NCBI GenBank assembly: GCA_964016885.1
Contig: OZ024750.1
Location: 46,996,001 to 47,060,000 of the forward strand
DNA from: Eledone cirrhosa
Lineage: Eukaryota
Direction: 5' to 3'
DNA: 64,000 bases
The notes below the pieces were generated by a model. The model did no database searches and was not told the DNA's origin. It was given only the letters and a program-made list of their open reading frames with translations. The translations under genes were made by a program, and so were the position numbers. Below are positions 1 to 64,000 of the stretch, piece by piece (within the stretch, counting starts at the first letter, position 1; each line of letters begins with the position of its first letter).

Positions 1-159
1 ACTAAAACAAGAAGTACACATATACACACACCCACGATACGTACGAACCTGCATACTCACGCAGACGCAAACTCCCGTATACACATAGCCAAACCCTAAA
101 TGCCAGAGCCCTCTTTGGATTTTAGTCTTCAATTTTATTATTATTATTATTATTATTAC

Positions 160-654
<495 letters not shown>

Positions 655-721
655 AGATTTTGAGTTTATATTGGTTGTATACCAACACCTCAGTATGCAG
701 GCTGGAGCACTCGACGAAGTA
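655..721 (-). mobile_element. Terminal fragment of palindromic family F
   Basis: ACACCTCAGTATGCAG..TGGAGCACTCGACGAAGTA matches 26431-26467; flanked by TA tracts. Confidence 0.75.
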
Positions 722-759
722 TATATATATTCTTTATATTTGTATCAGACATATTGCTG

Positions 760-1180
760 CCGTGGAGTCAGTGCTGCTGTACTGGTCGGTAACTTGGACA
801 CTGACCATGAGACTCACTCAGATGGAGGATGGGTGCTACACAATAATGCTGATGATAGCTCTGAACATTAATCAGTATACACCGAGGATGAAAAACTTAG
901 AGCTGAATGGGAGCCTCCTAAAAGTCAGCTCAAAAGTGACACAGAGGAGACTGAGGTTGGCTGGAAATGCACACCGACATCCAGAGTCGACGTTGCAGAC
1001 AGTGGTCCTGTGGGAGACCCTACATGGACACACTGGAAGAGGAAGACCAAGGTTAACGTATGTTGATGCCCCAAGGACAGACAGTGGTCTGTTGGAGACG
1101 CAGGACATGGCAGCGATAATGAGGGACAGATACCGCTGGAGAGAACTCGTCCATGAATCTTGGGAATTTTACACGCCCTA
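760..1180 (+). mobile_element. RTE-type LINE 3' fragment (C-terminus of the RT ORF), 5'-truncated
   Basis: Translation VESVLLYWSVTWTLT...MLMIALNI...QRRLRLAGNAHRH...GRGRPRLTYVD...DRYRWRELV is a typical RTE C-terminus; close paralogue at 45909-46324. Confidence 0.88.
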
Positions 1181-1184
1181 GGAA

Positions 1185-1278
<94 letters not shown>

Positions 1279-2930
1279 TGTGAGTGAGAAACCGAGTATG
1301 TGAATTAGCTCATTCTTTATATATTTCAAGTGTGTACGTCTAATATTATGCTTACATATTTATCTAACTTTTACGTACGGCATTTGTGTGCCTGTAACTC
1401 GTTTAGCCGCGACTGTTTCTGTGGTTATGTTTATTTAGTTTTATGTGTGTATGAGATATTGTTTACCATTTATGTATTACGTCTGGCTTTTCATCTGCTG
1501 AGTGTTATTTGAACTAGTCGGTAATTAACCGGTCTGTGAAGGCAGTTATTTAACTAACTATATATATATTTGTATAGCACATACTATTCTATGTAGTAAT
1601 ACGATTTTATTTTGTTTTCTCTATCGAAATCAAATGGAAACAAATTCCTATATGTATTCATTTAAATAATTGTTTGCAAGAAAGCTCGAAACAACGCAGA
1701 CTACTTAGCACATACGATCATGTTCAAGAAACAACTTTTCATACCGGAAATATAGCTAATTAAAGGCGTTATTTATCAATATATGCTACTGCTAATTATT
1801 ATTCATAGAATTGCAATGTACAGACTGCGTCTGGGAAAATTCTTAATATATATAGATTTATATATGAATTATATTCGAACATGGCGGTATTATTTCACAA
1901 TGGCGGTATTACAATTTGGATAAAACTGGATGCAACTTGAAGCTTTTATGGTGACTGACCAGGTGCAAAATATCTGCGGAAATACACACACCTTTTATAG
2001 AATTCAGTTTCAAAATTATTTGGTCACACAGTTTAAGATTTTTTTAAAGAATCAAACAAACAGATTTGCTAATAAGGGAAAGGGAAAGCTGTGTCCGACT
2101 CTTCACTCAGGTTTAACACTACTGCGGCATTCTGCTAAATAGTGACGCTTCTGTCACGGATAATGGATTGTGTCACACGCCGATTAACTAGTCCACATAA
2201 TAGGGATTCACTGCTCCCTCTTTTGCAGAGGATCAGAGCAGTTCAGGGATCTAGGACACCAGACGATACGGCGAAGGCCGGTACGAATGAGATGGTCTCG
2301 GTCACATCCCACCATTTTGTTAACAATCTCTACTCCATATTTCTGGTAGTAGTATCCGGGTCTGGGTTTGAAGCGACAAGGTTAGAGGCGCAGAACCTGT
2401 CGCAACCCGTGGCATCGCAAATTATAAATATTCTGTCCTTAAACGGGATACACTTTAACATATCTGGGTGATTACCATTTACCCTGACCGGCAAGCTCCA
2501 GTTATGAAGAAAAAACCGCTCCCTCCACCTTCCATAAACTACCTTTTCGTTGTCACATATTAAACATATTTGTTAGTCTTATGATCGCAATGTCATATCT
2601 ATGATTCCAGACGGCGATCAGTGTCGTTCAACAAGATATATTATTTTAATCGGCTGGCAAACATGAGATGTAATGATGTCTTAAAGGACAAGTCTTGCCA
2701 CACAATGCACCCCATTGGTTCCCACTAAGAACTCTTTTATGGGTAGGGGGATTCTGTACCATTTGCACGTTACTTTTATGAGCAGGTATTCCGCCATTTA
2801 TATAAAGGTGACGCTCGTCGTTGGATCACACGAACACAAATACACGTACACACACACACATACATACACACACACACACACACACATCACACATACACAC
2901 ATATATTGATATTTAATTCGGTAATACAAC

Positions 2931-3019
2931 GTGTTAATTTACAATGTGAATATAAAATAATTCACCGGTAATGCAATGTGTTAATTTACAATGTGAATAT
3001 AAAATAATTCACCGGTAAT
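2931..3019. repeat. 47-bp tandem duplication
   Basis: GTGTTAATTTACAATGTGAATATAAAATAATTCACCGGTAAT occurs at 2931 and 2978. Confidence 0.85.
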
Positions 3020-6000
3020 TAAGGAAATATAAAGATTCACAAATTAGATATTTTTCTTCTTTCTTACATAACCAGGCATTAACAGATTTGGGAGAAAACA
3101 ACAACTATAGTCAAATTTTTCTTCACCGATATTTGAATGGGCATTCTTTTGTCGATCCCGGACTTTGTGCTGAGTAAAGTCACTCTCAGCGTTATTTGAA
3201 CCAATATGGTCAAAGGCCAAAGCTAAATAGTGTAAAGCGTTTCCCCACCACTGGCATCTTTTCTAATCCAGCGCCATTTTGTCTATGAATATAAAATAAT
3301 TTGTACTGCAATTATTTCTGGAAATTGAAAATGTTTTTGTTCTAATGCAAATTGGATTAAACTTAAATAAGTTTATGGTATTTCTATTTATAAATTCTAT
3401 TTCAGTATATTGTTTTATAAAATTTCGTTTTTGAAATTATTCTGTCCATTAAACCATTGTTTCTTTGTGTAACCAGGTTGAAATATGAAATATCACGCAT
3501 ACATACAATTACTGAAACAGAGACGACAATTTTTTTTTCGAAATTGGAATTCTCCACTTTTGTAAACAGCGTTAGTCTCGTCATCCGAGCATGTCCACTA
3601 ATTAAAATAAGGAAATTGCAGCATTGTTCATTTCCATTAAGTGGGCATTGTTCGGTGTTCTATAACAAATGAAATGATTTTGACCGATTAAAATCCACGA
3701 TAAGTGTTCAAGTCTAATCACGGGACACTTCAGTTACTAAATTGTTCATCTTTGGATAAAACATTGATAACATATATGTTTGCCTTCTTATTCTGTAGGC
3801 AATATTGTCGAACTGTTAGAAAGTTTGCTTCACTATCATAAGGTTCTGTATCAGTATTCGATTGGTGGACGTCGTTTACTGTAAAATATGATTCTGAAAT
3901 TGGGTAGATGAAAACAGTTTGAAAGATAGTTGAGTAGATTTTGCCTGTTCCTCAAGATGCCAGACTCGTTAAATTAAGTATCATCCAGAATTTCTCTGAT
4001 AATTTACTAGGAGAAGAGGTGTCGGTTGAATGGGCATCTAGTTTACGCTCTTTCTTCACCAATTTTCTCCGTTGATCGATCACCTGGAATAATATCGTTG
4101 AAACGATGGATATCTATTCGTTTCCAGCCCAGAGATTTAACCACAATATAAGCTTAAATAATGTTTATTATTATAAACTGTGTAAACAAATTCTGCAGAT
4201 CGTCGTTTTATTTTTCTCTGTACGTGTCTTTATGGCGATATAAACGAATCATCGAAGAACCCTACATTTCAATCTACCGCCAATATAAGGGTTTCAATGT
4301 ACGTATCCTTGAACGTTATTATTATTTCGATAAAACAATTTAATGGCTACCATTCTAGTGACATTTTAATTTTTACAATATTTTATATGTCGAATATATT
4401 TACATACCCCAATGGGAAATTAATCATTTTACATATATCATTGCTAAAAAAATTATATCCACAGCAACCACTTTCCTGCATTAGCTAACCAGTACGATCA
4501 CACTCACTGATTATTACTAAGGAATAAAACAAAACTATCAAAGTATTAACTCTCTCTATTCGCATCACAAAACCTATTAAAAAGAATCTCTATTATAGAG
4601 AAAATATATCGATTTTTATGAACCCTATATAAAAAAAAGTAAATATGCAAAAAAGGAAACAAGAAGCGATTTTCATTTCGTTAATGATATTCACAATATA
4701 TTTGCAACTACGCTTTTTCCTTTACCAATTTGTAAACAATAAAAGTATATTGAAATAGTCATAAACATTTAGAGCACAAATTAAGCCCGTTTATGTGCTA
4801 TTCAGTCAACTATATACTATTAGGAAAATACTTTTTCAACATTTCCTTCAAGAGTAATGTTACATTTGATGATTTATTACTTACGAAAAAAATAGTATAT
4901 AAGTTGAAGAATTGAAGATAATTTCTCTTGGAACATTAATTATATTTAATGCACTGAAATAGGAATTTATCGATAGCAACCAGCGGAGATTAATAACTTC
5001 AAGTTGGGATTTTTAGACGTTTCAAACAAATTAATTTTAAAAGTGGGTTATTTTTTCTCCTTGAACATGACATTTATTGAAATATAATTATGCCATAGAA
5101 CCAACATTTTATGAATTCTTCACAGATATTATCGTATCTCCAAAACAAAACAACAGTGTTTATGATACACAAACACACACCACATCATCAGACGTAGTAG
5201 GCTTTTTTTCTAACAGATACCGGAAACTCCAATTCTCTTCACTTAGCAGAACATTTTAGGGGCCAAGACAAAGATATAAGATTTTAAAGCGCAGCCTTCA
5301 CCTGTTTTGAACAAACTCCTCACTACACGACACCAATGTCGAACTAATTCAATGTTAAAGGCTTAGCGGTTTTCAGCAACGGGAAATAAAGTATCTTGCT
5401 CAAGAACTTTACGATGCACCCAGTGAAGGAATTGAGCTGAACATGTTATACACGTAACCAGGCGGTTACATCATTTAGAATATTTAATATCTAATTTAAA
5501 GATATGAGTGTAAGCTAATCGCTATAATATCAGTAAAGGTTTATTAAATATTTTGATTTGTTGTTTTTTTATGTAAAATGTAACTTTCAAATATTTGATA
5601 CTTAGATACAAAGTAAAATAATACTAAAAAAAAAACCAACTTATGATATTGTTTAAATATATCATTATTAGTAGAATGTGTTATGGAAATATTATATTAA
5701 TATTTGTTACAATACAGTAACCTAGCAGCACGACAAAGGGAAATCGACAAAATAATGCGTGAAATGAAAATATATAAATACTTATGGCGTGAAAATCTAC
5801 TAAATCTCTTGATAGTAAGAATATATTATCAGTAGTATAGATCAAGTAACCACGCAGTATGATTACACTACATCGATGAAATAGGTAACATACTCGGAAA
5901 TAAAGAAATACAGGGGTCGATTTGATCTAATAAATCACTTGGACGTGGTATCGAAGTATGGGCGTAGCCTAGTTACTGAAAAGAATATTAGATTATAATA

Positions 6001-8487
6001 ATAAAACACTATAAATATGACCGAAGAGCCTCACAAATTTAGGGATATTTTAGGGACGGTATAGATTACCACGAACCAGTACTTTGCTGGTACATAACCC
6101 GTCGACAGCAGAAGCTTGGAAGGTAATCTTTATCCCGGCATTATTTGAACTTAGAAAATAAATGAAAGTAAAACGTAATATAAACTACTAAATGAATGTA
6201 ATAAGCAAATAGAAAATAGGACAGAGCTAAAATGTGTAACTTCTACGAGATGTATTCTAATACTAACAGGCGTTAAACACGACAGAATGATGGTCCCATA
6301 TTTAGTGTCAATGTGGACGCTTTCGATGGTCGAAATGAAAGATCAATTATAGTTACACAATTACATTAGTAATATGTTATTTTAAGCCCCGGAAGAATGG
6401 AAACTTTGTTGAACCGAGCGGCATTTAAAAAAGAGAATAGAGAGGCTGGTAAATATATACTGTAATGCATTTCAGCTGACGTTCTAACGATTCTGGCGCT
6501 TTATTGCCGTCACTAAATCAAATCTTGAAATAATGATTTCTACTATTAGGCTCAAGGCCAGTACCTTTTCTTATTTGGGTGGGGTGGGGCTCCATTAAAT
6601 CAAATTTATTTAATCGACACTGTAAGGATTTGAAGTTAGATCGTAGAGCCCATTATCAATCTGCCGCAAATAATTTTTCCGACGCTCTACTGATTCTGCC
6701 AATCCACCACCCACGGCAAATAATGCACCAGAAATGTTTTATCGATCTAAATATCAATTATTATCGATTACAATCTCCACACGAATAAACACATAGTTTA
6801 ATCAGTTATAGAAATATGACATTGATAAAGATAAAATATTTGTAGAAAGAGAAGTAATGGGCTTATTCGTTAATATAAGAAACCATTTGAGATATAAAAT
6901 TCAATAAACTTTCGGTGAGAAGCTGATTATAAAGGAATTTACAAGATAGCTTATTGGCATAATCGTATTCGCATGATAATTAAGCATGACGACTTCTGGT
7001 GGGTGTCAATAAAATGGTCTCAGGAAACTGACAGGTAATTATGTAACATGAAAGTGCGTGGCTTAGCGATAGAGTTGTTTGAATTACGGTCATCGCTACG
7101 AAACCTTTGCTGTAAGGAATCATTGGTTAGAATACTTTATTTCCGTTGCTCCATTTGCCCGAGGTTGCGCCCGAAACATATCGTCAAATGAATTACCCAT
7201 GGAAACATTGTTTTCCCTAGTTAGATCTATCGCTCGGCATATTTTGAACAACACATGTGTTTTAAGGCCATTTTCCCTGTTAAAATAAGTGGTGGCATTG
7301 TTGACCCGATGTTAGGCTTCATACTTGTGATGACGTCATATTTTAGCAATACATGTATAGCATTTCTGATGCCAACCATTTTAGAAGCCTCTTATGACAT
7401 GCAGTGACTGGATGTATTTATATTGATTGAACATTGGAGACATATGGAATAGTTGAACAACGATCAATAAATTATGTTAATCGATATTGAAAATGATTTT
7501 CTTCATAGATCTTCCGATTATATAATACCATTATGCATTGGATCAATAATAAGCTCATGAATAGCAAATTTGATCTCATGCGTTTTTTCACATTGATCGG
7601 GAAAAGGCGTAACAGACCATCGTCAATTATTCTCTCCTGTGAGCTTCTCATTATATTACTCACGATCATCTGGGGTACTAATTCTTCTAGGCCGCCACGT
7701 TAGAGGTCTTCAGAATGCAATTATCCCCGAACGTTACACCTCCTGAGTTTATCGGTAGTTTAGGAATAAATAATAAATAATTGTGACCTAGGCAAGGACG
7801 GATACCACGACTTAAAATAATATATAATCCTGGACATTCTCTCTATCGATCAGCTAATGGTCCAGCTCGCGAATTACTGTATACCCATAACGTAATCCTA
7901 AGCTAGAATCAACATGACGAGACTGATCCTATTAATACAATCAATTCGAGAGTTTCTATCGATGAATTCATTTTACAATGCTTGCATGAGCCCAATACTA
8001 TGACAAAGACAATAGCAAAGTTACCCCAGAATTCATGTTTGTAAAGAGAACTTCCTCACCACGCTGCCATGCTTGCCTCCACATAAACTAAGCCAGAGAA
8101 ATAACTGAATACTGTATCGCATTTCCTTCACATTTTAAGTAATTTCAATTCATTCCAAACAACTATGTATATATTAGGCTTCGTGTCTGAATTAGAATAC
8201 AGAAATAGTACATTGCGTTTTGCTGGAATTGATGAATTAAATTACAAGTCCACGAGTTGCTGGACGACCATCGGTTTCCATTTGTTTGATCAACGGTAGA
8301 ACATGTTCATAAAATTAACGGTAGCGGAGCTGTCGACAGGTACAATTAGCCATAAGCAATTTTTAGTGTAATTCGATGTGACACCACGTGTCTTTTCTGG
8401 AGCTTTGAATCACAGGTAGAGTCTATTAAACGGCCTTCCATGCAGCTTCTTTCTATCGAATGACACACATAAGACAAGGTTTGGTAA

Positions 8488-8945
8488 AGGCGCACGGCTT
8501 AGTGGTTAAAGCATTGGGCTTGCAATCGAAAGGTTGTGATTTCGATACTCGGACCGGGTGATGCGTTTTGTCCTTGAGAGGGGCACTATATTTCATGTTG
8601 TTCCAGTTTACTCAGCTGAGCTGTAGAAATGAGTTGCGACGGCACTAGTACCAAGCTGAATCGGCCATAAACTTTCCCTTAGACATCATCATATATAGTG
8701 TAGTGTATATATGGTGTATACATTGTACATATAGTACGTATATAATGTATATATATGTTGTCACGTCACTGTTGCCAAGCTGTATCTTTCAAGGCCTTTC
8801 CTTGGACATCATCGACGGCGTGGAGAGGGAAGGCTGATATGCAAGGACCACTGTTGGTCATCCTCAAAACAACCTTGCCCGGACTTGTGCCTCGGAGGTA
8901 AACGTTCTAGGCGCAAATCAAATGTTCACACGTGACCGAAGACAG
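8488..8945 (+). mobile_element. tRNA-derived SINE family 2, with an internal duplication/insertion
   Basis: A-box-like GGCTTAGTGGTTAAAGC head and degenerate B box; body is homologous to the reverse complement of 56445-56752. Confidence 0.7.
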
Positions 8946-10545
8946 TATAATACAGTTTTCCAAGATGCAAAATAATGGAAAGAACCTGGTGCCTATTGAC
9001 CTATCGGCCAAGCCTCGTTCACAGTCAGATAATGCTTCTAATCGACATTTCCACCCCTCGTGAAAAAATATTGTCCGGGTTCTTAAATTAGAAGCCCTTA
9101 TTTTATATCGTTGTATATAATATATCAAATTAACCATTGCTATTCTATTGTATTTTATACAGAATATGACTGAATTTCATATTGACATTTTTCAGCTTAG
9201 GAAACGTTGTCTACATATCAAGAAAATATTCTAACGGACTGTTATAATTGTTTTGATATGGACCTGCGTTAAAACAATACTGGTACTATGCTAAATACTT
9301 GTATACATTACGTCATAATGTCATGTAAGCGCCTATGTTTTTTATTTACAATCACAAGCAAATTAAAACAAACATTTGTTATATTACAAATCCCCTCCTA
9401 ATTAGAAAACTATCATAGGAAGTGTTTTTAATGACACATAATGTTACGAAAAATTCAACAACACTGCATGGCAACAATGTAATTTTCGCAGTTTCCATCC
9501 TTGTAAGGTGTCAGAGCAGCTATATGCTCACAGGATACAGTGATTCCTTGCGCAAACCAATACCGGATTGCGCTGACAAAATCATAAAATGAAAAGTCTA
9601 TAATTTGTGCAGGAGCTTGAAAATGATAACGCTGTATAACGTAGATAAAAGTAATAACAAAACTGGATTATTAAACTTTCAAAATTTGATATGAATGTTG
9701 GCAGAATTGAGATCCACAACAAATAGAAGCTAAGCCTAAGACAACATATTTAACATGACTGCGAATATATAATATAAAAGTTGAAATGATCAAATCAGAC
9801 AACAAATCAATGTAATTTCCATATTATTCTATATTAATCTTACTATTGAAGGCGAGAGTAATATCTTTCTAACATTAAAAGGAAAGGGACGTAAGAGGCA
9901 GAGAGAGCGTGTTGCAGTGAAACAGAGAGACATGTATGGATATAGATATGAAAGATGGAAGTAAATTGACATTTCAAGAGTCGGCTGATGTCAAATGTAA
10001 CAGAATAGCTTAGCATTTGGATGCAATTAATATATTCCAAACTGACACAGCATATGATGGAAACACTAGAGTTAAGGAATAGACGGATATATTACAGCAT
10101 ATTCTTCAAACATCATGGGGTATATTGGCTATTCAGCAGCGGCCTTAACTTATATGCTGGCAATGATAAAGTTGATTATATATATCAACATGCAAACTAT
10201 CCTTATATCGTTTATATAGAAATGCGGGCTCTGAAATCACAGAATCGTCAACAAAGTAAACATGTCATTCAATTATACTCGTCCCTTATCTCTTATTAAT
10301 GTCGCAGGGTCGCTTTCATTAATTACATATCTCGGTATTGTAAGCCAGGTTGAACCTATCAAAATCTAAGTTGGAGTTCAGCTAGATTATTCCAGGGAAA
10401 GAGAAACGCATTGTATAATATTTAAGAACCAGTCCAGTATTAGAGAGGTATTTATCGAATAAATATGAAGTTGAAGTTGATGGAATATAAACTCAACGAG
10501 TAGTGAGCCGGTAGATATATCGAGGCATTATTAAACAGACACCCC

Positions 10546-10730
10546 GGGCGGTGGATTGGCAGTATCGGTAGAGGGTCGGACGCCATGCTTTCCAGCATAG
10601 TTACATCCCTTTATGATCTGAGTTCAAATCTCGCCGAGGTTGACTTTGCCTTTCATCGTTACGTGGTCGATAAAATAAAGTACCAGTAATGCACTGGGTG
10701 GTTGCTGGCCTTGTGCCTAAAGTAGAAGCA
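10546..10730 (+). mobile_element. tRNA-derived SINE family 1 (~190 bp), full length, with 19-bp TSD
   Basis: GGCGGTGGATTGGCAGTATCGGTAGAG head, GAGTTCAAATC B box, GCCTTTCATC..GGTCGATAAAATAAAGTACCAG core. TSD ATTATTAAACAGACACCCC at 10527-10545 and 10731-10749. Confidence 0.92.
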
Positions 10731-10872
10731 ATTATTAAACAGACACCCCATTGAGAGAATAATAACGAGGAATCGCTTTATTTACCATCCAATAATAATC
10801 TGAGGTTTTCTTAGGACGAATTAGAGCAATCTCTGCACAATTATACTGTTATTATATTCAGTTATTATATAC

Positions 10873-10945
10873 GGGGTCGGTAAAATAAAGTACCAGTAAT
10901 GCAGTGGGTAATTGCTGGCCTTGTGCCTAAAGTAGTAACAATTAT
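10873..10945 (+). mobile_element. SINE family 1, 5'-truncated
   Basis: Only the 3' ~70 bp of family 1 is present; ATTATATTCAGT occurs on both sides. Confidence 0.8.
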
Positions 10946-11062
10946 ATTCAGTATTTACAAATATGTAAATATTTGTATTTTGGTAGAATCATTTGTATTC
11001 TGTTCCGCAAAGAATAAACATACGCTATTAATTATTTAGTTACATTTAATTGTCTCTACATT

Positions 11063-11232
11063 TGATACAAGGCCAGCAATTAACTAATACATTACGGGTA
11101 CTTTAATTTATCAACCCTGTAAGGATGAAAGGCAAAGTTAACCTAAGCGGGATTTGAACTCCAAATGACTAGGGCCTAACTCTATTCTGCAAAGCATGGC
11201 GTCTGACCATCTACCGATACTGCCAATCCACT
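11063..11232 (-). mobile_element. SINE family 1, diverged
   Basis: Reverse complement of family 1 (AGGATGAAAGGCAAAGTTAACC...GATTTGAACTC...TACCGATACTGCCAATCCA). Confidence 0.85.
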
Positions 11233-11486
11233 CACTAATTGACCGCTTGGAAAACTCCACGATTTAACTAGAAATGGCATCAAATTATTAAAACAAATAA
11301 AAGACCTGCGGTAAAGTTAGGTTAATTTAATTAGCTATTCAGCGTGGTTTGGTACATTATTTTGCCAACGCCAGGTGGATTAAATACGAATTTGAATACG
11401 TCGGAATTTGAACACAGTTGAAAATGAGGTCGAAAAACGCAACAAAGTATTTTATCCGACGCATTAACGATACTCCCAATCTACCA

Positions 11487-11736
<250 letters not shown>

Positions 11737-11747
11737 TATATATATTA

Positions 11748-11781
<34 letters not shown>

Positions 11782-11801
11782 CATATATATATATATATAT
11801 C

Positions 11802-11902
<101 letters not shown>

Positions 11903-11919
11903 ATATAAATATATATATA

Positions 11920-12507
<588 letters not shown>

Positions 12508-12511
<4 letters not shown>

Positions 12512-13208
12512 AAATAACGAAACGAAATTAAATTTCGTTTCGTTTGTAACTCACTTTTGTATGACTGACGCTCAAACAATTAAGTCAAAGATGTACATCC
12601 ATATATGTATACTGAAATACTAGTATGTATATGAATACACACACGTATACATATGTAGATGTACCAAGTTTTTTTTCACTGATCACTTTACTGTGAGTGG
12701 CCAGCTATTCTGTATGTAAACACACAGACAAACCGGTTTTTAGAGTCATACTGGTTTTTGAGGAAACACCTTTCCTCTATTCTCCAGAAAGCCAGACAAG
12801 GAATATTGAACTAGTTTCGTTGTTGTTACAACTCATCAGCAATATTTACCTATCTTCCGGCCTCTCTAGAGAATCGTAAAAGCACATATCGCTATATGCT
12901 TTTTCTATGAAAATTAGTAGTGGGCAGACCAACTTGCATAGAGTGTGAGTAAGTACCGGTTCAACGGAGACGATAAAAACAAATAACGAAACGAAATTAA
13001 ATTTCGTTTCGTTTGTAACTCACTTTTGTATGACTGACGCTCAAACAATTAAGTCAAAGATGTACATCCATATATGTATACTGAAATACTAGTATGTATA
13101 TGAATACACACACGTATACATATGTAGATGTACCAAGTTTTTTTTCACTGATCACTTTACTGTGAGTGGCCAGCTATTCTGTATGTAAACACACAGACAA
13201 ACCGGTTT
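12508..13208 (-). mobile_element. Family B hammerhead element: 1.5 tandem units of a 469-bp monomer
   Basis: 12508-12739 is repeated directly at 12977-13208; homologous to 32617-33481 and 49452-50190. Confidence 0.9.
12802..12846 (-). ncRNA. Minimal type I hammerhead ribozyme (family B)
   Basis: Reverse complement reads AATATTG CTGATGA GTTGT aaca ACAAC GAAA C ta GTT CAATATT. Confidence 0.85.
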
Positions 13209-13270
13209 AAGAATAAGTCTTTTAATACAAATATGTGTGTGTGTGTGTAGTAAATAAGTTAATTGTTGTG

Positions 13271-13455
13271 ATAATTGTTTCTACTTTAGGCACAAGGCCA
13301 GCCAGAAACCAGTGCATTACTGGTACTTTATTTTATCGACCCCGTAAGGATGAAAGGCAAAGTCAACCTCGGCGGGATTTGAACTCAGATCGTAAAGGGA
13401 CGTAACTATGCTGGAAAGCATGGCGTCCGACCCTCTACCGATACTGCCAATCCAA
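13271..13455 (-). mobile_element. SINE family 1 with TSD
   Basis: Near full-length reverse complement; ATTGTTGTGATAAT at 13262-13275 and ~13458-13471. Confidence 0.9.
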
Positions 13456-13540
13456 CGATTGTTGTGATAATGGTCAGTTGGGATGTGTTTGAATTGCAGT
13501 CATGTTGAAAGATCAACAGTTCAGGTGTCTATTAAGACAA

Positions 13541-13634
<94 letters not shown>

Positions 13635-13842
13635 AGCAGAATGGTTAGTGGTAGAGGGAATCGGTCAGTAGGAATGTGTCTGTACGTGTGTGGCGGATAT
13701 TTTAACATGTTGATATATATTTTTCAGCTCTTGTCTTATACTATGAAGTGTGTGTGTGTGTCTGTGTATGTCTGTTTGTATGTTAGTGTACGCGTGTGTA
13801 TGTGTTTGTGTATATGTGTATGTGTGTGCATATGTGTGTGTA

Positions 13843-13878
<36 letters not shown>

Positions 13879-14329
13879 GACCAGTATTTTTGTGATACTG
13901 GTAAAAATGGTGTACATTATTCGATATTTTCAGTAATTTGCAAAAACGATTCTCTCAAAAGAACATCAAAAACATGAATAATAAAAGGGCTGAAATGATA
14001 TATAGTTTTATCATAATACCAAGGTGTGTGTGAGTGTCCAGATTGTACGTACTGCAAGGGAATCCATTAGGCCCTGCCGTATGGGAATACATGTGTACAA
14101 ATATGTATGTGCCCATCAGTGTGCAATGCATGTGTGCGTATATGTATGTGTGTATGTCGGCACGTTTATATCTATAGACATCAAAAGGTATGCAAATTTG
14201 TGTATATTTGTGTTGCACCATAGAACATGTGTGTTTACGTATGTCATTGTGTTTATATGTGGATAAAAATGTATGTAGGATGTATGCTGGTATATGTATG
14301 TATGTTGACGTGTGTATGTTGCAGGGTTC

Positions 14330-14800
14330 GTCTTAGGGATGGGTGTGTTTGGCATTATCTTTAAATTTGTAAAGGGGAAATATTCTAAAGTTTGGATGAT
14401 TTTGGGCAGCACAAGTATGAATGTGTTCACTCAGTGGTATTTTTCTGTATTCCCGTATTTTAATTTTGGATCTATGGACAGTGATGCGTTGGCGGGGGAT
14501 GTTTTTGGTCTGGCCTATGTATTGTTCTCGACAACCTGAGCAAGTTAATACATATATTAGATTTTCTGATGCGCATGTGAAATTGTGTTTTACTATAAAA
14601 CGTTGTCGTTCTTTGAAATAGAATTCCGAACCCTCTATTGGGTTGATTTGTATGCCACAGTTGCGTATATCGCATTTTATTTACTGTGGGTTTCGTTATT
14701 GTGGTTGGCAGTACTTTGGCATGTGGTAGGATGTTTTTCATTGACTTAGATTGTCTTTTGCTCTTTATGATATCGTTTGTTCGAATGAATTGGTTCATTT
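14330..14800 (-). pseudogene. Penelope-like retroelement GIY-YIG endonuclease relic (Neptune-like), frameshifted
   Basis: Manual minus-strand translation gives IIKSKRQSKSMKNIL..KPTV/KC..FIVKHNFTCASENLIYVLTCSGCREQYIGQTK..RQRITVHRSKI..PLSEH. This shows the GIY-YIG motif pair, CxxC..H..H, and an upstream Cys-containing linker. Confidence 0.88.
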
Positions 14801-14825
14801 ATGGCCCCCTTTTAACACAGAGATG

Positions 14826-14874
<49 letters not shown>

Positions 14875-15501
14875 TGTGTGTGTACACGATATAATTAGAT
14901 GTATATTAAATATAAGATATGGATGAAACTGGGAAAATAGAATATTTTACGAGTTATATTTTGAAGATGAACACTATTTTTCCTATAGTCTATTTTGTAG
15001 GAAACATGTCCACAGTCTTCAATACTATACTGCGGCCATGATGCAGCATACACAGACACACACACATCCACACAGACACACACACATACGCACACGCACA
15101 CATATACAAACACACATACACACAGACACACACACCCACACACACACACACATACATATATAATGAGTTAGAAACTCAGAGTAGTCTCTTACAATTAAAT
15201 AGTTCTAAGAAAAAATATTTTCCGAGCCGTGTAATATAATTGAATAAACAAGAGCGATGAAATTTAAACATACATGTGTTCGAATTGTAAAAACCAAGTC
15301 TGCTAGGGTGAAAACATACTAACTACAGCAATATGGTTTGTCAGACTTAATTTTAAGTATTAAATTAAGAAAAATAACAGATCTATATTGGGCATACCCT
15401 GGTAACAACTAGACAGTTTTGGAGACTCTTCCGCAACATCTTATTAAGTGAGGCCCTCCACACTTTTTTTCTGCTCCTCAGTAGTTGTTGAGAAATTCTT
15501 C

Positions 15502-15553
15502 TTTTTATTAAAACATTCTTTTTATTAAAACATTCTTTTTATTAAAACATTCT
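15502..15553. repeat. 17-bp tandem repeat x3
   Basis: TTTTATTAAAACATTCT repeated three times. Confidence 0.85.
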
Positions 15554-16420
15554 TCATGAATAATTAAACTACCCTAAAAGCTAATGCTCCAAATATATCG
15601 AATTAAATTTTACACTAGATAAACTTCTATATTAAATATAAGAACATATGTAGACCAAATGGGTATCCTAAACTTTTAGAATGACTTCTGCAGGACAGGA
15701 TTTGGTAAACAATTTTTGTTTTATCTGTTTCGACTCTGATGCTTATGATGAACTTGGCAATATATTGTCAATTAACTTTGAAAGGCTGATCTCTGTGGCC
15801 GATTTGCGTGGCATACTATGTTTTATTTTTATTATTTTTTAATATTTTGTAATATTTTTTATTTTTAATATTAAATGTTTTAGTTTTCTGTTTATTTATT
15901 TATTTATTTTCTTGTCTCTGATATTTTTATTTTTATTTTTATTTTTATTTTTATTAATATATTGAAATCTGTTCTCTATTTCTGCTTGATCGACAATCAT
16001 GTAGAGTAAAGACAAGAATAGTATTGTTAAAATGAATATAGACTCTATATATATGTGTATATATACACACATATATGTATACTTGAATTTTTATAGCACA
16101 ATGAGAATGTTTTCGTGTGAATTGGGAGTTTGTTTATAATTATGATATAAACATGAATTTTTAAAAACTAGACATAAGATCATTACTTTTCACACATTAT
16201 AGATACATGTCTCATTCATGAATACTGATATTTACATTATAATGCCTGTTTTATACGAACTAATATTTTCTACAGGATAAAACATAGCGTTTTTAAATTC
16301 TGCCTCGTTTATGTCTGGTTATTTTTCATTTTCTCTTTTTCATTTTCTCTTTTTTCTCTCTATATAACGGCTATTTTCTCTCTTAACTACATACATCTCT
16401 CTTTACATTAATACTAGAGC

Positions 16421-16455
<35 letters not shown>

Positions 16456-16715
16456 ATGTATCAACCGATACTCAACTTCCTAGTTTCTCTATCTATCTCT
16501 ATCTATCTCTTTCTTTATTCCTCTCTCTATATATATTTCTCTCTGTTTCTTTACATGAAGTTCTTCTCTTTATCTATCTTTCTATATCTCTCTATTTAGT
16601 CACATGCATTTCTTCTCTTTCTTCGTTTCTCTTTCTTTCTTTCTCTCTTTCTTTTTAAAACTGTCCACAATATTTTTTACTGCCAAATCAACCTCCCAAA
16701 TGCAAGGTGATTGAA

Positions 16716-16863
16716 AGGTATGTCGTATCTATTTATTTATAAGACTGTTTATATTGTATTTTGTCTGAAGAAGGCATAACATATTGTTAATATGATATCC
16801 CTGAAATATATATAACGAAATAAATATGGTTTTATAAATATAGTTTCCATTTATTTAATATCA
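16716..16863 (+). mobile_element. Family A single arm with hammerhead (16757-16822)
   Basis: TATTTTGT CTGAAGA ... GAAA T ATAT ATA ACGAAATA; the 3' end abuts (TA)n at the same position as 12480. Confidence 0.85.
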
Positions 16864-16990
16864 TATACATATATATATATATATATATAAATATATATAT
16901 AAATATATATATATATAAATATATATATAAATATATATATATATAAATATATATATAAATATATGTATATATAAATATATATATAAATAT

Positions 16991-17133
<143 letters not shown>

Positions 17134-17148
17134 TATATATATATAAAT

Positions 17149-17182
<34 letters not shown>

Positions 17183-17218
17183 TATATATAATATAAATAT
17201 ATATATATATAGAGAGAG

Positions 17219-17253
<35 letters not shown>

Positions 17254-17296
17254 TACATATATATATATATAGAGATAAATATATATATATATAAAT

Positions 17297-17403
<107 letters not shown>

Positions 17404-17535
17404 TATATAGATATAATTTATAGATATAGTAACAATTCTCAAAGAAAAGTATAGAAGTAGAATGATATTATGTAACTACCAGTTGTTTTGGTTTTATTAA
17501 AAGGAATATTTCAATACGTTTATATCATATATATT

Positions 17536-17712
17536 TCTTTCTACTGTTGGCACAAGGCCATCAATTATCCCAGTGTTACTTTATTTTATCGACCCTGTAA
17601 GGATGAAAGGCAAAGTTAACCTCGGCGGAATTTGAAATCAGACAATAAAGGGCCGTAAATCTATGCTGCAAAGCATGGCATCAGACCCTCTATCGATACT
17701 GTCAATCCACCA
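17536..17712 (-). mobile_element. SINE family 1
   Basis: Reverse complement of family 1. Confidence 0.88.
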
Positions 17713-18429
17713 ATGTTCAGAAGAAAGAAATATGGTAGCATAGAAAACTATTTATAGTTATAAATGGAGAGCAAATACAAACCAGCGTAATGGGAAAATG
17801 TTATATCTATCATAAAAAAAACTGTTATCCCATACATATATTTTGAATGAAATATGACTCCCAATCATTCGAAATGTTGTGTTCCCAAAGTCTATCTATA
17901 GCTTTAGATATATTGCTATACAGTCATATTCAATTTCCTCGGAAAGATAAAGAATTTCTGGTGATTTTTGTCACTGAAATATCGACATTACCTTTAGCTG
18001 AGATGTGTATATAAATCATGTATGTTAAGTTCAGAACTTCTTTAGATATAAAAACAAAAATTCGGGGTTTGTATATTTCCCATTGGTCGAATATTGACAT
18101 CTTACTAACTTTAGTAGGATAAAGAAAAAAAGATAAACTGTCTTATTTTACTTCGAGTGAACGGAGACAAGTCATGGAAAATAATAACCTTTGAATTTTG
18201 ATCCTAGGATTCAGTAAACCAGTTTTGAATAGACTCCTATTTCACATTGCATATAAAATTAATATAATAATTAATATACTATAGGATACATCCTGAAATA
18301 CACATATTCAGGTTAGCATGTCATTGTCCCAGTAAATTTATTCACACAGAATATATGCTCATATATTATGAGACTTCCCCTACCCATGTATATACACATA
18401 GCTGCACACGAATTGTACAGGAATTCATT

Positions 18430-18532
<103 letters not shown>

Positions 18533-18632
18533 CAAAGGAATTGTGGTAAAGAACGAGATGGACCCAAATGCACCAGAGCTCTCAATACCTAGGGTAGTAG
18601 AGTGGGATATAGAGGTCATACCTTTTCCTATT

Positions 18633-18667
<35 letters not shown>

Positions 18668-19171
18668 GAGAGAGAGAGAGAGAGAAATCTAAAAACTAAA
18701 GCAGTTGCTATATTTAGTTGGTATTGCCTTTTCGGCCAATGCTATATATAGTTAACTGGGGTGTGGGTACTGAGGCTGCCTTAGCCCGATGGGCTGCCTC
18801 GAAGTAGGCGAAAGAGGAAAAAGGAAAATGAAGAGGAGAGGGAGTGGATGGAAGTGGTAGGAAGAGATAAAGGGAAGAAGAAAATAAAAAAAGGAAACGA
18901 AAATAAGTCCATCTACCTATATTAGCTGGGGTTTCCCCTATCTTGTTCAGCAAGTGGGGAAAATGAGGATCTAGCAGCCATTGTCTATCCACCAGGGTCA
19001 TTAGGGGGTTTGAGGGCGAGATAATTCCTACGCAATCGGTGTTTACATGCAGTTATATATATATATATATATTTTTTTTTTTTTTAGATGCAGTTATATA
19101 TATATATCAGGTATATATATATATATATATTTACATGCAGTCATATATATATATATATATACATACCTGAT

Positions 19172-19222
19172 ATATTCCTGATGATTTCTAAAGTATGAAA
19201 CAGTTCTAGCTCTGTAGAATAT
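19172..19222 (+). ncRNA. Isolated type I hammerhead between TA tracts; stem II decayed
   Basis: ATATTC CTGATGA tttctaaagtat GAAA CAG ttctagct CTG TA GAATAT: 6-bp stem I, 3-bp stem III, GUA triplet. Confidence 0.6.
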
Positions 19223-19262
19223 CATCTATATTAAAACATATATATATATACACACACACATA

Positions 19263-19408
<146 letters not shown>

Positions 19409-19455
19409 ACATGCAGTTATATATATATATAAATATATATATATATTTACATGCA

Positions 19456-19516
<61 letters not shown>

Positions 19517-19530
19517 ATATATATATATAT

Positions 19531-19790
19531 AAATCACTCCAATATATAATCGGCTCCAATCACTCCCTCAGGCAACTTTACCCACCACCACCTCCCACCT
19601 ACTGCCATGAAAGGTTTAATTGTATTTACAAGAGATTTTGACCAATCCTTTCGACAACTACAATCTTCCCATATAAAGAATTACCACTTGAAACTTTTGG
19701 CTACTTATTTACCACGCTAACAATTCTAATTTAGTCCAGAATTAGCCGTCGAAACGGCCTGTGCTCTGTCGTCGGGGTTAAACATTTTGC
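19531..19790 (+). mobile_element. Family C TA-embedded element arm; its tail piece lies at 18531-18628
   Basis: 3' part CAGAATTAGCCGTCGAAAC...GTCGGGGTTAAACAT matches the arms of 27927-28117. Confidence 0.6.
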
Positions 19791-20823
19791 TATATATATA
19801 TATACATATATTTGCGTGTGTATGTGTGTGTGAGTCTAGGGAACATTATCGCTAATCTGAAGTCTGTGTTCATCTGTTTGGTTTTCATCACAACAAGCCC
19901 TGGAATCACAGTATATCCACTAGAATAATACAAGTTGTATAATGAGATCGATTATATTCTATGTGTTACCAAATATTTAAATCATTGTTACTTGCACTTT
20001 TGACAAACAAGAAATAACATAAGACCAAGCAGAATAAATTTCTATAATGTACACTCTTCGAAAATCTGCAAATATAATTTCAAGATTCCGAACCACATCA
20101 TAACATGGAATATGTTAATTATAGAAGTTATAATCTGCGTCAGGTTTCTCGACTTATAAACTGTCCTTGTTGCATCAAACATATTCACAAATTGATATGT
20201 TAATTATAGTGTTTATAATCATCCTTGTTAGATGCTTTATAATGCCGTAGCTTTGCGCATAAGATACTGAACATACATCCAGCTAATATACTATACAAAG
20301 TATTCAGCTTCGGGCTTTCATTGTATTTCATTTCTCATTGAACTCGTTCCTTAGATCATTCATGCAGATTTTCCCAATACGATATATTATCATAATGAGA
20401 ACTAGGAGAGCTGGTAAAACTAATCTTTTAATGTCGCAACAAAGAGGATGTGATGAAACAACAAACCTTAGACATCTCATCGAGTTGAAATTTGCTGATA
20501 TAGCAGGGACATAGAACATTTAAATACGTTTCAATAGATTAATCTAAAACTAATGTTGCCTAACATTCACTTCACAAGCTTATTCAAATTACAGAAAATA
20601 ATAATATATAAAAATGTGTGTGTGAGTGGGTGTGTGTGGAGAGAGAGAGAGAGAGATAGAGATAGATAGAGAGAGGGAGGGAGAGAGTGAATATAGTAGT
20701 GATCATGTCTCGTTAGGGGAGATCGAAGACTAAGTCAGCATGTGTGTGCATGCGACACACACAACTGTTCATGTGAGCAAGCACATTCATATACATAATT
20801 TATTTATATACATATATATATAT

Positions 20824-20941
<118 letters not shown>

Positions 20942-20951
20942 GTGGTTGTGA

Positions 20952-21005
<54 letters not shown>

Positions 21006-21029
21006 ATATATATATAAATCTAAAGTCTG

Positions 21030-21462
<433 letters not shown>

Positions 21463-21507
21463 TATATATATATATATAATATATAAATTATATATATAAA
21501 TAATATA

Positions 21508-21550
<43 letters not shown>

Positions 21551-21626
21551 TATATATATATATATAATATATAAATTATATATATAAATAATATATATAT
21601 ATTATATATAGATATATAGATATAAA

Positions 21627-21815
21627 GGGCGGTGGATTGGCAGTATCGGTAGAGGATCGGACGCCATGCTTTCCAGCATAGTTACGTCCCTTTACGATCT
21701 GAGTTCAAATCCCGCCGAGGTTGACTTTGCCTTTCATCCTTACGGGGGTCGATAAAATAAAGTACCAGTAATGCACTGGGTAATTGCTGGCCTTGTGCCT
21801 AAAGTAGAAACAATT
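21627..21815 (+). mobile_element. SINE family 1, full length, in a TA tract
   Basis: Near-consensus copy. Confidence 0.93.
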
Positions 21816-21832
21816 ATATATAGATATATTAT

Positions 21833-23286
<1,454 letters not shown>

Positions 23287-23584
23287 TCAACACAATAAAG
23301 TCTATATATAAGATAAGAGTTTACTACAATGACTGCTATCCGAGCTCTGCATAACCAAGAAGTAATAATCCTTTATATTATCTATTCTCCTTTAAAAAAA
23401 TGTGACCATCATTTCCATGGCATGATTCATAATTCTATTATTTGAGAGAAACACATCGTTTACAGAAATCTTTTATATTTCTCAGTTTATGTTGTGGGTT
23501 TGCTTTGTTGTATTTGAAACAGAAGTCCTTGATTCGTTGTGTGTGTATATATATATGTATGTGTGTTTGGTGTGTGTGTGTGTT

Positions 23585-23641
<57 letters not shown>

Positions 23642-24892
23642 TATATATATTCGTGTGTGTATATTTGTTTATTCCATTCTTATAAAACTAAGATAATAGT
23701 TTCTAGTGTTGACACTTGGTTTTTATATATTTTTCTATACATGTCATTGTTTCAATCGTGTTTCATATCACATACCAAGGAGGTATTGTATTTCACATTT
23801 AGAGAATTCACCCTATATTTTTCCCTACATTTTTCCTCAATTATTTTTAAACAATCATTTCCAAACGTTCTTTTAACCATTTAACTGCAAATGTTGAAAA
23901 TAATTATAAAATAGCATTAATCTCCTTTTATTAAGCTGGTATTTGAAATCTGTTTTAACATTGTTCTTTAACTGAAATTATGATAGACTTCTTTTATAAT
24001 TCAAAAGCAATATGGTGTTGGACAGAACGAAGGAGAGACACAAAATAAGAAATCAGTCACTGAGGAGGTCATATAATGTGTGAACTTGACAATATATGAA
24101 AAAACATCCAGCCGGAAATTTATAATACATTTAAGCGTAAATCAACAGGTGCTTATGTTTTTAGTGGCAGCACAACCCTCCCCAAGTATAACAATATATT
24201 TACATAGACTTTAAAACAAACAATTCTGTGAACGTAGAAATAGATGTTTCAAGATGTTTCAATTTTTTTGTAGTGATATAAGCGTGTGCTTTAGGATAGG
24301 TAGGGTAAACATGTATGTTGTTAGAGTCCGGCTGTAAATCAATGACTCAAAAAGCCTTGTTTAACATATGTTAGTATGTAAAAGCCAACGTAAAAAGAAT
24401 GACGATATCAAATTATATCTATTGTTTCCTTTACAAAATGCATATAGTGTCCATTTCAATTCTCATACGATTTATACAACCGTACACATAGTCATGACAT
24501 GTATTTAAACTTTCTCACCAGCCAAGATAAAAAAAAAAAAACACTAGAATAGTAGGAACTACCGATAAAGGAAAAGGATAAGACAGATAAAATAATTCAA
24601 AGGGAGAGATGTCGACTGATAATGCTTTCGATATTTTCCAAATATAAGTTGTTAGGAAAGCAAAAAGTCTGAAGCGAGGTGTGAGGCAAGAAACTGTCAG
24701 AATATAATTTCGGATTACATTTAGGAATAGCAATTGTAAAAAATACAACTGCAGATATGGTGACACATACGACGAGGCAATAAAAAAATTTCCTGAGAAT
24801 TATTTCCAAGAAAATAGTTGCAGAATTTACACACAGTCAACATTTCGAAAACGAGAAAATGATTGAAGCGAACAGTATAAGTTAGAAACCAT

Positions 24893-25080
24893 TATTGTTT
24901 CTACTTTAGGCACAATGCCAGCAAATTACTCAGTACATTACTGGTACTTTATTTTATCGACCCCGTAAGGATGAAAGGCAATGTTAACCTCGGCGGGATT
25001 TGAACTCAGAATGTAAAGGGACGTAACTATGCTAGAAAGCATGGCATCCAACCCTCTACCAATACGGCCAATTCACCTCC
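24893..25080 (-). mobile_element. SINE family 1
   Basis: Reverse complement, full length. Confidence 0.9.
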
Positions 25081-25299
25081 CTCAGATTTTAATCACACTT
25101 TCAATGTGCGCAGCAGAAGCACCACATCAAATGGGCAAACAGTACTCAATATATGGACAAAGGATAGGGTGATAACATATAAGAACATTTCAGATGTGAA
25201 GAAATTCTCTGGTAAGATAGAGCGAACCATGCTTCTGGACACCAGACTTGACAATGGACACGATATAATAATTTCCCGATCAAATCAGAGGAATATCTA

Positions 25300-25860
25300 A
25301 AGGAAAGAAGACGTAATGAGCAGTTCTGTTGGAGATTAAGAGCCGCCATACTAATGGGAGGGATATGTGATTCTCTATGTTGATTAATATATAGCAGTTT
25401 CGTCTGAAATTCATTATATTCAGGATTACAAGCCTAGACAATGGTCTATCGAAAGTTATATTCAGGATTACATAGCAATTCGCATGCATGGAGCACAACA
25501 GACCTAACATTAAGACAACTATAAAGACGTTTCATCAGTGTGGATAACATTCTGATGAAATATATATTAGGGAAAATGATTGATAAAAGTTAAGAACATT
25601 ATAGGACCCAGGATTGAGCCTTCGCTGAATCGTGTATCAATCTAGAAATCCCTAGAAGACTGCTTAGTTATGACAATCTTCACTTCACGATATGAGAAAA
25701 AAGTCAAATATTGAAGTTGATAATCCGTGCAGAAACACAATAACTCTTCATTTATGAAGACACCCAGCGTGACAAACCCTGTCTAAATCCTTTGAAATTC
25801 GTAATGCAAATACTTAATTATTCCAGAGCAAGATAGAATATTTTAACAATAACGGGTAAG
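25300..25860 (-). pseudogene. Highly decayed LINE (CR1/L2-like) RT fragment
   Basis: Minus strand near 25625-25520 translates EGSILGPIMFLTFIN..(HTDETSL), resembling QGSILGP..YADD. Confidence 0.5.
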
Positions 25861-26404
25861 ACGTCATTTATATCATTGATATCATGATTTCCTCTCTCCC
25901 AATCACTATAGCATTTGATTAGCAATCTTAAATAAAGGAAGCCTATGGCTTAAGATGTTGGCTTCGGTTTAGTGCCATTGGCAAGTGACCTGGGAAGTTC
26001 ACGTCCACTTTAGCTTAATTTCGCTAACACCACGCGAATGAATCGTTTTAGACAGAAGATAAGCGTATGTGTGCATGTGTGTGTGAGACAGACTGTATAT
26101 ATGCTGGTCGTGTTGATGTTTACGTTTATGCATGTGTCTTCATTTATGAACGGTTATCCATTGGTTTGACAAAACAAGATCGTTAATGTAAGAACTGGAT
26201 TTGATGTGCACCACTAAATAAAGAATATCAACGAACAAGCCAATCCAACTAATGAGACAGGTAGATAGTAAACGATAACCTTTTCTAAATCCCCCCCTCC
26301 CAAAAAAAAAACCCCACCCCCACCACCACCACCACCAATTAATGAATATATATCTCAGAAACACATTTCCTAACACTAAGCAAGTAGTAATATAACATAT
26401 AACT

Positions 26405-26919
26405 TTTGAGTATATTTTGGATGTTTACCGACACCTCAGTATGCAGATTGGAGCACTCGACGAAGTACGCAGGTTGGTTTGTTTACTCCGGAGTAATGTA
26501 AAATAATTAAGTGAAATATGTAAAATTTGGCTTCGTTTATTATGAATTATAGATATACTGCTATATATATTTCGGTGACAGCCATCATTGGCTGTGAACT
26601 CTTCAGGTAGTCCGGATTGGTGTGGGAAAGACAGGTACACATGTTGTTGAAGTGTATTTTACTCCGTCACTACATCGATATGTCCAGCTCCTGGTTGTGT
26701 TCTTATTTCTCTGAGGAACTGAAATCAGAGAAATAACAACACAACCAGCAGCTGGACATATCGATGTATTGACGGAGTAAAACACACTTCCACAACATGT
26801 GTACCTGCCTTTCTCACACCAATTCGGACTGCCCGAAGAGGTCACAGCCAATGATGGTTGTCGCCGAAATATATATAGCAGTATATCTATAATTCATAAT
26901 AAACGAAGCAACATTTTAC

Positions 26920-26928
<9 letters not shown>
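26405..26928. mobile_element. Family F: head-to-head palindromic hammerhead element
   Basis: Arms ~26514-26714 and 26725-26925 with a tail on the left arm. Hammerheads at 26828-26882 (+: ACTGC CCGAAGA..GAAA T ATAT ATA GCAGT) and 26557-26611 (-: CTGAAGA core). Confidence 0.87.
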
Positions 26929-26953
<25 letters not shown>

Positions 26954-27239
26954 GGTAGAACACTGGATGGTAATATCCGTAGTGGTAGGGCACTCAGTCC
27001 ATGGGACGAGTTTCGTAGAAGTAGTACCACAACAGTTAGTTCAACATACCCGTATGGTGAACTGACTGTTGTGTATATACATGCGTGTATATATATATAT
27101 ATATATATATAAAGGTAAGGCAAATAACAACTCAGGTCACGAATGACCATGGGATTTGTGCCGAACAAGTCTGTTCAAGGTTGATTTTTTGGAGGACCAA
27201 CATTTGCCTATGCATAAGTTCTCCCCTTTATATGCCAAA

Positions 27240-27435
27240 AATATTGTCGAAGGGAAAAACAAAGGCCGATAAACCTCGCCACCAGTAATATCGCGGCTCA
27301 TTTCTACTACTGAGTAAACAGGAGCTACGTGAAATAAAGTGCTTTATTCAAGGATACAAGCATCAGGCTGTCCGAGAAAAGATCTTACATCATCATTGCA
27401 AGACAAACGTTTTAACCACTAAGCCATGTGCCTTC
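27240..27435 (-). mobile_element. Decayed tRNA-derived SINE (family 2/3-like)
   Basis: AACCACTAAGCCATGTGCCTTC head in reverse; CTCATTT..CTGAGTAAAC..GTGAAATAAAGTG core. Confidence 0.55.
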
Positions 27436-27926
27436 ATATATAGAGTGCGGAAACTGATATACTTACGAAGGCTAAAACAATGCAAAATGGACGGTAAAAT
27501 AAGGGCAACGAAAAAGTTAGTTACTTGTTTTTTGTGCTAATATTTCGGGACTTCGTTAGAGTACAGGGAACTCTCACAGAAAAGCGTTCGGATCTATTCT
27601 CTTTAGGAGACTCTAAGAGAAAAAAATCTCCAGTCTATTTGCGTTGAAAGTAGATTTTAATTTAAATCTAATTTCAAAGCGATTAGATTTGAACGCCTTT
27701 CTCTGAAATTTCCCTAAACCCTGACGAAGGGAATTTTATATACCATAATAAAATATGACCAGGTAACTAACTGTTCCATTGCGATATTCGTACCGTACAA
27801 GTTGCATTATTTTAGCCTTCTTACATATATCACATTTCACATCATTCAAAATATACAATGATTCAAGCAAACTACAGCATTTTATTGTGCGGATATATAG
27901 ATATATATATATATATATATATATAT

Positions 27927-28117
27927 AAAGGAAGTGTGGGAGGGAACCTGATGGACCATAACGCCCCAGAGTACTCAATACTTAGGGTTGTAGAGTGGGT
28001 AAAAGGAATATGTTTAACCCCGACGCCAGTGCTAAAGCCGTATTGACGGCTATTTCTGGACTCAGAAATAGCCGTCGAAACAGCTTAAGCTCTGCAGTCG
28101 GGATTAAATATGTTCCT
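27927..28117. mobile_element. Family C short palindrome with tail
   Basis: Imperfect arms ~28004-28058 and 28061-28117; the tail matches 18533-18607; TA on both flanks. Confidence 0.72.
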
Positions 28118-28128
28118 ATATATATATA

Positions 28129-28630
28129 GTTGAAAGGACTTGACTGCTGTGTCTAGTTGTCGATAACCCTATTCACGCCACCGGAACGAAGCTGGTATAA
28201 TGTGTGTATTTTTAGTAAATACAGCACGTGTTACTAGCCAGTCGCTGATTTGATGCGTAAACACAGATGGTTGGACCTCTTCCTTGTTGAAAATACAGGA
28301 TCTGGCTTCTGTCGTGTACCAATCAATTAATTCGTGAATGATATTTCTTTAATGGAATATATACAAGGAAGATTAATAATTTTACAAGGTATCTATTTTT
28401 GAAGCTCTAGTTAAACTTTATTTAGTTACCTACCTAACTATATGTGCTTACACACTTTTACAGATTATCCCCTGTGATTGTTTCATATGTTTATTTATAG
28501 GTCAATCAAATTTTAGTTGATATAAAATGCTCGGATCTATTCATTAGAATCTTGGAGCATATTTTACGGGTGATTAGGCGCATGTCTTTCGGCCATGACA
28601 CCCTTAATTTAATTTAATTTATCTTAATTT
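28129..28630 (+). mobile_element. Family G single arm
   Basis: Homologous to 43860-44170 (direct) and 43495-43860 (inverted); TA on both flanks. Confidence 0.78.
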
Positions 28631-28639
28631 TGAATATAC

Positions 28640-28784
<145 letters not shown>

Positions 28785-29898
28785 CCGTTACCGTACCGAT
28801 GGCTGGTGCGGCCTGTTCTCGTTTTACGAGAAGAGATGTCAATAGATTGTTGGTTTAGCGTAATTTGTGTGTGTAATCGTATTAAGTCAAATTACTAATT
28901 TTACAGGCTTTACATATTGTCGCTGTAACTACACCACTTGCATTCTTGTCACCACTATCCACACCAAATATATTGTCAAAGGGAGATGTAAAGACCGTTA
29001 TAGCCCGGGAACAGAGATGTCCCAAGTAACCTATACAGCTGTGTGAAGTGGAGGTACCTCAAATATATAGTGTTCACCTAGAATACAAAGTAACACTCTA
29101 ACCGAAATTAAACTTACAACCTCCTGATTGCGAATCTCACGCTGCAACAACCCTTAAACCCTTCTCTATCTTTCTACATATATGTTTGTGTGTGTGAGTG
29201 ATTCAGTGAGATTGTCTGTAGATGTCTATATGTGCATACGCTCACACACATGCTCATGATTATCGGAGGTCATAATTATTTACAACTACAAATACAAATA
29301 CAATATTTATATTCTCTTAACTAAAAAAAATACAATCGTCCTTTGTATAATAACTACGTTACTGTGAAGAAAACTTAATAACCAGTCACGTTATTCTCAT
29401 TTATCTGCTGCTTACTGCTTGCTTAATGCATTCATCTTTTAACAATAAATACGTGTCCTTTAACGTGTTTTTTTCTATTTCTACCTCTACTTTTTCTCCC
29501 TCTTTTCTAAAGCTAAATCGATTCTTTATTTTAAATCTTCTCTTCTTCCTCACCTCCGTTGATAAAAGTCGAGAAAGAAATCTCTCATTGTAAAATAAGT
29601 TGTTTTAAAATTCCACGGATGATGAAAAAAGTATTTGTGTACATTTTTCATGTGAATAACATGAATATTTTACCAAATAAATAAATAATAATATAAATGT
29701 ATAAAAAATGATATCACAAGTTTTCCCTAAATCATTCTGTACGAATCGCTTGAAGACTTTTCTCTTGAACGCTTAAATGTATTATATGCTTTCTTCCTTT
29801 CTCTGTTTATCTTTTATTATTTTAAAATTTACAATGAAAGAATAAGAAATAGGTGGATAGCCATTATTGGAAAAAAGTCATTGTAAAATTGTAAGAAT

Positions 29899-29964
<66 letters not shown>

Positions 29965-30242
29965 TGTGTGTGTTTGTGTGTATGTGTACAGTAGAATTTG
30001 TAAGGAGCTATTTAAATATACAAACAAAATATATGCACAAATAAAGGCAATTTAAAACGAACACAATTTAGCCCTGAGTAAAAAGCGCTCTCCTGGCATT
30101 TAGTTATATCTGTTCTTGTAAACTACACCGATAACGATGACTCACTAACCATGTTTTTTGCCGAAACAAACGCTTAACACCGACGCTAAAAGAAAAGGCA
30201 AATACTGATGCAGGTCATTTTTTCCCCATGTGATTGGAAGTG

Positions 30243-30424
30243 AATTGGCAGTATCGGTAGAGGGTTGGATTTTGCTTTCCAGCATAGTTACGTCCCTTTA
30301 CGATCTGAGTTCAATTCCCGCCGAGGTTAACTTTGCCTTTCATCCTTACGGGGTCGATAAAATAAAGTACCAGTAATGTACTGCGATAATTGCTGGCCTT
30401 GTGCCAAAGAGTAGAAACAATTAT
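30243..30424 (+). mobile_element. SINE family 1
   Basis: Near full-length match to family 1. Confidence 0.9.
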
Positions 30425-32094
30425 TACGAGATAAAATCACTTGCTCAAGAATATAGATCAAGGCGGAGACCAGGAACCGAACTTAAGACCTTAGCATCGT
30501 GCACTCATCATTAGAACACGTGGTAATGTGTCATGAGAAAAAAATATAAAAGTGTCAAGTTCTATTTGAAACGAAGGCATTCAAAACAATTTTCGAATAG
30601 AAAAGGGAGGCACATTTATAAGAATTTTCAATCTGACAAACACATGCACATGCGTGCTTGTGTGTGCGTATGTGGATACGCGCTTGTCTGTGAATATGAT
30701 TTCCTTTTACGTGAGTCTAAATTATAAGATTTGTTATCCGAAACCATATAATGCCGGTTTATCATTTGTATGCATACATATAAATTCATTCTTTTGCTGC
30801 TTACATGAGCTTGCAGTTTCTACGACCCTATCTACTTTTATGTTGAAACATGAACGCGTCTCTCTATAAATCTTGGATCGTATAGTATCCATAAAAAGAA
30901 AATGATTGCAAAGATCAGTAAAAAAATACAAACAGCAATAGCATAGAATTCAGCTGTTCTTTAAAAAGAAAATAGATGTGTGTAGAGCATATAAATATTG
31001 AAAGCTGAAGCCAAAAGAACCAGTAAATATATACATTTATTAGAACTAACCCTTGCAGTAATGCATTCGATGTTTGTGTGAAACATTAAAAGATGTTCCA
31101 TTAGGCGGTGTTAAAAAATATACATAATCTATTCTGCACAATACTCCCATTTTCCCTACAAATCCGAAAGTTTAGGAAATTATTTTGATTACACAAAAAG
31201 TGAAACAAAATATTACTGACATCGAATCTTCAGGAACCTTGAAGAATTATGTGAAATTTTGCTTTGAGATTTTTTTCGAAGATGAACAGAATTTTAAATG
31301 CATCAAATCACATGCCATTAATTGTTGCTGCCGTTAGGAGAATACGCTATAGAATACAAATATATATGCATGGATTAGCATGCCACCAAATAACATGTAC
31401 AAGCAAAGCGCAGGGTCGGCTGCTCTTCTTATTGTCAATTCTTTAGAACTCTAAATGATTACACTTGATTTTATTCGTATCGTCATTTTGCACTTTAAAT
31501 GAACTTTCTGAGAATGATTACATTTAGTTGAGTAAATTTAAACAAAAGTTAAATATCTAGGGAGCAAATATTGCAGTCGGCATTCGATTCCCAGGAAAGC
31601 TGTTTCGGCAGAATAATTTCAGCATCAGGTAAAATAGTTTACTGTATTTCGTTACGATGAGGTTAACTTTATATTTCCCTCTTCTGAAGGTAATACATTG
31701 AACAACCGCTAAAATAAAGGGTGTTGAGGCAATCAATTTCCCCTCATCCCACCACAGGTCGCTGGCCATGTGCCTAAATTATACATAGTTAGTAGGCTGA
31801 TGGATTGGCAGATTATGTACACAATCAGACAAAATCCCATAGCGGTATTTGATCTCTCCCTTGAGTTCAAATATAACCGAGATCCATGTTGTCTTTTATT
31901 CATTCAGAAACTGCGGACAATATAGGGTCCATATTATTTTAATTCTCTCCAGAATAAAACGAGATGCGATTTATCAGTTAAACCTTCATAACACACATAC
32001 AAGCCTTCATTTTATCAATGCATTTTATACATGAACGCACGCGCACACAGAACATACAAACACACACACACAGGCACACACACACACATACACT

Positions 32095-32225
<131 letters not shown>

Positions 32226-32526
32226 TCTCTTTGAAAATCTAGATGATATAATTCTTGAAACCTAAACATCAATTCATCCTAAGCTTATAAGCTTATATGA
32301 AATGATCGAATGAAGATTTGTGGACCAACAAGGGTTACTATAATCTCTTCGATCTCTAGGAAACATATGTAACCCGACAATCTGTGGATAACAGGAACTG
32401 AAGACCCATAGACTACATACTAAATAAGTTCAACCCAAGGACATAAATATAACTCATATGATGTTTAATTCATGTTGTATTGTAAAAACTATATCAATAC
32501 TGAAATATGTGTATGTATATGTATGC

Positions 32527-32616
<90 letters not shown>

Positions 32617-32621
<5 letters not shown>

Positions 32622-33481
32622 CAAATAACGAAACGAAATTAAATTTCGTTTCGCTTCTAACTCACTTTTGTATGACTGACGCTTAAACAATTAAGTTAAA
32701 GTGTACATCTACATATGTATACGGAAGTACTAGTATGCATATAAATACACACATGTATACATATGTACATGTACCGTGTTTTTCACTAGACACTTTACAG
32801 TGAGTGTCCAGCTAGTCTGTATGTAAACAAACAGACGAACCGGGTTTTAAAGTCATACGAGTTTTCAAGGAAACACACTTCCTCTATTCTCCAGAGAGCC
32901 AGACAGGAATATTGGACTAGCTGGACACTCACTGTAAAGTGTCTAGTGAAAAACTCGGTACATGTACATATGTATACATGTGTGTATTTATATGCATACT
33001 AGTACTTCCGTATACATATGTAGATGTACACTTTAACTTAATTGTTTAAGCGTCAGTCATACAAAAGTGAGTTAGAAGCGAAACGAAATTTAATTTCGTT
33101 TCGTTATTTGTTTTTATCGTTTCCGCTGAACCGGCGCGTACAATTACTCACGTTCTATGCAAATTAGTCTGCCCACTACTGATTTTCATAGAAAAAGCAT
33201 ATAACGATATGTGCTTTTACAATTCTCCAGAGAAGCCGGAAGATAGGTATATATTGCTGATGAGATGTAATAACATCGAAACTAGTCCAATATTCCTGTC
33301 TGGCTCTCTGGAGAATAGAGGAAGTGTGTTTCCTTGAAAACTCGTATGACTTTACAACCCGGTTCGTCTGTTTGTTTACATACAGACTAGCTGTACACTC
33401 ACTGTAAAGTGTCTAGTGAAAAACTCGGTACATGTACATATGTATACATGTGTGTATTTATATGCATACTTTAACTTAATT
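32617..33481. mobile_element. Family B element: inverted arm plus 1.2 tandem 470-bp units, in (TA)n
   Basis: Minus arm 32617-32914; plus arm 32915-33481, with CTAGCTG.ACACTCACTG recurring at 32917 and 33387. Confidence 0.92.
33251..33293 (+). ncRNA. Minimal type I hammerhead ribozyme with canonical GUC site (cleavage predicted after 33287)
   Basis: ATATTG CTGATGA GATGT aata ACATC GAAA C ta GTC CAATAT: all core nucleotides present, stems I and II perfect. Confidence 0.9.
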
Positions 33482-33503
33482 ATATATATATACACACACA
33501 CAT

Positions 33504-33560
<57 letters not shown>

Positions 33561-33569
<9 letters not shown>

Positions 33570-33735
33570 ATTCAAATATTAATAAAATAGATGTTCTTGT
33601 GATCAATTAAATGTTATTATACATATTTTAGAGGTACGTGAATCAGGTTCAACAGTACGTCCTCATCAGATACAATAAAATGATACATGACATACCCTGA
33701 GATGTTAGATGGTTAAGATTTAATCAAGGTAGTAT
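33561..33735 (-). mobile_element. Family M TA-embedded fragment with decayed hammerhead (33612-33675)
   Basis: Reverse complement: GTAT CTGATGA GGACGTAC..GTACCTCT AAAA T ATGT ATA ATAAC; GAAA is mutated to AAAA. Confidence 0.55.
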
Positions 33736-33773
33736 ATATATATGCATATATTTATATATTTATATATATGTAT

Positions 33774-33809
<36 letters not shown>

Positions 33810-33859
33810 TCATTTATATATATAATCCTATCGAGCCCTCTTTGGATTTTCCTCTTCAC

Positions 33860-34038
33860 TTGGCAGTATATGTGGAGAGTCGGACGCCATGCTTTCCAGC
33901 ATAGTTACTTCCCTTTACGATCTGAGTTCAAATCCCGCCGAGGTTAACTTTGCCTTTCATCATTACGGGGTCGATAAAACAATGTACCATAAATGTACTG
34001 GTAAATTGCTGGCCTTGTGCCAAATGTAGAAACATTTA
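33860..34038 (+). mobile_element. SINE family 1
   Basis: Match to family 1, slightly 5'-truncated. Confidence 0.88.
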
Positions 34039-34599
34039 TTACAGTATGTTTATGTGCAAGTAAGTGTATGCTTCCATTCAAGCTTCGCGGTTCTCAGACA
34101 TTGGAGTGCAGTCTTGGCGTAAAACCTTTTGCTTCCGCCATATCGAACTCAGTATATATTTTAGAATGATACTTAGCTAATCCGTATTGATCAGCTGCCA
34201 AAATTACGTTATTGACATGAAGGGAAATATATCGAAATATCCGTGTTCATGTGCAAGAATGAACGCCTCATGTATGTGGAGAAGGGTTCTGTGGAGTTTC
34301 CTCCCACCACGTTTAATTCATAAATCCTTAGTTAAACAAGATACATGTCGAGCACACAGCGTAATGTGATAGAACATCAGTCTCCTGTACTTGCAATGTG
34401 AATCTCTTAACAATACACATGTTTTGTTATAAACACTCTTCCGGGAGTACATAACACATTTGGTTAAAATATGTCTCTCTGGCGTATTACGACAATACAT
34501 TTATCAATAAACAAGAATTACTCTGCTGAATATGATTTTTTAACAAATTAATAATAAGGGACTTCAAGAATAGTTAGTTAGTTCAGCTCATTTTGAAAT

Positions 34600-37500
34600 G
34601 CTGGCACAGAGGATTTTGGTGATATACAGAAGTATGCTACGAGTTACTGTTTTATAATCATAGATAGGGAAATCGAATTGTGTAACTTTGTATTTCTAGT
34701 AGTTTGTACATAATTTAGATTTGAAAACAAGATATTTGTTATATGGTATATGTGTTGAAATGAATGCGTTCTATTTAATGATAGGAGTCAGATAAGAAGA
34801 GTACGCTAAGCTTTTGTAAAATATATTTTCAGCTTGGCCGTCACATTGGGATCTTTATATTGTGAATGACATCCTGCAATCTGTCAGAGAATTTCTCTAT
34901 AATTATTAGGCTTTAGGGAGTTTAAAGTCTAGTCATGGAATTAACAAAGAACTTAATGTATATAAGGAGATTAGAATAACACATGGGCATGTGTATTATA
35001 CAATGTAGGCGTAACTGACAGTAGATTATAGATAAAGAGGACGTAACATGAAATTAAGGGATATTGGCTGCTTCAAGGCCTGGGAAAAAATGTGTGCTAA
35101 ATACCCAAGCGTGGGGTTTCTGCTCATATAAATTATCCCCAATTGTCTCATACGCGATGCTAAAGATAAAATCTTAAGAAATGCTGAATTTCCGAAAACT
35201 GATAATAAGAACACAGACAAAAAAACATAAGTAATATATCGAAAGAACATTTTGCAGATGTTTTGATTATAAAACTATTACTGATGCGGCAATGTATGAA
35301 CGTTCATCTTAAATCACATAGATATATATTTTACAGATTTTACAGGTTTTAGCACAACGCTAGTATCAAATTTCTGTAAATGAGATAGGAGTGTATAAGC
35401 AGAATTAAATATAAATGAGAATCAAAAACAAATGTGGAATACATATTTGTTGAATATTCTAGATCAATCCACGAACTAAAGGAAAGCATTTGAATTCCGG
35501 TTGTAAATTATATGTTAGTTTACTTAAGAATGTAATAAACGTGTGAACGCACACAAAATAATGATAAATATCTTTAATGGTCATATAGCTGTTATGCATT
35601 TTGCTGCAATGCAGCACATATTCTTAACAAAACGGCTAACCATGTCAGTGTTAAGACTGTATCATGTAACATGTACATCAGTCTATCATAAGTAATATTT
35701 CATGGAAACATAAATGACAAATTTGATATTACATTCATTACTAACATATTAATATATTAATAATGTAATAAACAGCCGAGTAATATATTTGAAGTATCAT
35801 ATATCGCAGCACCACTGCAGAAATTAATTAAAATATTTACATCCAAATTCGTTACCAGATAATTTTAGTTTCAAGGCAAGGAAATTTTCTGGAGCCGTCA
35901 CACAGACACAAACCCAGATACTCTCACATATAACACCTTGTAAGTTTCGATTTCAAATAAAGATCAGTTCAACATGTTTAAATGGCCATGTCTGCAGATA
36001 TCAAGGGTGTTATCCCTGGGCAGCTGGCTCACAGACCTAATATCCTACCACAGGCCACGACAAAAGTACATTTGTATTTCTCTGTAGAGAGAAGAAGGGA
36101 TGTTTATCAACTGTTTCTGGTTGTCTTAAATCTTTATTGATAAATACTTGCTGTATTTAATTCATAAAACTCATGTGGCAGATTTGTTCTGCCAGAGAAT
36201 ATGTCCCAGTGGACAGATGATTGGATAACCACCAGATATCGTGTCTATTTGTCTGACAAATAAACAATCCTTGAACAAAATCCAGGAAGCTGGTAGTTGA
36301 TATGGAACCACGTATGACAGTTTTAATTATTAAGAAAGCTCTCAAGAGAAAGTGACATAGCTGCGACGATGCGAGTACATGCCGACTCTAAAATCGTCTG
36401 GTCTTCACATGACTGAGAACATTTCAGAATTAGTTTCTAGCGCAAACGAGGCCACCAAGATTTGCAATATGTTCAGATTGAATAAAAAGTATTCTTACAG
36501 CATCCTACGTTGCAAGGGATAACATAAATGTGGGTTCAGGATTTAGAAGAGCCATTCGAAAAATATATTGCTGTTTCCTTTTAGTGACGCAACAACTGGT
36601 GATGTGCCTGTGATATGTTCTGGGATGCGTGACATGGACTCACCAACGTTGCCTATCATGAGACACTAAAGAAGTTCCCCAAAATAGCAAACATTAATAA
36701 TTTGCAATTACTTTTTGTATTGTCTCTGATACCTTTGATACTGTGGTGGAGGATTTTCTTAAGAGACAGGCTGAGAGGTCACTATATATGTGTTGTATGG
36801 GACTATCTGAAATCAGAAACACCTCCCAAACTGACTGGCTTGCTCGAGCTAATAGTGTGAGGAACCAAGTATGTTCCAAATTCAAACTGGGGACGGTAAA
36901 ATGGAGGAGAGAAGTTTCAGCTTGGCAGATTATCTTTACATTCATCTGTTAAATGCCGCTGGTGAAAGCAACACGGCGAACTCCTTGGTTCAATAGAAGG
37001 TTAAAGTGGCCATTCAAGCAAAATGGCATGCTTACAAAATTTGGTTTTGAAATAAGTCTTCCTTCTGACACTCGGTGTACCAGTTGGGACGCTCGCAGCA
37101 GGGACAGTGGCGATACTCAATTTTTCGGAATGGTACCTTCTATTTCTCCCGGAGAGAGTTTGCTGTTAAATGCTGGACGACAAGAATAAAAATCTATAAT
37201 GCTACGATTGAAACACTCAACTTCAAGGAAACTTGCGCATTGCACTCTGCATGTGGTTGGAGTTACACTGAAGTTCAACGAATTTGAGGCTGTTTTAGCA
37301 AATGGTGGAATGCATGACAATGAATTAAATATAATATTGCAGGAGCTCGTGCAGTTACGTACCACCTTCAGCCCCAAATTTTCAGAATAAATACAAATTA
37401 GTTATCGATGTTAACATCACCATCTTCCTTTCGGCGTTCATTATTCGACTATTAAGTATAATTAATATTGGGAAATGGCCTAAATAATACGATCATGAAT

Positions 37501-38350
37501 GCAAGTGACTGAACTGGACTTCCTCTGAAAGGTCTCAAGCCTAATCTCACTCGATTGTATGTGTAGCTTGGTGCCAGGGAGTCATTGCCGTTAGAGGGAC
37601 TACTCCGACAGATCAAGAATCTACAGCTACGTTATTACTGACATGTGATTATGATGTCTAGGTAAAGAATCGCTGAATTGACCAATAACAAGGTAGTTGT
37701 ATATCTCTGAGCTCGGCTGATCTCCGTTGAGTATCTCACTGGATTATTTGGATACGGGTGCGTCTGTTAGGACCCTATAGAAGGTATGTCTGATGACTCT
37801 GTACTGAAGAACCTCCCACGAATAATGGGTGAAGATTAATGAGAGGCATATTATATTGATCTCAAAATATGATTCGTTTTCATTTGAAGCATATAGGTAT
37901 GGAACCCAACACTATACCGCAACGTGTATTCTAAGCAACCAATCTACATTTCCATTTCCAAAACCGAAAATGTTGTATATCAAGTAGTTGTGTCCTTTTA
38001 TTTTACTAATTTATTCGGTGTTAGATATAACCTGTTGCTTTCCTACCGCTATCGGTGTCCAAAATGATTTCGGACAACTCATGTCTCCGGTTTGAGAATC
38101 ATTTCATCTTTTCATCCCAATAGTTTTAAAGGACCTGGATAGAGCCTTGGCCAAGTCACTTTATTCGCGTAATCATACTCTTAATTAGTAAACATAATAT
38201 GACATTGTCACACGTACAATCTTTAATCAATTCTTGCAGGATTTTGACCTCTTCTTCCCACACATTCATTCGTGCTTAATTAATTTCCACCTAATATTTC
38301 ATCATTATAATATAAAAAGCTTCATATTCTTGCGTATTCAATGCACCTGT
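34600..38350 (-). pseudogene. Ancient decayed LINE fragments (APE/RT-like traces)
   Basis: Microsatellite-free tract with faint minus-strand motifs (FAILGNF near 36690, GRKQQV near 38045, GIVLG near 37915); no intact ORF. Confidence 0.3.
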
Positions 38351-39711
38351 ACAAGGATATCGCTATAACAGTATACACCTGTGCAATCATATCGCTATAA
38401 AATAACCTTGCAACTGTTTTACAGCTTTTGTAATGAAGAAGACATTTTAATCATTTTAAATATCGCGTCTGCTCTAAATAAAGCTTAAGTATGAATAGTT
38501 TGTGAGGGCTACCTTGATTGACATATAGTGACCGAACCGATGAGCAGGCCCCACATATCGACACATATTGATATGTAAGATCTAATATGAGATACCTTAA
38601 AATGTCACATGACTTGATTGAAAAAGCAGTGTGTTCCATCTCTCATTATATCAGACATACTTAAAAAGGGAGGTACTTAATTCTATAAATCATACCTGAA
38701 GGAAGAACGCTAGAAGAGTTTTGAAAATCGGTTCAATAGCCCAGGATTAATGGAAAACGACAGCATTGCAGCATAAACCCTGTTACTATCAGATACAAAA
38801 ACAATTTAGCAAGAATAATATATGTGAAGATATGAGATTTGTTACAGGTCTATTTCAATAGAAGCTACACATCATAATTTGATGCTCTGTGAGATCGTGC
38901 AACGATAACATTAATAAGGGATCCCATAAACTCGAGAATCATCGATGCACCATTTAAGAGTCTCTTCGGTTCTCTATATTTAAATATCTGGAAATTATCT
39001 GCAGTCATGGGCATAAGATTAGAAAAGCTTCTATAGTTATACGAACATGTATATAAATATGACTACGCTCATCGCATTCCAGCGTATACCCATGAGTTCA
39101 ATTATAATCTATGGTAAAGACCAACAAATCCTCAATACTATATCGGTCATGCTATTAACATATTCCTTTAAATCGTACGGTTCAACTTGTTTTCAAAGTC
39201 ACATGAACTATGCCATGTACAATCAATTACCTTTAATCCTGATACAATTGGGCATTAGGCATAATAAACTAGGCATATGATAACTACTTTAGAATGAACT
39301 GCAGGAACATAACCTATGAAGAACCACTGTCATATAACATGAAATATGATTCAAATATAATGGGGATACTTCCTTGTATTCATTTAATGGCTGTATTTAA
39401 TGGCCTTGTATTCATTCAACTGTCACCACCCTGGGACCCCTACATGTTGTGCTCGATTATATCGACACAGATAATAGGCACGGAAGAAACGCAACCACAA
39501 ATAATGTATATATATATATACATATATATATGTGTGTGGGTTTGTGAGTGTGTTTTAGGTAATTCCAAAGGAAAAGCAAAGGAAAAAAGAGTGCTCTATG
39601 TATAGACAACATCTCATGACTGATCCAGACATATATTAATATTGTTTGGGATGCATAAACCTTTGGTAATGGAGTAGTTATGTTTTATGTTGTTTACTTT
39701 CTAATTACATA

Positions 39712-39752
<41 letters not shown>

Positions 39753-41119
39753 ACATTGTTGGTTATGTATGTTTTCTTAGTGTCACACTTTATAGCTATG
39801 GTATTAACTCTAAACTTAATGTTTGTATTTTAACTTTCGATCCATTGAGTGCTTTGTGATTGCCACAAACAAATCGAATAGTACTTTCTGGCACTGCAGC
39901 TAAAGAGAGATTTACAATATTATATATATATATATATATATACGTCGAAAAGTACAAGGGACACATCAAAACAACCAACATGCTACTATTAATATTAGTT
40001 TAAGACTTAATATCAAGGACTAGCATCCGAAACATTCACACAATGGTGTGAATGTTTCGAATGATAGTCCTTTATGCATGTATGTATCATCTGTCATTCC
40101 ATCTAACCAATTAATTCAGTCCAAGACACTGAACTGTTGGCAAAGTATAGACACTGGGCATCTTGTACAGATAGTTGGGGTTCACAGATTTTTGCAAAAA
40201 TGAAATACCACAACTCCCGCAATTTCGTCACCCCGGGACATGTAGTAGAGGCGGAAGCAGTAACGCTAAATCACGATCTGTGTTGATGTTTCCTCTTTTG
40301 AGGGTATGGCCTACTGTAATGATGACATCGTGCAATCGCCAAGAGGCGGCATCCACCTTCATCAGTGACAAAATAAAAAAATATAGAGGAAGTATCGACC
40401 CCAGTCCTAGACTGCTCCTTTTTCATCGACCTCGAAAGAATGATGGCAAAGTTGACCTGAGTGGGATTTGAACTCAGAGACCAGAGAGTTGGAATGAATG
40501 CCATAAAACATTCTATCCGAAATTATAACGACTCTGCTAATTCCCTGCCTACGCTTATATCTATGGTGTTGTTATTCCATATACAACTTACAAAGTATTG
40601 GAATTCACTAGAATGAAACTTAATCAGAAACATTTATTATAGAAGAATTGAAACACACACTATACGAAACATTTGACGAATCATTTCTGTAAGTAATTTG
40701 GTTTCTAAATAATTAATTTAACGGTAAAATAATTTGTTAACAATGATTTATATATGTTATTTCTTTTTGGATTAAGAATGAAATAAATTATTGATTAACC
40801 TATATTTTACATGCCCGAGTATAAATCTTAAATGAAAACAATAATAATTCTTTAGATAGATGTAGGATTTAAAAACAGCGAAATGATAAGCAGAGGCAAG
40901 GTTGCGTGATAACAGATTTTCGCTTCGCAAACAAGAGCCACTGCGTCTGTTCCTATAGTATAGAACCTGAGGATATATATTCTATCATAGCATCGCTTGA
41001 CTAATGCCATATGAAACACATTTTTAAAACGGGAGGAAACAGAAACTCTTCACGCACACGTAGATTACGGATTTTGTTAAACTAGACCCAAATGATTTGA
41101 CCCCGGATTTTTATTGATA

Positions 41120-41165
<46 letters not shown>

Positions 41166-42797
41166 GATACACACACACAAACACACACATATATATATTA
41201 ACAATAAGATAATAAGAGATCAAGGTTACAGTTCGATTGTGTGTGTTTGGTTAACTTTCTTTTTTTTTTTTACAGAATTACATATTTTAAAATAATTTGC
41301 TAACGTAGAATATTTAACAACTATAAAGGCTTCCTAAATGTCTGAAATGTAGCTACTGACACGTTCATGTGACCCTGAAATGAATTCTAAACATGAACAT
41401 TAGTATTTCTTATTTTTTCCATCGAGCTTATCCAATATATATCGAAGAGAAACATGTTTGATTAACTCGACTAAAGAAAGTTGGCGTGACTTACAAGGCC
41501 AATAATGTTTAGGGGAGAGGACTATCGTTTAATCGGCGTTACTAGTGCTTGTTTTATCGTCTCCATAACGATGAAATTCACTGAGCTTGGTGGGATTCTA
41601 ATTCAGAACTTAAAGAGCCATAATAAATACCAAAAACATTTTCCGGAGCTCTTGTAATTATATGGACATGCCACCCGTTAAAGAGGATATAATATAAAAT
41701 ATCATATATTGCTTCTGTAATTATTTGTACAAGTAATTACACTTAATTTATATTCCCACACAAATCTGCGTTTGTTTTATACACACAGTAGTTCGTGCAC
41801 AGTAGACCCCAAATTATAGTTTTAAAATGTCTCAAGCTGCCACTCGAAATCTAAAACCTCATAATCGCCAAGTAAACTTCTCAACAAATCAGCTATATCG
41901 AATCAAGAAGACAAAAATAATATTTCCAGAATTAATAATCTTGGTCGAATATCACAACATAAATACATGTAATTAAGAAACATTCGTTAATGAACAAATT
42001 AATCATACACAATTGCATTAATTAAATAGATTGTACATCCATTTACATTAGTAGTAATTGTTGGATTGTCTAACTGATGATGGAAATAATTCCGATATTG
42101 ATTCTATGATAGAGAATCTATTTGTAGACGGGGAATTGGCAGTCATTACATGTTGTTCCGGCTCACTGCACGCGGAGTTCAAATGTCGCCGAAGTGATTT
42201 TCATTATTTTGAGGTTGATAAATATACGGTTCTACTCAGTGCACAATTAAATTAGGTTCCACCAAAGTTTACTTTGATTTGAGAAATAAAATACTTCATC
42301 CCTATGAAGGAATTGTTTGAATTGGTAAATAATCAGACGAGATGGTATGCGATATCTGCTGTGGTTCTTGTGTCCCATGTTCAAATATTGCCTCATTCTA
42401 CTATGAGATAATATCCATGATTGAATGCCCAATGAAGGTATTGCTGTCTTGGACTGATCTGTCTTTCTGGAATCTTGACTTTCTGGCGGTACCAAGGAGA
42501 GAATAACACATAATTATTAAAAATACTCTCTATAATGTCAGAATGAGATTTCCGTTATAGGCAAAGATAAAATGTTGACAAAGAAACCATAGACACTGTC
42601 AATACTCCTGCTACAATAGGTATTCAAGATAATGCCGTCAATGCTAGCTCATGAAGAGATAATCTTCAAGTGGCATATAGATAATTGCCTCATGTAAACA
42701 ATCTGAAAGATGAGACACAAGTTATATGTGTCTATTAAAACCTGAGTAATCTGTCTTCTATATCAACAGCCGTTCAGCCGTAACCCTCAACACCCCT

Positions 42798-42833
<36 letters not shown>

Positions 42834-43453
42834 TAAATTAGCGAGAATCGTATTTCAGCTCAGGAATTAACGAAAAACAACTTCCGAGATGTGTGGCAAG
42901 CGCTCGATGATTCATATGAATCAGAGCTACAACATACGTTAAGGGCCAAACACAGTGAGATGGTGGTTAAACAAATCATCCGCACAGCCAAAAGAATGAC
43001 CAAATAATTCGGGTCAAACAATAAAAATATATGTGATATATATACATATACTACTAAACACCGAGAGGGCCATGCTGCCAATAAAAACACACGCACTTGA
43101 TGGGATTCACTTCAGTTTATCGAGAATTACTGGTTGGTTGGTTGTTTGGTGTGATAACCGGATGTTTGTTTCTATATTATCAAAGCACTTTCATCACACA
43201 TTATGCAACCACCTCAGTGACAGTCTTTTAAAATTTTGTGTTTCTCCTTCATTCTGTCCTATACCATCGTGCTATATAAACGACCTTCCGGTTATCGAAC
43301 AAAACAACTGGAACTTTATAATAAATTGATGTAATAACCAACAAGTGCCTGTCTTTTATTGGCAGTGTGGCCCTCCCAGAGTAGCTGTATCTGTTTTAAC
43401 ACTGGTTTTTAGAGAATAAATCTCGCAAAACAAATTCAAAATCGAAATATATG

Positions 43454-43491
<38 letters not shown>

Positions 43492-43492
43492 T

Positions 43493-44176
43493 CCTAAATT
43501 AAGATAAATTAAATTAATTTAATCTAAATCAAAATTATGGGTGTCATGCGAGAAAGACATGCGCCATATCACCCGGAAAATAAGCTCTAAGATTCTAACG
43601 AGTAGGTCCGAGCATTTTATAATAACTAGAAGTTGATTAACATATAAAGAAACATGAAAAATCACAGGAGATAATTTTGACAAGTGTGTAACTACACATA
43701 GCTAGGTAGGTAACTAAATAAATAAAGTTGACCAGCACTTCAAAAATAGATACATTATAATATGATTAATCTTCCCTGTATATATTCCATTAAAGAAATA
43801 TATTTCACCAATTAATCGGAAGGTAAACCACGGAAGGGGAGACTTGGATTTTCAACAAATGTGTGTATTTATAGTAAATACAACACGTGCTGGCCAGTCG
43901 CAGATTTGAACTTGAAGTGTAAACACGGATCGCTGGAACTTCTTCCTTGTTGAAAATCCAAGTCTCCACTTCCGTGGTTTAACTTCCGATTAATTGGTGA
44001 AATATATGTCTTCAATGGAATATATACAGGGAAGATTAATCATATTATAAGGTATCTATTTTTGAAGTTCTGGTCAACTTTATTTAGTTGCCTACCTAAC
44101 TATGTGTGGTTACACACTTGTAAAAATTATCTCCTGTGATTATTCATGTTTATTTATATGTTAATCGACTTCTACT

Positions 44177-44180
<4 letters not shown>
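43493..44180. mobile_element. Family G palindromic element in (TA)n
   Basis: Arms ~43615-43859 and ~43947-44180 with an ~87-bp spacer; the left arm carries a ~120-bp extension. No intact CUGANGA core found. Confidence 0.85.
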
Positions 44181-44212
<32 letters not shown>

Positions 44213-44797
44213 CAGTCATATTGTTATTCTGTGGACAGAGACACGGCTACAATTTTACGAGGTAGATATCGAATCCTTGATATACTTGATCAGACTACAC
44301 ACCGTGGTGCCATGGACAAGTGAATTTCCACCTATCGTCCAGTTACAAGTAAAATCGCGTAAACGGAAACCGTGAAACATCGTTGAATATAATTTATCCA
44401 TTATTTAACACTACAGACCATGTACAAACTGTTTCAGGCTATATCTGCCTATTAAAGGGGCAAGTGTGTGACTCAGGAATCTTGTAACCTCTGACTTTTG
44501 TAATATAATTCAGAAAATAGCAGTTAACTCCATTGACGGACTGGAATAATCAACTGTGAAAATGACGGAGACCCATTTAGATCGCTTACATATTTACAGG
44601 CGAGCAAATGAAATAATGATTGCAAGCATGTTTGGTTGTCTATACGATGACAGCTTGTTAGGAAAGAAAATGAGGAATGTGAATCACATGCAGTCTGACT
44701 AAGTGGCCATCTTGAAATTGCTTCCAACATTTATTCGTATATGAAAATACTGAGAAGACTGATGAGCGATCATTAGCGATTTTATTTTTATAGTTTC

Positions 44798-44919
<122 letters not shown>

Positions 44920-44992
44920 TAGACTAACACACACACACTGTCCCACACCACCCTCTCTTTCTCATATATATGTTTTATATATGAATATATAT

Positions 44993-46324
44993 ATCAAATC
45001 CTCTGTCGCCTTCAGTGTATTTGTCAGTAAAACTATGTCGTCAGCAAATTCAGCATCCGATATATTTTTTGCTTTAACTCTCCTGATCTGAGCCGGTGTT
45101 ACAGAAAAGGCAGAGTCCTGGTGTTTCTCCAGTGCAAGGCGCATACAATAGTCCACTACGATGAGAAAAAGGCCGGGAGCCAATGTAACTCCCTGGAGCA
45201 CCCCAGCCAGTATCTCAAAGAACTATGTCATCCCATCAGTTGTAATGACTTGGGCTTTGGTGTTGGTGTAGAGCAGTGATATCAGGTCCACTATCTTCTT
45301 GGGGATTCCATAAGCCTGTAAGATCTTCATCAGACAGTGACGGTCCACAGAATCAAAGGCCTTCCTAAAGTCAATGAAAACCATGACCGCAGGAAGGCAC
45401 TTTGCTCTAGCTCCCTCTAATATCCACCTCAGCATCAGGATGTGACTAGTAGTTGATCCACCCTCTCTGAAGCCGTTCTGGTTGTCCCTGAGCTTCTTCT
45501 CCATCTCGGGATGAATCCTGTTAATAATCATCCTGTTGAGGGTATTTTCCACACGTGACGTCAGTGAGATTCCCCTGTAGCGGTTGGTGTTAGAGAGATC
45601 TACCTTCTTTGGCACTGGATTTGATGCAGAAAGGTGAGACTGTGTCGATGAGTGTGGGGCTGAGAATGAATGAGAGTAAGACAAAATGTCTGGTAGAGAA
45701 TGTTGAGAAGCCAGACGGGATTACTAATGTAGGCGGGAAGCCGCTGGAATTAGTTGAGGAATTCCTGTATTTGGAACCACAGATTGGGAATACGGAAGCT
45801 GATGTGGTTGAGAGGAAGAGCAAAGCGTGGTCTGCGTGGCACAGCTTGAGATCGGTATAGACGTCGGAGCTTCGCGAAGACCTGAAGTTACGCCTCTTCA
45901 TTTCTGTAGTGGAGTCTGTGCTGCTATACAGGTCTGAGACTTGGACACTGACCAAGAAACTCACCCAGATGGTGGATGGGTGCAATACGAGAATGCTGAG
46001 GATGGCTCTGAACATTAATCACTATACACTGATGATGAAGCCTTCAGAGCTGTATGGGAGCCTATCAAAAGTCAGCTCAAAGTTACACAGAGGAGACTGA
46101 GGTTAGTTGGACATGCTCATCGACATCCAGAGTTGATTTTGCACTCAGTGCTCCTGTGGGAGACCCTACATGGACACACTGGAATACGAAGTCCAAGGTT
46201 AAGTTATGTTGATGCCCTAAGGTCAGACACTGGTCTGGTGGAGACGGAGGACATGGCATCGATAATGGGGGACAGATATCGCTGGAGAGAACTCGTCCAT
46301 GGATCTCGGGAATTTGACCCGCAC
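44993..46324. mobile_element. RTE-type LINE, 5'-truncated, with a 5' inversion
   Basis: Minus arm 45620->44993 encodes PVPKK..YRGISL..QNGFR..FIDFRKAFDSV..LQG..LAP.LF..EFADDIVLL. Plus arm 45617->46324 continues GLRMNESKTK..FLYL..VESVLLY..RWRELV. Stops and frameshifts are present. Confidence 0.93.
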
Positions 46325-46397
46325 TATATATATATATATATATATGTGTGATACTGCGTTATTCTTGCGCGCACACATATATAGATATTAATATATA

Positions 46398-46458
<61 letters not shown>

Positions 46459-46486
46459 TAAAATAACTGATTAAATGTTAAGCAAA

Positions 46487-46745
46487 AGTCCATGGAACGA
46501 CTTAGGTGGAAGTGGTAACACAATAGTTAGTTCACGATACCGAGTGCAAAGCATTTCTTTAGGGCATTTTAAAAACCTGGTGGAGCCCATCTCTCCAGGT
46601 CTCTTTCCAGAGAAATGATAGAAATAATCAACCGCAGTTTGTTCTCGGTATGGTGAACTAACTGTAGTGTTACCACTTCTACATAACTCGTCCCATGAAC
46701 TGAGGGCTCTACCACTACGGATATTACCTTTCTGTGTACTACCTC
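46487..46745. mobile_element. Family H element with ~36-bp inverted repeats and a one-sided tail
   Basis: GAAGTGGTAACACAATAGTTAGTTCAC..CCGAG / CTCGGTATGGTGAACTAACTGTAGTGTTACCACTTC; relatives at 26953-27072, 48523-48700 and 48773-48812. Confidence 0.78.
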
Positions 46746-46848
<103 letters not shown>

Positions 46849-47244
46849 GGAAAGTTATATTTAAATTGTTGGGTTACAACTAGTAAATATTTATAACTGA
46901 TATAAAAGCACTCAACAAGTATTTGGAGTATATTTGCGATATTAAATAAATGGAAACTATATTTATAAAACCATATTTATTTCATTATATATATTTCAGG
47001 GATATCATATTAACAATATGTTATGCCTTCCTCAGACAACATACAATATAGACAGTTTTATAGATAAATAGATTTGACATACAAGTCGATGTTGAACGGT
47101 ATGTCAAATCTATTTATCTATAAAACTGTCTATATTGTATTTTGTTTGAGGAAGGCATAACATATTGTTAATATGATATCCCTGAAATATATATAATGAA
47201 ATAAATATGGTTTTATAAATATAGTTTCCATTTATTTAATATCG

Positions 47245-47245
<1 letters not shown>
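46849..47245. mobile_element. Family A palindromic element
   Basis: Same tail and arms as 12019-12480 but shorter arms (centre ~47090); hammerhead cores CTGAGGA (-) and TTGAGGA (+). Confidence 0.9.
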
Positions 47246-47279
<34 letters not shown>

Positions 47280-47548
47280 AGGAGGTGAGTTTTATTGTAG
47301 TACAATAAAGCAATGCAGATATCGCATAAGTACCACTCTACAAGTTGTAGGACTGGAGTATAAATAATATATAAGATCAAAAGATGATTAAAAGAGTTCC
47401 ATGTATTTTATTATGCGCATATCATGTCTCCCTATTTTATCTGACGAAAACGCAAATGTTATTGCATGATGATATTTGTTTTTGAAATGCGCATATTAAA
47501 ATACATGGAACTCTTTTAACCATCTTTTGATGTTATTTATTATATATA

Positions 47549-47552
<4 letters not shown>
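47280..47552. mobile_element. Family K palindromic element with hammerhead at 47433-47503 (+)
   Basis: TATTTTAT CTGACGA AAACGCAAATGTTA..TGATATTTGTTTTT GAAA T gcgc ATA tTAAAATA. The inverted arm ~47362-47420 supplies the perfect stem I strand ATAAAATA. Confidence 0.85.
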
Positions 47553-47643
<91 letters not shown>

Positions 47644-48518
47644 CCAGAGGGTGTAACTTGGAGTTACTGCAGGTTCACACGGGAGAGCACTCCTTGTTTA
47701 GGTTCACTTCTGTGATGAGGTGTAGACTATACAGAATGTAATATATTGAAAGGATAACAACGACGTTTGGTTACTCCTTCATTACATTTATTGGTAGGTG
47801 ACGCGCGTTTCCCCACTGATCCGCTCAAGGTTCGATCAGTATCGATCCTACCCGACTCAATGATCGGCAGCTCGACGGACCCTTTAAAATGCTATAAGAA
47901 AATGAAATACATGCTATGTGGAAAAGACAGAATTTGAAGAGTTTGACAATATGAGTTGTTTTGATTCCACCATCATCTTATCATCACATCCACCCCCACA
48001 TACGCTACAGGCCAAAGCCAATCCACCACCACCACCACACCACTGCCCATCGAAGCCAGCGACCGTCACCAACATATTATCATCACATCCACCACCACAT
48101 ACGCTATAGGCCAAAGACAATCCGCCACCACCACACCACACCTCATCGCAGCCAGCAACTGTCACCAACATCTTATCAGCATATCCACCACCACATACGC
48201 TATAGGCCAAAGACAATCCGCCACCACCACACCACACCTCATCGCAGCCAGTAACTGTCACCAACATCTTATCAGCATATCCAACCCCACATACACTACA
48301 GGCCAGTACATCCCTTTGATCCTTCCCACCAATCAAAACAACTCATATTGTCAAACTGTTGAACTTCAGTCTTTTCCACATAGCATGTATTTCATTTCCT
48401 GATAGCATTTTAAAGGGTCCGCCGAGCTGCCGATCATTGAGTCGGGTAGGATCGATACCGATCGAACCTTGAGCTGATCAGTGGCGAAACGCGCGTCACC
48501 TACCAATAAATGTAATGA
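47644..48518. mobile_element. Family I inverted-repeat element with a central ~90-bp minisatellite
   Basis: Arms ~47780-47965 and ~48333-48518 with a left tail. Central CCACCACCACATACGCTA... unit occurs about 4 times (47970-48305). GAAACGCGCGTC motif in both arms. Confidence 0.85.
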
Positions 48519-48697
48519 GCGAGATAGGTAGAAGTGGTAACACAACAGTTAGTTCACCATATCGAGAACACGCTGGAATTGATCCTTTCTCTCTTTTCTC
48601 TGGGAAGAAACCTGGAGATATGGGCTCCACCAGCTTTTTAAATGCCCTAAAGAAATGCTTTTTTCTCAGTATGGTGAACTAAATACCGTGTTACCAG

Positions 48698-48772
<75 letters not shown>

Positions 48773-48839
48773 ACTGGTAACACGATAGTTAGTTCACCAT
48801 ATCGGGAACATAGCATAAATATATATAGAAATAATTATA

Positions 48840-50348
<1,509 letters not shown>

Positions 50349-50363
50349 ATATATATATATATA

Positions 50364-50553
50364 AGGGCGGTGGATTGGCAGTATCGGTGGAGGGTTTGAC
50401 GCCATGCTTTCCAGCATAGTTACGTCCCTTTACGATCTGAGTTCAAATCCCGCCGAGGTTGACATTGCCTTTCATCCTTACGGGGTCGATAAAATAAAGT
50501 ACCAGTAACGCACTGGGTAATTGCTGGCCTTGTGCCTAAAGTAGAAACAATTA
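50364..50553 (+). mobile_element. SINE family 1, full length, in a TA tract
   Basis: Near-consensus copy. Confidence 0.93.
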
Positions 50554-50571
50554 TATATATATATATATATA

Positions 50572-51980
50572 TACTACCAGTTTAGCCCGGCGTTGCTCGG
50601 GTTTGTTCATTTGCTATTTAAATTTACATACAGGTAAACCTGGCTTGAAAGCGAATAAGCTTATCAATTAAGTGCAGTTGAGCCGGTTATTAAAAGTTAC
50701 GCACCAATTAGCATTTTGGACAATCAATGATGGTTTAATAATTTTCCAATAGCGAATTTAGCATACCAAATTTGGAAGATGGTGGCCCTGATGCCGCTGG
50801 GTGTCAGATCTGTCTGCCATTGGTGACCCTACCAGGAAATAGTTTTCCAGACGGCATAGCTCTAACACCTGCACCTACATCTATAGCACCTCTTTGTAGA
50901 CGATATTGCGTGTCATCTCTTGAGGACTGTAACCATTCGTTCTCCCTACGCGGGAACAGGCAACATAAAGTTGCCCATGGGAGAAGCATGGCTCCCCCAA
51001 ATGGATGCCCGCCACCGACAATGTTTGCCCTTGTGACTTGTTAATGGATATGGCAAAACACGGTCTCACCGTGAATTGGAATCGCCGGAAATCGAACGTG
51101 ATATCTGACGCCGAGGGGAAAATGTTCATCGTTGGCAGTGTATTCGGCAGAATTGCCAGTAGTACAACACTATGGGAGTTGTCATATTAATATTTAACCA
51201 ATGAAAGCCGTAAAAAATAAATACTTTAAACATTCCGATTCATATGTCTATAGCATTAATCTGTTATATGAAGTGTTATTTTACGGGTTGTTATTTGCAA
51301 TATGACGATTTAAAATACCCCAGAAAAGCCGTATTTCAATACGGGACCCCAATGACTCCCGCAGCAGTTAAATTATAGAGAGGGGGAATAATATATTATA
51401 GAGAGAGGGAAGAGGGATGGAGAGAGTAAAGCTAAGCAACTACAGGGAGGTGTGTGAAACATTGTTGTCATATAGAGACTGAAGGGCGATAGAGAGAGTA
51501 AATCAGTTAAATTATAGAGAAGGGGAATAATCTGTTATATAGAGAGGGAAAAGCGACGGAGAGAGTAAAGCTAAGAAACTATAGGAAGGTGTGTTAAACC
51601 TCAAATCATGAAGAGAGTAAAGTAGTTAAATTATAGAGGGGGAGATGATCTATTATAGAGAGAGGGAAGAGGGACGGAGAGAGCGTTATGACTTAGTTTT
51701 GAAAGTTTATGTCGCGTTCCTGAACGAAGTTTTGTCGCTGTTGGGTAGTAGAGAGAGTGAGTAAGCGTATAAGAGAGAGGATTACAGCATGTATTTAGTT
51801 TTATCGATTTTTTTCATAGAAGCAGGACATTTTTGGCAAAGTCTATTACGCATTGACCATCGTTAGTAAATTCTGAGTACATTGGAAAAAAATCATCAAA
51901 ATGGGTAGAGAAATGTGGAAATGCATAAAAATCATACACACACACAGACATACATCTTCCGTTTTTTATACATAGAGAGA
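50572..51980 (-). mobile_element. Internally deleted Helitron with a PIF1 helicase C-terminal remnant (50881-51129)
   Basis: RFQFTVRPCFAISINKSQGQTL..CFSHGQLYVACSRV..TRNIVYKEVL are PIF1 motifs V/VI. 3' hairpin CCCGAGC AAC GCCGGG lies ~10 nt before a GTAG(T) end; 5' TC at ~51980; internal degenerate tandem repeats at 51365-51685. Confidence 0.88.
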
Positions 51981-52002
51981 TATATATTATTATTATATAT
52001 AT

Positions 52003-52189
52003 AGGGCGGTAGATTGGCAGTATCGGTAGAGGGTCGGGCGCCATGCTTTGAAGCATAGAGTTACGTCCCTTTATGATCTGAGTTCAAATCCCGCCGAGGT
52101 TGACTTTGCCTTTCATCCTTGCTGGGTCGATAAAATAAAGTACCAGTAATGCAGTGGATAATTGCTGGCCTTGTGCCAAAGGTAGACAC

Positions 52190-52195
<6 letters not shown>
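52003..52195 (+). mobile_element. SINE family 1, full length
   Basis: Near-consensus copy ending in (TA)n. Confidence 0.92.
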
Positions 52196-52236
<41 letters not shown>

Positions 52237-53196
52237 AATATATATATATATAAGTGATATATTCAATCTATTAACATATGCATCTAGTGTTTGTGTTCTT
52301 GGGAAATCTATTCTCTTGCAAGCATTCGAGCCAGACCTCCAGTTCGAGATTACAAGCCTGCTTTCTCTACGACAGTGTTGAGGCCCAGGAAAAGGATAAT
52401 GGATGCTGTATATCGCTCGGTGTTTGTGTGTTTGTGTGTTTGTGTATGTTTCTGTGCATGTATATGTTCTGTGTATGTAGTCTGACCTATATAATATATT
52501 ACTCGTTTATGAAATCGAACGAAGGAAAAATGCATTTATTTAAACATATGCACAACATGTATTTAAATGAAAAATGGATAACTAATTAAAAATAAATTAC
52601 AACATTACAAGAACAGCTGTAAAATTAATACTTTAATTATATTTGGAAACTTCATTAACCTCATTGTTAGTAATTACTTTATCCAATCTATTTTATCGAC
52701 AAGCAGTTGGTACACTATTCAGTCAACTACATCATTATATCTGAAGCAATCAACATTTAAGATTCTTCATTCTTTTATCTACGTCTACGTAATTTTATTC
52801 AAAGCTCCATCAAACAATGCCTGACGCTAGCTTGGTGTTAAGATCTTAATTTAATTATCATCACTTGTCCGGTCCTTCCTTTGGTTTTTACTTGTGTAAG
52901 ATATTGAATCATGTAGCCAAAAGAAGCTCACTAATTCTGCATGTTCGTCAATGCGCTATTTCTGTAATGTTGATTTCCTAGTTTAGTCATATGCACTTTA
53001 ATAAGACTGATCAATAGATTTTCACAAGCGTATGTATGACAATATGGTTAATTAACTCATCTCGGAACGATGTGTCTTCGTGTTCAATCCCGAACTTCGG
53101 AAAGTACCTTCTAGTTTAGCATCCACATGACCGATTGATTGTGCGTGGAATGTAGTAGACGGAAATTGCAGAAGCCAATCAAATATGACTATATTT

Positions 53197-53322
53197 GTAT
53201 GTATGTATGTATTCATGTATGTATGTATGTATGCATTTATGTATGTATGTATGTATGTATGTATGTATGTATGTATGTATGTATGTATGTATGTATGTAT
53301 GTATGTACATGTGTATGTATGT
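53197..53322. repeat. (GTAT)n microsatellite
   Basis: Tetranucleotide run. Confidence 0.95.
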
Positions 53323-53699
53323 GTATCCCTGTCTATCTTTAGGTTGTTCTCTAGTGGTTCGACAAACTAGTGTTCGATAATAGATGTACGAGACTTGAAA
53401 ATTAAATATTGTGGTCGATCGGATTTATGAAAACAAGCCTGTATCAGTATAACCGCATACATATTACTAATAACAGTAAAATAATAAATTAATCAATATA
53501 TTTGCCAATCTCATGACAAAGAAGTTTTATTTACCACAATATAGTATATAGTTATATCTGATCCTGCGATATATTAAGTAAACCTCAGATGAAGGATTAA
53601 CGTTCTAAACGTTAAACCTCTTTTCCTACAATATCAACCGTTAATGTAATATGTATCGTACTTCAAAACCATTAATCTGGATACCTAAATATGGAATGT

Positions 53700-54262
53700 T
53701 ACGTGATGCCCCCACAGCCCCCAACAGGCCCGGCGGACAGGATGTAGAAAGCGTTCCCACGGAGGACGGCAAGGGAGACGCGCTGGAAAAGACACTCCAG
53801 CTTATTGGGTTCTCACCTGTGGCTGGCCAGCTCAGAGCCTATGGTGGTGAGTAGGGAGGTAGCCCTGGGGCCGAGGACACCAGAAGTCTCCACTGTCAAA
53901 GATACAACGGCAAACCTGTCAGAGATTGACCGGTATTTGAGGAGCTTGGTTTCCTCAGCCCGACGTGTAGCAGAACCTGGGTTAGTGGCAGAGTGCACCT
54001 GGTTGCGGCTGCAGAAAGTGTCGGTGCAAGTAGGATCCCAGACGAGGGGTTTGCCACCGCGGAACGGAAATATGGTCATGCCATATGACCATTTGCTGTC
54101 CGCTCGGTTCAGCCCCACCGGCTCGAGCTGGGAAGGAGTGCCCGCAGCTTCCAAGCCATGCTTTATGACCTCGTTCAGGGCAGCATGGCGTGGAAGGCGG
54201 CCGGCACTGTGGCGACAGCAAATCAGGTGGAGGCTGAAAGAATCCACGGTGGATCCGCAGCG
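53700..54262 (-). mobile_element. CRE-like non-LTR retrotransposon 3' fragment (Zn knuckle end plus restriction-like endonuclease)
   Basis: HLICC..GRLPRHAALNEVIK..LEPVGLNRADSK..GMTIFPFRGGKPLVWD.TC..AEETK..KY..VETSGVLG, then after a frameshift FQRVSLAVLRGNA. GC-rich island; the catalytic RPD is mutated. Confidence 0.85.
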
Positions 54263-54329
54263 ACATTGGTGTGGCTTTTACTTGTGGTGCTTACTTGCTT
54301 ACCCTCCACATACACAGACACAAGCTCAC

Positions 54330-54420
<91 letters not shown>

Positions 54421-54426
<6 letters not shown>

Positions 54427-55046
54427 GTATTGAAGTTTGCTTGAAGCATTGTGGAATAATAAGTAAATATCTTTAAGTCGTTTGGAAGCCTCGACAATGC
54501 AAATGGGTAAATCTCCGGGTAACAAGATCCGGTGGTGGAGAGATGTAAGTGGGTGTACGTTGAGATGCGTGGTGTGTATAACATGTGTAAGATGTGTAGA
54601 AGAATGAGGGGAAGAGTATAAAGGATAAAATAAAAATAACAACACAAGAGAGAGTTACTTTGGAGGAGATTTAATAGTCCCTATATATTTCGGATTCACA
54701 TCCATCAACTGGGTTTTTTTTCAACAAACAACAAACAGCGGAGGACGCGTTTCGCACCTGTCCGACAGACAACCTTTCCCCCACCCCGGAAAAAACCCCA
54801 GTGGATGGATGTGAATCCGAAATATATAGGGACTATTAAATCTCTCCCAATGTAACTCTTTCGTGTTGTTATTTTTATTTTATCCTTTATACTCTTTCCT
54901 TCATTCTTCTACACATCTTACACATCTTATACACACCACGCATCTCAACGTACACCCACTTACATCTCTCTCTCCACCACTGGATCTTGTTACCCGGAGA
55001 TTTAGCCATTTGCATTGTCAAGGCTTCCAAACGACTTAAATATATT

Positions 55047-55049
<3 letters not shown>
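54421..55049. mobile_element. Family J palindromic element in (TA)n
   Basis: Arms ~54462-54720 and ~54790-55049, ~70-bp spacer, ~40-nt left tail. Confidence 0.88.
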
Positions 55050-55119
<70 letters not shown>

Positions 55120-55149
55120 GTATGTGTGTGTCTGTGTGTGTGTGTATAT

Positions 55150-56172
55150 ATATGAAAACAGGGAGAAAAAGATGATTATTAGGAAGAAAAATATTTTTCT
55201 TTCCTTTTTATTTTTCTCTCACTTTTTTCTGGGTTAGAAAATGATTAAAACGAAATATTTTACTTTGTGTGAAGTGTTAAGGTATTAGTTGATTTATTTA
55301 TTATTTAACAATTGCATTTACGTATTTATTTATATATTTAATAATTGTCTATTAACGGTTTCAGCATTTTTATGCATTATCAAATGATAATATTATGTAT
55401 TGGTGTAGAATGGTGGTGTTGGATATGTTAAATATATGGTACAAAAAGAATAATGTTATTTATAAACAAAGTTTATGTAGTGAAAAGAAAAAAAGAAAGA
55501 AAAGGAGCGTAATGTGGAGCATAATAAGGCAATGTGAAAGAAAAAATAATGTTATTTACAGGCATAGTTCTTGAATATAAGCAGATCAAAATGTGTTAAT
55601 ATAAAAAGAGTGCCTAGTTCATCCATGATGGAGGTAAATGGTGGACTGGGGTTTGATATGATTTCCCTTTTTAGAGAGTTAATATGCATGGGGGAGGGGG
55701 GTAATTCAGGGTGGGAGAGAAATGGTAAATGGTATTTAATTTATTTAAGAAAAAGGATTAGGTAGGTTGTGGGGAAGTAACTCTTTAGAGATACATAGGT
55801 ATTTGTAAATGTTTCATTGTTCGTTCCAGTTTTAGTTTAATCCGAGGTTTAGTGCATTAAGTAGAGGTTTGAATTTGTTAATGAAATACGTTTCCTTATC
55901 GGTACGATGGATGGAAGTAGCGTTGTCTATGTATTTGTAAATGGGGAACATTTTAAAGTTTGGATGTTGGTTGGGTCCCCATTTGGCGTTATGTTCACTA
56001 AACGCAATATTTGTGTATTCCTGTATTTTGATTTGTGATTTATGGACGCTCATACGTTGTCGGAGGCTGTTTTTGTCTGTCCTATGTAGTGCTCTTGACA
56101 ACCTGAGCAGGTCAAAACATAGATTAGGTTTACAGATGCACATGTAAAGTTGTGTTTAACTTTGAAATGTTG

Positions 56173-56174
<2 letters not shown>
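55150..56174 (-). mobile_element. 5'-truncated Penelope-like element: GIY-YIG C-terminus (56174-55832) plus 3' UTR
   Basis: FKVKHNFTCASVNLIYVLTCSGCQEHYIGQT/..SLRQRMSVHKSQI..FSEH..FKMFPIYK..KETYFINKFKPLLN, then a stop a few codons later. Decayed hammerhead-like motif at ~55349-55390; microsatellites on both flanks. Confidence 0.9.
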
Positions 56175-56221
<47 letters not shown>

Positions 56222-56226
<5 letters not shown>

Positions 56227-56411
56227 GTTTCTACTTTTTGGCACAAGGCCAGCTATTATCCGAGTACATTACTGGTACTTTATTTTATCGACCCCGTAAG
56301 GATGAAAGGCAAAGTTAACCTCGGCGGGAATTGAACTCAGATCGTAAAGGGACGTAACTATGCTGGAAAGCATAATCCGACCCTCTACCGATACTGCCAA
56401 TTCACCGCCCT
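56222..56411 (-). mobile_element. SINE family 1, full length, in a TA tract
   Basis: Reverse complement of family 1. Confidence 0.92.
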
Positions 56412-56444
56412 TTATATATATATATATATATAATATACCCCCAT

Positions 56445-56752
56445 CAGTTATGAATGACCCTAGATTTTGCACATAGAAAGCTCCCCTCCAAGGCACAAGC
56501 CAAGGTAATGTGTTTTGTGGAAGACTAACAGCCACTCGTGCGTTCCACTTCCCCAACCAATATCGTCTAAGTGAAAGCCAGATACCGATAGAGGTTGGAA
56601 CCAGTGACGTCGCACCTCATTCCTGCAGCTGACTGAATTGAAGCTACGTGAATTAAAGCGTTTTGCTCGGAGACAACGACCCCAACCTGCCCGGGTGTCT
56701 AACACACAACCTCACGATTTTGAATTCCACTCCCTAACCACTAAGCCACACG
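56445..56752 (-). mobile_element. tRNA-derived SINE family 2
   Basis: Reverse complement GTGTGGCTTAGTGGTTAGGG head; colinear with 8488-8945. Confidence 0.7.
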
Positions 56753-58734
56753 TGTTCGTATGTGTATTTATTCCAGGTTGTATGTTTATGCGTGTCTCCA
56801 TAGTGAAAATAGTTAACAATATGAACCAACTAATGAAAGGTTGTTACATTGCTTCGTTTGATCCGAATGCTTCTCTAAATTTCAAAACATGAAGTGGATG
56901 TTGCCTTATCGTTTACAGCTGAGAGGACTTCAATGTGTTTACATCAGTGATTAGTGAGGTATATGCCCTTAGATAACCAATCCAAACAGTGATACTCATC
57001 TCAAACAAACGCCCACGTTGCTTTATTTTTGTTTATTTGACGTAAAATGTGCGAAAAACTGAATCTGTTCACATATGATTGACTTAATCAGGTTTACCAC
57101 TTCCACATTGGCCCTGATAAACTGTATCTGAGTTCAAACTGTTACTATAATTAGTATATTTGGCCATAAGACTTGTTGGCAAGGTAGCAACTGAAGACTT
57201 TAAATATACTTTCTTTCCTTTCTATCTACCATATATGTTTACACCATATATGTTCGCAATACTATTCTGTCTGAAAAAGAATAGCCTAGATTTAACAAGT
57301 TGTGAAATAAATACACCTCAAATACGCGTGGTTACACAGTCATATCCATTATAGTTTTGAATCTATAGTCTCAGCCATTAATTTTCTTCATATATAACTA
57401 TTCAGTATTTTCACACTATTATGACAAGCTAGAATAGTTTAGCTAAGAACATTCCAAACTTCAGTGTGCAACATCGGAATCAATTACATTGAATGCAAGA
57501 CGTGAGAGACATGGCATTAAATACAGTATATATAGAAATCAGAGTAAATATAGTAGATATACGAAATATACTTACAAGAGTGGTAAACAAATAATGAAAA
57601 TATTCTGTTGTCATGTTTAGTTCTAACGCCTGCAAAGAAAGAAAAACAAAACATGTTTATCATCAGTTAAATCAAATGCGAGTTACATATCAAATCCCAT
57701 GTTTGACCCGAGAACGAGAATGTGTATTATTAACCATGTCATTCGGTACATTATCAGTAACAACACAATCTGCATACAATTACAGCTAGCATCTCAAATA
57801 ACGGAAAGTGTCCATAATGTGGATCAATATAATCCCTAACAACATGGTATAATCAAGATCGGAATATATTATACATAACTCTTGTTATATTTCTAACAAG
57901 CGACATTGCCCATGATTTCAAATAACTTTGAAAATAATCACTGATTTAAAGGGATTTGTGTAGATATGTTGCCCATACAGCTCTTGGCTGCGCAGATGGA
58001 TTAAAAAATAACAGTTTTCGAACCACTCGTATCAGTAAGCATTTGTATATAGAATTTGAGAGCAGCTAAATGAACGAATGATACGACTGAAGCCCATTTG
58101 ATAAAGTTCTTGATATGTAGCTTAATACACAACAATACCAAATAATTTATGATTGAAGGTGCATGAAACCTATGGCAACACATTGATGCAAGTTATTTTC
58201 CATGTTGTTTATATCAACTATTAGTGGGTGGAATTGAATTAACACACGAGCCCTGTTGGCTTTCATACCATAACATTTCTAATGGCATAAATATTACATA
58301 TAGCTGTTTACAAAATATTTATAGAAAATGGCAGCAGCCAACCGCTGTAAAACCTGGAGGAGATTCAGCTATTTCTATTGTTAGTATATATATATCTATG
58401 AGGGACCCTCAGGTTAAGTGGTTACGGATTTAATACTGTTTTATATCTGTTCAGTTCAAATATCATGAGGTCAGGCATTGAATTTGAACAGACAAAATAT
58501 ACTCCATAGATGTTTGATACATGCAAATTATGTCGATAGGCTGTAAAACTGGCGACATCCTAGAAAAACACAGGAATATAAGCACACTTCACAAAATAAT
58601 ATGATACATCAGCAAGATATTTACGCTCATTATAACAATAGATATATCGACTGTCACAGTCCGTATCCAATTTTCTTGCATTACATAACATTTCTTAGAC
58701 AAAAATGAAGATTTCACACCCCCAATCTCACACA

Positions 58735-58737
<3 letters not shown>

Positions 58738-58824
<87 letters not shown>

Positions 58825-59000
58825 ATATCTATCTATCTATCTCTTTCTCTATCTCTCCTTACCTATATCTTTCTCTCTCCCTGTGTCTTTGTGTCTTTTC
58901 TTATCCCTTTCGCTCTCGCTCTCTCTCCCTCATTCTCTCTCTCACTCTCGCTGTCCCTCATTCTCTCTATCACTCTCGCTGTCCCTCATTCTCTCTCTTT
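58738..59000. repeat. (CT)n microsatellite and pyrimidine-rich tract
   Basis: CT run decaying into a CT-rich sequence. Confidence 0.93.
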
Positions 59001-59864
59001 CTCTAACTCATTAATAGCATCGTATTCGTCCAGTTCTGCCTATTATGTCGGGTATTCCTTATATCAACACACACACACACACACAAACACCCCCCCCCAC
59101 ACACACTCACACACACATTTATGATAAACACCACCTTTGTTCAATATTACTCCAGTTGGAGCCAAATATCTGGCCTTAAACTGAAAGCAATTGTGAACGA
59201 AGTGAAAGGTGAAAGTGTTACGGCACGGTGTTTCAAAGAGAGCTCTCCTGAACGCTAAGTAGACTTAAATTTAAAGACAACTGAAGTTAATTATATCAAT
59301 AAATCTATAGCATGTTTAAGCTACCGTAGCTAAATATGTCTGTTAATGTTGCCAACAATCTCAAGGATTCTATGGTAGCATATAAATATATTTATATAAG
59401 AAGTTTGAAAATTTGGAATTTATTTGTTTTGTTTATAAAGGGTATTTATTAAAATCACTCGAATAAATCGGGTAAATTCATCATGGAAGGAAAATATCGG
59501 GAGAAGCGAATTCTAGAATTGACGTACGACTATATATTGATCGACTACGAAACGACCGTCACGCGTGAATATAATCGGTTAAGTGTCTTTAATTGATACT
59601 CCGAGACCACTTTTTATTATGTATATATGTATGTATATATATATATCAAAAATGCCTTTGAGATAACTTTTTTGAAAGGCTATTTCAAGCATTCTTTTAA
59701 AAACGTTAGTTTTACAGAGATTTTTTTTTTTTAATCTGTGTTTCTTAAGGTAATTTGAGGTTGTGTTTTTTTGAAACGTTCTGTTAGATGTTTTTCCATT
59801 TTTTAAAAAATGATTTCTAAGTATTCGCTGAATATTCACTATTTACTGTGATTGTCGCATATAA

Positions 59865-60350
59865 TACAGTTGCGGGTGTGTACGTAATCGCTGTGGGTGT
59901 ATAAGTGCACATATGTATAACGCCTGCGCGAAACATGGAGATGGTGTGGGCGCCTACAGTTTGAGAAGGGGGCGACAGGGCGTGAGCGATTCAATCAGAC
60001 AACCCCTTACCTCCTACAGTAGTAAATCCGATTTAAGAAACAATTTTGATTGGCAGGTGGCGAATGAAAGGAGCAAATATAGGACGGCCATGACTGGCCA
60101 AAAATACCGATGACGTGTACAATTCTTGACCACACATCGAATGACAACAACATGATATACGCTTCCAAGTGAAGGCCGTGGGTGAAAGTGGACATTTGGA
60201 AACTCTTCTTCGTAGAATCGAGACTTATCTGAGGACCTTGCGATTTCAAAAACAGGTTCGATCATTACATCGATCGTGCCTCGAGCTGGTCGCCAGAGAA
60301 ACTATTGTAATATGTCTAATACATTTTATTCGTCGCAGCAATGATTCTCC
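59865..60350 (+). pseudogene. Possible decayed mariner-like transposase N-terminus
   Basis: Faint F..GRQGVSD..R and ETLLR..R.LS..LAISK similarity only. Confidence 0.25.
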
Positions 60351-60588
60351 GTTTCTTATGTGATATATGTATATATATATTACTCTTAATTCTGTTACTA
60401 TATATATATAAGGAAAAAAAGATGAAATCAAAAATGCAAATGGACGCTTTTTTTATAAAAATATATATTTATTTGGTTCTTTACTGGTTTCGCAGTTCCT
60501 CTGCTTTTCAAAAGTAGAATTGAGCTGGAGGGTTTGTGGCTTTTCTCCCCGCCCCCCCCCCATATATATATATATATATATATGTGTG

Positions 60589-61219
60589 TAGAAGTTATAT
60601 TTAATTTGTTGGATACAACAAGCAAATATTTTTATAACTGATATTAAGCACTCAACAAATGTTTGGAGTAAAAATACATTAACAAATGGAAACTATATTT
60701 ATAAAACCATATTTATTTCATCATACATATTTCAAGGACACCAAAGCAAATTATGGTGCGCTTTCATCAGATAAAATATAATATAGATCAGTTTTATAAA
60801 CAGATATTGACATACCCTTAAAAGAATGCGACCATGTCGGTTGGAAAATCTCGGATAGTGATGTTACTAATTTTATTATTGTTCTATTATGCAAATTAGT
60901 GTCGGAGAGGTTTAAATCGCATACATTTAAATTAAATTAAGCCGGCTTAATTTAAATGTATGGGATTTAAACCTCTCCGACACTAATTTGCATAATAGAC
61001 CAATAATAAAATTAGTAATCCCACTATCCGGGAGCTTCCAACAGACATGGTCGCATTCTTTTAAGGGTATCTCAATATTTGTTTATAAAACTGATCTATA
61101 CTATATTTCATCTGATGAAAGCGCACCATAATTTGCTTCGGTGTCCTTGAAATATGTATAATGAAATATGTATAATGAAATACATATGGTTTTATAAATA
61201 TAGTTTCCATTTGTTAATG

Positions 61220-61221
<2 letters not shown>
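60589..61221. mobile_element. Family A (diverged subfamily) long palindrome
   Basis: Arms ~60675-60943 and 60944-61221 centred on TTAAGCCGGCTTAA; same tail as 12019. Confidence 0.9.
61103..61169 (+). ncRNA. Minimal type I hammerhead ribozyme (family A subfamily)
   Basis: ATATTTCAT CTGATGA aAGCGCACC..GGTGTCCTt GAAA T atgt ATA ATGAAATAT: perfect 9-bp stem I. Confidence 0.82.
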
Positions 61222-61310
<89 letters not shown>

Positions 61311-61546
61311 AAATAATGAAGAGTAACATATTCGGTTGTGCAATAGGGTCTCTTTAAAGTATTAACTATTGTTTTTTTAGCCCGGTGTGTCTAAAAGTCG
61401 CTAATCGTTAGAAGTTACGTCAGGAATACTGATTTGTGTAAATGATACAGTGTACTAGTATTTAAAGATACATGGGAGAATGACATAAATGAAAACAACA
61501 ATAACAATAATAATATTAATGATAATATTACTACTACTATTAATAA

Positions 61547-61597
<51 letters not shown>

Positions 61598-61625
61598 CAG
61601 TAGCAGTAGTAGTAGTAGTAGTAGT
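61547..61625. repeat. (TAG)n microsatellite
   Basis: Trinucleotide run. Confidence 0.95.
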
Positions 61626-61672
61626 TGCAGTGATGAGTGGGTAGAAGCGTAAAGTAGTAATGACAATAATAA

Positions 61673-61848
61673 TAATTGTTTCTACGTTTGGCACAAGGCC
61701 AGCAATTAACCAGCGCATTAATGGTACTTTATTTGATATCGACCCCGTAAGGATGAAACGCAAAGTTAAACTCGGCGGGATTTGAACTCAGATCGAAAAG
61801 GACGTAACTATGCTGGAAGGCATGTCCGACCCTTTACCGATACTGCCA
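61673..61848 (-). mobile_element. SINE family 1
   Basis: Reverse complement of family 1. Confidence 0.9.
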
Positions 61849-62191
61849 CGGTAAAAGTGAGGGAGGTGATATGAAGAGATATAATAAGGGAGATACTTGT
61901 CAGTGTAATAAAATGGCATGATAGGGTATTGGCAACATTGAAATACAGTAGAGTTAGACGGGCGAAATAGATGAATCGTTGGAATATGAATTAAAGAATA
62001 CAAAATAAAATAAGAATAGAAAATAAAAAGATAATGATGACAGACGGGTGATTTAGGTTGGGGTATTTTGAAAGTATTATCCTATAGATGTGGTAATGCT
62101 ATGAGAGGTTGTGACTCTAAAAGGTTGAGGGACTGTCGATTGAGTTAATGTCCAATTGGTCAACTGAGAGTTAATTGTGTTCATGATGTGT

Positions 62192-64000
62192 AAAGCTGGT
62201 TTGTTGGCGACAGTATAGTAGACATTTTAAAGTGGGTTTGTTGGCGTCAATATAGTAGACCTTTTAAAGTGGGTTTGTTGACGTCAGTATAGTAGACATT
62301 TTAAAGTGGGTTTAATGACGTCAGTATAGTAGACATTTTAAAGTGGGTTTGTTGACGTCAGTATAGTAGACATTTTAAAGTGGGTTTGTTGACGTCAGTA
62401 TAGTAGACATTTTAAAGTGGGTTTAATGACGTCAGTATAGTAGACATTTTAAAGTTGGTTTCTTGGCGTCAGTATAGTAGACATTTTAAAGTGGGTTTGT
62501 TGACGTCAGTATAGTAGACATTTTAAAGTGGGTTTGTTGGCGTCAGTATAGTAGACATTTTAAAGTTGGTTTGTTGGCGTCAGTATAGTAGACATTTTAA
62601 AGTAGGTTTGTTGGCGTCAGTATAGTAGACATTTTAAAGTTGGTTTGTTGGCGTCAGTATAGTAGACATTTTAAAGTGGGTTTGTTGGCGTCAGTATAGT
62701 AGACATTTTAAAGTGGGTTTGTTGGCGTCAGTATAGTAGACATTTTAAAGTTGGTTTGTTGACGTCAGTATAGTAGACATTTTAAAGTTGGTTTCTTGAC
62801 GTCAGTATAGTAGACATTTTAAAGTTGGTTTGTTGGCGTCAGTATAGTAGACATTTTAAAGTTGGTTTGTTGACGTCAGTATAGTAGACATTTTAAAGTT
62901 GGTTTGTTGACGTCAGTATAGTAGACATTTTAAAGTTGGTTTGTTGGCGTCAGTATAGTAGAGATTTTAAAGTTGATTTGTTGATGTCAGTATAGTAGAC
63001 ATTTTAAAGTTGGTTTGTTGACGTCAGTATAGTAGACATTTTAAAGTGGGTTTGTTGACGTCAGTATAGTAGACATTTTAAAGTTGGTTTGTTGACGTCA
63101 GTATAGTAGACATTTTAAAGTGGGTTTCTTGGCGTCAGTATAGTAGACATTTTAAAGTTGGTTTGTTGGCGTCAGTATAGTAGACATTTGAAAGTTGGTT
63201 TGTTGGCGTCAGTATAGTAGACATTTTAAAGTGGGTTTGTTGGCGTCAGTATAGTAGACATTTTAAAGTGGGTTTGTTGGCGTCAGTATTGTAAACATTT
63301 TAAAGTGGGTTTGTTGGCGTCAGTATAGTAGACATTTTAAAGTTGGTTTGTTGGCGTCAGTATAGTAAACATTTTAAAGTGGGTTTGTTGGCGTCAGTAT
63401 AGTAGACATTTTAAAGTTGGTTTGTTGACGTCAGTATAGTAGACATTTTAAAGTTGGTTTCTTGACGTCAGTATAGTAGACATTTTAAAGTTGGTTTGTT
63501 GGCGTCAGTATAGTAGACATTTTAAAGTTGGTTTGTTGACGTCAGTATAGTAGACATTTTAAAGTTGGTTTGTTGACGTCAGTATAGTAGACATTTTAAA
63601 CTTGGTTTGTTGGCGTCAGTATAGTAGAGATTTTAAAGTTGATTTGTTGATGTCAGTATAGTAGACATTTTAAAGTTGGTTTCTTGACGTCAGTATAGTA
63701 GACATTTTAAAGTTGGTTTGTTGGCGTCAGTATAGTAGACATTTTAAAGCTGGTTTGTTGACGTCAGTATAGTAGACATTTTAAAGTGGGTTTCTTGGCG
63801 TCAGTATAGTAGAGATTTTAAAGTTGATTTGTTGACGTCAGTATAGTAGACCTTTTAAAGTGGGTTTCTTGGCGTCAGTATAGTAGACATTTTAAAGTTG
63901 GTTTGTTGACGTCAGTATAGTAGACATTTTAAAGTGGGTTTCTTGGCGTCAGTATAGTAGACATTTTAAAGTTGGTTTGTTGGCGTCAGTATAGTAGACA
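62192..64000. repeat. 37-bp tandem satellite (~48 units, runs off the window)
   Basis: Unit AGTATAGTAGACATTTTAAAGT(G/T)GGTTTGTTG(G/A)CGTC, with no spacers. Confidence 0.98.

Follow-up and report, generated by a model that had tools for sequence, protein, structure and literature searches.

The 64-kb window (the whole stretch of Eledone cirrhosa DNA that was analysed, 64,000 nucleotides) is AT-rich animal DNA with many microsatellites and at least 12 copies of a SINE-like repeat of about 190 nt. It holds three insertions (c1, c2 and c3, found with the doubled unit as search query) of a repeat unit, here called B, of 469-470 nt and about 36% GC. At c2 the period is 470 (32917/33387), with 89 of 96 positions matching at this offset; the mismatches fall at a deletion in the second unit, and other offsets within 465-474 give 11-37 matches. 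At c1 the period is 469 (12509/12978), and here 231/231 positions are identical. The unit is non-coding: if it is circularised and both strands are considered, ATG-started ORFs reach at most 42 aa in c2 and 23 aa in c1. An earlier sequence-only reading of the locus had named both periods, two hairpins in the monomer (33079-33103 and about 33192-33218), the lack of coding capacity and one hammerhead per unit, and all of these were borne out, the hammerhead being of type I. It had also described the locus as a tandem of about 470 nt. The period stands, but positions 32615-32920 form an inverted, 5'-truncated copy, direct tandem repetition covers only 1.27 units, and just one hammerhead is complete (Table 1).

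Beyond the long 3' end, the tandem runs through a short spacer and then re-enters the sequence that precedes the ribozyme. This closure had been claimed for all three copies. We find it, free of any ORF, in two of the three insertions, at 33117/33118 in c2 and at 12973-12978 on the minus strand in c1. It is not seen in c3 (49452-50190), where the forward arm opens just after the closure point, behind the fold-back junction. The 5-nt spacer is alike in c1 and c2 except for one base, these copies being about 11% diverged, and neither of the two arms (of five) that extend to the closure point has an ORF at the join. All five arms are wholly accounted for by the unit, and non-unit sequence was found in none (0/5).

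Table 1. Features of the B insertions and of other elements in the 64-kb window
Feature	Position	Strand	Remarks
(TA)n target microsatellite left of c2	32512..32617	.	another starts at 33481
c2 long ("tailed") arm, inverted 5'-truncated copy from predicted hammerhead cut site to long 3' end	32615..32920	-	99.3% to unit over 306 nt; abuts (TA)n
c2 head-to-head junction of arms	32915..32920	.	6-nt microhomology
c2 short arm, 1.27 units head to tail	32915..33481	+	32-nt deletion in second unit; ends at short 3' end in (TA)n
Complete unit (470 nt), start point arbitrary	32917..33386	+	36.6% GC, non-coding
Internal copy of 74-nt tail, between short (33043) and long (33117) 3' ends	33044..33117	+	holds invariant terminal hairpin 33079-33103
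Closure, 5 nt past long 3' end in tandem, leading to region upstream of ribozyme	33118..33122	+	found at none of the integrated ends; homologous in c1
Two predicted hairpins upstream of ribozyme	33153..33218	+	z -5.8; first carries octamer-like motif 33157-33164
Type I hammerhead, long extended helix I	33222..33315	+	z -5.5; Rfam HH9
Hammerhead helix I	33251-33256/33288-33293	+	structural reading
Hammerhead core	33257-33263	+	structural reading
Hammerhead helix II	33264-33277	+	structural reading
Hammerhead GAAA	33278-33281	+	structural reading
Palindromic minimal helix III	33281-33286	+	structural reading
Predicted cut	33287/33288	+	structural reading
Insertion c1, single long arm, 1.49 units, period 469	12509..13208	-	single hammerhead with GUU triplet and core at 12839; has the closure; 3' end lies in (TA)n
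Insertion c3 long arm, 22 nt upstream of hammerhead core to long 3' end	49452..49803	-	in (TA)n
Insertion c3 short arm, just past closure point to short 3' end	49804..50190	+	in (TA)n; no closure seen
Hammerhead family A, long helix II, head-to-head fold-backs	12020-12480, 46851-47200, 60592-61222, 16676-16860		one-sided tail about 80-90 nt
Further fold-back elements	54422-55049, 43493-44179 (with 28199-28630), 26514-26925, 47359-47548		several bounded by (TA)n; tails about 41 nt (54 kb) and about 129 nt (43 kb)
Two related broken GIY-YIG remnants, 75% identical	14333-14680, 55832-56155	-	PF01541 E 1.1e-5 and 0.0037 (the second below cut-off)
Element of about 218 nt, inverted pair, hammerhead-like core	22093-22310, 22950-23167		arms about 640 nt apart
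LINE remnants	45223-46326, 753-1180		RVT_1 at 45223-45720 minus, E 8e-16
37-bp minisatellite, 49 copies	62191-64000		runs off window end
GC-richer stretch, long open frames, possibly retroelement remnant	53748-54422		no Pfam match for one frame tested

Hammerhead core patterns are abundant in the window (19 against 2.6 expected). For the B ribozyme the best Rfam match is HH9 at 33239-33309 (E 3.4e-7, 34.2 bits, below the gathering threshold of 52), and at the gathering threshold the 64-kb window gives 0 matches. The HH9 match aligns the internal loop of helix I. This helix has 6-7 bp with the internal loop and a long extension, helix II has 4-5 bp and follows the core without a gap, and helix III consists of 2 bp inside a 6-nt palindrome. 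The two core halves are separated by 14 nt (helix II), compared with 17-36 nt in the other hammerhead families of the window. Features of the minimal hammerhead of Penelope-like elements (PLEs), namely a long helix II, a short helix I and an unpaired base after A9, do not occur in B, which has no extra base. By the distinction drawn by Cervera (2014; PMC4209133) between canonical metazoan type I and minimal PLE forms, the B motif is, as read from the sequence, a canonical metazoan type I hammerhead and not the minimal PLE form with its long helix II.

None of the four complete B hammerheads has lost its core, helix II or the helix III palindrome, and helix II shows a two-sided (compensatory) change. 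The cleavage triplet is GUC in c2 and GUU in c1 and c3. In the predicted monomer ensemble the probability of helix III is 0, and that of helix I in c2 is only 0.2-0.3. Since helix III does not form in this ensemble, a dimer would probably be required for B to cleave itself, in line with the description in PMC4209133.

The whole unit is predicted to fold strongly. As a circle, the ribozyme strand reaches -152/-158 kcal/mol (z -15.4/-10.6, 25 shuffles) and the opposite strands -115/-137 kcal/mol (z -4.7/-9.6), the antisense thus being far more stable than its shuffles as well; 66-67% of the bases are paired in the predicted B circles. Among 148 predicted consensus pairs in the three copies, 112 are invariant, 5 show two-sided and 17 one-sided changes, and 14 lose their pairing in one or more copies. 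When the observed substitutions were placed at random, folds as stable as the real one arose in 0/60 trials in nine of ten comparisons and in 3/60 in the tenth; these comparisons are not independent of one another, ignore indels, draw on only three copies and do not amount to a formal test. The differences between copies preserve the modelled whole-unit fold, which indicates selection on it. A 6-bp helix that brackets the closure and has a probability of 0.77-0.93 in the two circular ensembles was left out of the argument, since it is invariant and a linear RNA would form the same helix; a local linear fold pairs these bases differently.

The insertions have a PLE anatomy that the sequence-only reading had not described. 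Both c2 and c3 are head-to-head pairs of arms, so that two of the three insertions have an adjoining inverted, 5'-truncated copy, and in each pair one arm carries the long and the other the short 3' end, leaving a one-sided tail of 74 nt (c2) or 70 nt (c3). The short 3' ends of c2 and c3 fall on the same base and the three long 3' ends within 4 nt, a pattern of two fixed ends that two internal initiation sites would produce (PMC11167929). The 5' ends of the arms vary among insertions. In c2 the start of the long arm lies at most 6 nt from the predicted ribozyme cut, a position seen in one of five arms and blurred by microhomology; the c3 arms are joined through a microhomology of 2 nt. All five 3' ends abut (TA)n, and target duplications are indistinguishable within such a microsatellite.

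Repeats inside one insertion are 99-100% identical (231/231, 82/83, 200/201 and 279/280 aligned bases), whereas the insertions differ from each other at 8-14% of aligned bases (23/297, 31/292 and 41/293). Hence both arms of an insertion stem from one template, and we infer that the copies had diverged within the lineage that replicates. Arms of 1.27 and 1.49 units imply a template that was longer than one unit or circular. The template sequence also runs on past both the long and the short 3' ends, and together with the arms of more than one unit and the PLE-type ends this points to reverse transcription that started inside an RNA longer than the unit or circular. Head-to-tail repeats occur in two of the three B loci of the window and two hammerheads in direct tandem in none (0/3): c1 and c2 have one each, c3 has one per strand, and no arm (0/5) passes two predicted cut sites. 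Without two tandem hammerheads none of the three loci could release a monomer alone, and the three copies in the window are therefore probably dead-end daughters. As for the criterion that Li et al. (2026) give for an active retrozyme, at least two tandem ribozymes, no such array exists among the three B loci of the window.

The non-LTR retrozymes are a recognised class with representatives in molluscs. RNA circles have been demonstrated for the retrozymes of coral, mussel and axolotl (Cervera and de la Pena 2020, PMC7229834), where mobilisation by PLEs was also proposed (review PMC7761336), and a curation guide states that retrozymes may depend on PLEs (PMC8969392). Further support for PLE mobilisation has come from co-occurrence and from homology to pLTRs (Li, Clavereau and Pollet 2026, bioRxiv 10.64898/2026.07.22.740005), and the same preprint reports 8 of 9 predicted Xenopus retrozyme dimers as lacking in vitro cleavage. 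The circle model for PLE tandems was put forward by Cervera and de la Pena in 2014 (PMC4209133). B resembles the metazoan non-LTR retrozymes so described in its short non-coding head-to-tail unit, a GC content below 45%, one type I hammerhead with a weak palindromic helix III, a highly self-paired predicted circle, and the presence of PLEs in the same genome. With 470 nt the unit is longer than the 170-400 nt of the 2020 retrozymes (PMC7229834) and lies within the 51-972 bp of the 2026 preprint. Unlike the retrozymes described there, B has 1.27-1.49 units per multi-unit locus and never two tandem ribozymes in the window. Its inverted arms, one-sided tail and (TA)n targets are features not met in these accounts of retrozymes, and the words 'inverted' and 'microsatellite' are absent from the main text of PMC7229834. 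Cleavage and circles of B are predicted only.

The published pattern of PLE insertions comprises a partial tandem, an inverted 5'-truncated copy, a one-sided tail and a bias towards microsatellites (PMC8557442; PMC3846280), and the tail has been shown to be the RNA segment that separates two internal start sites, both target strands being cut and extended (PMC11167929). Insertions of B match those described for EN+ PLEs (Arkhipova 2013, PMC3846280; Craig 2021, PMC8557442; PMC11167929) in the partial tandem with its adjoining inverted 5'-truncated copy, the one-sided tail from two internal initiation sites, the AT-rich or (TA)n target and the microhomology junctions. They differ in a tail of 70-74 nt against 30-40 nt, in a canonical instead of a minimal hammerhead, and in coding content: the RT and GIY-YIG ORF of an autonomous EN+ PLE is not found in the B unit, and no arm (0/5) extends beyond the unit. 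Non-autonomous Chlamys PLEs such as MRC1 of Chlamydomonas (PMC8557442) are comparable to B as non-coding elements with pLTRs that make head-to-tail insertions via PLE machinery. As described there, Chlamys elements are mostly without hammerheads and have 3' sequence in common with an autonomous partner, whereas no partner PLE of B was found in the window, where comparison with ten other repeat or coding stretches gave a best E of 0.007 from short AT-rich matches.

We read B as a non-autonomous retrozyme that was copied by PLE enzymes from an RNA template longer than the unit, most probably a circle produced by the ribozyme, and we give this reading a probability of about 0.58. Judged by its sequence, B fits a non-LTR retrozyme: it is non-coding and low in GC, has a canonical type I hammerhead and a conserved predicted fold, and closes without an ORF in two copies. 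In the same window there are at least four other fold-back elements tailed on one side and two GIY-YIG remnants. The sequence-only reading had likewise taken B for a retrozyme copied from a circular or multimeric RNA. The retrozyme traits and a template of more than one unit speak for this part of it. Its further remark, that the unit closes on itself unlike a truncated PLE, does not demonstrate a circle, because partial tandems are a normal product of PLE insertion (PMC8557442) and a PLE reverse transcriptase could start inside unprocessed multi-copy RNA with no need for hammerhead cleavage (PMC11167929).

According to the retrozyme reading, source loci elsewhere, with at least two tandem hammerheads, would be transcribed, paired hammerheads would excise a monomer by means of their palindromic helix III, and the monomer would then be ligated. 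A GIY-YIG/RT protein might nick (TA)n on both strands, and reverse transcription might begin at two internal sites of the B RNA. The two cDNAs would end at various points, sometimes past one full round, and could then join head to head via microhomology. It might even be possible that c2 caught a B circle in the act of PLE mobilisation, with two start sites, one cDNA halting at the ribozyme cut or ligation site and the other rolling past more than one unit; we hold this more specific scenario only tentatively. If it were true, it would be direct anatomical evidence for retrozyme circles as templates of PLEs, and it would map a compact ORF-free cis element (the 74-nt tail with its terminal hairpin) for PLE recognition.

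A retrozyme class, a circle model and a link to PLEs are already published, and the modest addition of B is an insertion anatomy that ties a unit with a canonical hammerhead to PLE machinery. What moves animal retrozymes, and whether PLE tandems are of circular origin, is still argued from co-occurrence and pLTR homology. As B joins a canonical retrozyme hammerhead to a full PLE insertion anatomy in 470 nt, it offers a small substrate for the question of circular versus linear template and for the rule of two start sites. Among the main texts searched, mostly of open-access papers, there was no account of cephalopod or octopus retrozymes of this kind, or of a canonical-hammerhead retrozyme with inverted arms and a tail; for the giant squid genome 235 hammerhead matches are listed without analysis (PMC6962438). 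Exact-pattern scans of metagenome_contigs and genome_contigs, which are mostly prokaryotic collections, gave 0 matches. Among 24 listed rows of public sequencing runs, 20 (from 15 studies) contain all or some of the stretch, with shares of at least 0.2 under four organism labels (0.20-0.58, 0.34, 0.32 and 0.22) and no RNA run among those listed; these rows do not enter the argument.

Several observations speak against the preferred reading: two tandem hammerheads occur at none of the three loci, the Rfam match stays below the gathering score, helix III is absent from the monomer ensemble, two of the three copies have GUU in place of GUC, 8 of 9 predicted Xenopus dimers failed to cleave in vitro, and B has no significant sequence in common with the coding remnants of the window. 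PLE enzymes could also have mobilised B from a linear read-through multimer that was never cut; template jumping and insertion into a copy of B itself are variants of this route. The hammerhead would then be dispensable for copying, and no circle would accumulate. This is a possible explanation, though in our view an unlikely one. It draws on the work of Frangieh (2024; PMC11167929), where a PLE in vitro initiated internally on multi-copy RNA, unprocessed RNA was the dominant substrate, hammerhead mutants left insertion unaffected and RNA-seq ends were not seen at the cut site. In B a linear, partly cut dimer would explain every arm, since 0/5 arms pass two cut sites, and the weak helix III and the GUU triplet in two copies fit as well. 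Against it, the ribozyme core, helix II and the helix III palindrome have stayed intact in 4/4 hammerheads across copies that are 8-14% apart, a compensatory change included, and the 5' end of the c2 long arm lies no more than 6 nt from the predicted cut, a weak argument from one arm of five. A purely linear route would presumably also shorten the element in each round unless the tandem were regenerated.

Alternatively, B could belong to a coding PLE family as its pseudo-LTR region. The closed copies would then be a side branch with an internal deletion, and most copies would be ordinary truncated ends of PLEs. Every insertion hallmark of B is indeed of PLE type, Xenopus retrozymes have been related to pLTRs (Li et al. 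2026, bioRxiv 10.64898/2026.07.22.740005), only two of the five arms reach the closure point, and all of the evidence comes from one 64-kb window. We nevertheless regard this origin as improbable: the two arms that reach the closure point share the same ORF-free join despite a divergence of about 11%, non-unit sequence occurs in 0/5 arms, the hammerhead is of the canonical and not the minimal PLE type, and B has no similarity to the GIY-YIG remnants of the window. A fold-back or tandem duplication at the DNA level (MITE- or satellite-like) with no RNA step, for which the richness of the unit in palindromes and the good folding of its antisense strand might speak, is very improbable and is largely excluded by the truncation polarity, with fixed 3' ends and variable 5' ends. 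The one-sided tail, the intact ribozyme core, the difference in folding between the strands and the recurrence of this anatomy in other, unrelated hammerhead families of the window also speak against it.

Besides B, at least four elements of the window have this layout of fold-back plus tail, their tails measuring about 41 to 129 nt. Tail length differs by hammerhead or fold-back family and mostly exceeds the 30-40 nt given in the published descriptions cited above. The family A copy at 12020-12480 and the 3' end of c1 lie at a common (TA)15 run. The two GIY-YIG remnants are candidate mobilisers by sequence, and no link between them and B was found in the window. In the second remnant a stop is followed by non-coding DNA, which fits the C-terminal endonuclease of a Neptune-like PLE. 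A search for longer homologues returned 27 candidates, none at E<=0.001, and the clade of the remnant is thus assigned from motifs only.

An octamer motif occurs at 33157-33164, 49831-49838 and 60986-60993. It lies 100 nt upstream of the B core in two of three copies, with one change in c1, and in reversed orientation 126 nt upstream of a family A core; the 13-mer shared there has an E of 0.088 and is not significant. Newt satellite 2 is described as having an snRNA-type promoter (PMC2220036), and by analogy the octamer might be part of an internal promoter, which we note as a lead only.
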